NCBI GenBank assembly: GCA_951813605.1
Contig: OX638379.1
Coordinates: forward strand, 684,830-748,829
DNA: 64,000 bases
Direction: 5' to 3'
Source of the DNA: an uncultured Bryobacterales bacterium
Lineage (GTDB): Bacteria; Acidobacteriota; Terriglobia; Bryobacterales; UBA6623
Positions within the stretch are counted from its first letter, which is position 1. Every line of letters starts with the position of its first letter. Made by a program: the position numbers and the translations under genes. A model generated the notes under the pieces. The model was not told the DNA's origin and made no database searches. It worked only from the letters and a program-made list of their open reading frames with translations. Below are positions 1 to 64,000 of this stretch, one piece after another.

Positions 1-132
1 CGCTGGGCGCATTGGCTTGGGCGCTGATCGAAGCAGCGTAGGCGGTCGAGATCGTCCGACAGAGGCCTCCGCAATCAGGCCGCGAGGAGACAGGTGCAAT
101 CCGATTCGAACTGCTACGCTGCGGGCTATCTG

Positions 133-1548
133 ATGCGCGTACTATTAGCTCTTGTCCTCTGCGCGCCGCTGGCGGCCCAGTCGCGTCCCAACATCGTTCT
201 GGCGATGGCCGACGACCAAGGCTGGGGCGAGACTGGCTACAACGGGCATCCTTATTTGAAGACGCCGGTCCTGGATGAAATGGCGGCCTCGGGACTGAGG
301 TTCGACCGTTTCTACTCCGCCGCCCCGAATTGCTCTCCAACCCGCGCATCGATCCTGACCGGCCGGCACCCCAATCGATCCGGCGTTTTCGCCCCAAATC
401 ATTCGACACGTCCCGAGGAGATCTCCATCGCCCAGATCCTTCGAACGGCGGGCTACCGGACAGCGCACTTCGGGAAGTGGCACGTTGGAGCCGTCAAGGC
501 GGCATCCCCGACCAGTCCCGCCCGCATGGGGTACGACGAGTACCTTGCGCACGACAACTTCTTCGAACTCGACCCGCCCTTGAGCCGGAACGGCGAAGAT
601 CCCGAAATCATCCAAGGTGAAAGCTCGGAGATCTGCGTGGACGCGGCCATCCAGTTCCTGAGGTCGGCACGATCCAAGGGGCCGGAGCCGTTCTTCGTGA
701 CCTTGTGGTTCGGCTCTCCGCACAGCCCGTATCGAGCGTTGCCTGACGACGCGGCGCTCTATCGCGAGGTCCGCGGGGAGGAACTCGCGAACCGATTCGC
801 CGAGATCACCGCTATGGATCGAGCACTCGGCCAATTCCGCGATGCGCTCAGCGAGATGGGGCTAGCCGACAACACCTTGCTCTGGTTCACGTCGGACAAC
901 GGAATCACGGTCGAGGGCATTCCGGAAGACCAGCGCGCCGGGCTCCACAACGGGGGCTGGCGCGGGCACAAGGGATCGCTTTACGAGGGGGGACTGCGGG
1001 TGCCTGGAATCATCGAGTGGCCGTCCGTGATTCGCGAACCGCGACGGACGGCAGTACCTGCCGTCACTACCGACATTTTTGCCACACTGCTGGCCTTGCT
1101 GGACTTGGAGCACCCGTATCCAGCCCGTCCATTGGATGGGGTGGATCTGACGCCGCTGATCATGGACGATTCGATGGCGGAGCGCCCAACGCCCGTGGGC
1201 TTCTGGCGCTACGACCGTCGATCTGAAACCAAGAACCCACGTTGGATGGCCCCGGAACTGACCCGAGGCACAACGCCGACTGTTAGGAATCCAGGCATCG
1301 ATTTCGTCAATTTCAAGCACCCAGTCGCGAAGACGAGCGACTTTGGGGGCATGGCCGCTTGGACGGGAAACCGCTACAAGCTCGTCCGCCTCGGCGATCA
1401 GGAGCCCGAACTCTACGACTTGATTGCGGATCCGAACGAGAGCAATGACCTCGCCTCAAACCAGCCGGCCCGGGTCCGGGCAATGTTAGAGAGGCTGGAG
1501 GAGTGGCAGCGCTCGGTCGAGCGGAGTCTTGCGGGGCAAGACTATTGA
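133..1548 (+). CDS. Sulfatase (arylsulfatase A-like, formylglycine-dependent), exported
   Basis: Signal peptide from ATG 133; PNIVLAMADDQG, CSPTRASILTG (CxPxR), GKWH, SDNG, KGSLYEGGLRVP and ELYDL motifs. Confidence 0.93.
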   Translation: MRVLLALVLCAPLAAQSRPNIVLAMADDQGWGETGYNGHPYLKTPVLDEMAASGLRFDRFYSAAPNCSPTRASILTGRHPNRSGVFAPNHSTRPEEISIAQILRTAGYRTAHFGKWHVGAVKAASPTSPARMGYDEYLAHDNFFELDPPLSRNGEDPEIIQGESSEICVDAAIQFLRSARSKGPEPFFVTLWFGSPHSPYRALPDDAALYREVRGEELANRFAEITAMDRALGQFRDALSEMGLADNTLLWFTSDNGITVEGIPEDQRAGLHNGGWRGHKGSLYEGGLRVPGIIEWPSVIREPRRTAVPAVTTDIFATLLALLDLEHPYPARPLDGVDLTPLIMDDSMAERPTPVGFWRYDRRSETKNPRWMAPELTRGTTPTVRNPGIDFVNFKHPVAKTSDFGGMAAWTGNRYKLVRLGDQEPELYDLIADPNESNDLASNQPARVRAMLERLEEWQRSVERSLAGQDY

Positions 1549-1950
1549 CTAGGGTGTCGCTAGCCGCGACCATTTCTGGGCGGTTTGGCAATTGCCCGAC
1601 AAGATCAAGGCTCTTGTTTTCGTTGAAACACCAATTGATGTGCTGCCAACAACCCGGCTTGGTCCAGTTCCTGGCAGCCCGAAGAACGAAGCGTCTTCAG
1701 CGCCCGACTTGTCGTTAATTGCGTTCTCCGTCAACTCGTCCGCCCAATCTCGTCTGGACGCGGAGGCGCAGGCTTAGTCAGGCCAGACCCCTCTAAGCGT
1801 CTTGCCGAGAGAAGTGAACTGTAAATGTTCTCCCTGAGTGAGCGAGCCCCCTTTACCCGAACCCGTGCTTCGCGTTGGCGTAGTCGGCCATGGTTGCGGT
1901 CATCGCGAGCGAGTGGCGCATGGGAATCAATCCCCCGACAAGCTCGAGAC

Positions 1951-1978
1951 CGACCTGAACGCTCGAGCGTTCAGGTCG
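1951..1978. repeat. Perfect 28-bp palindrome in the convergent intergenic region
   Basis: cgacctgaacgctcgagcgttcaggtcg equals its own reverse complement; overlaps a second hairpin ggtcgcggc-gg-gccgcgacc (1974-1993). Confidence 0.9.
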
Positions 1979-2096
1979 CGGCGGGCCGCGACCGCTCGAC
2001 TGAACTCGTCCCGCCACGGCCACCAAACCCGTTGCGCCGCGTAGCTCGACCTGTTGCCTCCCCGGGCTAGCTCTGTGCGGGCGATTAGAAGACCGG

Positions 2097-3392
2097 TCAG
2101 ACCTTCGGCAAGACCCACGGGCGCCGGTATTCGCGACCCAGCAAACGGTTTGCTTCGTCGTCGTTTCCGAAACTCTCGTTCGCCGCGTCGAATTGCAGTT
2201 TGCGATCCGTTCGCCATGCGATGTTGCCTAAATGAACCAGCCCCGAGGCACAGTGACCGATTTCGATGTCGCACGCGGGGCGCCGTCCGTTGCGGATTGC
2301 GGCCAGCATGTCCCGCTTGTGTCGCACGTCATCGTCTGACTTGGCGCTGGAGCCCTCGGCGACGACCTGGTTGTGTTCGTCATAGGCGTGCCAGCTGCCG
2401 TTGCCGATGACCACGTAACCGTTCTCTCCGTAGACTGCCGAGCCCTCGGCCTCGCCCTCCATCGTGGTTGGCTGCCAGTTGCGCATTTCGTACATCAAGG
2501 TCGCGCCCGGATAGTCCCACGTCACTACCAGTGTGTCCGGCCACTGTTGTGCGTCGTCGAAGAAGAACTTCCCGCCTGCCGCCGATACGGCGGTCGGCCA
2601 GTCGGGAAGACGCTTGCCCATGGCCTCGAAGCCGGCGGCCAGCCCCCTGCGGGCGTAGTCGACCCGGTGGACGCCGTCATTGCCTAGGTCGCCGGTCCCG
2701 TAGTCGAAGAACCAGCGCCAGCTCCCGTGGAAACGATTCGGGTTGAATGGGCGCTTTGGTGCAGGGCCGAGCCACATGTCGTAGTCGACGCCGGGAGGGG
2801 CGGGTCCGTCGGGCGGGTAGCCAATGCCTTTCTGTCGTGCGCTCTCCCACCCCTTGGCAAAGGCTACCTTGCCTAGTACTCCGCTGCGAATGTATTCGCA
2901 AGCTTCCCTGTAATTAAGGCCGCTACGCGACTGAATTCCGACCTGCACGACTCGGTTGTATTTGCGGGCAGCGTCCAGCATTGCGCGACCCTCGGCGATA
3001 TTGTGGCCGGCCGGCTTCTCCACATAGACATGCTTGCCCGCTTGACAAGCGAGGATAGTCGGGATCGCGTGCCAGTGCGTTGGAGTGCCCATCGCGATCA
3101 GGTCGATATCGGGATCGTCCAGCAGGCGCCGAAAGTCTGTCTCGACGGATGGCCTGTGCCCCTGCCTTTCCGCGACGGCTGCGACTGCATCGTCGAACAA
3201 GCGCCGGTCGACATCGCAGATCGTCTTGACATCAACGTCCGGCAGTTCGGCGAATCCGTGAAGGATCCGCCGGCCCCGGCCGCGAAATCCCATCATGGCG
3301 ACCGTGAACCGCTCGTTTGGATTCGCCGAGCTCAAGTAGGCCGGAGCCAAGGCCCCGGCGGCAGTTTTCATGAAAGTGCGTCTGGTGGGCAT
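2097..3392 (-). CDS. Gfo/Idh/MocA family oxidoreductase, Tat-exported
   Basis: TRRTFMK Tat motif; GFRGRG, TPTHWH, YVEKP and DYDMWLGPAP motifs. Confidence 0.92.
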   Translation of the reverse strand: MPTRRTFMKTAAGALAPAYLSSANPNERFTVAMMGFRGRGRRILHGFAELPDVDVKTICDVDRRLFDDAVAAVAERQGHRPSVETDFRRLLDDPDIDLIAMGTPTHWHAIPTILACQAGKHVYVEKPAGHNIAEGRAMLDAARKYNRVVQVGIQSRSGLNYREACEYIRSGVLGKVAFAKGWESARQKGIGYPPDGPAPPGVDYDMWLGPAPKRPFNPNRFHGSWRWFFDYGTGDLGNDGVHRVDYARRGLAAGFEAMGKRLPDWPTAVSAAGGKFFFDDAQQWPDTLVVTWDYPGATLMYEMRNWQPTTMEGEAEGSAVYGENGYVVIGNGSWHAYDEHNQVVAEGSSAKSDDDVRHKRDMLAAIRNGRRPACDIEIGHCASGLVHLGNIAWRTDRKLQFDAANESFGNDDEANRLLGREYRRPWVLPKV

Positions 3393-3576
3393 CGGAAATA
3401 TCCTGCCCGTAACCTTAGCGCGAATGCAGCGCTCGGGTCGAGAGGCTCGTGCAGGTCCAAGAGACTGGATCAGGAGAATCGCAACTCAGATCGCGCGTCC
3501 GACTGCGATCAATCGGCACACATCGCAGGTTGCTCTTGGATTGGGCTTCCTAGCCGCACTCCAGAGACCAGACGTC

Positions 3577-4272
3577 CTACTCCTGGCCGATCTTGCCATC
3601 AAACAAGCGCACGATCCGCTTGGCATACGCCTCGAATCTTGGATCGTGGGTCACCATGCAGATCGTCGAGCCGCCTTCGTGGACTTCGCCCAGCAGGTCC
3701 ATGACAGCTTCGCCGTTCTTCGAATCGAGGTTCCCAGTCGGCTCGTCAGCAAGCAGGACGGACGGATTGCCGCCGAGCGCGCGGGCCACGGCCACCCGTT
3801 GCTGCTGGCCTCCCGACAGCTGCGAGGGGTAGTGCTTCAGCCGGTGCGCCATCCCAACTCGCTCCAACGCGGTCTCGGCGCGTTCCCGCCGCTCCTTCTT
3901 GGGCATGCCCCGGTAGGTCAGCGGCAGCTCTACGTTCTCGAATACCGTCAGGTCGCCGATCAGGTTGAACGCTTGGAAGATGAAACCGATCCGGCGGTTA
4001 CGGATGCGGGCGCGCTGGCGTGCCTTGAGGTTCTCGACTGATTCGCCGTTTAGCAAGTATACTCCCTCAGTCGGCGTGTCAAGCAATCCTAGGATCGAAA
4101 GCAGGGTCGACTTGCCACATCCGGACGGGCCGGAAATCGAGACGTACTCGCCGTCGCGGATCTCAAGGTCCACCTCGGAGAGTGCGTGGGTCTCTACCTC
4201 GTCGGTGTAGAACACTTTTGACACGCCCTCGAGCCGGATCAGAGGATCGCCTCCGTTCGTTGCTTCTGTCAA
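3577..4272 (-). CDS. ABC transporter ATP-binding protein (MacB/LolD type)
   Basis: Walker A GPSGCGKST, LSGGQQQR, LLADEPTGNLD, VTHD. Confidence 0.95.
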   Translation of the reverse strand: MTEATNGGDPLIRLEGVSKVFYTDEVETHALSEVDLEIRDGEYVSISGPSGCGKSTLLSILGLLDTPTEGVYLLNGESVENLKARQRARIRNRRIGFIFQAFNLIGDLTVFENVELPLTYRGMPKKERRERAETALERVGMAHRLKHYPSQLSGGQQQRVAVARALGGNPSVLLADEPTGNLDSKNGEAVMDLLGEVHEGGSTICMVTHDPRFEAYAKRIVRLFDGKIGQE

Positions 4273-4326
4273 TTGCTCTCCTTCTCGTCGTGCTTTCTCG
4301 GGATCAAGCGCTGCCCGGGGCCGGTC

Positions 4327-5580
4327 TCATTCTAGTTGGATCCGGTCGTATGCGTCCCAAGCGGACATGTCGGAGAGGATCACTGCATCGCCTTCCTGCA
4401 GGCCCGCGCGGATCTCGATGGTGCTTACCGAGACACTCCCTACTTGAACTTGGACGCGCGAAGCGTGCGTTTCGTCAGGCTCCATTCGGAACAGCCCGAT
4501 CACGCTGCCTGCTCGGGCGTGAATTGGCCGTCCCACGAACAGCACGTCTTCGAGGCGCTCCAGCTCGATCGTGCCGTCCACGCTGAGATCGGGCCGCGCC
4601 CCGCGCGGCATCTCCCCGATCAGTTCGATGTCTACCAGCACCGTACCTTCGATCGCAGCGGGGTCGATGCGCGACACCCTGCCTGGAATCACGCCGTTGC
4701 GCGTGTCAACCTCGGCGCGCTGCCCAATCGCGACGTCGTTCACCAAGGTCTCCGGAATCTTCAACTCGGCCTTGAGCCGCGTCGGGTCCGACACGCGCGC
4801 CAACACATCGCCGGGTGCGACGAGCTGTCCGACCTCGACCTCCATCAATTGCAGGACCCCCCGCATCCCGGAGCGCACTCTGAGCTTGTCGAGCTTCTCG
4901 CGGCGCAGAGCCACGAGCAAGTCCATCTGCTCGATACGCGCCCGCTGGGCCGCCAGCTGCGCCTCCGCGGAAGGCTTCCGCGCCTCTCCTCGGGCCCGCT
5001 CCAAGAGGAATCGCTTCTCCCACTGCTCCATCGCTACGTGCGATTTCTTGAGCGTGACCCGATCCACCAAGCCCTCCTCAGACAGCTCGAAATCGGCGTC
5101 GTACTGCGCCTTCGCTTGCAGGTACTGGCCTTCGACTTCGGCTGTCAGCGATTCTTGATTCAATCTTTGGTCTTCGAGCTGAGCCTCGAGATTCGCAAGG
5201 TCGGCCTGGGCTGCCTTGAGTTGCGCTTCCGCGTCGAGGTACTCCTGCTCCACTTGGGGGCTGCTAAGTTCAACCAGGACCGTGCCGGGCAGCACCGCCT
5301 GGCCCGGCTGAACGTGCCTGCGCTCCACACGCCCCGCGTCGCTCGCGGCAATCACCACCACGGTTTCCGGCACGAGGGCTCCGATCCCGCGTACTTGCCG
5401 CAGCATCTCCCCTCTCTCCACGGTGTCGGAGAACACCACGGAGGAGTCGACGCCGGGTGCCGCCGGTTCAAGCCGCGAAAGAGCCCATGCTATTGCCGCA
5501 ACTCCAACTAGCGCGCCCGCTCCCGCGACGACCTGGCGAATTCGCTTCTTCCGCGCGTATCCGACTCGTGGCTTATCCAT
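4327..5580 (-). CDS. Periplasmic adaptor / membrane fusion protein (HlyD/MacA-like)
   Basis: N-terminal TM anchor, lipoyl halves around a coiled coil, RIDP..GTV motif; directly upstream of the MacB-type ATPase. Confidence 0.9.
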   Translation of the reverse strand: MDKPRVGYARKKRIRQVVAGAGALVGVAAIAWALSRLEPAAPGVDSSVVFSDTVERGEMLRQVRGIGALVPETVVVIAASDAGRVERRHVQPGQAVLPGTVLVELSSPQVEQEYLDAEAQLKAAQADLANLEAQLEDQRLNQESLTAEVEGQYLQAKAQYDADFELSEEGLVDRVTLKKSHVAMEQWEKRFLLERARGEARKPSAEAQLAAQRARIEQMDLLVALRREKLDKLRVRSGMRGVLQLMEVEVGQLVAPGDVLARVSDPTRLKAELKIPETLVNDVAIGQRAEVDTRNGVIPGRVSRIDPAAIEGTVLVDIELIGEMPRGARPDLSVDGTIELERLEDVLFVGRPIHARAGSVIGLFRMEPDETHASRVQVQVGSVSVSTIEIRAGLQEGDAVILSDMSAWDAYDRIQLE

Positions 5581-6100
5581 AGCTCTTAACTCTTGGACCT
5601 AGGCCGATCACTCCGGGTTGCTCGGGATACCCGCCTCTTAGAACGATCGTAACGCCCAAGTCTGTTCGCGCGGCCGCATGATTCCTGCGTCGCATGTCTC
5701 ACCCACTGGTAAGCCTATCCCCATCATATGATTCCGGCGTTGCCTCGCATCTCCCTATGCGATGACTGCTGCACTCGCCCAACGCATCGAATCACGGTGG
5801 CATCAACCGCTTCTCTGCGTCGCGACTGTCGTCACCGTAGGAGTTCGCTCTGTCGTCTGCTGAGTCGGCGCCGACGTCGCGGACTCTATTCTCTTCCGCA
5901 CCCGCCCGCATCCCGATCGGGGCCGCTTGGCAATGACATGGAGTGCTATGCACGACGAACCGAACCGGATGATGTTGGTGTCGAGGCGCACGTTCGACCA
6001 GTGGAAGAGCACCAAACGCTCATTCGAGCGGTTGGCCAAGATCCGGGAGTGGCAATTCGTCATGGCAGACTCCCGAGGGCCTTCACAGGATCTGGACTGA

Positions 6101-7957
6101 CTACCAAGGTGGAAAACCGATTGCACGGAATGCGAGCAGGTAAACCGCTGCCACCAAGCATGCCAACGAAACCGCCAGCGAGTGCCAACGCGCAAATCTG
6201 CCAACTTTTTGGGGGTCACTTCGCAGTGCACAAGTCAAGCCTTTGATGGCGAGAAGCACGAAGCCCCACGAAAGCCCCACGAAGCTGATTGCCGCTAGCG
6301 TCAGTAACGGTTGCCCAAGTTCATCGATCAGTTGAAGGCTAATTCCCTTCACGGCTACGGTTACGGCCAAACTAATCAGCGCAAGCAACGGCCAGAGGCG
6401 CACGGCAACCGGTCGGCCCTTGAATCTTCCAGCGAGTCTCAACGGAACCCAAGCCACAGCCCACAGCGGGCTACTGAACATCAGCAGTGCGAGAAGACTT
6501 GCCACGATGCGCTCAAGCCAAACAATTGCACCTGAAACCTGACGTAGGTTTCCGAATTCTCCCTGGACATACTTCGTCCTATCGGGGCCTTCCACAAGCG
6601 CCAGAGTGGTCATCGGCCGCAGCTTGCGCTTGAAGACCCTATTGCCGGCGGGATGGAACTCGATGTCGCGTCCGTCGCGACTAAATTCCAGAACGTCTTC
6701 CACCCGCCGAATGCTGCTGACACCGTCCAACCTCTCGACGAAGCGCGCATATTCCCTGCGGGGCGTGATCGGCCGATAGTAGCCCGTCCATTGGTCGATA
6801 TCGCCGGGCATCTCCGCGATGCTCGGCTTGCGTCGCTGCTCGATATCGCGGATGAGAAAGTCGCGGACGAGGTTGCGAATACTGTTGACCACCGAGCCGT
6901 TCGACGTGGAGACCATCACGCAGTATCCAAGGCCTTGGTCGGGCAAGTACCCGTACTCCGAGTGATACCCCGGCATACCGCCGTTGTGACCGCGAAATAC
7001 GAATCCACCCACCGCCCGCGAGTAGTTTCCTAGGCCATAACCGAGGTCCAGCTGCAGTGCGGCCGCGAGCGTTGTCTCGGGACGCTCCATGCGATCGATC
7101 GATCGCGGTGAAACCAGCCGGCGGCCATCAAGCTCGCCACGATTTAGCAGCATGCGGACGAAGCGCGCCAATTGCGCCGGGGTTGCGTTCAGCGCACCCG
7201 AGGGTCGCACGGCTATGTGCTGATAGGGAGCTTGTTCGCCACTTTCGCCGTAGCCTGAGGCCAGCCTCGACTCGACGTGGTCGGTCAACAGCAGCCCGGC
7301 TCCGGTCATGTTTAGAGGTTTGACGATCTCTTCAACGACGAAGTCCTCAAACGAGCGTCCGTCGGATTTCTGCACAATGTATGCGGCGACCGCTGGTCCG
7401 GCATTTGAATACGACGGGTGCAGGCCGGGAGGCCAACGGCAATAGAGCAACTCTTTGATGAAATCTAGCCCCTGGCGCAAGGAGAGCGGTGTCGGGTCGT
7501 TACTTGCATAGTGTTTGGGATGAGCGTCATCGAGACCGGCAGTGTGCTCCAGCAAATGCACGAGGCGTACAGGGGCACTGTCTTTCCAACGGTTCCGGAT
7601 CTCGATCTCTGGTGCCAAGTCGGCGACAGGGTCGGTAAGCCGAAGCACACCTCTTTCTTCGAGGATCAAGGTGGCAAGCCCCACGAAACTCTTGCTAATG
7701 GAGCCGACTCGCCAGTAGGTGTCTTTGTCTGCCCGGCGCCCGTTTTCGGGATTGGCAATGCCGATCCCGTCCGCCCAAATCGTCCTCTCGCTCGATACGA
7801 GAGCGACCCCTGCGGATCCATGGCCGCCCCTATCCAACTCTTCCTTGATTGCATTCCGAAGCTCCTCGATTGACGAAGGCTTTTCCATGCCATGCAACGC
7901 CGCCTGGACAAATGCGGTCAGCAGCAAGCAAATCTGCGCCAGCTTTGTGAGCACCAT
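6101..7957 (-). CDS. Serine hydrolase (class C beta-lactamase/PBP-like) with C-terminal transmembrane helices
   Basis: GSISK (SxxK), HTAG, YSN and HNGG motifs; signal-like segment after M at 7957 (alternative GTG at 8077); about 3 hydrophobic helices at the C-terminus. Confidence 0.88.
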   Translation of the reverse strand: MVLTKLAQICLLLTAFVQAALHGMEKPSSIEELRNAIKEELDRGGHGSAGVALVSSERTIWADGIGIANPENGRRADKDTYWRVGSISKSFVGLATLILEERGVLRLTDPVADLAPEIEIRNRWKDSAPVRLVHLLEHTAGLDDAHPKHYASNDPTPLSLRQGLDFIKELLYCRWPPGLHPSYSNAGPAVAAYIVQKSDGRSFEDFVVEEIVKPLNMTGAGLLLTDHVESRLASGYGESGEQAPYQHIAVRPSGALNATPAQLARFVRMLLNRGELDGRRLVSPRSIDRMERPETTLAAALQLDLGYGLGNYSRAVGGFVFRGHNGGMPGYHSEYGYLPDQGLGYCVMVSTSNGSVVNSIRNLVRDFLIRDIEQRRKPSIAEMPGDIDQWTGYYRPITPRREYARFVERLDGVSSIRRVEDVLEFSRDGRDIEFHPAGNRVFKRKLRPMTTLALVEGPDRTKYVQGEFGNLRQVSGAIVWLERIVASLLALLMFSSPLWAVAWVPLRLAGRFKGRPVAVRLWPLLALISLAVTVAVKGISLQLIDELGQPLLTLAAISFVGLSWGFVLLAIKGLTCALRSDPQKVGRFARWHSLAVSLACLVAAVYLLAFRAIGFPPW

Positions 7958-8083
7958 CCACTGGATTCTGCGGCGGGACCGCAGGTGATCGCCTGCGGAC
8001 CTCGGTCCGAGCCTAGGTCGACCTGCCCGCTTGCGGTAATGAGCGGAATCTGCCGTCATGTCCTCAGACAATTCCACGTTCGG

Positions 8084-8848
8084 TTAAATGGCTCCTTGGA
8101 ACCAGTGCCTAGACATCAGCAGTAGGAAAAGAGGGATTCCGGTAAAGGCCATGATCGTGCTTCGGGCGGTCCGACGCGTCAGGTACTGATTGCAAATCGC
8201 CACTCCGCACACTGCAAGAACGAGCAGCCAGGGCAATTCGTCCGTAAAGAGGCGGCCGAGTTCTTGGCCGTCGACTGCAGGGATGGCGAGCCAACTCAGG
8301 AAAAGCAATCCGCTGCACGTGACTCCCGCCATAATTCCGCCTAGGAACGCCATCCTCGCAAGGCTCGGTGTCAAAACCGCCAGTGTCATTAAGACGGCCG
8401 CAGAGACTACTTCAGCAAGCAAATCGTGACGGGATGTCGAATTTGCTCCGACAAATTGGCTGAACACCAGCAAGCGGACCAACATCGCTGGGAGGACCAA
8501 CGTTAGAGCCAAAAAGAGCGCCTTGCTCGCGAGCAGCTTGCTCCCCGACACTGGCCGACTCAACCAGAACGCGGTGCTGCCCACGACGGAGTCGTCGTGT
8601 ATCAATTTCGAGACAACTGTCGCCCGCAGCGAGAGTTCGAGAACCGCAGCTAGGACTGCAAGAAAGAAAACCGCCATGACTACCTCCTTGTCTTGGACCG
8701 GAACCTTGCTAAGTTCCGCATCCTCACCCAACAAGAGATCAGACTTGGCCTGTAGAGCAGCAGCCAGCGTCAGTAGCAGGTACCACACGCAAAGAATCAG
8801 CCGCACGTGGTGAAAGTCCTTCCGGAGAATGTGAAAGATCAGATTCAT
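8084..8848 (-). CDS. ABC-2-type permease-like membrane protein
   Basis: Multi-TM protein starting MNLIFHILRKD with a GGAGG RBS; FWLSRPVSGSKLLASK motif; follows the ABC ATPase. Confidence 0.78.
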   Translation of the reverse strand: MNLIFHILRKDFHHVRLILCVWYLLLTLAAALQAKSDLLLGEDAELSKVPVQDKEVVMAVFFLAVLAAVLELSLRATVVSKLIHDDSVVGSTAFWLSRPVSGSKLLASKALFLALTLVLPAMLVRLLVFSQFVGANSTSRHDLLAEVVSAAVLMTLAVLTPSLARMAFLGGIMAGVTCSGLLFLSWLAIPAVDGQELGRLFTDELPWLLVLAVCGVAICNQYLTRRTARSTIMAFTGIPLFLLLMSRHWFQGAI

Positions 8849-8856
8849 GGTTCCTC

Positions 8857-9762
8857 CTACACCTCGGCCCGATAATTCCGAGCGAGCGCCACAAAGATCT
8901 CCTTGAGGGACATTCGATTCACTGTCAAGTCCATGAGCCCTGGCACGATCCTCCGAACGCGGCCTACTCCCGTCTCGTCGCGGTAAGCACTCTCGACGAA
9001 CCGGACACGCTGTCCTACCGAGGCCGGCAAAAGCCACGATTCGGGCAACGCCGCTGGAAGCTGCCCACCCGGCTCCAAAGTGAACTCACAGTGGCGAAAT
9101 CGACTCTCGAGCGAGGCGGCGGACTCCGAAAGACGGAGCGCTCCCCGATCGATCACGCCCACCCAATCCACCAGCCGTTCTACTTCGTCAATGTCATGCG
9201 ATGCCACCAGAACGGTCCATTCGGTCCGACCGCTAAGTTCTAGGAGCCCGCGAATGAACTCATCACGCACGAGCAAGTCCAAACCGTTGAAAGGTTCGTC
9301 CAAGACAACCAGTTCCGGCCGATAGGCCAACGCAACCAGCAGAGCCGCCTTGCTTCTCATACCGCGAGAAAAGCCGTGGATCTTCTGTGCGAGGGGAAGA
9401 TCGAATTGGCGAATCAGCTGAGCGCACAAGTCCGTGTCCCATGAGGGATACATGGGTCGGCAGTAGTCGACCAGCTCCTGAACGCTCATCCATCCAGGCA
9501 AGTCCTGGTTCTCAGACACGTAGCCGATTCGGGACATCTCGTCGGGACCGAGCCGAAGGGAATCGACATCCAGAACACTGGCTCGACCGTTTGAGGGCCG
9601 GATCATGTTCATAAGCATCTTGATCACTGTGGTCTTGCCCGCACCATTCGGCCCCAGCAAGGCGAATATGCTCCCCCTTGGAACCTGCATGGTGAAATCG
9701 TTGACGGCTAAGTTTTGGCCGAATCGCCGTGAAAGTTCTCGGGTTTCGATGATTGCGCTCAT
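8857..9762 (-). CDS. ABC transporter ATP-binding protein (YtrB-like)
   Basis: GPNGAGKTT, FSRGM, VVLDEP, ASHD. Confidence 0.93.
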   Translation of the reverse strand: MSAIIETRELSRRFGQNLAVNDFTMQVPRGSIFALLGPNGAGKTTVIKMLMNMIRPSNGRASVLDVDSLRLGPDEMSRIGYVSENQDLPGWMSVQELVDYCRPMYPSWDTDLCAQLIRQFDLPLAQKIHGFSRGMRSKAALLVALAYRPELVVLDEPFNGLDLLVRDEFIRGLLELSGRTEWTVLVASHDIDEVERLVDWVGVIDRGALRLSESAASLESRFRHCEFTLEPGGQLPAALPESWLLPASVGQRVRFVESAYRDETGVGRVRRIVPGLMDLTVNRMSLKEIFVALARNYRAEV

Positions 9763-10193
9763 TTTTCAGTGCTCCCCATAATCGCCTCGAGCTCTCGGTG
9801 CCGTTTTGGTTGGACCTCGGATAAACATGTCCATTGGTGTTGAACGGCATCCACGAGCTGCTCGAGCGTCAGAGACAGCCTTCTCGCCTCCACGACCAAC
9901 TGCTCAACTTCCCGGGCCAAGAGCACCGAGCGCTCTTTCGGCGAGGGATCGGGGAGGTTAGCGACGAGAGTACCGACCCCTGGCTGGACCTCCAGGAGTC
10001 CTTGATCTACCAGCCGCGTCACAACCTTTTGCGCGGTGTTGGGATTGATCCGCAGCTCCTGGCTAAGCATCCGAACCGAAGGAAACCTGTCTCCGGGTGA
10101 CAGTTGGCTCGAAACGATCGCTTTCTGCACCGCATAGACCAACTGCTTGTAGATAGAGGTGCCCGTTCGTAATTCCACCGTGAAGGGCAACAT
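9759..10193 (-). CDS. GntR family regulator, YtrA subfamily
   Basis: IYKQL..LSPGDRFPSVRMLSQELRINPNT winged HTH with a short C-domain; ATGA overlap with the ATPase. Confidence 0.92.
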   Translation of the reverse strand: MLPFTVELRTGTSIYKQLVYAVQKAIVSSQLSPGDRFPSVRMLSQELRINPNTAQKVVTRLVDQGLLEVQPGVGTLVANLPDPSPKERSVLLAREVEQLVVEARRLSLTLEQLVDAVQHQWTCLSEVQPKRHRELEAIMGSTEK

Positions 10194-10196
10194 AAC

Positions 10197-10228
10197 TGTA
10201 CTATGTTACATAGTACACATAGTGTCAA
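10197..10228 (-). promoter_or_regulatory. YtrA-type operator overlapping a sigma70 promoter, probably leaderless
   Basis: Perfect inverted repeat TGTACTATGT-T-ACATAGTACA (10197-10217); on the minus strand TTGACA-N17-CATAGT ends 6 nt before ATG 10193. Confidence 0.8.
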
Positions 10229-10380
10229 GCCTTCATCAGAAAACCAGAAAACCGTGCGCTAAGAATATGTGGACCGCGTCGCGCTTGGCGTTAGGTCTGC
10301 GCCAATCCGTGCGAAAAAAGCGCGCAAGGACATGCGTCATGGCCAAACTCGCTCTCTGGAATCGAATCCAGGCGCGATAG

Positions 10381-11551
10381 CCTGCTCGATCGGAGCGCGC
10401 AGGACACCCTGATCTCGCTTGAAACAGCCCTCGCGTTCGCACTCGTCACCGCCACGGTGCTGGTGATCCAGACGGTGGTTCGGATGGAGTCCATCGATCT
10501 CGGGTTCAATTCCCATGGCATCCTAACGGCCAGATTGCCATTCTCCGTTGCGAATTACCCGACTGCCGAGAGCCTAAACTCTCACTACCGGACTCTACTG
10601 AATCGAACCGCCGGCATCCCTGGTGTGAATTCGGTGGGAGCTAGCACATCACTGCCCCTTAGTGACATTCGAGAGTCGCGACCCGTGGCTATTGGAGCAG
10701 GCGAGACAGGATCCGCCCTAGTCGCACACGTAAGCCCGGAATATCTTGCCACTTTGGGAATCCCGCTGCTGCAAGGCCGCGCATTCCGCGACTCCGACGA
10801 TAACCGAAACTCGCCCGTGGCAATCGTCGACGCCGGATTCGCGCATTCGAGATTCGGCGACATAGATCCGATAGGAGCGTCGGTCACGATAGGCGAGCTA
10901 CCGGGCCAGCGGTCGTCAATTGTTGGAGTGGTAGCAGATGTTCGACAATTCGGGCCCCGGCGTGCCTTCGAGCCGACGGTTTACCTGCCCTTGCTCCAAA
11001 GTCCGCGGTGGAGCACGTTCGTTGCGATAAGGACTGGATCTTCGTCGCCGCCTGGATTATCGAATGCTCTCAGGAAAGCGGTGGCCGCAGTGGACAAGAA
11101 TCAGCTGGTCACGAGCATTCGATCCATGACACAACGACTGGACGCCAGAACTCGTCGCCCAAGATTTAGTCTCTGGTTGTTTGGCGCGTTTGGCAGCCTG
11201 GCGCTCGCTATGGGTATGGTCGGCGTGTACTCTGTCACGAGCTTCGCCACCCGTCGCCGCACGAAAGCCATAGGAATTCAACTGGCGCTCGGGGCACCCC
11301 AGTCAAGCGTTTACCTCCCGGTCTTCGCTCGTGGGATTCGGCCCGTTGGTATCGGGCTGTACGGAGGCATTCTCGTCGCTATTGGGTTCGGCCATCTCTT
11401 GGAGAGTCAATTGCTTGGCATTCGACCGATCGATCCGGTTGCTGCCGCTGGAGGGGTGCTCGCGTTGCTGCTCGTCAGTGTGCTAGGCAGTTACGTTCCG
11501 GCGCGACGGGCCTCGCGCATCGACCCCCGTGCCGCGATCTGGTTGGCATGA
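10381..11551 (+). pseudogene. C-terminal half of an ADOP-type (MacB/FtsX) ABC permease, 5'-truncated
   Basis: Frame opens after a TAG at ~10380 in the mid-protein motif LISLETALAFALV; DLGF, IVGVVADVRQ and IGIQLALGA motifs; about half the length of the intact paralogs in this window. Confidence 0.75.
11055..11551 (+). repeat. Direct repeat copy 1 (~497 bp)
   Basis: Ungapped alignment to 14567-15063 with about 48 mismatches counted by eye (~90% identity). Confidence 0.9.
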
Positions 11552-12080
11552 ACATCTGAACCTGCCCCATTGGCCGTGCCATACGTATGGCGTGCGCCAA
11601 TCCCATTGCGACTGTGGGCAGATCGTGCAACTGCTGCACTCGCTTCTCCAAGATCTCATTCAAACAGTGGAAATGTTGACCTAGAGCCGGAGACGTCTGA
11701 GACTGTCCTACACGAGGCGGAACTATCGCTTGGACTGGCTACCGTACGCGCCGGGCGAGCTAGAGTTGGAGCCCATCGATGGTCATGCGCCGTCCGCCAG
11801 AGAAATACCGGGTAGAGAATCAACAGGGTTAAGGGGCAGTGCGCCTTCCGGCATTGCACGCCATCAGTGGTAGCGGAACGGGGGATCCGCAGTTCCGATC
11901 GACAACAGCAGAAGCGCAAGACCGCTCTGAGTTGCCGTGTTGAAGGTATTGCCCCTGCGGTTTCCAAGGCCCTCGGACGAGTTTTTGCGACGCCGTCCGG
12001 GTCAATAGAATGCAAGAGCCTACCCTTCGCCCGGGGCGCCGCGGGCCATCCATGGACGGCGGCTTGGAACCACCTCGAAG

Positions 12081-12827
12081 TCAGTCAAGCCGTGCCGTCA
12101 GCACCAAAAAGACTCCGTCCGCAATGCCCCGAATCCCAGCCTTGCCAACAACCACGGTCTTTCCTTCCCTCGTGTTTAGGTTGGTCGATATCTGCGTCTC
12201 TTCGATGCTTCCTTCGCGAATAACCTGCAATCTTAGTTCAATGTGGCTCAGTCTGATCGAGTCCGGTTGGAGGCGATCGCCCTCAATGCCGATCTGAAAT
12301 AGATACCGGACTGCCTTCTCAGAACCGAAATAGCCCTCTACGAGAGCGACCGGTCCGGGTGCCGTGCGGATCGTGAATGCCTCCAGAAGGCGGTACGAGA
12401 CGAACGGAAACGTCTTCTGGATTGCATCGACGGCGCCCTCTATGTGGGCCGGCATCGCTTGCGACTGCTGTTCGTCCCGGTAGGCACCGACAAGGTGCAG
12501 GTCAATGACTACATTTGTTGGCACCGGCTCTGCGACCGGCTGATCCAGTTCCCCGAGCAACTTGAGCGTGGCTGCGACTTGGTCGGGATTCCCGGAAAGG
12601 ACAACCGCGCGAAGTGCCGAGTCCGATGTAATCGTGGGGCCACTATGTCGCAGGACATGTGCCATTTCCTGGGCATTCGCGTGCCTAGCCCAGTAGATTT
12701 GAGTGACGGAAGCGGAGGGTTGAACATCCCCTTGGCGGCTCACGCTCTCGTCTTGGGCGGGTAGTGTGGCTATTCCGGGTAGAATCGCCAGCGGCAGGAA
12801 GCATCTGAGAATCGAATCACGAGACAT
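12081..12827 (-). CDS. Exported protein with a secretin N-domain-like region and a reduced secretin-like C-terminus
   Basis: AAGGAG RBS; signal peptide; TQIYWARHANAQEMAHVL...DSALRAVVLSGNPDQVAATLKLLGELDQP (Secretin_N-like); ISTNLNTREGKTVVVGK...VFLVLTARLD. Confidence 0.7.
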   Translation of the reverse strand: MSRDSILRCFLPLAILPGIATLPAQDESVSRQGDVQPSASVTQIYWARHANAQEMAHVLRHSGPTITSDSALRAVVLSGNPDQVAATLKLLGELDQPVAEPVPTNVVIDLHLVGAYRDEQQSQAMPAHIEGAVDAIQKTFPFVSYRLLEAFTIRTAPGPVALVEGYFGSEKAVRYLFQIGIEGDRLQPDSIRLSHIELRLQVIREGSIEETQISTNLNTREGKTVVVGKAGIRGIADGVFLVLTARLD

Positions 12828-12837
12828 GGGAACTCCT

Positions 12838-13425
12838 TCAGTCAATCAACCAATGGATTTCTATCGAGGCGTCCGCCGTCTGAATGCGGAGCTGCGCTAA
12901 GACCCCGGGTCCTTCACCGGCTTCAACGAAGATCAATTCTCCTGAATCGAGAGCACCAAATGCTTCGTCCAATGAGTCCGCGCGACCCGGTGATTCGGGC
13001 GGTACGGTGTTTAGCTGTCGCGAGAGGAGTAACGCACCTTCCGGAACCTCAGCAGCGATTCCCGCCATCCGCAGAGGTGGCATCTCCGGCTCGCTCGTCA
13101 GCAGGTCCCACACCGCCGCCACTCCAGCCAGCAGTGCCAGCGGCGCACAGGCCCAGAGAATCCCTGCCAATAGTGGGTTCCTGCTCGCCGGGCCGCCATC
13201 ATCAAGAGCAATCCTATCCAATACGCTCACTCTGATGCCGGCACGGAGGCCAGCAGGGATCGTTACGGCGCTGCTCGCCACGGCGGATCTTACGACGTGG
13301 AATTCTCCAACCTTTTTCGCACACGGCTGGCACTCTCTCACGTGCCCGTCAGTCCAAGTGCGGCGACGACCCTTAAGTTCGCCGCCCGCATAGAGGGCCA
13401 ATTCCGAATCGCGCGGACAACTCAC
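12838..13425 (-). CDS. Zinc-finger (zf-HC2/ZAS) anti-sigma factor, single TM
   Basis: C..ELALY..GEL...HVRECQPC (HxxxCxxC); one TM; ATGA overlap with the ECF sigma. Confidence 0.85.
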   Translation of the reverse strand: MSCPRDSELALYAGGELKGRRRTWTDGHVRECQPCAKKVGEFHVVRSAVASSAVTIPAGLRAGIRVSVLDRIALDDGGPASRNPLLAGILWACAPLALLAGVAAVWDLLTSEPEMPPLRMAGIAAEVPEGALLLSRQLNTVPPESPGRADSLDEAFGALDSGELIFVEAGEGPGVLAQLRIQTADASIEIHWLID

Positions 13426-14048
13426 GATGTCCTCCGTTCTATCCTGAGGATGTACTTCCTGAGCTTCGCACGTGCAGAGCTGATTTGTGATCGGACGGTC
13501 GCCTCAGTAGTGCCGAGTGCCTTTGCGACTTCTCGGGTCGTCAGTCCCTCCAGGTCGCGCAGCGTGATAGCAGCGCCCTCCTTATAGGGAAGCCGTGCGA
13601 TCGCCTCGCGAATCAGTTCACGCTGCTCCTGCCGGGCCAAGCTCTCAAACGGCCCTGACTGGCTCGATGCCAGATGCAGCGATTCGATACTCACGCCATG
13701 GTGACGCCGTCTGTTCTTCGCTAAATCTCGACAGACGTTTGCGGTGATGCGGTAAAGCCATGGAGCGAGCTCGCGCGATTCGTCGAACCTCGCCAAATAC
13801 CGGTAGGCCCTTACAAATACCTCTTGGACCGCATCCTCCGCATCCGAGTCGCTACCCAAAATCGCCCTTGCCGTACGGAATACGCGTGATTCATGCAGTT
13901 CGACGATATAACCGAAGGCCGCGACATCACCCGCTTTGGCGGCTACCACAAAGCCGCGAACTGCATCTGGCCCCGGATGATCGGAGGCTCCGTCCGACAT
14001 CCATTGGACTAGACTGACCTCGGAACGCATGCCGATGAATGTGCTCAC
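13422..14048 (-). CDS. ECF RNA polymerase sigma-70 factor
   Basis: DAEDAVQEVF and WLYRITANVCRD (region 2); LRDLEGLTTREVA..LG..EATVRSQISSAR (region 4). Confidence 0.94.
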   Translation of the reverse strand: MSTFIGMRSEVSLVQWMSDGASDHPGPDAVRGFVVAAKAGDVAAFGYIVELHESRVFRTARAILGSDSDAEDAVQEVFVRAYRYLARFDESRELAPWLYRITANVCRDLAKNRRRHHGVSIESLHLASSQSGPFESLARQEQRELIREAIARLPYKEGAAITLRDLEGLTTREVAKALGTTEATVRSQISSARAKLRKYILRIERRTS

Positions 14049-14566
14049 ATTATTACTACTCCCCGAACACGGGATCCGTGCAAGGAAAACTTGTCGATTA
14101 AGCCCTTTGAGGCCGTTGGCCGAAACTTCGAGCTTGCTTTAGTCGAGCTGATGGCGTTCAACCGTAGAACACCTAGGATCCGTCGCCGAGATTGACAAGT
14201 ATCGCCGTCTTCCAGCGTGGATGCCCGCAGGGGCTTCGCACCTCCGGCAAAATCTAGGGCAATACTGCAATGCGCAGTCTCCGCTTGTCGTGGCGGCCTT
14301 CGAATTTCTGCAGCCTGAGAGACGCGGGTGGGCTGGTGGAATCGCCGCGCCTCGTCCACCAGCTTCGGGTCGCTGCAGATCTCGACCCGAGGCGCAAAAT
14401 CCTCCTCGATGACAGCTTGCCATTTCGAGAGCAACGCGCTCAGGTGCGGCATGATGCCCACCCGTGATGCACCTCGGCTAGCCACCTCGGAGCACAAGAT
14501 TCTGCGGGACTGGCTAGGTGCCAAATCACAGGCGGCCGACCGCGCCGGCCGCGAATCCGGAGGGCA

Positions 14567-15063
14567 GATTATCGAATGCTCTTAGGAATGCGGCAGCCTC
14601 CGTGGACAAGAACCAGCTGGTCACGAGGATTCAATCCATGACCCAACAACTGGATACCAGAACACGTCGCCCAAGATTCAGTCTCGCGTTGTTTGGCGCT
14701 TTTTGCAGCCTGGCGCTCGTTATGGCTACGGTCGGCGTTTACTCTGTCACGAGCTTCGCCACCCGTCGCTGCACGAAGGCCATTGGAATTCAACTGGCGC
14801 TCGGAGCACCCCAGTCAAGCGTTTACCTCCGGGTCTTCGCTCGCGGGATTCGGCCCGTTGCCATCGGTCTGTGCGGAGGCTTGCTCGTCGCTATTGGGTT
14901 CGGCCATCTCTTGGAGAGTCAATTGTTCGGCATCCGACCGATCGATCCGGTTGCTGTCGCTGGAGGGGTGGTCGCGCTGCTGCTCGTCGGTGTGCTCGGC
15001 AGTTTCGTTCCGGCGCGGCGGGCCTCGCGCATCGACCCCCTTGCCGCGATCCGGTTGGAATGA
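14567..15063 (+). pseudogene. Second ADOP permease 3' fragment (direct repeat copy 2)
   Basis: ~90% identical to 11055-11551; only the last ~165 codons, with no cognate start. Confidence 0.82.
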
Positions 15064-15089
15064 ACTCCTGAGATCGAAAGCGCTTCTGG

Positions 15090-16073
15090 CTATTTCCGCT
15101 GAGGTCCCGTCACTTCCCACCACCTGCCGCCGCTCGTAGTCTTGAGGACCCCTCCTTCTCCTCCGTAGTACAAAGTCGGCGGCCTCGTCTTCGTGTCGAA
15201 GACCAAGGTCCAGGTGCGATTTGACCATTGAAGGCCCGCTCGCTGGAAGGTTTGGCCGCTATCGTCGCTGCGGAAAACGCCCTTAGTCGTGCCGGCGTAC
15301 AAGCGTTCCGAATTGGCCGGATCGACCGCTAGCACGAGGACACGCTGGATGAGAGGGGTTATTGCCGCGTTCCAGGTCCAGCCGCCGTCTGTAGATCGGT
15401 AGACCCCTGCTGGATCGGTCCCTGCATACAGAATCCTGGAATCAGTGGGGTCGATCGCGAGGGCTGTGATGTCGACGTCGTACAGGCCATCCGGATTTGC
15501 ACGCCAGTTCTCACCCGCGTCGGTCGTCATGTATACGCCGTGCCAGGTGCCCGCGTACAGCGTTCTCGGGTGACTGCGGTCGATGACTAGGCATCGCAGC
15601 GTCTTGTCGATCAGTCCGCGGTTCGCCTCGCGCCACGTCTCCCCGCCGTCGACAGTCTTGAACACTCCTCCGCCATCGGTACCCGCATACACGGTTTTCC
15701 CGTTCTCCGTGTCGATCGCCAAGCCCCGGATTCTGGGATCGGCAATGCCCTCGGAAGCTGAATGCCACGAGGCAGCGGCGTCTGTCGACTTGTATACGCC
15801 CATTTCGTAGGTGCCAACGTACAGCACCTCCGGATTCTCCGGATCGAGTGCGATTGCGCGCGGCGACAGGTTTTCCAGGCCCGTGGACGGCCAGTTGTCC
15901 TTGCCTCCCTGGGTTGTCTTGCAAAGCCCTTTCGCCGCTCCCGCGTAAATCGTCCCCGTGTCTGTGGGATGTAAAGCGATCGCCTGGGTCTCACCGCCTC
16001 CCGGCGAGCCCATTTGGCTCCACGCCGAAACTGGAGGCCATGCGAGCGCGAGGAGCAGCAGCCTAACCTTCAC
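15090..16073 (-). CDS. Exported BNR/Asp-box repeat beta-propeller protein (VPS10/Ycf48-like)
   Basis: Signal peptide; about 7 repeats of LAIDP..LYAGT..GV(Y/F)xSxDGGxTW. Confidence 0.88.
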   Translation of the reverse strand: MKVRLLLLALAWPPVSAWSQMGSPGGGETQAIALHPTDTGTIYAGAAKGLCKTTQGGKDNWPSTGLENLSPRAIALDPENPEVLYVGTYEMGVYKSTDAAASWHSASEGIADPRIRGLAIDTENGKTVYAGTDGGGVFKTVDGGETWREANRGLIDKTLRCLVIDRSHPRTLYAGTWHGVYMTTDAGENWRANPDGLYDVDITALAIDPTDSRILYAGTDPAGVYRSTDGGWTWNAAITPLIQRVLVLAVDPANSERLYAGTTKGVFRSDDSGQTFQRAGLQWSNRTWTLVFDTKTRPPTLYYGGEGGVLKTTSGGRWWEVTGPQRK

Positions 16074-18014
16074 CTAGTTTGCCTCCCTTGCGCGCCAAGG
16101 GAATTCGTAACTTGGCGTCGAGACAAAGCGGTTCATTCCAATCCTGACCGTCGCACCCGAGCCGGGTTCGAGATCGATTTGGAAGTATCTCCCATCGATG
16201 TTCGCGACCCGCTCTTGAAGGGAGCCGCGCCCAGCGGGGACGTCCTCGACGTTCGCCTCGTGGTGCCGAACTTTAGTGATGCGGTGTTCGCCGTAGGCCC
16301 CTCCTTGCACGATAATCCTTCGCGGTTCGAAGAGGTTGGTGTTTACGATTTCGACCTCGATCGAATCAGAATCAATGCTTGTCACCAGCGCTGACACGCC
16401 TTGCGGAAGACCCGGCTCCCTGCTGTCCGGGTCGAAGTAGCGTACGTATGAATGCAGCATTTCCCCCCGTTTGTGCACGGGAAGCCCTCCGATCGTCAGC
16501 CTCACGAGGTTGTCGGTCGGCATCGGCTCGAGAGCCAGCCACTGCGCATCGAACCACGTCTCCGGGTCGCCATGCTCGTTAAGAATGCGTGCCAGCCTTC
16601 GTTGGATGAACTGCAGGTCGTTCTGCATTGCTTCGAGCGGGAACCCGGGGTTGCGCTTTCGCAAGAATTCCGCCCAGCCAAGATCCGCGTCTTCGAGTCC
16701 GTCCTTTTTCCGTGCGAGTTCGATGAGGCGCCCGACCTGCCTCCAATCCTGTTCCGATTGCGAAACGTGCCACAGGTGCACGTAAGGGTGGCCCGACTCG
16801 GGTAGGTAATGGTGCCACCCTCGGGTACTGTCGTAGCGTACTGGCACCATCGGCACGCCGTCCCTGACTTCGCCGCGTTCGCGCATGACCGCCGCTTGGC
16901 TGCGGGGCAGTGCCAACCAATGGTCTTCTCCCGTGAGAAGCACAGCGGCCTTGGCTGCCGTGAGCGCCGCGAGGACGATGTCCGTTCCTCCTCGAGGCCA
17001 CTTCCACCCGTAGTAGCCACCCCACCAGTTGCCATCCATGTGCTCGCCAATCTCTCCATTCAGGCCGACATTGTCTGGTGTGATCCCGCCATTCCGACGT
17101 GTGAGGTCCTCCCACTTGCGAAGGTAGCCGGCAATCCATCGACGATATTTCTCATCGCCCGTGTAGAGGAATGCGTTGGCGATCAGGGGGGCCGCCGTGA
17201 GGTTGATCGGAACATCTCCCCTAGCCATCCGGTCGCTCATGGTCCGAACGATTCGCCCGAACTGATCGTCCTCGGGGTGGTCGTTGATCCAACCTGTCGG
17301 GGACTGCACTCCCGGAATGTCGTCAAATGGAAGGTGGTAGTAGACGAGGTTCGCATTCGTTGGAATCCAGTCGCGTTTGGTCCAGCTCATTTTGGGACCG
17401 CGGCTGCCCGTCATCGACGCCCGCATTAGCTTCAGTTCAGCGTCGTAGTTGGGCGCTTCAGGATCCTCGCCCGTATACATCGCAGCGAATCGTATCGATC
17501 GGTCGCGAAAACGCTTGTCGTAGGGGTTCGCCATTCCCAGGGGGTAGAAGGATACGTAGCCTTCGCCGTGGTGCATCCAGTCCCAGTTGCTATCGAATTC
17601 TCGATAGATCTGCCCATAGCGGCTGAATTGGCGCGTGATGCCCTCCCAGACATGGCGGTGCAGGTCGTCGAGCTCTTTCGAGCCGCCAAGAATGTGGTGC
17701 AGCGAGAATCCCCTGAAGCCCTCGTAGGCGTCGTCCGACGAGTTCATACCACCCTCGTACCGTTCCTTCCACCGAAGCGAGCCGTTGGGGCGGGTGTAGG
17801 CGTGATAGAACTCGACCCCCGCACGGCTCATCGTCTCGATCAGGTGCCGCTGCATTAGAGCCCAACTGGGAGCTGGCCGAGGGCTGTCCACTTGGATCAC
17901 CGGGATGGCTGACACTTCCTTCGGCTCGGGAGAATCCGCCAAGGCCTGTGCCACGGACAAAGCGAGTAGGACTGCGGCATTCGCGCAAGCGTGAAGCTTT
18001 GACGGATGCGTCAT
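16074..18014 (-). CDS. Exported hypothetical protein, possibly an (alpha/alpha)-toroid enzyme
   Basis: Signal peptide after M at 18014; rich in W/Y/D, with SSDDAYEGF and DWMHHGEG; stop codon abuts the start of the propeller gene. Confidence 0.75.
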   Translation of the reverse strand: MTHPSKLHACANAAVLLALSVAQALADSPEPKEVSAIPVIQVDSPRPAPSWALMQRHLIETMSRAGVEFYHAYTRPNGSLRWKERYEGGMNSSDDAYEGFRGFSLHHILGGSKELDDLHRHVWEGITRQFSRYGQIYREFDSNWDWMHHGEGYVSFYPLGMANPYDKRFRDRSIRFAAMYTGEDPEAPNYDAELKLMRASMTGSRGPKMSWTKRDWIPTNANLVYYHLPFDDIPGVQSPTGWINDHPEDDQFGRIVRTMSDRMARGDVPINLTAAPLIANAFLYTGDEKYRRWIAGYLRKWEDLTRRNGGITPDNVGLNGEIGEHMDGNWWGGYYGWKWPRGGTDIVLAALTAAKAAVLLTGEDHWLALPRSQAAVMRERGEVRDGVPMVPVRYDSTRGWHHYLPESGHPYVHLWHVSQSEQDWRQVGRLIELARKKDGLEDADLGWAEFLRKRNPGFPLEAMQNDLQFIQRRLARILNEHGDPETWFDAQWLALEPMPTDNLVRLTIGGLPVHKRGEMLHSYVRYFDPDSREPGLPQGVSALVTSIDSDSIEVEIVNTNLFEPRRIIVQGGAYGEHRITKVRHHEANVEDVPAGRGSLQERVANIDGRYFQIDLEPGSGATVRIGMNRFVSTPSYEFPWRAREAN

Positions 18015-18357
18015 CGCAACACCTTCCATATCCGAGCATTCCTTGCTTTGCTGGGAAGCGCGGGCGCTGCCAAATCCTGTGGTCCGGAGCCAAGACGGCA
18101 AGTGGGCGTGGACGGAATCAAATTGACTCAATCTCGACCGTTCCGACGATTGCCGCTCGCTCGATTGCATCTGCTCCCACCGCTGCTGCTCTCTCGCATG
18201 GCCCGGAGCCTCAAGTTTCGTAGCGGTCACAGCGATCTCGTCAGGCACGGCTGGCCATACCCTTCAATGTCGTCTCCTTTTGGGGCGGGGAATCTTGGGA
18301 AAGCCAGTCCTCGCGCGCCACTATAGTGCCAGCTTCCTTGCTACAACAATAGGCTTG

Positions 18358-20100
18358 ATGCGTCCCGCTGCGGCAAAGCTCCTATCGATTGTCCTGTTCA
18401 GTCCGGTGCCCCAGGCTCTGGCTGCTCCGCCCGATCTGATAGTGCACAACGGCAAGATCGTCACTGTCGACGAACATTTCTCCGTCGCGGACGCGCTCGC
18501 GATTGATGGCGGCCGGATTGCAGCGGTGGGATCGAATTCCACCGTGCTCGCCCTGGCTGGCCCCGACACGAAAGTGATCGATCTCGGGGGCAAGACGATC
18601 CTGCCGGGGTTGATCGACACGCATACCCACCCTTTGGGGGCGGCGATGTATGAGTTCGACCATTTCGTTCCGGACATGGAAACAATCGCCGACGTTCTGG
18701 AGTACTTTCGCCAGCGGGCGCAGGTCGTTCCGGAAGGAGAGTGGATTCGTCTCCAGCAGGTCTTCATTACCCGGTTGCGAGAGCAGCGTTATCCGACACG
18801 AGCTGAACTAGACGAGGCGGCACCGAACCACGCGCTGTATTTCCGCACGGGGCCCGACGCGTCTCTGAACTCGCTAGCTCTGGAACTTAGTGGCATTGAC
18901 AGGCAATTCCGCATCCCGCAGGGGACGTTGGGGCGGATCGAGCGCAACGAAAGCGGGGAGCCGACGGGGATCATCCGCAGCGGCGCTCACTTGATCGAGT
19001 TCCACGAGAGCCAAAAGCAGCCAAGCCGGGCCGACAAGCGCCGACGTCTCAAGGAACTCATCGCGGCCTACAACAAAGTAGGGCTGACGAGCATCGCTGA
19101 CCGGAACGCGAGCGAGGAAGCGCTCTCGCTTTACGAAGACCTGCTCGACGCCGGCGAGCTCACGGCGCGCGTATTCGTTAGCTTCGCGGTCAATGCTCAG
19201 GAACCGCTGGAGGACATCGAGGCCAAAGTTGCCAAGCTTGCCCGCCATCCCAGGCACAGCTACGACCCGATGCTGTGGCTGCGCGGCATCAAGTTCTTCA
19301 TGGACGGTGGAATGCTGACGGGCAGTGCCTTCATGCGCGAGCCCTGGGGTGTGAGCGACGTCTACTCGATCAGCGATCCGAGCTACCGAGGAATGCGGTT
19401 CGTACCTCCGGGCAAGGCTTATGCGATCGCCCGATTGGCACTCGCCCACGGCTTGCAGCCTACGGCTCACTCGGTCGGAGACGGGGCCGTGCATGCGCTC
19501 ATCGATGCCTACGCGGAAATCAATGATGAATTCCGAGTACGCGAGATGCGCCCTTGCATCACGCATTCGAACTTCATGAGTCCGGAGGCGATAGAGCGGA
19601 TGGCCGAGATAGGCATAGTAGCCGACTTGCAGCCAGCTTGGCTCGAGCGCGACGGGGCAACTCTGCTCAAGCAGTTCGGAGAGGCCCGCCTACGCTATTT
19701 CCAGCCCTACAAGAGTCTCCGGCAGGCCGGTGTGACCGTCGGCGGTGGCTCCGACCATATGCAGAAAGTCGGAGGCATGAGGTCGATCAACCCCTACAAC
19801 CCGTTCTTCGGGATTTGGATCGCGTTGCGGCGGCAGCCGCGCTGGACCGATGCGGTGATGCAGCCGGAACAGAGGCTTACGCGCGAGGCGGCGATTCGGC
19901 TGTACACCATCAACAACGCGCATATCACCTTTGCCGAGGACGAGAAAGGGTCATTGGAAGTCGGGAAGCTGGCCGACCTGATCGTCTTGGATCGTGACAT
20001 CCTAGAGTGCCCAACGCAGGAAGTGAAGGACATCCTCGTCGAGCAGACCTACCTTGACGGTGAACTGGTCTACCAAGCCGGCAAAGAGGACGGAATCTAG
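18358..20100 (+). CDS. Amidohydrolase_3 (YtcJ-like) metallohydrolase, exported
   Basis: PGLIDTHTH, KFFMDGG, AHSVGDGA, ITHSNF, GGSDH, KGSLEVGKLADL. Confidence 0.92.
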   Translation: MRPAAAKLLSIVLFSPVPQALAAPPDLIVHNGKIVTVDEHFSVADALAIDGGRIAAVGSNSTVLALAGPDTKVIDLGGKTILPGLIDTHTHPLGAAMYEFDHFVPDMETIADVLEYFRQRAQVVPEGEWIRLQQVFITRLREQRYPTRAELDEAAPNHALYFRTGPDASLNSLALELSGIDRQFRIPQGTLGRIERNESGEPTGIIRSGAHLIEFHESQKQPSRADKRRRLKELIAAYNKVGLTSIADRNASEEALSLYEDLLDAGELTARVFVSFAVNAQEPLEDIEAKVAKLARHPRHSYDPMLWLRGIKFFMDGGMLTGSAFMREPWGVSDVYSISDPSYRGMRFVPPGKAYAIARLALAHGLQPTAHSVGDGAVHALIDAYAEINDEFRVREMRPCITHSNFMSPEAIERMAEIGIVADLQPAWLERDGATLLKQFGEARLRYFQPYKSLRQAGVTVGGGSDHMQKVGGMRSINPYNPFFGIWIALRRQPRWTDAVMQPEQRLTREAAIRLYTINNAHITFAEDEKGSLEVGKLADLIVLDRDILECPTQEVKDILVEQTYLDGELVYQAGKEDGI

Positions 20101-20666
20101 TCGTCTGGTCTTAGTGGCTCCAGACAGTGCCGGCGCCAAACAGGGTCGTCCCTGGAACCACAGCTCGCGGACTCGATGCACTGCCGGACCAGCTCGTTGG
20201 GCTCGGAGTCCGCCCTTTCCGCCGCCAGGACGGCGCGAAAAACGCCGAGACGGGCCGCTGGGAGGGTCTTGACAATGCCGGTTTTCGTGTCCAATAATCG
20301 CCACAATCCCGAGTGCGACAGGCTCTACGTAGTATTCGATGTCATCCTCTTGTGGCCAAAGGCTACATCGCACTTGAGAACATCTGTCAGGGCACATACG
20401 AATAGCTGCACGAGTAATCCGGCCCGGGAGCGGCCAGCCACCCTTCTGGTGCGCTCGGCCCGTGTTCACACCCCGCTAGTAAGGCGCTCCTAGCCGAATT
20501 GCATGGATAGGGATGCAGAGATGCTAAGGGTGGTGAACGCATGGTGTTGCCTATAGACAGGGAACGCAAATACCGAAACGATCAACAGCATCGTCAGAAC
20601 CACGAGCGTCCCGACCACAATCGCGAGTGTTTTCATCAAGGTGGAAGTCTACGGTGCGTCAACTTC

Positions 20667-21191
20667 TCACTTGGAAGAGTCTCTTTTGTAGATGACCCGG
20701 GTCCTGTTGAACAGAAGGAACCCGCCCGCAGCGATCGGGGCGGCGATGCCGAGGTTCAACAAGACATGCCCGCGCGAGATCAAATCCAATGATTGTCCTC
20801 GCACCGCCGGGGCCAGGGCGTAGATCCCGAGATAGGCACCGGCCGTGGCAAGACAGCCTGACAGGCGCTTCAATATCGGTCGCCGCACCCGAACAACCGC
20901 AACCTGGTCTCGTTTGAACGTCCTGCTCACGCCGGGAGACACCATGAGCACGATGGACGTCGCATCAGCGCTTACTATCTTCCCCTTCACGGTCGCGTAC
21001 TTGCTTCTCCCGGCGGGAGGTTCCCAATCGATCTTCAGGACCGTTCGGGTCCGCTCCGGCTGCGCTACCACCCTGACCCAATCCGGCTTAGGGCCCTTCC
21101 AGATGGGTTTAAGGTCCTGGTTGCCGTCGCACAAGCCCGCTCCGCACAGCAGGGCCGGGAGTAGAATGCGGGCTCGTCCAACGACCGGCAC
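20667..21191 (-). CDS. Hypothetical exported/membrane protein
   Basis: Signal-like N-terminus, a small beta-rich segment (VKGKIVSADATSIVL) and two C-terminal hydrophobic stretches. Confidence 0.55.
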   Translation of the reverse strand: MPVVGRARILLPALLCGAGLCDGNQDLKPIWKGPKPDWVRVVAQPERTRTVLKIDWEPPAGRSKYATVKGKIVSADATSIVLMVSPGVSRTFKRDQVAVVRVRRPILKRLSGCLATAGAYLGIYALAPAVRGQSLDLISRGHVLLNLGIAAPIAAGGFLLFNRTRVIYKRDSSK

Positions 21192-21665
21192 GCGGTGTCA
21201 CCAATTGCTACAGCAACCGCTTCGCCGGGCCTGAACTTGCATTCTGAACTCAGCGGTCACTCCGGTTTGCGGACGTGTCGACGAGGTCTGGTCTTCCCAA
21301 TTGGTGGTTTCGTCGTCGCAGCGGAACTCGGACCGGCGGGGAAGATCTCGCAAAACCCTTGCTGGTACTTTCCTGCTGACATCGACCGAGCAGAATACCA
21401 CGGAAGAACTGAGATCGTGCTGGAGAGAGGGGCGGGGCACGGCGGTACAACGGGATCCGGTGCGCACCCTTCGACTTGGCCTACGGGCTATTCCTGCGTG
21501 TCCGATAATTGCCTGCCGAGAGAATCCGCGAATTACGTAGGAGCACAGAAGTCGCTGGTGGCATCCTACCGGGGTAGGGCCCGATTGGTCGAGGGCGCTA
21601 CGCTGTCGGCCCCGCACGGGCGGTCAAATGCATGACAATGGCATACCAGAAGGGGGAAACCGCTC

Positions 21666-21929
21666 ACGGCTGCGAATCAACTCGTCCAAGCCCGCATCAA
21701 CGGGTCCGTCAAGGAAGAAGCGGCCGCCGTGCTGGCCGCCACGGGCCTGACCGTTTCCGACGCGGTGCGACTGCTGCTGACCAAGGTGGCGCAGGAGAAG
21801 GCCCTTCCATTCGCTCCACTGATTCCCAACGCGGTCACCATCGAGGCGATGAAAGAATCCCGCAAGGGCAACCTGCCCCGATTCGGTAGCGTGCAGGCGC
21901 TGCTCGGCGACCTGCATGCGGGCGATTGA
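21666..21929 (+). CDS. dinJ: RelB/DinJ family antitoxin, ACG at the expected start (possibly pseudogenised)
   Basis: In-frame ACG-AANQLVQARINGSVKEEAAAVLAATGLTVSDAVRLLL..ALPF..PNAVTIEAM; purine-rich RBS upstream; overlaps yafQ. Confidence 0.85.
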   Translation, partial: TAANQLVQARINGSVKEEAAAVLAATGLTVSDAVRLLLTKVAQEKALPFAPLIPNAVTIEAMKESRKGNLPRFGSVQALLGDLHAGD

Positions 21930-22197
21930 GCGCACCAGCCAGTTCAAGCGCGATTACAAGCGCGAGTCCCTAGGGCGGCATCGGGCAGCCCTCGATGCCA
22001 GCCTGGTGCCGGTCGTCGAAGCGTTGGCCCAGGATGCTCCACTCGAGCACCGGTACCACGACCATGCGCTAAGCGGCGAGTGGGCCGATCACCGCGACTG
22101 CCATATGAAGCCGGGCCTGGTGCTGATCTACCAGAAGCCTGACGCCGGCACGCTGTGGCTGGTCCGCCTCGGGTCCCATTCCGCACTGGGGCTGTGA
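21916..22197 (+). CDS. yafQ: YafQ family mRNA interferase toxin
   Basis: TSQFKRDYK, YHDHALSGEW, RDCH..P.LVLIY, RLGSHS. Confidence 0.9.
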   Translation: MRAIERTSQFKRDYKRESLGRHRAALDASLVPVVEALAQDAPLEHRYHDHALSGEWADHRDCHMKPGLVLIYQKPDAGTLWLVRLGSHSALGL

Positions 22198-22312
22198 CTG
22201 CCCGGTAGGGTCAGGCAACGTGGATCTGGAGGTTGCGGCGGCCCCCAATTCGTCTCCGATAATTGCCGGACCGGAGCTTTCGTCGAGATGAAGCACGCTG
22301 GGCGGTGCGGCC

Positions 22313-23026
22313 CTACCGGCTGAACTCATAGTCATCGCGGTCCGGCTCGTGCCGGCGCTGCGGTGACGGCTTGCGGGCAAGCTTGGCCTCCTGGCGCCGC
22401 AGTTCGGCCTGTCTGTGGGCAAGCCCCTGCAGCCAGTTTGTGCACCATGGGTCCGGGTTGGCGACCTGCCAGCAAACCTTCCCCCGCTCCAGCCGGCATT
22501 GCTCGACAGGTCTGGGCAGGTGGAAATCGTCATGCTCGGAATTGTCGAGGAGCCGGAGCTGGTCGAATCGCTCTGCCGTGCGGCGCAGGTTGGACAGGGA
22601 GTACCTCCAGCGTTCGGGGATTCGTTGCGGGGCGACCATGCGTCCGGTGCCGGCAAACACGCGCTGCTCGATCCTGTCGATATTGATCTGCGGATCGTTG
22701 GTGCCGAAGTACACCCCCTCGACGCGGTAGCCAGCCTCGATGACGCGTTCCACGATGGCCGGTCCGGGCTGGCCGGAGTAGGTGCTTTCCGTGCCGAAGT
22801 CCAGACGCTGCCCGATCGCTTCCGCGATTTGCGCATCGACGTACACTCGCGTTCGGGCGCGGGCCTCCGGGCTGTTCCAGTCCCCGATGCCGCCAGCAAT
22901 CGAGTCCTGGTCGAAATAGCGCGTCGGCAGCAGGTCGTAGTTCTTGCGCTTCCAGGCACTCTTGCCGACGCCATTGCAACCCATCACGACGGTGAACACC
23001 GGGCGGGGGTCGGTCAATTCGGACAT
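22313..23026 (-). CDS. Zeta-toxin-like P-loop ATPase/kinase
   Basis: GCNGVGKS Walker A, FGTESTYSG, INIDRIEQRV..GR.V...I..RW..SL.NL, LLDNS. Confidence 0.8.
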   Translation of the reverse strand: MSELTDPRPVFTVVMGCNGVGKSAWKRKNYDLLPTRYFDQDSIAGGIGDWNSPEARARTRVYVDAQIAEAIGQRLDFGTESTYSGQPGPAIVERVIEAGYRVEGVYFGTNDPQINIDRIEQRVFAGTGRMVAPQRIPERWRYSLSNLRRTAERFDQLRLLDNSEHDDFHLPRPVEQCRLERGKVCWQVANPDPWCTNWLQGLAHRQAELRRQEAKLARKPSPQRRHEPDRDDYEFSR

Positions 23027-23396
23027 GCCTTCATTGTCTGGCAGAATCTGCCGCCATGCGCGGCGCTGACCTCGAGGTTCGAGCGGGCTGCGACTGGGCG
23101 TGCTCTTGCGGCAGGGGATCGCCGCGCCGGCCAAGTGACTCCAGCCCCCCTGCCAGATGTCCGATAATTCGAGCTCCTGGAAACCGTCAATCAGACGAGG
23201 TCCGCCCCACCCGATGCTGCCCCTTCAAGCCACCCTGTATCACGTCCGACAGTCGCGACGCGCACCTCAGAGCTTGGCTGGGGATTCGCGGTCTCAGCGC
23301 GCCTCTGCAGCTCGTCGTCTTCGGGCAACCGAGGTCGTCGCGATGGGTGGCGGCGGAGGCAGGCTGTTCGACGGATGCGACAGCCGTAGACTGACC

Positions 23397-23416
23397 TGTT
23401 AACCATAGCTTACACT
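23397..23416 (+). promoter_or_regulatory. Probable toxin-antitoxin autoregulatory operator and -10 box
   Basis: Imperfect palindrome TGTTAACCATAGCTTACA overlapping TACACT, 8 nt before ATG 23425. Confidence 0.5.
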
Positions 23417-23424
23417 CGGAGTCG

Positions 23425-23721
23425 ATGGTCGACGTGCTGGAAAGCGCGACATTCCGGCGCTGGATCCGGGGCCTGAGGGATCGCGCCGCGGTAGCGCGGA
23501 TCAACGCGCGTTTGCGCAACATCTCCCTCGGCAACGCCGGGGATGCTAGGGCGGTGGGCAACGGTCTGTTCGAGATGCGCGTGCACCACGGGCCCGGCTA
23601 CCGTCCCTACTGCCTGCGCGACAGAGACGCCGTCGTCGTGTTGTGCGGCGGCGACAAAGATAGCCAGCAGCGGGACATCGAACACGCCGGGTGGCTGGCT
23701 AAGCAATGGAGGCAGACATGA
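23425..23721 (+). CDS. RelE/ParE-superfamily addiction module killer protein (HI1419-like)
   Basis: F..W...LRD....ARI.ARL....GN.GD...VG.GL.EMR...GPGYR..LCGGDK.SQ..DI. Confidence 0.88.
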   Translation: MVDVLESATFRRWIRGLRDRAAVARINARLRNISLGNAGDARAVGNGLFEMRVHHGPGYRPYCLRDRDAVVVLCGGDKDSQQRDIEHAGWLAKQWRQT

Positions 23722-24002
23722 CCGAGAGATTCAGCAAATGGGACGCCGCCGAACACATGCGGACGCTCGAGGACGCACGGCTCTACGTGCAGGCATGCGC
23801 CGACGAGGATCCGGGGGACGGCAGCCTGATCCGCGCCGCCCTGAACGACGTGGCGCGTTCCGGGAACATGGCCGGTCTCGCGCGCGAGGCGGGCATGAGC
23901 CGCGAGGGCCTCTACAAGGCGTTGTCGGCGAGCGGCAATCCGACCTTCGCGACCGTCGTGCGGATCACGCGCGCGCTGGGCCTTCGTCTCCACATCGCGT
24001 GA
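23718..24002 (+). CDS. Addiction module antidote protein (HI1420-like, HTH)
   Basis: WDAAEH.....YV, AALNDVARS..MAGLAREAGMSREGLYKALS..GNP; ATGA overlap with the toxin. Confidence 0.9.
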   Translation: MTERFSKWDAAEHMRTLEDARLYVQACADEDPGDGSLIRAALNDVARSGNMAGLAREAGMSREGLYKALSASGNPTFATVVRITRALGLRLHIA

Positions 24003-24399
24003 CAGCATTCGGGGGCGACGCGCTAAGAGCGACGCGGCCTGGCCGAGATGGAGCCGCAGGCCTAGCCTGCGGTGAAGCCAGCCTCCTCGAGGACGGAGGC
24101 AGCATGATTCCGGACGCTTGACTACGCCCCCAGATCCCTGTCTGCCAGAGCCCATCCGAAGGTGAATCCCGCACGAGTCCGGCGCTCGGTGCTGAACCGG
24201 TGGCGCGCGCGAATCCACGCCCGGTTGAGAGTCCAGTTCCAGCGAATGCTGTCCCAAAGCCTCGCCACCGCTGGCCGCAGTGCCTCAGTAAGCGCTTTGC
24301 CGCATTGCCAAACCAAAGTTGCCACCGTAACTAGTGCGGCCATGTCCTGTAGATGCAATTGTCGGTCATCGTGCCAGTTTCGAAAGCACCTGCCCGACC

Positions 24400-24850
24400 C
24401 CTCGCGCCCGTCCCTGCCGCCCAGGACCGCATCGCCGCCGCCCACCGCGCTGCGAGCGTGCTTGACCCCACCGCGAGCGAAGGCGTCAGGCAGGTGATCC
24501 GGGGCCTGCGCCGCGCGGAGGCCCGCGCCCCCGAGCAGGCCGCGCCGATCACGGCGAACGCGCTGGCCGCCATCAAGGCCACCGCCGCGCTCCCGCGCAA
24601 GTCGCGCCCGTCCCGGCGCGTCGAGACGGAATAGGCCGCTGCTGCCCGCGCCGCCTTCGATGTCGCCGTGGTGTCGGTCATGCGCGACGCCCTGCTCCGG
24701 ATCAGCGAGGCCGCGGCGCTGATCTGGGCCGAGATCGCCGTGGCAGAGGACGGGACCGGGCGGCTAGCCATCGCCCGCTCCAAGACCGACCAGACCCGGG
24801 AAGGGGCCGTGCAGGCCCTCGAGGCGATCCGCCCGGAGGACGCGCTGCGC
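24400..24850 (+). pseudogene. Cre-like tyrosine recombinase remnant
   Basis: I.AAH...DPT.SE.VR..IRG..R, RDALLRISEAAAL.W and RSKTDQ..EG motifs in one frame, interrupted by TAG at 24632-24634; HxxR and Tyr region absent. Confidence 0.82.
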
Positions 24851-24909
24851 CGTGGCGAAGTTCTAGCAGCGCTGAGACCGCCACCGCTCCAGTCTATACT
24901 GGGCCCGCA

Positions 24910-25059
24910 ATTGAAGATTTCATACGCTTGCTCACCTTCGGTGCGGCGGCGCTGGTGGTCGCGTTCTACGGAGTGCTCTTCTATGCGGTGTACCGGTACT
25001 TCCGGGAGCTGCAGGGAATGCGGCGGGCGCTGGAGCGGATCGCGGAGAGGGACGCATAG
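24910..25059 (+). CDS. Small single-TM protein (~49 aa), non-ATG start
   Basis: ATT-EDFIRLLTFGAAALVVAFYGVLFYAVYRYFRELQGMRRALERIAERDA-TAG; GC3-rich codons; TATACT 9 nt upstream; alternative TTG start at 24928. Confidence 0.5.
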   Translation: MEDFIRLLTFGAAALVVAFYGVLFYAVYRYFRELQGMRRALERIAERDA

Positions 25060-25283
25060 GGTAAACTGGCGCCCGGCCAGCCGGCCCGGCCCGAACGCTC
25101 GCTTGGTGGGTCGAGCCGCCCCGCGCCGGGAAGCGACCGTGTCCCCTGAACTCAGCGGCTGCGCTGGCTGGCCTTCTCCTGTCCGGTCCGCCTGCCCGTC
25201 TTGAAGCTTGCGCCCAAGGTGCGACAGGCCGGTGGGTGCCGGAACCCGGGCCTACAGCGGCAGCGAAATTCGGTCGAAGTCTC

Positions 25284-28154
25284 TCACGGGGATTCCGTTA
25301 CCTGGACCCAGATCGGGCTGCCCCACGCCATCTCGCGGTCATCCTGCACCACGCGGACATAGTAGTACCCGCCTCCGACGGGGGGATCATTGTCCGCATA
25401 GGCGAGGCTGACCTCTTGCTGATGGGGAATTGCAGCATATACGACCTCCTCATTTCGAATCACCTCAACGCTCTCGATAGCACTTGTTCCAACGACTTTG
25501 ATATCCAAGGGCGGGATGGATCCGGTCACGAACGACTCCCCCATGAAGTGCTCGCCCATCCTGCACTCCAAGATGATGTTGTCGGTCGCCCCGTAGGTGC
25601 GACGCTTCTTTATGGCTTCGAAAATATGGTGGCGAGTCGGCGCCTCGGCATAAACCATCGCGTAAGAGATGTGCGTGGACCAGTGGTCGGAACTGGCTAT
25701 CATTCCCAGCCGGTATCCCTTGCGGTAAGCGCTCCAGAGAAATCCGTCCTCGCGATAGCCTCCGATCGGCCTGTCATCCGCAGAGCGGGGCGCGCGCGGC
25801 GCTCCGGGATGTTCGTACGAGACCCTGTCGCCTTGGAATACCTCGACCACCGGTTCCACGTCAGGTTCGTTGTCCTGCCAGTTCGTGCCCATGATGGATC
25901 CGGGCGTATGCGGAATGGAAATCCCGCCCGTGCGTCGCAATGCCTCGTATAGCAGCTTGGTGTCGTTTTCGGTCACCGTTCCACGGTTTGCGGCAACCAA
26001 CGGACGCGGTCGATCGAAGCTCGCCTGTGTGAAAAAGGACACTACAGGAACGCCGCGCCTCGTGTGAAGAACATTCCGATGCCCGTTCGGATACTCGACA
26101 CTGCGCTCGTACCCGTAGAACGTGCTGAATGCTCGGCGCACGTGGAACAGGTCGGATGACTTCTCGATGAGCCACCACCAGTATTCATCGTCCCCGCCCG
26201 CGTTGTGGTCCGTTACAGCGCCGAAATCCATTCCGGCAGCGTCAAGCATGTAGCGGTAGTAGTCGAATACCGATCCGTCCACCATTCCACCGCTCGAATC
26301 CCACGAAAACTCCGTATGGCGGTGCAGATCGCCTCGCACGATCTGGTGTTCCGAGCCTCGTATTTTGGTGCGATGCGAGCGGATCGCTGCAATCTCGGAG
26401 GCTTCTCGGGGATGCACCGGATCAACGCGTGTCGGGGCAGGGGGGCTGGCCGGTTCGAGATTCAACGAAACCGCGCGACGCTTAGGTGGGAGGTGCGCAG
26501 CGAGAATGTTCGCCGTCACCCTGCGAACCGGTCGCCTCTCCATTCGACCGTCAGTGGGCCAAACGATCCGCAGGCTGCCGTCGTCGGCGAATGCCGCGTC
26601 GGACCGAGCCGAGATGCGCCCCCAACTCTCAGGCATGGTGTGGACCGGTGACCAGTGGTCGCCTTCGAAAAAGACGACGGCGTGTTCCCAATACGTCGGG
26701 CGAAAGCCGAGACTGTCGGTCCAGCGGACGTAGTTCCAGCGGTGAAACAAGAGGGCCACGCGGCCGGTGTGTGGGTCTACATGCACCTGCGGGAAGTCGT
26801 GATCCGGGACGCCGGCAACCTCGAGCGCAGCGCGGACGTCGGCTCTTGGCGTCATCCGCCGTTCGCCGTCAAAGACGACGAGGTTGATCTTGCGCGTCTC
26901 GTAAAGGCGCGCTCCCGGAGTCGATGGCTCGTCGATCCATGAAGTCCACAGTTCTCGCCCTCGCGCGATCCACTGCGGGTCGATCGTCGGCCCGGAGTCC
27001 TTGCCCCAGTTTGCCGGACCCTCGTCCCAAGCTACCCATACGCGATCATCGAGATCGACCGCAACGGAGGCGTGCGTCTCGGACATCGGCGTGCCGGCAA
27101 CGGTTTGGACGGGACCAAGCTCGCCTGTGGAAAATTTCCGCAGGAAAACGTCGTAGTCGCCGTTACGATAGCTGTCCCAGACCACGATGGCGGTCCCGTC
27201 GCTGTCGACCGCCAATTTCGGTTCCCAGTCGTTTGCCGGATGATCGGTGACTTGGATTTGTTGGGACCACCCGTTGCCGTCGTAGTACCGCAGGAAGATT
27301 TCCGAGTTATCGTCGCGGAAGCCTTGCCAAGCCACCCACAGCCAGCCGCGCGAGTCCGCGACGAGGTGGTGGTCGATGTCGGGATTGGGATGCGAGCTCA
27401 ATCGAACAAGGGGACTCCAGCGACTTGATGCCTTGTCCAGCGCCCTCGCGAAGAGATCGAAGTTGCCGTTGCGCTGCTGTGACCAGACAACCCAAGGATT
27501 CTTGTCCCTGTCGAGCGCGACCTGAGGTCGCCAGACGTCCCCGCTCACGCCGGGAACTTGGCTGAATGTGCGCCAGGTCTCGTCGAACTTGCGAATGCGT
27601 ACCTGATCGCGCCCGCCGCTGTAGGACTGCCAGACCAGCCATGCGACATTGTTCCCCGAGACAGCGACGGATGGGTAATCGTCGTAGCGCGAATTGTCCG
27701 TTAGCATTTCCACGCCAGTCATGCCGGAGACGCGAACGTGTCCATCGACGAACTCAAGTTCGTCCTCCAGCCCTAGATCGCTTATGACAAACGAGAAATT
27801 ACCATGGTCGGTCGTCACAGTGATCTGAGCTTCCGGCTCGGCTGTCCCGCGCAAGACTAATCCCTTGCGAACTGTCTGTGGGCGAACACGATGCCTGGTG
27901 TGCAGCTCGAAGGTGTTGAGTCCGACTTGGTCTCGGTCGCTGAAGAGCCAGCCGCCGACGTGGTCGATCCGGGCGTCTTCCGCTTTTAGCGCTCCCAACC
28001 ATCGCTCCGGGCCGTCCTGAACATTCCCGAAGATGATGCTAGCGGTGAACGGCTGCGCTTGGCCGCCAACGACCGACAGCAAGCAGGCGATGGCCGGTCC
28101 GCAAAGCCAGCGCACTTCGAATCGTAGGCCATCCGACGACAACGCTCGACACAT
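25284..28154 (-). CDS. Large exported protein: beta-propeller repeats plus PHP-fold metallohydrolase (DUF3604/CehA-McbA-like)
   Basis: Repeated P.VA.D....W.VW units; GDLHRHT, DFGAVTDH, GHRNV, IPHT, ASSDH, MAWGSPIWV; start uncertain. Confidence 0.82.
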   Translation of the reverse strand: MCRALSSDGLRFEVRWLCGPAIACLLSVVGGQAQPFTASIIFGNVQDGPERWLGALKAEDARIDHVGGWLFSDRDQVGLNTFELHTRHRVRPQTVRKGLVLRGTAEPEAQITVTTDHGNFSFVISDLGLEDELEFVDGHVRVSGMTGVEMLTDNSRYDDYPSVAVSGNNVAWLVWQSYSGGRDQVRIRKFDETWRTFSQVPGVSGDVWRPQVALDRDKNPWVVWSQQRNGNFDLFARALDKASSRWSPLVRLSSHPNPDIDHHLVADSRGWLWVAWQGFRDDNSEIFLRYYDGNGWSQQIQVTDHPANDWEPKLAVDSDGTAIVVWDSYRNGDYDVFLRKFSTGELGPVQTVAGTPMSETHASVAVDLDDRVWVAWDEGPANWGKDSGPTIDPQWIARGRELWTSWIDEPSTPGARLYETRKINLVVFDGERRMTPRADVRAALEVAGVPDHDFPQVHVDPHTGRVALLFHRWNYVRWTDSLGFRPTYWEHAVVFFEGDHWSPVHTMPESWGRISARSDAAFADDGSLRIVWPTDGRMERRPVRRVTANILAAHLPPKRRAVSLNLEPASPPAPTRVDPVHPREASEIAAIRSHRTKIRGSEHQIVRGDLHRHTEFSWDSSGGMVDGSVFDYYRYMLDAAGMDFGAVTDHNAGGDDEYWWWLIEKSSDLFHVRRAFSTFYGYERSVEYPNGHRNVLHTRRGVPVVSFFTQASFDRPRPLVAANRGTVTENDTKLLYEALRRTGGISIPHTPGSIMGTNWQDNEPDVEPVVEVFQGDRVSYEHPGAPRAPRSADDRPIGGYREDGFLWSAYRKGYRLGMIASSDHWSTHISYAMVYAEAPTRHHIFEAIKKRRTYGATDNIILECRMGEHFMGESFVTGSIPPLDIKVVGTSAIESVEVIRNEEVVYAAIPHQQEVSLAYADNDPPVGGGYYYVRVVQDDREMAWGSPIWVQVTESP

Positions 28155-28239
28155 GCGGCTACGATATCGGTTCTGGCGGCGGTTCCTCGCGGTTGTGTCC
28201 CGATATTGCTGCAATTCGGCCTGAATGGAGGGCCATCTG

Positions 28240-28827
28240 ATGTATCGCTGGATCAAGAAGCTTCACATCTACTCGGGGCTGTTGAGCTTTACCGGATTCA
28301 CAGTCTGGGGAATTGTGGGAATCTGGGCGAGCTTCCTCGCGGCACCAAGTGACCGGATGCGTCGAGAACCCGAGACCCGTTCGATCGAGTTTCGAGTCGA
28401 CGGCGAGGCCACCGATCAGGAGATTACCGACGCTATGATCGTCGCTTCCGGACTGCCGTTCATCCAGCCTGGACGAAAACCGACCCGGGACGACGAGGGC
28501 CGCCTGCAGGTGCGCTACCTGACGCCCAACGGCACCCGCAGGATCCTGTTGCTAGAACAAGAAAGCCGGATTCGAATCGAGCGCAGGCCAAGCCCGCTAG
28601 GCGGTTTCCTCAACCTCATGCACATGCAGACGGTCCAGTTCCACAATCCGGGATGGGAAGTGCGGTTGTGGGGAGCGTACAACCAATTCTCGCTGTGGGC
28701 AGTGATTTTCATGACGTTCTCGGGGCTCTACATGTGGCTGGCGACACGCCCTGGCATGCATTGGGCGCTCTGGACAATAGGACTGAGCGCGGTCACCACA
28801 TTCGCCCTCTACCTAGCGTTGCGGTGA
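28240..28827 (+). CDS. PepSY-associated TM helix family membrane protein (paralog 1)
   Basis: KKLHIYSGL in TM1, second His in LMHMQ, SGLYMW motif. Confidence 0.78.
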   Translation: MYRWIKKLHIYSGLLSFTGFTVWGIVGIWASFLAAPSDRMRREPETRSIEFRVDGEATDQEITDAMIVASGLPFIQPGRKPTRDDEGRLQVRYLTPNGTRRILLLEQESRIRIERRPSPLGGFLNLMHMQTVQFHNPGWEVRLWGAYNQFSLWAVIFMTFSGLYMWLATRPGMHWALWTIGLSAVTTFALYLALR

Positions 28828-28831
28828 ATTC

Positions 28832-29413
28832 ATGTATCGCTTGATCCGGAACGTTCATCTGATTCTCGGGCTGGTGTTTGCGCTGGTGCTCGGTGTCTAC
28901 CTGCTAAGTTCGGTCCGGCTAGCCCACCGCTCTTGGTTCACGGCGACTCCTACTGTTACGGAGGAGAGCCTTCCTGTGGATCCAAGTCAAGCCGGGACGC
29001 CTCGCGCGTTGGCGCTGCACCTGATCGAAGAGTACGGACTTAGGGGGGAGATCGTACGAATCCGGCCTTCGGACGAAGGGAACTTTGTCACGGTAATCCG
29101 CCGGCTGGGTACAGGCTACCAAGTTCGCTACCAAGCGGGTGCCGAACAAGCGAATGTAAAGACGACCCGCCAGGCTTTTATCGGCATGATGCTGAGCATG
29201 CATTTCTCACACGGTTTCTGGCACGAAGTCGGATTGATCAATGTCTGGGGCGCTGTGTTGCTAGCGACCTCCATCGCGTTGTTGTTGATCGGTGCCTCCG
29301 GGATCTATCTCTGGTTCAAGACCTTCGACGAGCGCATCGTCGGTTCGGTGTTGCTCGCAGGTGGACTTCTCTTCGCTCTTGGCTTGATGGTCCTAGTCCG
29401 CATCCAAGGCTAG
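28832..29413 (+). CDS. PepSY-associated TM helix family membrane protein (paralog 2)
   Basis: RNVHLILGL, MHFSHG and SGIYLW motifs; starts 4 nt after paralog 1. Confidence 0.78.
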   Translation: MYRLIRNVHLILGLVFALVLGVYLLSSVRLAHRSWFTATPTVTEESLPVDPSQAGTPRALALHLIEEYGLRGEIVRIRPSDEGNFVTVIRRLGTGYQVRYQAGAEQANVKTTRQAFIGMMLSMHFSHGFWHEVGLINVWGAVLLATSIALLLIGASGIYLWFKTFDERIVGSVLLAGGLLFALGLMVLVRIQG

Positions 29414-29657
29414 AGGGTGCTTTGGAACTTGATGCCCACCTCGGTGCGGCGATAGAGCTTGCATGAGGTGTTCGGCGATCACGCTCGGGATTCAATCGTC
29501 GCGATCAGGCCGGTCTCGGGAAATGCCGGGCGACCGGCAAGCGGGGATGCAGTCTTCGTTTCGTTTGGCCTGAATCGATTCCTGGCGGAGCGCGAGATGC
29601 AACGGCCCGAATCGGTCCAGCGTCGCACGCTCGGAGCGGACCTTCCGGCGCTATGCT

Positions 29658-31982
29658 ATGCGCTATATGCGCTGGCTGACCTCAATTATCCTGCTCCTCG
29701 GGTTCTTCGGCTGCGATCGGATCGGAGATCAGGTTCATGCACTTCGTGAGGAATCCGTCAAGCGCCTGGCTCAGATCGAGGGCGCCATCTCGATTGACGG
29801 ACTCGAGAAACCGGTGGAAATCCTACGTGATCGCTGGGGCGTTGCCCACATTTACGCCGAGACCGTTCGAGACCTCTTTTTCGCGCAAGGCTTCGTAGCC
29901 GCCCAGGACCGCCTCTACCAAATCGAGATCTGGCGGCGAACCGGAGCCGGGGAACTCGCCGAGATTCTCGGTCCGGAATACGTTTCCCGCGACCGCATCG
30001 CCCGCTTGGTGCGCTATCGCGGCGACATGGAGGCCGAATGGGCCAGCTATTCGCCTCGCTCGCGGGAGATTGCCGAAGCCTTCACCTCCGGCATCAACGC
30101 CTATATTGAACGGAATCGCGCCAACCTTCCGATCGAATTCCACTTGCTGGGATTTGAGCCGGGAGTTTGGAAACCGGAGCATGTGCTGCTCCGTGTCGCC
30201 GGGCTGCTGATGGTGCGTAACATCAGCCAGGAAATCGCTCGCGCGAAGATGGTCGCCCAACTCGGAATCGACGCGACCCAGCGTTGGTATCCGACGGATC
30301 CCGAACGCGACCTGCGACCCGACCCGGAGGTCGATCTGGCCGGCATCGACGACCGTGTCACGAGTGAGTACCGCAGGGCTGTGTCGATTCCGGTCCTTCG
30401 AGAGCAGGACGGATCGAACAACTGGGTTGTCGATGCGAACTTGAGTGCCACGGGTTCGCCGTTGCTGGCGAGCGACCCGCACAGGCCGGTCATTCTGCCC
30501 TCGCTTCGGTACCTAGTGCACCTGAGCGGTCCAGGCTGGAATGTGATCGGATCTGGCGAGCCCGCCCTGCCCGGCGTCGCGATAGGGCATAACGAGCGCG
30601 TCGGTTGGGGCTTCACCATTGTGCAGTACGACCTCGCAGACCTTTTCGTCGAGAGAACCAACCCCGAGAACAGCAATCAGTACTTGTTCCAAGGAGAGTG
30701 GCTCGAAATGGAGATCGAGCGCGAAGAAGTCCGGGTCAAGGGCCAAAGCCAGCCGACGCTCGTCCAGCTTGCGTTCACGCGGAACGGACCGGTGATCTGG
30801 GAGGACCCCGACAACGACCGGGTGATCGCGCTGCGCTGGGCAGGCCAGGAACCCGGCACAGCGGGCTATCTCGGCAGCTTGGCGCTTGACCAGGTTCAGG
30901 ACTGGAACGGGTTCGTCGAAGCGATGCGGGCTTGGAAGGTTCCCGCCGAGAACATCGTCTACGCGGATGTGGACGGCAACATTGGCTGGGTCGCGGCAGG
31001 CCTAATGCCCGTGCGGGACGGTTGGTCCGGACTGTTGCCGGTTTCCGGACATACGGGGCGCTACCGGTGGCGGGAGTTCCTCGATGTAGAGGATCTCCCG
31101 CAGCTCAAGAACCCCGCGAGCGGCTATATCGCGACAGCGAACCAGAACATACTCCCCAACGGATACACTCGCGATCTCGGTTTCGATTGGTCGGCCCCGT
31201 ACCGCTTCGAGCGTGTCGATGAGGTTCTCGCACGCGGCGGAAAGTTCGGGATCGAGGACTTCAAGGCGCTTCAGCACGACGTGACGTCCATTCCGGCCCG
31301 CCATCTGGTGGCGATGCTGCGGGAATCGTCCGACGGCGCATCCGAGGCGGAGTCGCTCTTCGACGGCTGGAATTTTGTTCTGGATGCCGATTCGAACGCC
31401 GCGGCGCTTTTCGAGGCTTGGGTGAGGCGGCTCCCGGCGATGTATGTCGACTCCGAGGCGCCGCCGGACGCGCGCCAGCTGATCGGGCGCTATCTTCAGC
31501 TTCCCAACCTCATCGCCGGGCTTCGCGCTGCTCCTGAGGCGCAGCGGGGTCGGATCATGGCCGAGTCTCTCGACGAGGCGTTCGCCGTACTCAAGTCGAC
31601 ACTTGGCGCGGACTCGGCCGCGTGGCGCTGGGGGGACCTGCACCAAATCAGCTTCCGGCATCCGCTAGCGAACAACCCCGCGAGGCGAGCGGTGCTGGAT
31701 CTAGGCCCTGTCCGTCGCGGAGGCGACGGATTCACGCCCAACGCCACGCGCGGACCGGGGTACTCCCAGTCCAGCGGCGCCTCTTACCGCCACATCCTCG
31801 ACTTGGCCGACTGGGATCGCTCGGTATTCACCAGTGCGCCGGGGCAATCGGGCCAACCGGGGAGCCCGCATTATGACGATCTATTGACCATGTGGGCCGA
31901 TGGCAGCTACGCCCCGCTCGCATTTAGCCGTGCGGCGGTCGAAGAAAACACCGCCCATCGACTCGTGCTCCAGCCCCAGTAG
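29658..31982 (+). CDS. Penicillin acylase family Ntn-hydrolase (probable lipoprotein)
   Basis: RDRWGVAHIYA, AQDRLYQ, GSNNW, LASDPH, ATANQ, GQSG.PGSPHY; FFGC lipobox-like motif. Confidence 0.93.
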   Translation: MRYMRWLTSIILLLGFFGCDRIGDQVHALREESVKRLAQIEGAISIDGLEKPVEILRDRWGVAHIYAETVRDLFFAQGFVAAQDRLYQIEIWRRTGAGELAEILGPEYVSRDRIARLVRYRGDMEAEWASYSPRSREIAEAFTSGINAYIERNRANLPIEFHLLGFEPGVWKPEHVLLRVAGLLMVRNISQEIARAKMVAQLGIDATQRWYPTDPERDLRPDPEVDLAGIDDRVTSEYRRAVSIPVLREQDGSNNWVVDANLSATGSPLLASDPHRPVILPSLRYLVHLSGPGWNVIGSGEPALPGVAIGHNERVGWGFTIVQYDLADLFVERTNPENSNQYLFQGEWLEMEIEREEVRVKGQSQPTLVQLAFTRNGPVIWEDPDNDRVIALRWAGQEPGTAGYLGSLALDQVQDWNGFVEAMRAWKVPAENIVYADVDGNIGWVAAGLMPVRDGWSGLLPVSGHTGRYRWREFLDVEDLPQLKNPASGYIATANQNILPNGYTRDLGFDWSAPYRFERVDEVLARGGKFGIEDFKALQHDVTSIPARHLVAMLRESSDGASEAESLFDGWNFVLDADSNAAALFEAWVRRLPAMYVDSEAPPDARQLIGRYLQLPNLIAGLRAAPEAQRGRIMAESLDEAFAVLKSTLGADSAAWRWGDLHQISFRHPLANNPARRAVLDLGPVRRGGDGFTPNATRGPGYSQSSGASYRHILDLADWDRSVFTSAPGQSGQPGSPHYDDLLTMWADGSYAPLAFSRAAVEENTAHRLVLQPQ

Positions 31983-32230
31983 GCAGTCGTTCCCGGCGAC
32001 TTGCAGCCTTTCACGGAGTGTCGACCAAGTACCGATCGCCGTTGCGCGCGAATAAGGAGACCGATAGCTGAGTACTCGAACTTCGATCGTCTGATTGGGG
32101 CCAGTTGTATCGTTTAGTCTGGCCAAGGAGTAGATCCACACGGCGCAATGGCAGGGATATCCGAGCATCGATCGATTTAGACGGGACGCGCCCACCCTCC
32201 GCGGACTGTCTTCGGTACCTTGGGTCATCT

Positions 32231-33376
32231 ATGCAAGTACACCGCGTTGCTTTTCGTTGCCTCTTTTTGCCGCTCTTGGTCTTCGACGGTACCGGACGCG
32301 CGCAGACCGTCGACCCGCTAGCCGAGATTTACTCGGTCGAGGCAAAGCCGGCGGTCGAATCACTCATTGACGAGTTTCGCGGGCAGCGCCGGTACAAGGC
32401 GGCGGACTTCCCGCTTACCCCTGAGCGATTCCGTCAATTCAAGCAGGAAGTTGTCTCGGAATTCGTCCGGGCGCTGCAGCTCGAAGATTGGGTCGTGCGG
32501 TCAGGCGGCGACAAGCGGAGCCCGATTCGACGCCTTTTTCGAGACCGCGTCGTTAGACGCTTCAACCATGCGGGAGTCGAGATGGAAGCCCATGTAGTCG
32601 AGCTTTTGAAGACCGGCGACCGGATCCCCGTCGTGCTTTGCCTGCCGCCAGGTCAGGAGAATCATCCTGCGGTGGCAGCGTTTCCGGGTCACGGCGAACA
32701 CCCGTTGCATGACCTTGTCTTCGGCGAAGAAAGCTACCAAAGGGCGATTGCCGCCCGCCTCGCTCGCGCCGGCTTCGCGTCGGTCGCCGTGGAGAAGGTC
32801 GATAGCGGCTACATGTCCCGGCACGGCTCGGCAGGAGTCGACGAGAAAGAGATTGCGGGTTTCCGTCTGGCAATGGGGTCTCCCATTCGTGCCGTTCAAC
32901 TGATGGCGAACCTAGCCGCGGTCGAAATCCTTGCTGCCCATCCGCGTGTAGATCAGAGCCGGATTGGTGCGACTGGTGTCTCCTTGGGAGGATGGCTTGC
33001 AATACAAACAGCCCTGCTCAACGATCGCATCCGCGCAGTAGCCGAGTACGGTACGAAGACCGTGTATCTCCCGGATGAAACCGAAGCAGCCGAATTCACC
33101 GGGATCGGTGATCTTTGCCACGTCATTCCGGAGACATTTCGACTGGGTGACCGCAACCTCCTACTGATTCCGTTCGCTCCGGCACCACTGCTCTCGGGTC
33201 ACGGAGGCCCCACCGACAGATCCTCGCACGGCCAATTCGAACGCTACTACAGAACCGTCTACGAATCCCAGTACCGCGCGCTGGGCGAACCGCAGAACTT
33301 TCGGTACCACATCCACGATGGCGGCCATGCGACGCACGCGCCGACGGTCATCGCGTTCTTCGAGGAGATGCTCTGA
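32231..33376 (+). CDS. Alpha/beta hydrolase (dienelactone hydrolase/esterase-like), exported
   Basis: PGHG, RIGATGVSLGG nucleophile elbow, HDGGH. Confidence 0.82.
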   Translation: MQVHRVAFRCLFLPLLVFDGTGRAQTVDPLAEIYSVEAKPAVESLIDEFRGQRRYKAADFPLTPERFRQFKQEVVSEFVRALQLEDWVVRSGGDKRSPIRRLFRDRVVRRFNHAGVEMEAHVVELLKTGDRIPVVLCLPPGQENHPAVAAFPGHGEHPLHDLVFGEESYQRAIAARLARAGFASVAVEKVDSGYMSRHGSAGVDEKEIAGFRLAMGSPIRAVQLMANLAAVEILAAHPRVDQSRIGATGVSLGGWLAIQTALLNDRIRAVAEYGTKTVYLPDETEAAEFTGIGDLCHVIPETFRLGDRNLLLIPFAPAPLLSGHGGPTDRSSHGQFERYYRTVYESQYRALGEPQNFRYHIHDGGHATHAPTVIAFFEEML

Positions 33377-33557
33377 AAGTGCGGTGGAACGCAGCGAGGC
33401 GCTTTCCGCTCCGCATTCAAACGTCCTGTGCCTGATCGGCATCAATCACGAGAGGCTGGCGCATTGTCCCGTGTCTGACTTGTCTCTCACGTAGAGGCGA
33501 GGCTTGCCCTGCAATAATGCGGGGTGGAACGTGCGCGACGAGACGCGCGGATTGACA

Positions 33558-35909
33558 ATGCGCGTTCGAATTGCACTCGCTCGTCTCAGGCGACATCCTA
33601 GCGCCTCGGCGGTCATTGCGATCAGCTTGGCTCTTGGCATCGCGGCAAACACATTGATGTTCAGCGCATATCGCGCGTTTCTCAATCCCAAGCACTTTGT
33701 TGACATTAACCGGCAATTCAGAGTCTTTGAATCAGAACGCGGGCAACTCAGCAGCGTGTCCGCCCCGAACTATCGCGAGATAAGACAGCGACAGCGGTCT
33801 CTCGGGGCGCTTGCTGCATTTGCCGAGCGAGTCTTCAATATTTCCGGCGGCTCGCACCAGCCAGAGCTAATCGATGGCGTCCTCATGACACAAGACCTAT
33901 TTCGGGTGCTTGGAGTCCAGCCCGTGATGGGCAGAGCCTTCGCAGAGGAAGAACTCCATAGTGGTGGACCGGGTGCTGTCGTTGTTTCTCATACCTTTTG
34001 GCAGTCGCGATTTGCCGGTCGGAGTGACGCGCTCGGCCAATCAGTGGCGGTCGACGGCGACTTGCGTGAAATAGTCGGCGTCATGCCGCGCGGGTTTCAC
34101 TTCGCGTGGTCCGCTGACGTATGGGTCCCTTGGACAAGCCCCGATACAGACAATCAGCGCCTCCGCAATCTCCGCGTAATCGGCCGATTGTCGCCAAACT
34201 CCACGGTTCAGGGTGCCGAGGCCGAACTCAGCGAGATTGTGGCGCGAGCCGAAAGCCAGCGGAGCATCTCGTTGATGCCCTTAGAAGAGACATTGAGCGG
34301 CGGGGGCGCAATGAGGGGAAGCATCGAGCTAGTCCTGCTCGCTTCCGCGTTCGTATTGCTGATTGCCGGTCTCAATGTCAGTAGTCTCCACTCTGTCGAT
34401 GCTCTATCGAGACAACGCGACACCGCGACCCGCATTGCCCTCGGAGCGTCGAGGACGGAGGTGGTCCGACATTTTCTGACCGAAAGCGTCGTTGTGGCGA
34501 TGGCAGGCGGGGTGCTTGGCGTCGCAGGTGCCTACTGGGGGATCACGTACATCACGATGAAGCTCGCATCGGATATTCCCTACTGGATGGAAATCCGGCT
34601 TGATGGGCCAGGTCTCCTGTATTCCTTCGTTCTGTCCGTGTTCGCGGGCATCGTTTCGGGCCTGCATCCAGCGCTGCAGGCCTCTCGCACGCCCCACCGT
34701 GCGCTCCAAGAGGGCCCAACAGGTAGCCGCAGGACCGCGAACTTGGTGAGGCTCCTCGTCTTGGGCCAAGTCGCCGCTGCCGTTGTGTTGCTTTTTGGAA
34801 CCAAGGCGGCGATCGATGCGATTCAAACTCTAGAGACTCGAGACCTTGGATACCACCTCGATGGCAAGCTGACGGTTTCCGTTCCACTGTTGTCTGACAG
34901 GTACGCTGCCGATGAGTTCAAGCAGCACGCGACGAGCCAAATACTCGAGAGATCGCGTGCCTTGCCTGGTGTCAAACGAGTCGCAGCTGTGAGTCCAATG
35001 CCGCTGAGAGACTCTTGGCGGACGATCTCCCTGCGCCTTCCTGGTGGGCATTTGGGCTCGTCGGACGCCGAACGGGTTTCAGCGCTCGATTATGCGTGCA
35101 CGTCGGAATATTTTGCTGTCATGGGTATTTCGTTGCTCGCGGGAGAGGCGTTTCGGGGACCGGGGCCTTCAACCTTCCGTCGAGAAATCATCCTCAATCG
35201 AACTCTGTCGCGTCTCGTGTCGGGGAACGATCCGTCCGAAGCGATAGGGAGAATCATTCCAATCTCTGACGCACCCCACCGAGTCATCGGAGTTGTCGAG
35301 GACTCATATCACACGCATACAGCCTCCACACCGACTCCTGCCATCTATCGAACGCTGGCAGCCGTGCCCAGACAGCGCTTTTCGATCATCTTGGCATCCG
35401 ACACACCGGCTGAAGCTCTCCAAGTTCCAGTGCGGGAGGTCATCGGAGAGTTCGATGCAGCCCTTGCCGTTTCAGACGTCTCCACGATGCAAGCCTTGCT
35501 TGCTGAGTCGCTCTCGAAATTCCGAGCGACCACGTACATGCTGGGTGCCGTGTCCCTGCTTGCTCTCGTCTTGGCTTTAACAGGGATTTATGGAATTGCC
35601 GCGGCCTCAGTCGCTTGGCGCGCTCGTGAACTTGCGATTCGGCGCGCTCTCGGGAGCTCGAATGCGGATGTAATCGCCTTGGTCTTGGGGCAGGTGGCGC
35701 GATTGACTTTGATCGGCTTGCTCTTGGGAACGGCCTTTTCCTATCCATTGATAGGCCTGCTAAAGAGTGCGCTGTATGGTGTCGAAGAGTTTCCGTTCAC
35801 GTCCCATGTCGCCGTCTGGCTGTCTGTTGGGGCGACTAGTCTTCTGACCGCGTCAGTCCCGGTTCTAAGATCCGTGCGGGCCAAGCCCTTCGAGGTTCTC
35901 AGCGAGTAG
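33558..35909 (+). CDS. ADOP-type duplicated MacB/FtsX ABC permease
   Basis: LALGIAANT, IVGVMP.GF, RIALGASR, QVA.AVVLL, DLGY, RELAIRRALG. Confidence 0.9.
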   Translation: MRVRIALARLRRHPSASAVIAISLALGIAANTLMFSAYRAFLNPKHFVDINRQFRVFESERGQLSSVSAPNYREIRQRQRSLGALAAFAERVFNISGGSHQPELIDGVLMTQDLFRVLGVQPVMGRAFAEEELHSGGPGAVVVSHTFWQSRFAGRSDALGQSVAVDGDLREIVGVMPRGFHFAWSADVWVPWTSPDTDNQRLRNLRVIGRLSPNSTVQGAEAELSEIVARAESQRSISLMPLEETLSGGGAMRGSIELVLLASAFVLLIAGLNVSSLHSVDALSRQRDTATRIALGASRTEVVRHFLTESVVVAMAGGVLGVAGAYWGITYITMKLASDIPYWMEIRLDGPGLLYSFVLSVFAGIVSGLHPALQASRTPHRALQEGPTGSRRTANLVRLLVLGQVAAAVVLLFGTKAAIDAIQTLETRDLGYHLDGKLTVSVPLLSDRYAADEFKQHATSQILERSRALPGVKRVAAVSPMPLRDSWRTISLRLPGGHLGSSDAERVSALDYACTSEYFAVMGISLLAGEAFRGPGPSTFRREIILNRTLSRLVSGNDPSEAIGRIIPISDAPHRVIGVVEDSYHTHTASTPTPAIYRTLAAVPRQRFSIILASDTPAEALQVPVREVIGEFDAALAVSDVSTMQALLAESLSKFRATTYMLGAVSLLALVLALTGIYGIAAASVAWRARELAIRRALGSSNADVIALVLGQVARLTLIGLLLGTAFSYPLIGLLKSALYGVEEFPFTSHVAVWLSVGATSLLTASVPVLRSVRAKPFEVLSE

Positions 35910-36311
35910 GAAGGCACCCGTGGAATGCTAGCCCGCCCGCAGGTGCAAACCCGAACGCCCGCAACGGGTCCGGCAAGTCAAGAACGCCCTTTGGTTGACG
36001 TCGAATGCTTTGCGAGCCGAAGGTGCCTTATGGCACTCACATCATCTTTGTGCCAATGGAAGAGCTGGCGAGGGACTTGGCGGAATCAGTTAGGGAATCG
36101 GCCTCAGCGCATGGACTGATGCTAGATTCTTCGTTTGACCCGAAGTCCGTATCGGGCGTGAACCTGAGATTAGGTTCTCATTGCAGATTAGCTTCAGCGC
36201 GAGACGTTCCTCTACTGCGAATCAGGATTGAAGGGATCCCATGCGATAACTTCGAATCATTTCGCTTGCCATTCTAGTCTCGTTGATTTCATTGAGTTCG
36301 GCTACCTTGGG

Positions 36312-36790
36312 CCGTGATTTGACAATTGCTAGATACGAAATCGCTCGGAAGTCTCGACACAGCCATCACTTACAAGCGAATTCCCGCTGCGTCCGACATA
36401 TCTAGGCCGCAATTGTGTCAGGTGATCTCCAGGATGGGTAGCGGAGCATCTATCCCGAGTTTTTTCAATCGCCTAGCGATTTTCGACGGTGGGTCGGTCA
36501 GTTGCCAGACTTCCCGATCTCCCCCGACAACAGCGCCAGCTGGATCCGCTTCGGATCGACCCAAGTGTTGCTCCGGCCGTCCCCGGGCGCCCGGTCCCGC
36601 AGCAGTGCCGGCACCGTGATTGTCACCTCGGCGTGGATCCGGTGCGGCGCCCAAAGATGCGCCGGCCGCAGCCTCAGGCAGCTCCTCAACGCCCGCCATG
36701 ACTGCTTCACCGTTTGCAGCTGCTTGTGCCCCAGCGCCATGTCCTCCCAGCTCAAGCTGTCGTCATTGCCCTGCGCGGCGAACTCCCCGT
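36312..36790 (-). mobile_element. Degenerate IS1634-family transposase 3' remnant with a probable terminal repeat
   Basis: NDDSLSWEDMALGHKQLQTVKQSWRALRSCLRLRPAHLWAPHRIHAEV resembles the Y..L..VE.AFR.LK..L..RP..H motif of the neighbouring transposase; frameshifted tail EVWQLTDP..LKKLGI; candidate end CCGTGATTTGACA at 36312. Confidence 0.7.
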
Positions 36791-37187
36791 CGCGGCGCTC
36801 TTTGCCGCCCTCGCCAGCCCCGTTCTGGCATCCGGCGCGCACTGAGTTCGCCCTCCAGTTCGGCAAGAGATTTCGGCTGGTGACGCCATGAGAACTCACC
36901 CGTACGGATATCATCGGCGCCGTAACCGTGGACGAGCAAATCAATATGCAACAACCTCACACACGGAAATTCTGACAGTCCCGCACCTCTTCGTAGCGCG
37001 CCGACGCCGGCGCTGCGGTCCCGCTCCGCCTGCTTCACCCCGCGCTGAACCCCGTTCCGCGAAATCCCACATTTCCGGGCGGCGTCTGGCACACTGCGAT
37101 CCCCGCGCTGCACTAGGCGGAACTTCATTCTCCCGAAAACGGACTAACTCGAAGCATCCAAAGCGGATAGCAGCAGATAGCTGGGGC

Positions 37188-38966
37188 TCAACCTGTCAGG
37201 TTACTGGCAACAAATCGCGCCGGGTCCACTCCCAGCAAGTCGAACGCCTTCTGCTGGACCGGCGTCGGTCGGGCGTGCAGCGGAAACGCGTGTTCCGGTG
37301 CCTCGGGCAGCGCCACCTCGTTCAGCGTCAGTGTCGCCAGATCCGCCAGCAGCGTCCGCAAGCTGTGCGCCGGCAGTCCCTCCGGCGTCCGCTTGCTGGT
37401 CGCCTTGGCCTGCGTGCTCTCCGACACCTGCGCCTTCTCCACCGGTGAGTCGCGCCGCTGCCGCGCCGCCTCCCGGTCCTGCTCCTCGAACAGCAGCGGC
37501 GCCAGCCGCCGTCGCAGGTGCCATTCCACGTAGTAGGCCAGCAAGCACACCAGCACGTGCCCGCGCACGTGGTCCTCGTTGCAGACATGCACCGGCCGCA
37601 CCTCCAGCTGCCCCGTCTTCAGCGAGCGGAAGGCCCGCTCCACCTGCGCCAGGCTCTTGTAGGCCTCCACCGTCTCGTCCGCCCCCAGCTGCTCGGCACC
37701 CAGGCTGGTCCGGATGATGTACACCCCGTCCAGCTGCGCCTCCGCCTCGATCCGCTCCTGCCGCCGCGACCAGCGGATCCGCTCGTCCTCCACCGCGACC
37801 AGAAAGTGCTTGGCCATCTTCTGGCGGCCCACATCGCGGCCCACCCGCCGGTTGATCGCTTCCCGCCCCCGCAGCCGCTTGCCTGGCCCCCGCACCGCCT
37901 TCGCGATCGTCTCCAGGGCCGCCTCCGTCGCCTGCAGCAGGGCCTCCCGCTTGCGCGCCCGCGCGGCCCGCAGGCGCGGGTTCAGGCACACCAGCAGGCG
38001 CTCGCCGGGATAGTCCGGGCTGCGGATCTCGGCCACCTGGTCGGCCACCAGCTCGCCCGGTAGCAGCGGGGCCGGCTCCTCCGGCTGCGGTGCGCGCAGC
38101 AGCGTGCGGATCGAGTCCGCCTTCAGGGCCGAGATCCAGCCCAGCCCGGCCGGTGCGAGATCCTCCCGCAGGCGCGCCGTGGTCAGCATGCCGCGGTCCC
38201 CCGCCAGCGCGACGGACTCCAGGCCGAAGCGCTTGCGGACCTTGGCCACCTGGGAGGCGACGGTGCGCGGGTCGCCGGTGTTGCCGGCGAACACCTCGAC
38301 GGCGACGGGGCAGCCGTCGGCGGCGCACAGCAGGCCGCACACGAGCTGCTGCTTGGAGGGCTTGCCGTCGCGGCTGTGGCCGAAGGCGGCCAGGGGGCAG
38401 CAGCGACCCTCCAGGTACGTCGAGCTGACGTCGTACAGCAGCAGGGTGGCGCCCTGCAGGTGGCGGCGGGCGAGGCTCTTCTCGATCCACTTCTGGCGGG
38501 CGAGCAGCCAGTCGAGCATGGCCAGCAGCTCGTTGCCATGGACGGAGCCGAGGCCGAGCAAGGGTCCGAGGCTGGAGGCGGCGGTGTCGGCGGAGAGGGA
38601 GCGGGCGGTGGCGAGCTTGGAAGCGGGTGCGAGGAGACGGGCGGCGAGGGCGGCGAGGGCGAGGTCGCGGAAGCGGGAGGGATGGCGGTGGAGGAGGCGT
38701 TCGAGGCCGAGCTGGCGGCAGAGGCCGAGGACGGCGGCGACATGGCCGTGGGGCAGCGAGCGACGGAGGGAGAAGGCCTTGGAGGGAGCGGAGACGACCA
38801 GGCCGCCGCGGAGCATGGCGCGGATGCCGTCGACGATTTCGGGGGGCAGTTTGGAGAGGTTGGCGAGGGTGACGCGGCGGATGCGCTTGCCTTCGCGCCA
38901 GGCCTGGCGGAAGAGGATGGCCGGGGGGCTGTTGCGGTTGGGGATGACGTCGACGTGGAAGGACAT
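37188..38966 (-). CDS. IS1634-family DDE transposase
   Basis: LYDVSSTYLEG, FGHSRDGK, GNT.D, GDRGM, YKSLAQVERAFRSLK, HV..C.LAY. Confidence 0.93.
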   Translation of the reverse strand: MSFHVDVIPNRNSPPAILFRQAWREGKRIRRVTLANLSKLPPEIVDGIRAMLRGGLVVSAPSKAFSLRRSLPHGHVAAVLGLCRQLGLERLLHRHPSRFRDLALAALAARLLAPASKLATARSLSADTAASSLGPLLGLGSVHGNELLAMLDWLLARQKWIEKSLARRHLQGATLLLYDVSSTYLEGRCCPLAAFGHSRDGKPSKQQLVCGLLCAADGCPVAVEVFAGNTGDPRTVASQVAKVRKRFGLESVALAGDRGMLTTARLREDLAPAGLGWISALKADSIRTLLRAPQPEEPAPLLPGELVADQVAEIRSPDYPGERLLVCLNPRLRAARARKREALLQATEAALETIAKAVRGPGKRLRGREAINRRVGRDVGRQKMAKHFLVAVEDERIRWSRRQERIEAEAQLDGVYIIRTSLGAEQLGADETVEAYKSLAQVERAFRSLKTGQLEVRPVHVCNEDHVRGHVLVCLLAYYVEWHLRRRLAPLLFEEQDREAARQRRDSPVEKAQVSESTQAKATSKRTPEGLPAHSLRTLLADLATLTLNEVALPEAPEHAFPLHARPTPVQQKAFDLLGVDPARFVASNLTG

Positions 38967-38980
38967 GAGGGCCGGCCCCT

Positions 38981-39063
38981 TACATGGCAACATAATACAT
39001 CAACAACAAATTGTTTGTCAAGTCTTTTTCAAATCCGGTAGCAGGGCAAATACATGGCAACAT
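38981..39063 (-). promoter_or_regulatory. Transposase promoter flanked by 13-bp direct repeats
   Basis: Minus-strand TTGACA (39021-39016)-N18-TATTAT (38997-38992); TACATGGCAACAT at 38981-38993 and 39051-39063. Confidence 0.65.
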
Positions 39064-39409
39064 CTTGCCAGTTGCGGGACCGGTCCGTCAGGCGACAAGG
39101 CACCTGATTTCAATAACTTGGGGAGATTGCTACGGCCTCAGGGGGGATGAAGTTCTGACTAGGTCTCTCACCTGTTCCCGCAACTCCTGCGCACAGGGCA
39201 TCCCATAGGCAGGTTGCCTCACCGCTTGGAGCCTACTTGCTCCCCGCGCTCTCCGACGCCCTGCCACTGCCTATCCGAGCTATCTCAAGTGTCCACAAGA
39301 ACGCGGCCACTCCGCCCACCGGAATGGAATGAGGTCGCCACGGCATTCGGAATCCCTGGCGTTTCCACAAAGCCGAATCGTGTCTACTTCGTCGTTCCAG
39401 CTGCGATAT

Positions 39410-41698
39410 TCATTCCCAGTCCAGATGCTCGCGAAGAAACCGGAACGTAACTTTGCCGTGGATCTCGTGGGGTCCGTTGAAAAACTCGATCTCGGTTCTG
39501 TCCCCTAGGCCGAGCTGATTGTAGAACCGGCGGACCTTCGCGAATTCGTAGGCGACCCATTCGTCGGGAGCGACGCCGTCCGAATGGCCGCGCTCCACCA
39601 TGAACGGTCGCGGTGCCATTAGAGTGGCTAGTTCCGCGTAGTTGACGACATTGGCGAAGTTGAACTCCAGCATGTCGTACTCGCGAGTGAACAAGTAGCT
39701 GTAGCGATCCGTCGTGCTCGTGTTCTTCCACACCCATTCATTGAAATCCGCCGAGCAAATCGACAGGGCGTAGTCATCGAGCAGCGGGGGAATCCGCACC
39801 GCCGTCTTGCCGCCGTACGAAAGGCCGTAGAAACCAATTCGATCCGGGTCGACGAACGGTAACGACTTGAGCCACGCGAGCGTTTGCTGGTGCTGGCCCA
39901 CGATGAACGAATACAGCGACAGCTTTAGAGGGTGTGCCTTGCGGTGGAGCTGTCTGAACCGGTCGCGTCCGATATAGGGGTTTTGCGGGGCGTAGACTAC
40001 AAAGCCCTCCTGCGCCAGCCGCGCTCCGTAGCGATGGTAGGCACGATGGTCGGAATCGGGATCCACCACGTCGGTCGGACGCCCCTCCAGCCCGTGCTGC
40101 GCGACCACTACCGGACGGCGTTCGCCCGGAACAAGCCCCTTGGGGACAAGGATGACCCCGTAAGCAAACACATCCTCCCAAACGTCCAAAACGACTTCGA
40201 ATCCTTCAAAATCAGCGTGATCGTAGATTCGGCGCGTTCTGGTACGCGCCTCCCTGTCCGGACTTGGCAACCGCCCGATGACCTCGTTCCACAGGTGCTC
40301 GCGATAGAACTTTGTCGTATCTTTCCAAGCTTCGATCGAAGAATTGTCCGCCTTCGACCAGAATTCGTCACGGCGGTGCGGCGAATCCCGGACAAGGCTG
40401 TGGTTGAATGCCACGATCTGGTCGAACTGCCGGCGCATCCGCTTGTCGCCGTCCGCCGGAACGGCCAGCTCCTTGGGTACTTCGGCGGCAGGGCGCAGGC
40501 TCGTTGCAGGGATCAGCAACCGCAGGGCATCTTCTGTGCCCGGGGCGTCCACACCCTCCACGAGCGCGAGGTGGTTTGCCGCTCCAAGCAAGTCGTAGGT
40601 CTGTCGAACGCGGCCGACCTCGAAACGCACTGAATCAATGGATGGAGAGACCAGCCTGCCGGAGGCGGCCCGGTTGGCGTTTGGCTCGGGTGCGGGAGGC
40701 TGGCCGGAGACCTCGGGTCCTCGCGAGGCTTCGACAATCAATCTCCTTGGCGCTATCAGCCTCGCGGTCTCCGCGTCACCGAACTCCCGCAGCAATGCCC
40801 ATACGTTCCGGTCTATCGTTTCCTGCCAAAGGCCCTCCCGTTCCTGGAAGTACCCGCTCACCACCACCGACGAGACTCGCTTGTCGATGGCCGCCGCGTA
40901 CAGCGCGAGCAACCCTCCCTCCCCGTATCCAATGATCCCGACGGGAGCCGCTTGCTCGCGGTTGCGGGCTTCGAAGAAATCGACCGCTGACAGGACCTTT
41001 TGGATCTCGTACCCGATTAGGTGGCGTCCGAGTTCGTAACTCATCCGGAAAAGGAACTCGCGGTGCGGGAGATTTGTCCTTAAGACGCCGCTCAAGCCGG
41101 TCCATCGCGCTGTTCGGTCGATCAGTGTTGGCACGACCACTTGGCAACCGTTCTCCGCCAGTCGCCTTGCGAACTGAGCGTTCGCAGGCACGCCGTTCTC
41201 GATTCCCGCCAGCATTTCCGGCGACCACGACGCGTCTGGTATAGCCACGATCCTTGCCGTGGGAGGCGAACGGGGCTGCAGCAAGAGTCCCTCGCCAAAC
41301 ACTCCCGCGAGGGACTCCCAACGAACTTCGTGGATGTCGTAACCTGCGGCCCGCGCAACAATCGATGGCCTGTCCGTAGTGGCGACGAATTCGAGGGATT
41401 CGAGGGGCCGCCGCTCGTCGACTACTCCGAGAAGGGTCTTGAGGCGCTCGCGGTTCGGGGCGACAGACCTCTCGTATGCGCCGTGCGAGCCGTAGTCAGG
41501 ATTCCAGTACTGGCTTCGATCCTTGGCGGCTGCTTCGGTTGCCTTGTCCAAGTAGCGATGAATGCCCTCCACCATCTCCGCGGCAAGGTCGCCCGTGGAC
41601 TCCAGCGGTTGTGTGTCAAGCAGGACGGTCTGCGCAGAAGCACCGATCAGGACGCCCAGGGCGGCCACCAGTCCGCAACAAGAACTCTTGAGATTCAC
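39410..41698 (-). CDS. Tandem alpha/beta hydrolase (dienelactone hydrolase-like), exported
   Basis: GGAGG RBS before GTG 41698; domain 1 elbow GYGEGG, domain 2 GLSYGG; QHGLEG, FNGPHEI. Confidence 0.85.
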   Translation of the reverse strand: MNLKSSCCGLVAALGVLIGASAQTVLLDTQPLESTGDLAAEMVEGIHRYLDKATEAAAKDRSQYWNPDYGSHGAYERSVAPNRERLKTLLGVVDERRPLESLEFVATTDRPSIVARAAGYDIHEVRWESLAGVFGEGLLLQPRSPPTARIVAIPDASWSPEMLAGIENGVPANAQFARRLAENGCQVVVPTLIDRTARWTGLSGVLRTNLPHREFLFRMSYELGRHLIGYEIQKVLSAVDFFEARNREQAAPVGIIGYGEGGLLALYAAAIDKRVSSVVVSGYFQEREGLWQETIDRNVWALLREFGDAETARLIAPRRLIVEASRGPEVSGQPPAPEPNANRAASGRLVSPSIDSVRFEVGRVRQTYDLLGAANHLALVEGVDAPGTEDALRLLIPATSLRPAAEVPKELAVPADGDKRMRRQFDQIVAFNHSLVRDSPHRRDEFWSKADNSSIEAWKDTTKFYREHLWNEVIGRLPSPDREARTRTRRIYDHADFEGFEVVLDVWEDVFAYGVILVPKGLVPGERRPVVVAQHGLEGRPTDVVDPDSDHRAYHRYGARLAQEGFVVYAPQNPYIGRDRFRQLHRKAHPLKLSLYSFIVGQHQQTLAWLKSLPFVDPDRIGFYGLSYGGKTAVRIPPLLDDYALSICSADFNEWVWKNTSTTDRYSYLFTREYDMLEFNFANVVNYAELATLMAPRPFMVERGHSDGVAPDEWVAYEFAKVRRFYNQLGLGDRTEIEFFNGPHEIHGKVTFRFLREHLDWE

Positions 41699-41781
41699 GG
41701 CAGCCTCCCGGCAGTCGACCACTGCTTCGCGACCGGCAGATCCCGAATGGTCATGAAATACGGCATGCGTGGGATCCAGGG

Positions 41782-42993
41782 CTAGCCCTCGCGGATCCTC
41801 CGTTTCCGATTGTCATATTCGACCCTGCTTCCACGCACGAAGCTCTCGTCAGCGAGGATCGCGGCGATCGAATGGCTGTAGCCGGCCTCGATCGGGGCGC
41901 TCGGCGTTTCTCTCGAGCGCAGGCACTCTAGGAAGTTCAGCATGTGCGGAACGCTCTCCGCCTCTTGGATCGTCTCGCCGTCGCGAATACGGTCGGCATC
42001 TTCCACTGTGTTCCCGCTAATCGCAAACGGGTCCCCCCAGCGAGTCGCGTCCATCTCGCCGCGGGATCCGAAAAACTTCAAGTAGTTGTGCCCCCGAACG
42101 CCGAAAGTCGAGCAATACCGGACTAGAAACCCCTCCTTGGTGTACTCCAACGTGGTCTCCACGGAGTCGGGAACGTCGAATCCGTCCCGATTCCAACGGA
42201 ATCCACCCGCCATAGTGACGGCACGGGTCGGTGGTCCGGCACCGGTGATGAAGTGGACAAGATCAAAGAAATGAACGCCCAGATTGCTGTGAGGCCCTTG
42301 CGAAAAGTCGCGATAGCCGAACCAGCCGGCATGCTGCTGGGCGTCCCAGGGCCTATGCTTGCGGTGCATGAGGAATCGCTTCCAATCGGTGTCTCGCTCC
42401 TCCAAGCGCCGCTCGGCGTAACGGTACCAGTACGGCTTGTAGGAATTCCGGGATTGCTCGATCTTGAAGATTCTCCCCAAGCCTCCTGCCTGTACGAACG
42501 CCCGGGCCGCGACCGACGACGGGAAACTGCGCACTTGAGTGCCCATCTGCACGACGCGATCTGACGCTTTGACTGTGTCGCACGCCCTTCTCAGTTCCTT
42601 GAGATCCATAGCGAGCGGCTTTTCGACGTAAGCGTCCTTTCCCGCTCGGATAGCGTCGATTAGCTGCACGCAGTGCTGGTGGTCGGGCGTCCCAATGACC
42701 ACCGCGTCGACGTCATCGCGCGCAAGCAAGTCTTCGTAGGAGTGGACCGTGTCGGGGGCGTTCCCGGCCGTTTCGAGAACTCTCGTGGCCGCGGTCTCGC
42801 GGTGGCTGCGCCAAATATCGCAAACCGCGCGGACCTCGGCGTTGGCCTGCTGCCGAAACTCAAGGACTTGACCGAGCAGGTTCCTTCTCCCGCAGCCGAG
42901 AATTCCGATACCGATTCGGTCGTTTGCACCGAGGGTGCGGGCGGCGCTGAGCGCAGTGATCCCGGAGCCTGCGACAAAGTTCCTTCGCGTCAT
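41782..42993 (-). CDS. Gfo/Idh/MocA family oxidoreductase, Tat-exported
   Basis: MTRRNF; GCGRR, TPDHQH, YVEKP. Confidence 0.92.
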   Translation of the reverse strand: MTRRNFVAGSGITALSAARTLGANDRIGIGILGCGRRNLLGQVLEFRQQANAEVRAVCDIWRSHRETAATRVLETAGNAPDTVHSYEDLLARDDVDAVVIGTPDHQHCVQLIDAIRAGKDAYVEKPLAMDLKELRRACDTVKASDRVVQMGTQVRSFPSSVAARAFVQAGGLGRIFKIEQSRNSYKPYWYRYAERRLEERDTDWKRFLMHRKHRPWDAQQHAGWFGYRDFSQGPHSNLGVHFFDLVHFITGAGPPTRAVTMAGGFRWNRDGFDVPDSVETTLEYTKEGFLVRYCSTFGVRGHNYLKFFGSRGEMDATRWGDPFAISGNTVEDADRIRDGETIQEAESVPHMLNFLECLRSRETPSAPIEAGYSHSIAAILADESFVRGSRVEYDNRKRRIREG

Positions 42994-43174
42994 GCGGTGA
43001 GTATATCCGTATCGGGCACGGGTTGGCATAGCCAGTGCAGCTACCGGCTTGCACGTCCCATGCGCGAGTGATAACGAGTCGAGGGCCCAACTCCGGGGCC
43101 CCTGCCGCAAGGTGGATGATTCAATTCGCTGGCTTGGAGTCGCCTTGTTCCACTCCGAGGGCAGCCGCTGCGGC

Positions 43175-44443
43175 TCAACCGAGAGCAGCCCGCGCCACGC
43201 GCAGCACGTTCCCACCCAAGATCTTGCGGATTGCATTGTCCGAATGGCCCCGCTGCACCATTCCGACGGTGAACATGGGCCAGTTCGTCCAAGCCAGGCT
43301 GCGTGTCATCGCCGGCTCCGTGGTGAAATCGTCCTCGGGCCACAGCGCGGCGAAGCGCGTTCGACTGGGTCCGCGCCGCGGGATCTTTTGCGCTTCCTCT
43401 TCCGTGTATTGCGATCGGTAGGCTACGTCCGTTCCAATTGCGACGTGGTCGGCTCCGAACTTCCCGACGGCGTAGTCAATATGGTCGAGCAGTGCTCGGA
43501 TGTCGCCCGTGCGCCGCAGGAAGCGGGGTATGCAGCAGATGCCGATATAGCCCTCGGAATCCGCGATTGCGCGTATCACTTCGTCGGGCTTGGACCGGAT
43601 GTGCGGATGGATCGCAGCACATGAAGTGTGGCTGGCGACGATAGGCCGACCAGACGCGCGCGCCGATTCCAGGCTGGTACGCCAGCCCGAATGAGCAACG
43701 TCGACGATTACGCCAACCTTGTTCATCTCGGCTATGGCTGTCCGCCCGAAGTCGCTCAGACCTCCGTTGGCGGTCTCCGCGCAGCCATCGCCCAGCCGGT
43801 TGCGCCGGTTGTAGGTCACGTGCATCATCCGGATGCCGAGCTGGAAGAAAATACGCACGTACCGCAGCTCGTCCTCAACCGAGTTCCATTGCTGCGTTAA
43901 GGGGACGCCGTTACCGGTGAAATAAAGGCAGCCTAGGCCATCAGCCCGCGCACGTTCGACATCGTCGGGCGTGACCGCACGCCGCAAAACCCCCCGCAAG
44001 TGGTCGGTCAGGTAGGTGAAGCGAGCCAAGCGTTTGATCAATCGCAGCGGGTCGCTGCTCTCCTCGCCGCAGTTCTGGAAGATACAGGTCATTCCCGCCG
44101 CGTTCCACGCTCGAACGAATTCCTCTCGCTCCTTCTCGATCGTCGCCGGCCGCGTCATAGCCATGTCCTCGCGCTGGTCCTGCAGTTCCATCTCGGAGGC
44201 GCCTTCTTCCATCAGCTCGCGAACAGCGTCTCCGTCCAAGGCCGCTCTTGGCGAAAAGCCGTAGGCGTCGAAGACCAAGGCCTCTCGGTGGAGGCGCAAT
44301 CCGTAGTCGAGGTCGCGTCGACTGGGCTTGAGGAGGTCGATGGCGGTCTGGCGGTCGTTCTCGATTCGTTCGTTGCTACCCGCACTCAGTTGCGCGGCGG
44401 CCGCTAGGGAACCCCCCGTTGCGATGAACTGGCGACGATTCAT
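43175..44443 (-). CDS. Membrane dipeptidase (peptidase M19)-like protein, Tat-exported
   Basis: MNRRQF; LGIRMMHVTYN..N.LGDGC, GLSDFG, IVDVAH, ASHT, HVAIGTD, KILGGN.LRV. Confidence 0.87.
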   Translation of the reverse strand: MNRRQFIATGGSLAAAAQLSAGSNERIENDRQTAIDLLKPSRRDLDYGLRLHREALVFDAYGFSPRAALDGDAVRELMEEGASEMELQDQREDMAMTRPATIEKEREEFVRAWNAAGMTCIFQNCGEESSDPLRLIKRLARFTYLTDHLRGVLRRAVTPDDVERARADGLGCLYFTGNGVPLTQQWNSVEDELRYVRIFFQLGIRMMHVTYNRRNRLGDGCAETANGGLSDFGRTAIAEMNKVGVIVDVAHSGWRTSLESARASGRPIVASHTSCAAIHPHIRSKPDEVIRAIADSEGYIGICCIPRFLRRTGDIRALLDHIDYAVGKFGADHVAIGTDVAYRSQYTEEEAQKIPRRGPSRTRFAALWPEDDFTTEPAMTRSLAWTNWPMFTVGMVQRGHSDNAIRKILGGNVLRVARAALG

Positions 44444-45386
44444 GGGTACATCATCGTTGATTGGATCTAGCACGCGCCCTTGGCGTCGAGGATTCGATCC
44501 TGCGGAATTGCTTGGCCCGCCCGTACGGCTCGCTGCCATGGCGGACTGCAGCCGGAGCGCCAAGGAAAAGGAGTGATTGCGTGAGGCGGATTTGGGACTG
44601 ATCTAGACGACGCGCGGAATCATTCGTCGCTTGCAGTCCGCGCAAGCGTTGCGCGCGCCTCGCCAGCCAAGCAATTCGGACTGTTGGCGATGACTCGCTG
44701 GAGACCCGTCCCTGCTCGCTTTTCTCTGAACTGGCCGAGTTGCCAGGTCAGCCCTTGTTTCAATCAGTGTCCGATTGGATAGCCGGATTTCACTCCGGGA
44801 CTTGCGATTCTGTCGAGGAGATCAATAAGATGCAGGCGCATCTCCTATGTATCCGGCGATTCCTGCAAGAAGGATCGCTCGTTTGTCATTACTTCCTTAC
44901 AGGGCCAAACCCGGCCAATCGCTCTCCGGTCACGATCAGGCCTTCGGTGAGGGTGGTTCGCGCAGCAAGCGTACAACGGGTCCTCATCGACCGCCACGTC
45001 CCCGCTCTTGCATCAGGGACGAATCGACTGGTCCCGATTGTCCGGCAAATTGCGCTTACCCCGATTCGTACGAATCAACCAACATGTACCGCAGCAGTTT
45101 GGATCCGCTGCTTGGCATACCTCGCGGACTAGCACAAATACCGAGACAGTCCAGTGATCGATCTATCGAAAGGAGGCACTGCTGAAACCCCATAAGACGA
45201 TGTTTCAGCCGCTGCTTGTCATCGTGCGCCCTTGATCCGAATTCCCCTTTCCAAGCTGGTGTGTTTTCCCGAAACCTCTTCTGCGGCAGTTGTCGGACTG
45301 ATCCGCGTTGCCGCGCTGCAAATGCGAGAGGTGCTGGAGGACTGCCGTTTGTTCCAGTAGGTCCTACTGCGGAATGCAAAGCAACA

Positions 45387-47873
45387 TCAGCCCTGCCGCA
45401 ATGCTTCGGACGGACGAACCCGGCCCGCTCTTGCCGCGGGCACAATGGCAGACACGCATCCGCATATCACGAGTGCTATCGACGCATATCCAACAATGTC
45501 CCATTCGAGCGGACCGACCTCGAACAGCATTCCCGAAACCAACCGACCGGCACCGATCGCGCCCAGCAGACCGGCCGCCGTACCGCCGACCAGCAGGAGA
45601 GCAGCGCGGCGGAATACGAGGGCTTGGACACGATGCCGGGTCGCCCCCAGGGCCATCCGTACTCCGATTTCCGCAGTGCGATTTCGGACAGCCTGGCTGC
45701 ACACCCCGAATAACCCCAGTCCGGAAATCAAGAGCGCAACAACGGAGAACGCCCCGACGAGTCGTACCAGGATCCGTTCGTTGGCGACCGCTCGCATTAG
45801 GTGGCCCTCGACGGTACTGAATCCCCTTCCAATCGGCATTCCAGGCACTACTTCAAGGACTACCCGACGGACAGCCTCCGCGGTACTCTCGGCGCCGACA
45901 GACGAGCGCACCGCGACAGTTTCGGTGAAGCCCTTAAGATCGACAGTGGAGCGGTAGATCAGGGGTGGCGGTTCGTCGCGAGGATTCACGTGGCGGACGT
46001 TCGCCACGACACCGACGATTCGGGCCGCTTCTTCTATCACCCCGCCAAGCGCCGAGGCGTCGGGGAAAAACCTGTCGGCGAAGGCTTGGTTGACCACTAT
46101 TTGGTTCGTGTCCCCGTAGCCTGGAACTCGTCCGCCAAGCAGCTGTATGCCCAACGTCTCGAAGTAGCTCGGAGACGCCTGGACGTGAATGACGCCCATA
46201 TCCTCGTCCTTGCCCGGCATATATCCGGAAACCGAGATCGTTCTTTGCCCATAGTTGCCTTTAAGGGGCAAGGACTCCGTGAAGGCTGCGGATTCGACAC
46301 CCGGGATTTCCCTGACACGCTCGAGGATTCGCCGGCGCATTAGTGGCTGGCCCTCCTTCGAGAATCCCCCGCCTTGGGGGTCAATGCTGACGGCAATGAC
46401 GTTCGCTGCTTCGATGCCGAGGTCGGTCGCCCGTATTCCGGCGAGTGTTTTTAGGAATAGCCCTGCAGTCGTCAGCAGAACCAAAGCCAAGGCGCACTGC
46501 CCGGATACCAACAGGCTCCTAACGAGAATTTCGCCTCGCTGGGGAGTCATCCTGGAAGACCCGTCCTTCAACGAGTCCGCCGTTGCTGTACGGGACGCCC
46601 AGATCGAAGGCGCCAACCCGAAAAGGAACACGGTCAGGATTCCAACGCCGGCTGCGAACAAGAGTTCCGGCCAAGCCAAGCGCGCGTCCAGCAAAGAGTA
46701 CGCACCTCTCAGTTCTCCTACCCAATCCTGCAACGTCGGGATCAGCCAGTAAGGCAGAGCGCAGCCCAGCGACGTTCCCGTAGCGGCGAGGATAGCGCTC
46801 TCGGCGAGCAAGGGGCGGACCAGCTCGACCCGGCTTGCTCCCAGCGCTTGGCGGACGGCGAGCTCGTGACGGCGCTCTGTTGCCCGAACTAGCAGAAGGC
46901 TTCCCAGATTTGCGCAAGCCACGATCAAAAGCAGTGCAGTCGAGCCCCACAGCAGCATCAACGGTCTGCTGGCGGATATCCGGACCCTCGATATGCCCGT
47001 GTCCATCGCGGTCAGGGGCATCCTTATCCTTGAGAGAGCCTCCCTTTCCTCGTCCGAGATGTTCCCCCCGGCCTGCTCGAGGAACACTTGCTGCAGGCGG
47101 AGATTGAGTGCTTCTTCCGCCTGCTCGAAACCGACATCCGGCTTGACTCGCATCAGGATATTCAGCCAGTAGGTCTCGTAGGGCGTTCCCGGCTCGAGGC
47201 GGGACGGGCTGCGAGTGACGCTTGGTTGCATGGACATCGGCACCCAAACGTCAGGTCTGGATTCCAGCGTGTGACCGTGAAATGACGGTTCGGCTATGCC
47301 GACGATCTCGTAGGGAACCGCGTTCAGCTGGATGGTGGAGCCCACCGCCTGCGGGTCTGCCCCGAGGCGGTCTGTCCAGAATCCGTGACTTAATACCGCA
47401 AACGGACTCGCCCCGGGCGCACCGTCGTCATCGGTTTCGAGCACCCGCCCGACGAACGGGCGCACTCCGAGCATCGAAAAGTACGAACCGGTGACCAACA
47501 TGCAGGAGGCCCGTTGTAGGTCGCTTCCCGGCGCAGATCGCTCGCCCCAATAGACCGTCGAGAGAAACGTTGGCGCTGCCGCGACATCTGCGAGTACGCC
47601 GTTGTTGTTCTCGCGAAGAGCTTCGTATTGGGGGAACGAGAAGACGCTTTCCTGAGGTCGATCGCTCCGGCTGAAGACTCCCATTGCACCCGGTCCCAGC
47701 ACAGCCAATTCACCTGGGCGTTCTACCGGGAGCGTGCGGAGCACGAGGGCTTCGAAGAGGCTGAACACGGCTGTGTTGGCTCCTGTGCCAGCTGCGAGGG
47801 TTAGCGCCGCGATGACGAAGAAGCCGGGATGCTTCCTAAGGGATCGAAACGCAACTTTGATGTCGCCTAGCAT
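45387..47873 (-). CDS. ADOP-type duplicated MacB/FtsX ABC permease
   Basis: DIKVAFRSLRKHPGF..LTLA.G.GANTAVFS, ACANL, ELAVRQALGASR, EIGVRMALGA. Confidence 0.93.
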   Translation of the reverse strand: MLGDIKVAFRSLRKHPGFFVIAALTLAAGTGANTAVFSLFEALVLRTLPVERPGELAVLGPGAMGVFSRSDRPQESVFSFPQYEALRENNNGVLADVAAAPTFLSTVYWGERSAPGSDLQRASCMLVTGSYFSMLGVRPFVGRVLETDDDGAPGASPFAVLSHGFWTDRLGADPQAVGSTIQLNAVPYEIVGIAEPSFHGHTLESRPDVWVPMSMQPSVTRSPSRLEPGTPYETYWLNILMRVKPDVGFEQAEEALNLRLQQVFLEQAGGNISDEEREALSRIRMPLTAMDTGISRVRISASRPLMLLWGSTALLLIVACANLGSLLLVRATERRHELAVRQALGASRVELVRPLLAESAILAATGTSLGCALPYWLIPTLQDWVGELRGAYSLLDARLAWPELLFAAGVGILTVFLFGLAPSIWASRTATADSLKDGSSRMTPQRGEILVRSLLVSGQCALALVLLTTAGLFLKTLAGIRATDLGIEAANVIAVSIDPQGGGFSKEGQPLMRRRILERVREIPGVESAAFTESLPLKGNYGQRTISVSGYMPGKDEDMGVIHVQASPSYFETLGIQLLGGRVPGYGDTNQIVVNQAFADRFFPDASALGGVIEEAARIVGVVANVRHVNPRDEPPPLIYRSTVDLKGFTETVAVRSSVGAESTAEAVRRVVLEVVPGMPIGRGFSTVEGHLMRAVANERILVRLVGAFSVVALLISGLGLFGVCSQAVRNRTAEIGVRMALGATRHRVQALVFRRAALLLVGGTAAGLLGAIGAGRLVSGMLFEVGPLEWDIVGYASIALVICGCVSAIVPAARAGRVRPSEALRQG

Positions 47874-48299
47874 TTGAGGGAATGACTGGGAACGACGCTC
47901 CGGAGTAAAGACTGCGGTAGATTGTGCGACGGTTTGAAACGTATGGATGACGTACTTGTGATCGTTCGTACGTAGCCTTAACCGTGGACGCAAGTAATGT
48001 TACCAGCCGTGAGAGGTACGGCCAAGATGCGGGGCGCACGTACAGAGACCGTTTAGCCTTGTGTTTACGAGCAGGCCGATGTGTTCGCTAGCCGCGAGGA
48101 CCGACACAGATCGAGGCTCGAATTGCCAAGGTGACGAGGCACTCGGAATGACGAATCCAAGTCTTAGGCTGAAGGTTTGCTCGTTTCGCCTCTTGATCAC
48201 GCCGGCAGCTGGCGAACGACGTCGGTTTGACCGTGCCCTACGTGGGGTCTTCCTCGAACTATCTACTGAGCGCCTACAACGAGAACGCCGCAACGCGCG

Positions 48300-49101
48300 G
48301 AGATCCTGGCACGGAAGCGTCGCGGCACAAGCATGTTGAGTATGTGGGCAACTTGGTATATCGGACACCTTATGGCTCTTCGAACTACAACGGAATGAAC
48401 GCTACCCTTGCCAGGCGCTTCTCCAGCGGCAACCTTTGGACGGTTGCCTACACCTGGGCACATGGCATCGGCAACACGTCCGAGCAGTTCGTGGGAGCCG
48501 TGACAGGGGTCCAGGACCCGTCCTGCTTCTCTTGCCCGCGGATCTCGAACTCCAGCGACCTGCGGCAGAGACTCGCTACGAGCTACTTGATCGAGCTGCC
48601 GTTCGGGCGCGGCAAGCGGTTACTTGACCGGGGCGGCGTGCTGAATTTCGCTCTTGGCGGATGGCAGCTGAGTGGCCTGCTCCAGCTGCAGACCGGTCAG
48701 TACTACAACGTCACTCTTCCGGCCGCTTTCACCAACCTCGGCACGCGTGGAGGCCAGGCGTGGCAGGAGAGTACCGTGTCTCGAATCCCAGCCCCGACCG
48801 CTGGTACGACCGCACCGCGTTTGCAATCCCCCGCGATGCAAGCGCCTTGGCCGACTTTGGAAACGTCGGGCGCAACAGCATGCAGGAAGACGGCATCTTC
48901 AATTGGGACATCGGACTGCAGAAGGCGTTCCAAGTGACCGAGAGCCTGGACGTGCAGTTTCGCCGGGAAGTATTCAATATGACGAACCATCCCAGCTTCG
49001 CCGTACCGAACCGGAACGTGCGTTCGCCCGCCGGCGGTACGATCCGCGGCACGAACACGAGTCCGCGGCAGATGCAGTTCGGCTTGAGAATCTCCTTCTA
49101 G
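48300..49101 (+). pseudogene. 3' remnant of an Oar-like TonB-dependent receptor, frameshifted
   Basis: G.SNYNG....RRFS.G..AYTW, ELPFGRGK..LGGWQLSG, then a frame change near 48745 to WRP..FGNVGRN..NWD.GLQK.F..FNMTNHP.F..PRQMQFGLRISF (terminal Phe); N-terminus missing. Confidence 0.87.
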
Positions 49102-49398
49102 CTGGGAGGACGGGGCGCGCCGGTCCGGTCCGGAGTGGCCCTTATTGGCCCGTGAACGGCACCGCCGGCGGAAACCCTCTTGCTGGTTGACTAGATGTGC
49201 TGGCTTGGACGGCTGAGTTGACTCGATTCCTTCCGGCCTGGTAGCAGCGTGCGGTCGCACCCTCGGTCCGAACTATTGATGCATTTAGTGCATTCGGTGC
49301 CGAACAAGGCTTCCGCGATGCCTTGGCGATGCCGGTGCTTGGAGTTGGGCGGAGAGCGCACTTCGCGTCGCTCCCCACCCGGAGTGGCCGGCCGCCGC

Positions 49399-49803
49399 TC
49401 AGTTGACCGGGATCAAGCGCGAGTTGTCGACGGGATCCTGCTTGGCGAGCACTAGTTCGATCACGCCGTTCTCGAAGGTCGCCTTCACGTTTTCGTAGTC
49501 GACGCTCTCGGGAAGCACGAACGTCCGCCTGAACTCTCCGCTCGGCCGCTCGACAAGGCTGAAGCGAGGCGTTGATTCCTCGCCGGCGGGCTTGCGCCCC
49601 GCCCGCACCGTCAGGAGATTGTCCTCGACGCGTACTTCGATGTCCTTTTGCGAGACGCCTGGCAGATCGCCCCGGAGCACGAACTGGGTGTCGTTCTCGG
49701 CGATGTCGAACGCAGGGGCCCAGCTCGGTCGGCTCGGACCGGCCGCGAGAAAGCGGTCCAAGTCCCTCCAGGGGTTGAACGCGGTGTGATGCAGTAGAGT
49801 CAT
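49399..49803 (-). CDS. Hsp20/alpha-crystallin small heat-shock protein
   Basis: AAAGGAG RBS; WAPAFDI.E, DLPGV, ER.SGEF.R.F.LP, ATFENGV. Confidence 0.93.
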   Translation of the reverse strand: MTLLHHTAFNPWRDLDRFLAAGPSRPSWAPAFDIAENDTQFVLRGDLPGVSQKDIEVRVEDNLLTVRAGRKPAGEESTPRFSLVERPSGEFRRTFVLPESVDYENVKATFENGVIELVLAKQDPVDNSRLIPVN

Positions 49804-49843
49804 GATTTGTTCTCCTTTCGTGTTAATGGCTGCTGATGTGCTC

Positions 49844-49930
49844 AGTATTGCACCAGAATAATGGTATGTCAAGTATTGAAATAAGAAAATATGAGTGTAT
49901 TAATATAAAGTAATATGATTTCATCAATAT
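49844..49930 (-). promoter_or_regulatory. sigma70-like promoter of hsp20 with an AT-rich upstream tract
   Basis: Minus-strand TTGACA (49872-49867)-N17-AATACT; strongly AT-rich 49855-49930. Confidence 0.6.
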
Positions 49931-50410
49931 CTCGTTTTGACGCCTCGAGGATTGCCTTGTCGGGAAATGTCCCGTACGCTCAGGGTTCGCGAGAGGCCGG
50001 ATGGTCCAGCCTTGCGAACAGGCTGAGTCTCTTGTGTGTCCAGGCGGGGCGTCGCACCTGACAGGCAACCTGGGGAGTGATTGGCTCGGACGCCGGCAAG
50101 TCGCGAGGTGGCGATTCGAAGGCGCGATCGCCGAAGGACGTTGTTGATGGGCCGTTGGGTTGTCGGAACTATGGAGCGCACGCTCCACCCGGGCCGATGG
50201 GTCACGGATGGCTTCAACCCTTCCATAGCTAGGCCTGTGAGCAGGGGTGTCTGCGTCGCTGACCGTGGAGGTACGTGGGGTGCGGTTCGCGACGGAATCC
50301 CGAAGCGGCGTTCAATATCATTCACCCCAATCGGCCGCCTGCCGGCAAAGCGAATTGCGCGCCCCGACCGCCGTTCGCGGTGGTATGATCAGCACGGGAG
50401 GATTGCTTGC

Positions 50411-51367
50411 ATGAACCGTAGAAAATTCATCGGGGGCTCGCTTGTCGGAGCGTCAGCTCTAACCGCTTCTTCATCGGCTGTTGGGGGCACGCGGGGAGAG
50501 GTTCCCACACGGGTATTCGGTAAGACAGGGGAGAGCCTGACCGTTGTTGGGCAAGCTGGCGGCCGCTTCCCGCTATGCACCTTCGACGAGGCCAAGGCGA
50601 TCACGATGCGGGCGTACGACCTGGGCATCAACTACTTCGACAACGCCCACAGCTATTGGAACGGGCGTTCCGAGGAGGTGTTTGGGGCGGTCCTTCCGCA
50701 GTTCCGCAAGGATGTCTTCATCACGACCAAGAGCGCCGACCGCACGCGCAAGGGTGCGGAGGAGGAACTCCACCTTTCTCTCAAGCGGCTGAAGACGGAC
50801 TACGTGGATCTGTGGCAGATTCATGCTGTCGGCGAGATGGACGAGGTCGAGCAGATCTTCGGGCCTGGCGGTGCCATGGAGGCGTTCGAAGCTGCAAAAG
50901 AGGCAGGCAAGTGCCGTTTCCTCGGATTTACGGGCCATCGCGACCCGCATGTGCATTTGGCAATGCTGGAGCGCTATGACGCCTACGACACGATTTTGAT
51001 GCCGCTGCACCCGGCGGACCCCTCCTACCTGAGCTTTGAGGAACTCGTTCTTCCGGTAGCCCGCGATCGCGGCTTGGGCATCCAGGGCATGAAGAGCCTC
51101 GCCAACGCGAAGCTCCTGCAATCGCTCAGCGTCAGACAGTGCATTCAATACGTGCTGAGCCTTCCGATCCATTGCTTGGCTGTCGGCTGCACGACGATCG
51201 GACAGATCGAGGACGACGTCCGCATCGCGCAGGAGTTCAAGCAGTACGGGCCGGACGAAATGAGTTCCATACGGAACACGGCCCAGAGGCTCGCCGGTGC
51301 CGCGCTCGAGGACTGGAAGCGAGACCTTCAGCAGGCATCGAACCGTCCGCCGTACGCGGGAGCCTAG
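50411..51367 (+). CDS. Aldo/keto reductase with a Tat-like leader
   Basis: MNRRKF; GINYFDNAHSY, ITTK, SLKRLKTDYVDLWQIH. Confidence 0.92.
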   Translation: MNRRKFIGGSLVGASALTASSSAVGGTRGEVPTRVFGKTGESLTVVGQAGGRFPLCTFDEAKAITMRAYDLGINYFDNAHSYWNGRSEEVFGAVLPQFRKDVFITTKSADRTRKGAEEELHLSLKRLKTDYVDLWQIHAVGEMDEVEQIFGPGGAMEAFEAAKEAGKCRFLGFTGHRDPHVHLAMLERYDAYDTILMPLHPADPSYLSFEELVLPVARDRGLGIQGMKSLANAKLLQSLSVRQCIQYVLSLPIHCLAVGCTTIGQIEDDVRIAQEFKQYGPDEMSSIRNTAQRLAGAALEDWKRDLQQASNRPPYAGA

Positions 51368-51588
51368 GGTTCCATGCCGGGTTGGGGTCGGCGCGGGGCT
51401 TGCCGGGCACTGAAACCTGATCAGTTCCTTGTGTAGCCCGGCCAGGTGCTCCCAGCGGGAATGTCGTTTCCGTAAACTTTACATCAAAAGGACGAGAGGA
51501 CCGTGTCCATGGTGTTGACCGATGGCGTTCCCAAGCCGTCTATTGGGTAGTAGGCGACCGCGCTCCTCTTGGAAGGCAGGCGGCCGCA

Positions 51589-53199
51589 ATGGGACAATCC
51601 GCCATGAAGTCCGGTTCGCCAATACCTTCGCGCGCGCTAGTTGACTCTGCCCCTTCCGATTCTGGAGACCGGGAGTGCGCCAGGTGGGGGCTAAGGACCT
51701 TGACGTGGCAACCGCATCCCCGGGGCGCCCCTCGGCGAGGCGTCATAGCGATTGCATCGCGCGTTGTCTTGGGGCTTGCTGGCTGCTTCTTGGTCGGCTG
51801 GCCGGACCCTCAGCTGACCGGTCCTCCCAGTCCCACGGGCCTCTTGGCGGCGCAGGCTCCGCAGCGAGGCGAACGCCGAGCACGCCGTTCCCGTAGAGAT
51901 GCGCCCGAGATCTTTCGCACCAAGGTGCCAGACCACCCCTATGACATCGTCCTTGGCAACCCAACGGACACGTCGGTCATCGTAAGTGTCTTGTCTTATC
52001 CGCCGGTCGAGGGATATATCGAGTTCGGCACGAGCGCGGGCGTATACACAGCGCAGTCGGATCGGATTCGACTCGAGGCAGGCGAGCCGACGGAACTAAA
52101 GCTTGACGGCCTGCTACCTCATACGAGGTACCACTACCGATGGCGCAGCCGTGCTTCATCGTTAGAGACCTTCGATGCGTCAGACGAATTCACGTTCCGC
52201 AGTGGACGCGCGGCCGGCGACAGGTTCGTTTTCACGGTGCAGTCCGACCCGCACTTGGATGGGCGGACCGATCCGCGACTCTACGAGGCATCCCTGAGAA
52301 ACGCTGTGAAGGCCGGCACGGACTTCCATGTCGATCTAGGCGACACGTTCATGACGGACAAGAGACGCGCGGACTTCCGGGAAGCGTTGCCGCAGTATCT
52401 TGCCCAGCGGTACTACTTCGGCTTGATCGGGTCCAGCGCACCGGTCTTCCTCGTGTCGGGCAATCACGATGGCGAGGGCATCGCGCGGGGCCCGATGAGC
52501 GCATGGGCGCGCAAGCAGCGCCAAGCCTACTTCGCCACTCCATCGGACGGCTACAGTGGCCGTGGAAACTACTACCAATGGGAATGGGGCGACGCCCTGT
52601 TCGTCGCGCTGGATCCATATTGGGCAACGCCTCGCGTCCGGCAGAGAGGCGACTATTGGTCGCGAACACTAGGCGAGGTTCAGTACCGCTGGTTCCGCGA
52701 AGCGTTGGAGAGAAGCGAGGCGAGATTCAAGTTTGTCTTCATCCACCACCTTGTGGGCGGCATCAACCAGGCGGCGCGTGGCGGAGTTTCTGCCGCGGGC
52801 CTGTTCGAATGGGGCGGCCACAGTCTCGATGGCAAGCACGAATTCAACGACCGCAGGCCGGGCTGGGGCAAGCCGATTCACCGGCTGCTTGTCGAGACAG
52901 GCGTCTCGATCTTGTTTCACGGTCACGACCACGTATTCGCGAAAGAAGAGCTCGATGGTGTCATCTATCAGTTGGTTCCCCAGCCGGGACTAGACCGGTA
53001 CGGGGCACCGCGCACAGTTGATGGACGCTACGAAAACGGAGATGTGATTGGAGGCCCGGGGCACCTGCGCGTCACAGTGTCCTCGGACGAGGCCTTAGTG
53101 GAACTGGTGCAGACACGACGCGAGGGTATTGAGAGTGGAAACGGCCTGACGACATATTCGTACCGCGTCGGACCGCATTGTGAGGGAGCGTGCAAATGA
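51589..53199 (+). CDS. Metallophosphoesterase (FN3/purple acid phosphatase-type N-domain plus calcineurin-like domain)
   Basis: SDPH, LGD, GNHD, IHH, GHDH; FN3-like LDGLLPHTRYHYR; true start probably later than 51589. Confidence 0.87.
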   Translation: MGQSAMKSGSPIPSRALVDSAPSDSGDRECARWGLRTLTWQPHPRGAPRRGVIAIASRVVLGLAGCFLVGWPDPQLTGPPSPTGLLAAQAPQRGERRARRSRRDAPEIFRTKVPDHPYDIVLGNPTDTSVIVSVLSYPPVEGYIEFGTSAGVYTAQSDRIRLEAGEPTELKLDGLLPHTRYHYRWRSRASSLETFDASDEFTFRSGRAAGDRFVFTVQSDPHLDGRTDPRLYEASLRNAVKAGTDFHVDLGDTFMTDKRRADFREALPQYLAQRYYFGLIGSSAPVFLVSGNHDGEGIARGPMSAWARKQRQAYFATPSDGYSGRGNYYQWEWGDALFVALDPYWATPRVRQRGDYWSRTLGEVQYRWFREALERSEARFKFVFIHHLVGGINQAARGGVSAAGLFEWGGHSLDGKHEFNDRRPGWGKPIHRLLVETGVSILFHGHDHVFAKEELDGVIYQLVPQPGLDRYGAPRTVDGRYENGDVIGGPGHLRVTVSSDEALVELVQTRREGIESGNGLTTYSYRVGPHCEGACK

Positions 53200-54578
53200 C
53201 CATTCGATCCTGCATCTTGCTGTTAGCGGCCTTGTTCGCGGCATCTGGTGCCCCACCTAACTTCGTGTTCATTTTCGCGGACGACCAAGCGTGGAACGGC
53301 CTATCCAGGCGGATGATTGAGAACATGCCGGAATCGGGTAGCGATTACCACCGGACACCCAATATCGACCAGCTGGCTAAGGAAGGCATGACGTTTTCCC
53401 GTGCCTACGCGGCGGCGCCGAAGTGCGAGCCTTCGCGTTACGCAATTATGTTCGGGATGACGACGACTAGCCTGAACGCGCCGGACAAGCGGACAGCCAT
53501 GCGCATGCGAGGCGAACCACGCCATTCCCTTGTAAACGCACTCAAGGCTGCCAATTCCTCCTACGCCGCCGCGACATTCGGGAAATGGCAACTTGCAAGA
53601 TCGCAACGCGAACTGGGATTCGACAGGGACGACGGCAAGATCACCCAAAACCAAGACGGCGAATCCCCTGATCCGCGCGACCCGAAGCGCATGTTCGAGC
53701 TGACAGTAAAGGGCAATCGGTTCATGGAGGATAGCGTGGAAGCCGGGCGCCCGTTCTACCTTCAGCTATGGCATTACGCGGTGCATGGCAGCAACCAGTC
53801 CCTTCCAGAAACGCTCGAGAAATGGCAGGGTCGGCGGCCTGGACGCCTGCATCGCGATCCCACGCGCGCCGCCATGGCGGAGGACTTCGACCGCGCCGTT
53901 GGCATCACTTTGGCGAAGATTGAGGAACTCGGAATCCGCGACAACACCTACGTGATCTACATGTCTGACAACGGCGGGCCGACGCGGTTTCTGCGAGGGG
54001 GCAAGACAAACGTCACGGAGGGCGGGCTGCGCGTGCCCCTCATTGTGCGTGGACCCGGCGTCGAGACGAATGCGTATTGCGACATTCCGGTTGTTGCGTA
54101 CGATCTGCTGCCAACGGTTCTCGATTTCGCGGCGCCCGGAGTTGCACCTCCTCCGGCAGCGGAGGGTGGGAGCTGGAAGCCCTTGCTACTGAGCGGCTGC
54201 GCTGAAGGAGTCGAACGCCCGAAGGAGCAGTTCGTGTTCTACTTTGGCGAGGCGAGGGGCCGCATCCCAGGGCCCCAGGCGGCAATCGTTAGCGGCGATT
54301 TCAAGCTGCTCTATTTTTGGCAAGAGAAGAAAGCGTCGCTATTCGATGTGAGCAGGGATGTTCGGGAGGCGCGCGATCTTGCGGCGCAGTGGCCGGAACT
54401 GGCCGACGAGCTCCAACGCGAGTTGATGGACCACGTCCGCGCCGGTCTCGGCGAGGAGGCATTCGCAAGGGTTGAATCCGGCGAGGTTGCGGCTGCCCCA
54501 CGAAGGCGCGACCGCTCTCGCCGGCGGCCGGCTAGGGGGCCGGCGCGCCAGCGCAGCCGGGCACCGCTCGTACCGTGA
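53196..54578 (+). CDS. Sulfatase family protein, exported
   Basis: PNFVFIFADDQ, CEPSR, GKWQ, YAVH, SDNG, EGGLRVP; ATGA overlap with the upstream gene. Confidence 0.9.
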   Translation: MTIRSCILLLAALFAASGAPPNFVFIFADDQAWNGLSRRMIENMPESGSDYHRTPNIDQLAKEGMTFSRAYAAAPKCEPSRYAIMFGMTTTSLNAPDKRTAMRMRGEPRHSLVNALKAANSSYAAATFGKWQLARSQRELGFDRDDGKITQNQDGESPDPRDPKRMFELTVKGNRFMEDSVEAGRPFYLQLWHYAVHGSNQSLPETLEKWQGRRPGRLHRDPTRAAMAEDFDRAVGITLAKIEELGIRDNTYVIYMSDNGGPTRFLRGGKTNVTEGGLRVPLIVRGPGVETNAYCDIPVVAYDLLPTVLDFAAPGVAPPPAAEGGSWKPLLLSGCAEGVERPKEQFVFYFGEARGRIPGPQAAIVSGDFKLLYFWQEKKASLFDVSRDVREARDLAAQWPELADELQRELMDHVRAGLGEEAFARVESGEVAAAPRRRDRSRRRPARGPARQRSRAPLVP

Positions 54579-55573
54579 CCCGCCGCACGACCATCGCCGC
54601 CTTCTCCTTCGCCCTAGCTGCTGCGGCCGCCAACGAGACCCAGAGGGGCACTGTCAATCACGATCCGGAGGTCGTGGCGCGGTCCTTCGCAGCGTTCGCC
54701 GAGGTCAACGTGCGCTGGGATCAAGACTACGTCTACGTGGAGGCCGACTCCATGCCTCGGCACCAGATGATGGTGGGGATCCGCTCGTGGAATCGGCAAG
54801 TCCCGATTCCTCAGCCGTACTTTGGAAGCAACGCGTTTCGGCTCCCGCTGCGGCCGCGCTTCGCGACGAGTACCGTTTCCGGCAAGGAGTCGCTCTTTCG
54901 CGGCGCGATCGCCGTTGCCGCCAACGGCGTGCCGATCTTCAATCCGATCAAGCAGGATGGACGCACCGATACGAACCTTGCCGGGGAGCTCGACATATTC
55001 GGAGGCCATGCCGGACGGGCCGACGACTACCACTACCATCTCGCACCGGTCCATCTTGCCGACCAGATCGGGAGCGGCTTGCCCGTGGCGTGGGCGCTAG
55101 ACGGATTTCCGATTTTCGCCTACAGCGAGGCGGACGGATCGGAGGCGAGGAACCTGGACTGGTTGAACGGTCACTCCCATGCGGGTAGCGCCTACCACTA
55201 CCACGCGACCCGACAGTACCCCTATTTGAATGGCGGGTTTCGCGGAGAGGTCGCGTTACGCAACGGGGAAGTCGCGGTTCAGCCACGTGCTCGACGGGTC
55301 CGTCCCTTCACGAGACCCCTGAGGGGGGCCGAGATCACAGGGTTCGAGCGCCGGGGCCAAAACAGCTTTCGCTTGGAATTCGAGCTACGGGGCGAAGAAC
55401 ATTCGGTCGGCTACACGATCCTGCCCGATGGCGGCGCGAAATTCGTCTTCACGGACGGGTCCGGGCAAAGCCGCTCCGAAGTCTATCGAGGGGGCAGGTC
55501 TCCCCTTGAGGGGAGAGCCCGCGAACGTGACAGAAATCGTCGGCAACGAGGCGACATTCGCCGCAGGGATTGA
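54575..55573 (+). CDS. YHYH-domain protein, exported
   Basis: GAIAVAANGVPIFNP, LD.FGGH...DDYHYH, WALDGFPI, LD.LNGH...YHYH...YPY; GTGA overlap. Confidence 0.9.
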   Translation: MTRRTTIAAFSFALAAAAANETQRGTVNHDPEVVARSFAAFAEVNVRWDQDYVYVEADSMPRHQMMVGIRSWNRQVPIPQPYFGSNAFRLPLRPRFATSTVSGKESLFRGAIAVAANGVPIFNPIKQDGRTDTNLAGELDIFGGHAGRADDYHYHLAPVHLADQIGSGLPVAWALDGFPIFAYSEADGSEARNLDWLNGHSHAGSAYHYHATRQYPYLNGGFRGEVALRNGEVAVQPRARRVRPFTRPLRGAEITGFERRGQNSFRLEFELRGEEHSVGYTILPDGGAKFVFTDGSGQSRSEVYRGGRSPLEGRARERDRNRRQRGDIRRRD

Positions 55574-55945
55574 GGCCGAGGCTCGAATCCCCGGTCTCAG
55601 CGGCGTTGGGGGGTGCAGCACCCGTTCGAATCTCAATCGCAAGTGGAGGAACTCTGCTGTGCCGGGCCGCTTGAGGCAGTGTTGGAATACTGGCGGTTTG
55701 TCATGGCTTCGAGTCCGGTCCCGCTTAGACGCCGAGAAATGACCGGTGCGACTCCGCCCTGTGGGGCGGCGCGACGTGCCGAAGCGCCGGTTGCGCACCC
55801 GGTGAGATTGTCGGTTCCGGCCAAGCCTATTTCGTGAAGAAGTCGAAACACAGATAGCACTTGACAGTGCCGCAGTAGCCGATGCCACACCCTTCGCCGG
55901 AGCGCTTTTATTGAGATCCACTTTCGGCTGCGACGGAGGTTGAAC

Positions 55946-56980
55946 ATGAGAATCGGATTGCGAATTGCCTTCATAGCACTTGGCTTGTCCTTAAACACGG
56001 CAGCGTCCGCGGAAGACCCCTGCTCCCTCACAACGCAGGGTATGGACCTAACCCCGGCCGAAGTCTCCTTCCTAGAAGAAAAGCTGGAGAGAGACCCCCA
56101 CGACTCGGTTTCCCGAACCAAGCTCCTCGGCTACTACTACCAACAAATCGAAGATCGGTCTGCCCAAGAGAAGCATGCGAATCACGTGCTGTGGCTCATC
56201 AGGAACAACCCGGAGGCCGCAGTGCTCGGGATTTCGGAAGGAACAGTGGAACCATGGCGAAGCGCGCATCGATACGCGGATGCTCGGAAGGCGTGGCTAG
56301 AGGAGATCGAGCGCGATCCAAGCAACACCACGCTGTTGGACCATGCGGCTACAGCATTCACGCCCCATGCCTTAGAACTTGCAACCGATCTTCTCCAGAG
56401 AGCCCAGTCGTTGGACGGATCCAATCCGAAATGGGCCGAGCAACTCGGCCAATTGCATATGCTCGATGCGATGAGACCCCCGGGGACGACTAAGCAGCGG
56501 ATCGCCGGCAAGGCATTGGCTCAACTTGAGAGAGCGTTTGCACTCTCCGAGGGTTCGGCACGGGGCTTCCTTGTGGTTGATCTTGCGAAAGCTGCATACG
56601 CGGCCGGGAAGCATGAACAGGCTCGCGAATACGCGGAGTCCGCGCTGAAAGACAACGGCGAAGGCTGGAATCAGGGCAAGCGCACGCATCACGGCAATGT
56701 CATCTTAGGCAGGATCGCACTAGCCGAGGGCAATATCGAAGAAGCTAGGTATCGTCTCGTGGCAGCCGCCACGACCCATGGCTCGCCTCAGCTAGATTCT
56801 TTCGGTCCGGACATGACGCTTGCCAAGGAGCTTCTCGACGCGGGCGAGAAAGAAGTCGTGCTCAATTACTTCGAGCTTTGCTCCGGTTTCTGGGAAATGG
56901 GCCAAGAAGAGCTAGCGGACTGGACCGCACTCGTCAAGGCAGGCAGGATGCCGGACTTCGAAGGTAGCCTTGAGTTTTGA
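55946..56980 (+). CDS. Exported TPR-like alpha-helical repeat protein
   Basis: GGAGG RBS, signal peptide, TPR-like helical pairs (LQRAQSLD..NP.WA..LG.L; LAKAAYAAG....AREYA..AL). Confidence 0.75.
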   Translation: MRIGLRIAFIALGLSLNTAASAEDPCSLTTQGMDLTPAEVSFLEEKLERDPHDSVSRTKLLGYYYQQIEDRSAQEKHANHVLWLIRNNPEAAVLGISEGTVEPWRSAHRYADARKAWLEEIERDPSNTTLLDHAATAFTPHALELATDLLQRAQSLDGSNPKWAEQLGQLHMLDAMRPPGTTKQRIAGKALAQLERAFALSEGSARGFLVVDLAKAAYAAGKHEQAREYAESALKDNGEGWNQGKRTHHGNVILGRIALAEGNIEEARYRLVAAATTHGSPQLDSFGPDMTLAKELLDAGEKEVVLNYFELCSGFWEMGQEELADWTALVKAGRMPDFEGSLEF

Positions 56981-57269
56981 TCGATTAGCGCCATTTCGAG
57001 AATCCAAAGCCGTATTAGTGGAGTATGAGCCGCGACGGGGCCTCATCGTATTGACACGCAGTTTCCACCGATGCGACTCACCGGTATTGTTCACGGCCAT
57101 AGGCGGGTCGATTGGAATTCGCTTCCATGCACCCGCGAAATGCGGGCACAACAGTTCGCTTGATCCAGATTCATGCTAAACAATCTGGACATCCGGCTCG
57201 GGCGTTAGTACCGGCGACGAGGGTGTGTATCGGCCCTGGAATCAAGATCGGACGCGCTAGAATCCAACC

Positions 57270-59747
57270 ATGCTAGGTCAAGCTCGAATTGCAACAGTTT
57301 CGGTCCTCGTGTTGCTTGCCTGGTTCACCGTCGACCTCGGAACGGGTCCTCCCGCATCCGCTGCCGACTCAAATCCCGTAGCGTGGGGTGCGAGCGATCC
57401 TTCTTGGTCTTCCGACGGGAAGCGCCTCGCGTTCTCGCTGTTCGGCAGCATCTGGACTGTCGGCTCCGAAGGCGGCATCGCCACGCAGCTGACGTCATCC
57501 AACGGGTTCCATGAACATGCCGCTTGGTCACCGGACGGCACCTCGGTCGCGTTTGTGATCGGAGAGAACCCGCGCGGACGGTTTGCCAAGGTGAGGGGAA
57601 CTCTTGCGATTGTTGACACCGGGACGGGAAGGGAGCGGATGTTGCAGCTGCCCCACCTCACGTCTGGCACTCCCGCATGGTCTGATGACGGAAGAAGCAT
57701 CTTCTGTCCGCTTTTCGTTCCGGGCGAGGGCTCCCTCTTGCACGAGGTGGATCCTCGATCCGGCGCCTTGAAGAAATTACAGACGCGCCCTCAGCGCAAT
57801 ACCGCAGGTCCCTGGGTTGAGGTCTCGGCTGGTCCAGACGCGATCTTTTTTGCGGCGCAACGCGTGGGCCCGGCCCAAGTGTGGTCCCTGCCAGCGCGAC
57901 GCGAAGGATTCACCGTCCAATATCCCTTGACGCGGTACCTGCCGGAGGACATCACGGTGCTTGACGGCGTGAGCGCCGCGCCCAACGGCGATTCGATCTA
58001 CTCCGCCGACGTCATCAATGGAAGAGGGAATTTCGAGCTGTATCGCGTGTCGGGCCGGGGAGGGGAGCCCGTAGCGCTGACTTCCACTGCCCGCCACGAA
58101 CTCTCGCCGGAAGTCTCCCCGGACGGGTCGCACATCGCTTTCTCGTCCAACAGCTTCGGCAATATGGACGTGTTCACTATGCCTGTGGACGGCGGAGAAG
58201 CGCAGCACGTCCGAATCGAAGCCTTGAAGTTTGGCAAGCCATCAGGGAAGGTTCGTGTGAATGTGGTCGACGAACTCGGGAAGCCCACGGCAGTCCGGCT
58301 CTATGTCGAAGCGTCCGACGGCAAGGGCTACGCTCCCAGAGGGGAGCCGATCTTCTACTACCCATTGGAACCTGACGGAAAGCGCGATGCATTCTTCGTC
58401 GCTGTAGGCAAACCGGAATTTGACGTGCCGTCCGGAGGACTGCGGCTGACCGCGGTCAAGGGTTACGAGTATAGGATCAGCAGCGCAAGCATTGATGTCG
58501 TTCCCGGGGAAACGACGGAACTGACGCTCCGGCTGGAACGCTGGACAAACTGGAACCAACGCGGCTGGTATTCGGGCGAGAACCATTTTCACGCCAACTA
58601 TCTCGGAAGCTATTACCAGCGCCCGGCGCAGTCGCTTGCCTGGCTCAAGGCCATGGATCTTAACGCGGCCAACATGATCGTGGCGAACGCGCAAGGCGCG
58701 TTCATTCACGACGAGGAGTTCTTCACCGGCGAGGTCAGTGCGCTTTCCACCGAGCGTCGGTTCCTTTACTGGGGGCAGGAATACCGCAACAGCGACCCGC
58801 TTGGCCACATGGGATTCCTCAACATCAAGCGCCTAGTTCCTCCTTCCTACACCAGCGTTATTGGAAGCGACTCCCCTTACGACTTTCCGCTCAATACCAT
58901 GGCCGCTCTGGAGGCTCGCAAGCAAGGCGGGTTGGTGACTTACATGCATCCGATCGGGGGTGCTACGCGGGACGTTTTTGACACGAATCTCGGCGCGAAG
59001 GAAAGCGTCGTGACAGCGGCTCTAGGCGCGCTGGATACCATCGACCTGCTTCCATACGGCGATGCCGCCTATCGGCTTTGGTACACGCTGCTGAATTGCG
59101 GATTCCGAATCGCTGCGGGTGCCGGAACGGACGCCTTCACGAACTGGCGCGGGATCAACCGCATTCCGGGCGGCAGCAGGCAGTATGTCCATGTCGGGGG
59201 AACTATGAGCTGGGAGCGCTGGGTCGAGCGCTACCGTGAGGGGCGCTCCTTCGCGACTACCGGACCCCTTCTGACATTCGATGTCAACGGCAGCGGCGTC
59301 GGTGAGGAAATCAAGTTCAATCCCGGATCGACGTATCGAGCCACGCTACGCGCCGATGTCATGTCCCGCACGCCAATCGACAGGGTCGAGTTCATTCAAA
59401 ACGGGAGGGTTATTGGGAGTACCGAAGCAAGCCGTGCCCGCAACGTCCGCGCCGAACTGCAGGTGCAAGTCGGCGAATCGAGCTGGTTCGCCGCACGCGT
59501 TTACGGGCCGACCGCGCCGGGACTGACGACCCGCGCACTCGCGCATTCGAGCGCCGTGTACGTGACTGAGGGATCGCGGCCGGTGTTGATTCGGGAGGAC
59601 CTGGAATTGGCAATTCTCTGGACGGACAGGCTGTGGGCGTATCTGCTCGAGCGAAACAACTTCGGTTCTTTGGAGAATCGAGAAGCGGCGGGGGCGATGA
59701 TTGGCCAGGCTCGACAGCACTTGGAAGGTAAGCTGCGCGAGCTGTGA
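57270..59747 (+). CDS. TolB/PD40 propeller plus CehA/McbA-like PHP metallohydrolase, exported
   Basis: PSWSSDG, WSPDG and SPDG repeats; GWYSGENHFH, GQEYR..GH, YMHP, WY.LLNCG, GTD. Confidence 0.87.
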   Translation: MLGQARIATVSVLVLLAWFTVDLGTGPPASAADSNPVAWGASDPSWSSDGKRLAFSLFGSIWTVGSEGGIATQLTSSNGFHEHAAWSPDGTSVAFVIGENPRGRFAKVRGTLAIVDTGTGRERMLQLPHLTSGTPAWSDDGRSIFCPLFVPGEGSLLHEVDPRSGALKKLQTRPQRNTAGPWVEVSAGPDAIFFAAQRVGPAQVWSLPARREGFTVQYPLTRYLPEDITVLDGVSAAPNGDSIYSADVINGRGNFELYRVSGRGGEPVALTSTARHELSPEVSPDGSHIAFSSNSFGNMDVFTMPVDGGEAQHVRIEALKFGKPSGKVRVNVVDELGKPTAVRLYVEASDGKGYAPRGEPIFYYPLEPDGKRDAFFVAVGKPEFDVPSGGLRLTAVKGYEYRISSASIDVVPGETTELTLRLERWTNWNQRGWYSGENHFHANYLGSYYQRPAQSLAWLKAMDLNAANMIVANAQGAFIHDEEFFTGEVSALSTERRFLYWGQEYRNSDPLGHMGFLNIKRLVPPSYTSVIGSDSPYDFPLNTMAALEARKQGGLVTYMHPIGGATRDVFDTNLGAKESVVTAALGALDTIDLLPYGDAAYRLWYTLLNCGFRIAAGAGTDAFTNWRGINRIPGGSRQYVHVGGTMSWERWVERYREGRSFATTGPLLTFDVNGSGVGEEIKFNPGSTYRATLRADVMSRTPIDRVEFIQNGRVIGSTEASRARNVRAELQVQVGESSWFAARVYGPTAPGLTTRALAHSSAVYVTEGSRPVLIREDLELAILWTDRLWAYLLERNNFGSLENREAAGAMIGQARQHLEGKLREL

Positions 59748-59905
59748 GTCGCATGGCAGACCGCGAGCAGCTTATTCCCCATCTCCAATACGCTCGGATT
59801 GCCGGGCCAAGTGTCCTTTGGAGCATTGCCGCGTCACCGGAAATCACACGAGAATGTGATCTCGGTGTGCTGTAATCTTTAGGTGGTTAGAGCCGTAGGT
59901 TCCTA

Positions 59906-62554
59906 GTGACACGATTGGCAGCAGCCGTGCTTATTGCAGCCTGTTCATTGTCAGGTGCCGACACGCGCTTCTTCGAGACAAAGGTGCGTCCGCTGCTTGC
60001 AGCGAAATGCTTTGCCTGCCACACCCAATCGCAGATGAGCGGCCTGCGACTGGATTCGTTAGAAGGGGTCTTGCAAGGCGGCTCGCGTGGTCCGGCAGTG
60101 GTGCCGGGCGATCCGGCAAGCAGTCTCTTGCTGACTGCAGTGAGGCGCGAGAGAGACGACCTAAAGATGCCCCCGACCGAGCCTCTGGGCTCGGACGAAA
60201 TAGCGATTCTCGAAGAGTGGATCGCGGGGGGCGCTACTTGGCCAAACGCTGATCCGGCGGTTTCGGCTAGTCCGAAGCTCAGTGCCGAAGCCCGCGAGTT
60301 CTGGGCGTTCAAGCCGGTGCAAAGGCCTGAGGTTCCCGGAGGGGAGGCCAACGGGGCCATCGACGCGTTCCTAACTGCGAGAATGCAGGACGAAGGGCTG
60401 GAACCGGCGCCTCCGGCCGACAAGCACAGGCTGATTCGACGCGCGACGCTCGGCCTCCTCGGACTCCCTCCCACGCCGGAGGAGGTCGCTTCGTTTCTGG
60501 CCGATAAATCGCCCCAAGCGTATCCGAGACTCATCGACCGTCTGTTGGAGTCGCCACAGTACGGCGAGCGCATGGCTAGGCGATGGCTCGACCTCGCACG
60601 ATATGCGGACGGGCAATCCGCCGCGTATGTCGACACGCCTCTACCAAATGCCTGGCGCTACCGCGACTGGGTTGTCGACGCATTCAATCGCGACTTGCCA
60701 TACGACCGATTCGTCCTTGCGCAACTCGCCGCCGACCTCCTTCCCGAAAAGGAGCGCGAGACGAATCTTGCTGCCTTGGGATTTCACGCTCTGCGCGACC
60801 GCGATGATGACCGGGTCGAGGTGACAGGGCGGGCGTTTCTGGGTCTTACGATCGGTTGCGCACAGTGTCACGACCACAAGTTCGACCCCATCCCGCAAAC
60901 CGACTACTACGCCTTGCAGGGAGTGTTCGATAGCACCGAGGCCTACCACCACCCGCTTGCGCCCGACAAGCAAGTCGAGGAGTACGAGTCGGCACAGAAG
61001 AAAGTGCAAGACCAGAAGCTTGCGATCGATCTCTTCTTGGAAAAGGAGCGCGGCCAACTCATCGATGTCCTGATGGAGCAGACGGCTGAGTTCCTAGAGG
61101 CCAGCTATCAGGTCGTCCGGGGTAACGCTCAGTCTTCGCGGGTTGCGGACGAGGCGGATTTGGATCATCAGACCCTCGAGCGCTGGATTGCGTACTTGGA
61201 TTCACGCCCGCACGACCACCCGTACCTCGACGACTGGTACGCCTTGCTCGATCGGGACTGCTCGCTTGAAGAGGTGCGAGAGGAGGCTGCCGAATTCGAG
61301 CAAGTCCTGCTGGACATACATCGCGACAAGCTGGCGGTTGATGACAGAAACTATGTCAAGCTCGGCGGCTCCGAGGGTTCGCGGACTCAACGCACTCTGC
61401 TGAACACGAACCTCGACTTCCTGGAGCCTGTTCGCTATTACCTTTGGCGCGACATGGCCACCGCTCCTAGGAAAAAGCGCGGCCTGCCGTTCGCAGGCGG
61501 CGTCTACTATTACAGCCCGACGGAGATCGAGCGATTCCTGAGCGGCGTCTGGATCCGGCATCTCGAGAATCAAAGGGTCGAACTGAAACGCTTGGAGGCA
61601 CAAGTTCCCCCGCCATACCCCTTCGTGCATGCTTACCGCGAAGGCGATGACCCGAAAGACGCTCGCCTCGCGATCCGCGGTGACAAAAAGAATCTCGGGC
61701 CTTCCGTGCCCCGGCGCTTCCTCTCGGTGCTGACTCGAGGCGAGCCCGAGCCGTTCGCTAACGGCAGCGGGCGGCTCGAGCTTGCTCGCGCGATCGCCTC
61801 GCCGGAAAACCCGTTAACGGCGCGGGTCTTCGTCAATCGCCTCTGGCAGTGGCGTTTCGGGCGCGGCCTAGTCTCGACCGCCAGCAACTTCGGCCAGCTG
61901 GGCGAGCGCGCCACGCATCCTGAATTGCTGGACTGGCTGGCAGCGGAGTTCGTCGAGTCGGGCTGGTCGATCAAGGCCCTCGACCGGGCGATCGTGCAAT
62001 CGGACGCCTATCGGCGGAGCTCCAAGATCTTGGCTGTCAATCAGGAGGTTGACGCGGACAACAAGCTCCATTGGAGGTTCAGCCCCGTCCAGCGTCTGGA
62101 TGCCGAAACCCTGCGGGACTCGATGCTGGCCGTGTCGGGGCAGCTCGACCTTGCGAGGGGAGGCGTGCCGAGGGCATTCGAGGAAGGGCATTTCCGCCGA
62201 GCGCTGTACGGCAAGGTAGACCGGACGAATCCCGATCCCTTCATGGCGCTGTTCGACTTTCCTGATGCCAAGAGCCATGGCGCAGCGCGCGACGCCACTG
62301 TGGGGCCGCTTCAACGGCTGTATTTCATTAACAATCCGTTTGTCATGGAGCAGTCGAGGGCCTTGGCGCAGCGCCTTTCCGACGATGCGGGCACTGTCAC
62401 TGAGGCGCGAATCGGGCGCGCCTACGATCTGCTCTTCGGCCGGCCGCCAACTGCGTCGGAGATTGCCTTTGCGAGCGCCTACCTCGAGTCCGACGGCTGG
62501 GAGCAGTACTGCCAGGCGTTGCTGGCCTCGAGCGAATTCCTTACGATACGGTGA
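59906..62554 (+). CDS. Planctomycete-type cytochrome c / DUF1549 / DUF1553 (PSCyt1-PSCyt2-PSD1) protein
   Basis: CFACH and CAQCHDHKFDP heme motifs; YGER.AR.WLDLARYAD, NPLTARVFVNRLWQ, HPELLDWLA. Confidence 0.93.
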   Translation: MTRLAAAVLIAACSLSGADTRFFETKVRPLLAAKCFACHTQSQMSGLRLDSLEGVLQGGSRGPAVVPGDPASSLLLTAVRRERDDLKMPPTEPLGSDEIAILEEWIAGGATWPNADPAVSASPKLSAEAREFWAFKPVQRPEVPGGEANGAIDAFLTARMQDEGLEPAPPADKHRLIRRATLGLLGLPPTPEEVASFLADKSPQAYPRLIDRLLESPQYGERMARRWLDLARYADGQSAAYVDTPLPNAWRYRDWVVDAFNRDLPYDRFVLAQLAADLLPEKERETNLAALGFHALRDRDDDRVEVTGRAFLGLTIGCAQCHDHKFDPIPQTDYYALQGVFDSTEAYHHPLAPDKQVEEYESAQKKVQDQKLAIDLFLEKERGQLIDVLMEQTAEFLEASYQVVRGNAQSSRVADEADLDHQTLERWIAYLDSRPHDHPYLDDWYALLDRDCSLEEVREEAAEFEQVLLDIHRDKLAVDDRNYVKLGGSEGSRTQRTLLNTNLDFLEPVRYYLWRDMATAPRKKRGLPFAGGVYYYSPTEIERFLSGVWIRHLENQRVELKRLEAQVPPPYPFVHAYREGDDPKDARLAIRGDKKNLGPSVPRRFLSVLTRGEPEPFANGSGRLELARAIASPENPLTARVFVNRLWQWRFGRGLVSTASNFGQLGERATHPELLDWLAAEFVESGWSIKALDRAIVQSDAYRRSSKILAVNQEVDADNKLHWRFSPVQRLDAETLRDSMLAVSGQLDLARGGVPRAFEEGHFRRALYGKVDRTNPDPFMALFDFPDAKSHGAARDATVGPLQRLYFINNPFVMEQSRALAQRLSDDAGTVTEARIGRAYDLLFGRPPTASEIAFASAYLESDGWEQYCQALLASSEFLTIR

Positions 62555-63927
62555 ATCCAATGCTCCTCACGCGTAGAGCGACACTGCGAATCCTCGGTGC
62601 CGGTTTCGGGGTTGTCGGCATGGCCGATGGCCTGAGGGCCGCGGCGGGCACAACGCCTCATTTCGCGGCTAAGGCCAAGCGCGTCATCTTCCTTTACCTC
62701 AACGGTGGGGTTTCCCATGTAGACACGTTCGACCACAAGCCGGCGCTGGCCAAATTCGACGGCCAGCCGATGCCGGGGCCAAAGATCAAGACGGATCGCG
62801 CGTCCGGCGGCCTGATGAAGTCGCCGTTCGAATTCAAGCGACACGGGGAAAGCGGCATCGAGGTCAGCGACATTTTCCCGCGAGTGGGCTCAGGTATCGA
62901 CGATTTCCTCGTCGTGCGCTCGATGTGGTCAGAGAGCGTCAACCACTTGCCGTCGATGCTGATGATGAACACCGGGCATGCCTTGCGCGGCGGCTCGCGT
63001 CCGTCTTTCGGCTCGTGGATCGTGTACGGGCTGGGCACGGACAACCGCAACTTGCCGGGCTTTGTCGTGCTCTGTCCCGGCACGCCGGTCGGTGCCTCCC
63101 GTAACTGGTCGTCCTCGTTCCTGCCGACGGCGTTTCAAGGAGCCTTGATACGCAACAACGCAGAAACGCCTGACAAGGTGATCCAAAACATCGCCAATTC
63201 GACCTATACCCACGACCAGCAGCGCCGGCAACTCGATCTCCTTGACCGACTCGATTCCTCGTTCCTCGATCGCGTGGGGTTCGACCCTAGACTCGAGGCC
63301 AATCTCGAATCGATGGAGACGGCGTTCCGGATGCAAACCGAAGCACCGGGGATATTCGACCTCGCCAAGGAGCCGGAGCACGTGCGGGCCCGGTACGGCG
63401 ACGGGGAATTCGGGCGCGGCTGCTTGATGGCGCTGCGTCTAGCGGAAGCGGGCGTCCGGGTTGTGCAGGTCTACTATGGCGACGGCCAACCCTGGGACAG
63501 CCACGACGACATCTTGACCCAGAAGGCCCACGCGCAGCGCTCCGACGCCCCGATCGCGGCTTTGGTCGAGGACCTTAAGTTACGGGGCATGCTGGACGAG
63601 ACGCTGGTTATCGTCGGCAGCGAGTTCGGCAGGACACCCATGATCCAGAATTCCGGAACTGAGAAGGTGGGTCGCGGCCGCGACCACAATCCCCCGGGCT
63701 ATTCGATCCTGCTCGCGGGCGGCGGCATCCGCGGCGGCCAGACTTACGGTTCGACCGATGACTTCGGTTACAAGGCGGCTGAGAACCCCGTCACGCCGCA
63801 CGACCTCCACGCGACCGCGCTGCACCTTCTGGGTATGGACCACACAAAGCTAACTTACCGCTACAGCGGGCGGGATTTCCGGCTTACCGACATCCACGGC
63901 ACCGTTGTTTCGGATTGGATCGCCTAG
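62551..63927 (+). CDS. DUF1501 family protein
   Basis: TRR leader; KAKRVIFL..GG.SHVDTFD.KP, WDSH, EFGRTP, GRDHNP, DLHAT.LHLLG; GTGA overlap with the DUF1553 gene. Confidence 0.93.
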   Translation: MNPMLLTRRATLRILGAGFGVVGMADGLRAAAGTTPHFAAKAKRVIFLYLNGGVSHVDTFDHKPALAKFDGQPMPGPKIKTDRASGGLMKSPFEFKRHGESGIEVSDIFPRVGSGIDDFLVVRSMWSESVNHLPSMLMMNTGHALRGGSRPSFGSWIVYGLGTDNRNLPGFVVLCPGTPVGASRNWSSSFLPTAFQGALIRNNAETPDKVIQNIANSTYTHDQQRRQLDLLDRLDSSFLDRVGFDPRLEANLESMETAFRMQTEAPGIFDLAKEPEHVRARYGDGEFGRGCLMALRLAEAGVRVVQVYYGDGQPWDSHDDILTQKAHAQRSDAPIAALVEDLKLRGMLDETLVIVGSEFGRTPMIQNSGTEKVGRGRDHNPPGYSILLAGGGIRGGQTYGSTDDFGYKAAENPVTPHDLHATALHLLGMDHTKLTYRYSGRDFRLTDIHGTVVSDWIA

Positions 63928-64000
63928 ATCATGGTCTGCCATCGGTGCCGAAAGTCTGTAGGCGCGGCGCTGGATGGAGTGCGGCGCCTGTCGTTGGCAG

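Follow-up and report, generated by a model that had tools for sequence, protein, structure and literature searches.

Among the main routes by which bacteria signal are the ECF sigma factors, for most groups of which the input is unknown. In the RpoE-RseA-RseB system, the sigma operon, which is autoregulated, also encodes a periplasmic protein that binds the periplasmic part of the anti-sigma factor and gates its proteolysis. RseA is not a zinc-type anti-sigma factor; RseB belongs to a known family with a LolA-like fold, and its signals are the C-termini of outer-membrane proteins and LPS. CpxP, the feedback inhibitor of CpxA, is akin to RseB in its logic. In cell-surface signalling, the signalling domain of the TonB-dependent transducer and the FecR-type anti-sigma factor's C-terminal subdomain are STN ("secretin and TonB N-terminus") folds that pair by beta-sheet extension; in the same manner the signalling domain of FoxA, an STN fold of the secretin type, binds the C-terminal domain of FoxR and protects it from Prc (both described in passages of PMC11637429). 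An earlier note on the DNA analysed here had portrayed cell-surface signalling as using TonB receptors and no secretin-like proteins; that statement is right only in part, given the STN folds in passages of PMC11637429.

The locus considered here lies in a window (the whole 64-kb stretch of DNA that was analysed) from a member of the Acidobacteria, which are abundant in soil and poorly understood (stated in part of PMC3174227). It encodes an ECF sigma factor, a single-pass anti-sigma factor and an exported protein, a genuine but minimal homologue of secretins with one Secretin_N domain and an eight-stranded core, referred to here as the mini-secretin. We consider it fairly probable that the three proteins form a self-contained, autoregulated module for envelope signalling and that the mini-secretin, by binding the anti-sigma tail, governs the release of the sigma factor. 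No published description of such a trio was found in the literature, including any of PF03958 in company with a sigma factor, and neither “mini-secretin” nor “minimal secretin” was found there as a term. The main text of PMC7826278 does not contain the word “secretin” and mentions Acidobacteria only three times.

Operon structure and conservation

The ECF sigma, anti-sigma and exported-protein genes are three open reading frames on the minus strand, spanning positions 12081-14048 (Table 1), and their tight coupling, described in the earlier note, is confirmed. The stop codon of the sigma gene and the start codon of the anti-sigma gene share four nucleotides; the note had recorded this overlap as ATGA, but the letters are GTGA, with a GTG start. 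After the anti-sigma stop codon (12840-12838) come a gap of 10 nt and then, at 12827, the ATG of the mini-secretin gene, whose ribosome-binding site, AAGGAG, is found at 12838-12833 on the minus strand. The list of open reading frames also gives an alternative TTG start for the mini-secretin, six codons 5' of this ATG.

Table 1. Positions in the window of the operon's genes, protein elements and candidate promoter
Feature	Position	Strand	Details or basis
Candidate autoregulatory ECF-type promoter	14055..14083	-	TTGCACG 14083-14077, 17-nt spacer, GTAGT 14059-14055
ECF (group 4) sigma-70 factor, 208 aa	13422..14048	-	Sigma70_r2, Sigma70_r4_2, Sigma70_ECF
Single-pass anti-sigma factor, 195 aa	12838..13425	-	Zinc-type N-terminal domain, membrane helix, Pro-rich linker, C-terminal hairpin
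Zinc-binding motif H-x3-C-x2-C (H28, C32, C35)	13321..13344	-	Invariant alignment columns
Predicted transmembrane helix, anti-sigma residues ~85-103	13117..13173	-	Best 19-residue window, mean Kyte-Doolittle 2.18
Conserved C-terminal beta-hairpin tail, anti-sigma residues 172-195	12841..12912	-	Predicted docking element for the mini-secretin
Mini-secretin (exported minimal secretin homologue), 248 aa + stop	12081..12827	-	Pfam, AF2, Foldseek, hhalign
Probable Sec signal peptide, mini-secretin residues 1-24	12756..12827	-	Cleavage after LPA, read from sequence
Secretin_N (N3-type) domain, residues ~41-99	12531..12707	-	PF03958
Trimmed secretin core, residues 100-248	12084..12530	-	Eight strands and one helix; AF2, Foldseek, hhalign
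Most conserved strand T-V-V-V-G-K-A, residues 224-230	12138..12158	-	Predicted contact for the anti-sigma tail

The sigma factor consists of regions 2 and 4 only, as is characteristic of the ECF superfamily, and scores above the cut-off for Sigma70_r2 (PF04542, 60.9 bits), Sigma70_r4_2 (PF08281, 56.2 bits), Sigma70_ECF (PF07638, 28.3 bits) and the sigma70-ECF model TIGR02937 (108.3 bits against a cut-off of 42.9). None of the NCBIfam equivalogs is matched at its cut-off, the best being PRK11922 (119.9 against 204).

The anti-sigma factor is classed as a ZAS protein by the H-x3-C-x2-C motif in its N-terminal domain and by the position of its gene next to the sigma gene; its domain matches are below cut-off, both for zf-HC2 (E 0.055, 14 bits against 22.2) and for the RsrA-type model (E 3.9e-5, 23.7 against 62.5), and there is no match to the FecR family at E<=1. 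Residues H28, C32, C35 and W192 are invariant across all 28 aligned homologues, most of which also have a cysteine at position 3; in L020, L022, L029 and L035 a histidine at position 3 or 4 takes its place. The membrane helix is the single hydrophobic segment, beginning at residue 85, as located by a simple hydrophobicity scale rather than a topology predictor. According to the alignment, the periplasmic part of the protein is made up of a variable Pro-rich linker and a terminal beta-hairpin. This tether has 74 residues here, with a family median of 65, a range of 47-141 (excluding two rows with a mis-picked helix) and a proline content of about 16%. The hairpin tail, LRIQTADASIEIHWLID, is the sole conserved periplasmic element in the 28-homologue alignment, and its motif is present in 37 of the 39 loci that have the sigma gene. 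The C-termini that the note had quoted for the anti-sigma factor and the mini-secretin are both present in the translations.

Synteny of the three genes, which the note had proposed to look for, is conserved. Of 42 related Acidobacteriota loci, 39 have a sigma homologue 5' on the same strand (the other three are cut contigs or a partial match), an arrangement that is far beyond chance. Between the anti-sigma gene and the mini-secretin gene the spacing stays within -11 to +15 nt (27 of 27 loci), and the sigma gene is also upstream in all 10 of the more distant loci. The module appears to stop at three genes, as no neighbour other than the trio recurs in more than six of the 42 loci, and no T2SS, T4P, Tad, pilotin, protease or TonB-dependent receptor gene is found among the recurrent neighbours. 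At 50% identity the mini-secretin family falls into 626 clusters (E<=0.001); of the 150 listed, almost all are of 215-310 aa. Of 301 sampled Acidobacteriota genomes, 136 have a match at E<=1e-5; in some, it is a true secretin that is matched, and only in part, through its N domains. Apparent fusions in 10 loci, which were chosen for long open frames over the mini-secretin and not at random, were rejected, as the long frames are read-through over a separately framed anti-sigma gene. No relative turned up among proteins of 544-2000 aa, which speaks only weakly against fusions.

As the note had also observed, T2SS and T4P genes are missing from the surroundings of the operon: a profile search of the 64-kb window returned neither a secretin (PF00263) nor a T2SS/T4P ATPase (PF00437), and no T3SS, Tad or filamentous-phage genes accompany the trio there. 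The host genome encodes three secretins (PF00263, 90-144 bits) and four PF00437 ATPases, all outside the window.

The 3' end of the candidate promoter is 6 nt from the GTG of the sigma gene (14048). In most of the related loci displayed, the sigma gene has a corresponding two-block motif (TTGCACG or TCAACG, N17, GTA[G/T]T or GTATAT) 5' of it, and the strict form of the motif occurs once in the 6.19-Mb genome, as the candidate promoter of the sigma operon. The conservation of the two blocks and the uniqueness of their strict form suggest that the operon may be autoregulated by its own sigma factor. No target genes beyond the operon emerged from relaxed promoter patterns, whose hits (20 and 40) were equalled or exceeded in a reversed-sequence control (20 and 59, respectively).

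The mini-secretin

The earlier note had described the third product as an exported protein of about 250 aa with one Secretin_N-like domain. This holds for the 248-aa mini-secretin, in which PF03958 scores 29.9-30 bits against a cut-off of 28.2. The domain is matched in 26 of 29 family members, and a search with the family profile retrieves GspD structures through their N domains (E 6.1e-8). N-termini are hydrophobic in all 29 members, and the AF2 model has a pLDDT below 50 over residues 1-34. The 29-member alignment contains no lipobox, and the protein was rejected on this ground as a lipoprotein or pilotin. It was likewise rejected as a member of the RseB or FecA families, as no Pfam or NCBIfam family other than Secretin_N, including RseB/MucB and FecA, is matched at E<=1. 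The Pfam Secretin model (PF00263) matches none of the 29 members at E<=1.

Similarity to secretins extends over the core, as the note had suggested from the C-terminal region (ISTNLNTREGKTVVVGK...VFLVLTARLD). Modelled alone, residues 100-248 fold with a pLDDT of 91.7 and a pTM of 0.85. A Foldseek search with the whole model finds secretins in all listed rows down to rank 37 (E 4.8e-9 to 6.8e-5); with the core alone, secretins come first (ranks 1-10, E 1.7e-4 to 8.7e-4), headed by InvG, MxiD, GspD and PilQ, at a modest TM on query of 0.43-0.53 and a high rmsd. An hhalign alignment to 30 acidobacterial secretins is collinear over query columns 19-249, with a probability of 86% and E 4.7e-6. V226, V227, G228, K229 and A230 of the most conserved strand are invariant (29 of 29).

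The loops between the strands of the AF2 model are short, with 10 residues plus the helix, 4, 5, 8, 2, 3 and 3 residues in order; at the places of the lip, the gates and the membrane-touching loop there are 10 residues plus the helix, 5, 2 and 3, these absent secretin elements being named from loop lengths, loop order and the alignment to acidobacterial secretins and not from an inspected superposition. In the hhalign comparison, the secretin template L044 continues for about 66 residues past the aligned stretch and the mini-secretin for only 9; we take these 66 residues to be the membrane-touching loop. The beta-lip has 36 residues in phage secretins, as in f1 pIV, and 51-60 in type II secretins, the Gate 1 loop of f1 pIV is bounded by Gly267 and Gly297, and the pIV strands are divided into four of the outer and four of the inner barrel (all from passages of PMC8563730). 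The mini-secretin appears to descend from secretins by trimming to an N3-type domain and a bare core. A pseudogene was rejected in view of the invariant motif, the 626 clusters and the confident fold.

Predicted tail docking and its possible meanings

An anti-sigma contact, which the note had inferred, is supported by controlled complex prediction. The anti-sigma tail and the mini-secretin reach an ipSAE of 0.75 (0.78, 0.75 and 0.73 in the runs) against 0.14 for the best control; 58 of 80 solved complexes attain the ipSAE mark, as do 2 of 110 mismatched pairs, a calibration that holds only roughly here as the prediction used its own alignments. The runs have at least 85% of contacts in common, with a partner pLDDT of at least 62. 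The predicted interface takes in tail residues 172-195, and the contacts of lowest error join residues 188-193 of the tail to residues 224-229 of the mini-secretin. On the core, the anti-sigma hairpin is predicted to dock on the most conserved strand of its partner, TVVVGKA, together with the strand beside it and the single helix. Invariant residues of both proteins meet at this interface. Judged by eye and by subfamily in related genomes, the tail and the contact strand change in step, the tail variant IYFVVDESIDI, for example, occurring with LFIVGAS in the strand. By analogy, the pairing of FoxA with FoxR offers a precedent for a mini-secretin that holds an anti-sigma tail.

In the mechanism that we favour, the ECF sigma factor would be kept at the inner membrane by the zinc-type single-pass anti-sigma factor, whose flexible Pro-rich tether would present the hairpin in the periplasm, where the Sec-exported core of the mini-secretin would bind it. 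Occupancy of the tail could then set how far the anti-sigma factor is exposed to periplasmic and intramembrane proteolysis, and the sigma factor would be freed once the mini-secretin had been titrated away, changed or lost. Freed sigma factor would raise the production of all three proteins and close a feedback loop, although nothing evident would be gained by a loop of feedback alone. The identities of the domains, the secretin homology and fold, and the conserved trio, tail and promoter are shown here, and the docking is predicted; we infer the part played by proteolysis, the direction in which control runs and the place of the mini-secretin in the periplasm. The mini-secretin is probably the periplasmic partner of the inhibitor and not a pore.

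An unlikely but credible arrangement is a mini-secretin ring at or in the outer membrane, with the long tether spanning the periplasm to it in a true trans-envelope relay of outer-membrane status. The N3-type domain and eight-strand core that build rings in true secretins are both kept, the strand count being that of the f1 pIV barrels; a tether of 47-141 residues could in principle span the periplasm, and the docking prediction fits equally well. Against a ring are the 10-residue loop plus helix that is all there is at the place of the beta-lip, the mere three residues between the last two strands, the lack of a lipobox, S domain or pilotin gene, and a monomer that folds confidently alone (pTM 0.85). 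Because only short loops stand at the lip and membrane-touching-loop places, a periplasmic partner is no less likely than a ring in the outer membrane.

Target genes are often found downstream within ECF operons, and on this basis the mini-secretin could be a mere output of the sigma factor, a stress envelope protein with no sensing role, for which the predicted contact would be a false positive. Two of the 110 mismatched pairs also attained the ipSAE mark. We nevertheless regard this as unlikely: the invariant residues of both proteins converge on the interface, the tail is the only periplasmic element that the anti-sigma factor conserves, tail and contact strand vary together, and translational coupling joins the anti-sigma gene to the mini-secretin gene in all 27 loci.

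A more elaborate reading, which seems rather improbable, has the secretin fold recycled as a sensor. The hairpin would mimic the strand of a neighbouring protomer; capped in this way, the mini-secretin would be kept from polymerising and from joining unassembled secretin or other beta-structures of the envelope, and the Pro-rich tether would act as a ruler or tension sensor across the periplasm. If true, such a module would represent a novel class of sensor acting across the envelope, either a mechanosensor or an assembly sensor. It is very improbable that the mini-secretin acts with true secretins, capping or co-assembling with unassembled protomers to report secretin assembly stress or aid biogenesis. 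The core fold is common to both, the genome has three full-length secretins, and in the model the tail binds a core-sheet strand as a neighbouring chain might, yet no T2SS, T4P or Tad gene is linked to the trio in the window or the 42 loci. A decaying secretin remnant lying by chance beside a sigma/anti-sigma pair, suggested by a length far below that of any secretin and by the failure of the Pfam Secretin model, is effectively refuted by the 626 clusters (215-310 aa in nearly all of the 150 listed), the intact frames, the invariant motif, the confident fold and the kept synteny.

Relation to known signalling systems and secretins

With the mini-secretin as periplasmic partner of the anti-sigma factor, a widespread family would gain a concrete and testable input device, in the form of a secretin-derived periplasmic protein predicted to hold the anti-sigma tail. 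A pore subunit would have been reused as a signalling partner, and the link of secretin-type domains to anti-sigma factors would extend beyond TonB-dependent cell-surface signalling. The 20-residue peptide and its docking strand can be mutated and could be used as a minimal binding pair, and a conserved envelope switch would be a useful handle on the physiology of the Acidobacteria.

Secretins (GspD/PulD, PilQ, InvG/SctC, f1 pIV and RcpA) resemble the mini-secretin in having an N3-type domain and an eight-strand core in collinear order, and the T-V-V-V-G of the latter aligns to the secretin strand t-v-v-i-G-G. Unlike secretins, which have 400-900 aa, the mini-secretin has 248 aa, leaves PF00263 unmatched, carries no N0 or S domain and has no secretion or pilus partner genes, its gene being always paired with those of a sigma and an anti-sigma factor.

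In composition the trio resembles FecI-FecR-FecA, FoxI-FoxR-FoxA and PupI-PupR-PupB, which also combine an ECF sigma factor, a single-pass anti-sigma factor and an envelope protein, and in which the third protein touches the C-terminus of the anti-sigma factor through a secretin-family domain, as is predicted here. The mini-secretin differs in that it is not a TonB-dependent transducer and has no evident transport function. In contrast to FecR, the anti-sigma factor has no folded periplasmic domain, only the tether and the hairpin, and the predicted contact is with a secretin core and not with an STN domain.

The proposed logic is that of RpoE-RseA-RseB, with an operon-encoded periplasmic partner of the anti-sigma factor and autoregulation, but the anti-sigma factor here is of the zinc type and the mini-secretin has no match to the RseB family. 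A known system with a beta-barrel inside the anti-sigma chain likewise links an anti-sigma factor to a beta-structure of the outer envelope; in the trio described here, the beta-structure is instead a separate, secretin-derived protein.

A three-gene unit conserved in Acidobacteriota

The minus strand of the window carries three ORFs arranged head to tail. The first is an ECF sigma factor by Pfam (Sigma70_r2, 60.9 bits; Sigma70_r4_2, 56.2 bits) and belongs to the NCBIfam sigma70-ECF superfamily (108.3 bits against a cut-off of 42.9), with assignment to no NCBIfam equivalog. Zinc-finger and RsrA-type matches of the second, the anti-sigma factor, are all sub-threshold in Pfam and NCBIfam; H28, C32 and C35 are kept in all 28 aligned homologues. 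The third ORF encodes the mini-secretin, where the Secretin_N-like domain reported from the sequence in an earlier note scores narrowly above the Pfam cut-off (29.9 versus 28.2 bits) as the only Pfam match. The C-terminal peptides quoted in that note are present in the ORFs, and the sequence carries the 10-nt gap it described between the anti-sigma stop and the mini-secretin ATG, with AAGGAG at 12838-12833. Its overlap of sigma and anti-sigma genes stands as to the four shared bases, but these read GTGA, with a GTG start for the anti-sigma gene, and not ATGA.

Features of the trio and its surroundings in the window
Feature	Position	Strand	Details
ABC ATPase (PF00005) with GntR regulator	8857-10193	-	ordinary neighbour, not conserved with the trio
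Permease fragment	10457-11551	+	364 aa, MacB_PCD and FtsX
Direct repeat, first copy	11055-11354		in permease fragment
Mini-secretin	ATG at 12827, stop 12081-12083	-	248 aa; ATG is the start chosen in this analysis
Anti-sigma factor	12838-13425	-	195 aa
Sigma factor	13422-14048	-	208 aa
Candidate promoter	14083-14055		two-block motif upstream of sigma
Permease fragment	14518-15063	+	181 aa, FtsX only
Direct repeat, second copy	14567-14866		in permease fragment
BNR/Sortilin-Vps10-repeat exported protein	15090-16073	-	ordinary neighbour, not conserved with the trio

Flanking the trio, on the other strand, are two truncated FtsX/MacB-type permease fragments. Because these form a direct repeat (300 nt, 90% identity, copies 3512 nt apart), a rearrangement or insertion at the site is suggested.

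The trio is a conserved unit. A motif-based scan, taking one genome per species, gave 42 related loci, all from Acidobacteriota by record title (Bryobacterales, Terriglobia, Acidobacteriaceae, Solibacteraceae and Ca. Marinacidobacterales). A same-strand sigma homologue lies upstream of the mini-secretin in 39 of the 42; two of the other three are cut by contig ends and one is a 39-residue partial match. Between the two genes, 37 of the 39 loci have an ORF with the tail motif at its end, the exceptions being L018 (truncated) and L019 (no ORF correctly picked). The distance from anti-sigma stop to mini-secretin start is -11 to +15 nt in all 27 aligned loci, a set from which ten ORF calls were left out as near-duplicates or as too short at the N-terminus. 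Crude BLAST clustering of all flanking ORFs from the 42 loci and the window recovered only the trio as recurring genes (40, 31 and 26 loci), the next most frequent cluster occurring in 6 loci only. At ten more distant loci, not a random sample because they were chosen for long open frames, sigma is upstream in all ten and an anti-sigma frame lies in between; eight match the anti-sigma profile, and a hairpin-like tail end is seen by eye in all ten.

Across the phylum, 136 of 301 Acidobacteriota genomes (including the unpublished genome G036) have a mini-secretin match at E ≤ 1e-5, the weak end of which consists of partial N-domain matches to true secretins; in each of the best 29 of the 136, the match begins at model position 34 at the latest and extends to at least position 249. 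None of the 22 genomes of one family has a match. The family is single-copy in this genome, and the three ordinary secretins and four T2SS-type ATPases of the genome are all located elsewhere, in agreement with the statement that the window contains no T2SS or T4P genes.

In a related Bryobacterales genome (L002:3068-5292) an insertion encoding a 517-aa DDE transposase (minus-strand ORF L002:3539-5092; PF13701, 92 bits; PF01609, 71.5 bits) has broken the sigma gene in two, with about 1.7 kb between the pieces; the genes for the anti-sigma factor and the mini-secretin remain intact. In locus L040 (5899-6658) the mini-secretin matches in two pieces, its ORF being cut off at 205 aa, and in L018 (5347-5685) the anti-sigma ORF stops at 112 aa, lacking the tail; this apparent damage may represent frameshifts or assembly errors.

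A conserved promoter motif of two blocks (TTGCACG or TCAACG, 17 nt, then GTA(G/T)T or GTATAT) precedes sigma in most of the loci printed, and fits the AAC / CGT-like pattern typical of ECF promoters. The strict form occurs once in the 6.19-Mb genome and relaxed forms show no genome-wide excess over a reversed-sequence control; the search therefore finds autoregulation and no further regulon. As the -10 block ends 6 nt before the GTG, the transcript may have a very short leader or none at all; alternatively, the true sigma start may be a downstream ATG at residue 7 or 18. Close relatives keep (A/G)TGAG at the sigma start (window 14048-14059).

The mini-secretin and its relation to secretins

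Relatives of the mini-secretin number 30 in the 90% sequence collection, and 626 clusters match at E ≤ 0.001 among 50% representatives (132 of them at E ≤ 1e-10). Of the 150 clusters listed, nearly all are 215-310 aa long, with a few fragments and a few members of up to 377 aa. Source records call proteins of the family only “hypothetical protein”. Among proteins of 544-2000 aa, a search for fused forms returned no relative, which is weak evidence that long fusions are absent. The N-terminus resembles a Sec signal peptide and lacks a lipobox, and V-V-G-K-A near the C-terminus is invariant in the alignment of 29. A subfamily of about 305 aa (P0006, P0007, P0009-P0011, P0016-P0018; L001:5779-6705) has an extra stretch of about 60 residues between signal peptide and Secretin_N (columns about 33-96 of the mini-secretin alignment A1), which is probably a second small alpha/beta domain; weak KH_1-type Pfam matches occur in 9 of 29 members (best E 4.8e-5).

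The AF2 model, built from our own alignment of 29 (mean pLDDT 83.6; below 50 in residues 1-34 only), has an alpha/beta N domain (41-94) followed by eight strands and one helix. The resemblance to secretins first noticed in the C-terminal sequence is borne out by Foldseek: with the whole model against the PDB, all listed matches to rank 37 are secretins (T2SS GspD/XcpQ/PulD, T4P PilQ, T3SS InvG/MxiD, phage pIV and BfpB; E 4.8e-9 to 6.8e-5). The low TM-scores (about 0.3) and high rmsd of these matches are no surprise, given the many gaps and the flexible joint between the two domains. To exclude the N domain as the sole source of this signal, residues 100-248 were folded alone (alignment of 27; pLDDT 91.7, pTM 0.85), and the ten best listed PDB matches were secretins (E 1.7e-4 to 8.7e-4, query TM 0.43-0.51).

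The mini-secretin is also collinear by hhalign (86% probability, E 4.7e-6) with a profile of 30 full-length secretins, taken as the longest ORF at each of 31 loci in this genome and 12 relatives, less one 379-aa ORF. Its N domain pairs with the last N domain of secretins, “VVIDLHLVGA” with “QVLIDAKIYEV”, the strand opening the secretin domain, the helix plus “YRLLEAFTIRT” with the start of PF00263, and “ISTNLNTREGKTVVVGK” with the “..T.V.V.DG.TVAIGG” strand. The Pfam Secretin model (PF00263) matches none of 29 members, even at E ≤ 1. Judged from profile alignment and predicted structure, the mini-secretin is a real, trimmed secretin homologue.

In the account of f1 pIV (PMC8563730), each subunit gives four strands to an outer and four to an inner barrel, the lip is 36 residues long (against 51-60 in type II secretins), and there are two gate loops, Gate 1 lying between Gly267 and Gly297. 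The mini-secretin core has exactly eight strands in the AF2 models; a connection of 10 residues and the helix follows strand 1, and the later connections measure 4, 5, 8, 2, 3 and 3 residues. Since these connections are so short, the protein appears to lack the lip, the two gate excursions and the long loop that precedes the last strand, as mapped by alignment and loop order along the chain. The hhalign template L044 continues for about 66 residues after the aligned stretch, versus 9 in the mini-secretin; the last loop of secretins is presumably the membrane-touching “amphipathic helical loop”. N0 and S domains are also missing.

The anti-sigma tail and a predicted contact

The anti-sigma factor consists of the zinc-type domain, one hydrophobic helix (from residue 85), a linker and the tail. 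The linker does not align between subfamilies (median 65 residues, range 47-141 with two rows with a mis-picked helix set aside; median Pro 16%), and the tail is the sole conserved periplasmic element in the alignment. It follows a strand-turn-strand pattern, h-x-h-x-T-x-D-P-x-h-x-h-h-W-h-h (LRIQTADASIEIHWLID in the window), in which W192 is invariant and P186 and I190 nearly so.

Complex prediction of mini-secretin 36-248 with anti-sigma 150-195 (28-row alignments in identical row order) gave an ipSAE of 0.75 (runs 0.78, 0.75 and 0.73) against 0.14 for the best control. Of 80 solved complexes 58 reached this mark, as did 2 of 110 mismatched pairs; the calibration is rough because our own alignments were used. 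The runs share at least 85% of contacts, with partner pLDDT of at least 62. The model thus supports binding of the tail to the mini-secretin, as the earlier note had proposed. The predicted interface joins tail residues 172-195 to mini-secretin 131-139 (helix), 213-219 and 222-230. The lowest-error pairs, 224-229 with tail 188-193, keep a constant register, so that the invariant TVVVGK strand is predicted to meet the invariant I-x-I-H-W strand. No solved complex of this type is known to us, which makes docking from a memorised template unlikely. Tails of distant subfamilies are altered (e.g. ..TPIYFVVDESIDI and ..AVVFVANPNADL), and by eye, among related genomes, the contact strand differs in step with them (LFIVGAS, PYILGVG), which is suggestive.

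We lean towards a mechanism in which the mini-secretin gates release of the sigma factor via the tail. The mini-secretin would be exported to the periplasm and there hold the tail, thereby setting the susceptibility of the anti-sigma factor to site-1 and site-2 proteolysis; its loss, titration or reshaping would free the sigma factor, and all three proteins would then be re-made in a feedback loop. Retention of the N3 domain and of eight strands, together with the length of the anti-sigma tether, speaks for the outer-membrane ring envisaged in the earlier note, but this version is improbable given a confidently folding monomer and the absence of membrane-contacting parts.

Comparison with known systems

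The trio is real and rests on an uncharacterised protein family. No published description of such a trio was found in the literature, and the main text of the ECF reclassification paper is silent on secretins, although its supplements may list this context. The mini-secretin is homologous to secretins, yet we do not file it as one, because it fails their defining domain model and the membrane and gate elements are missing.

If tail-gated release is correct, the trio would work similarly to two known kinds of trio. It differs from cell-surface signalling in having neither a TonB-dependent transducer nor a FecR domain, and from RseB-type trios in that the mini-secretin matches no RseB family in Pfam or NCBIfam. 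RseB/RseA is a second precedent for such logic, after FoxA/FoxR, the nearest documented one. There, according to PMC11637429, the secretin-type STN domain of FoxA binds the C-terminal domain of FoxR through sheet extension, protecting it from Prc.
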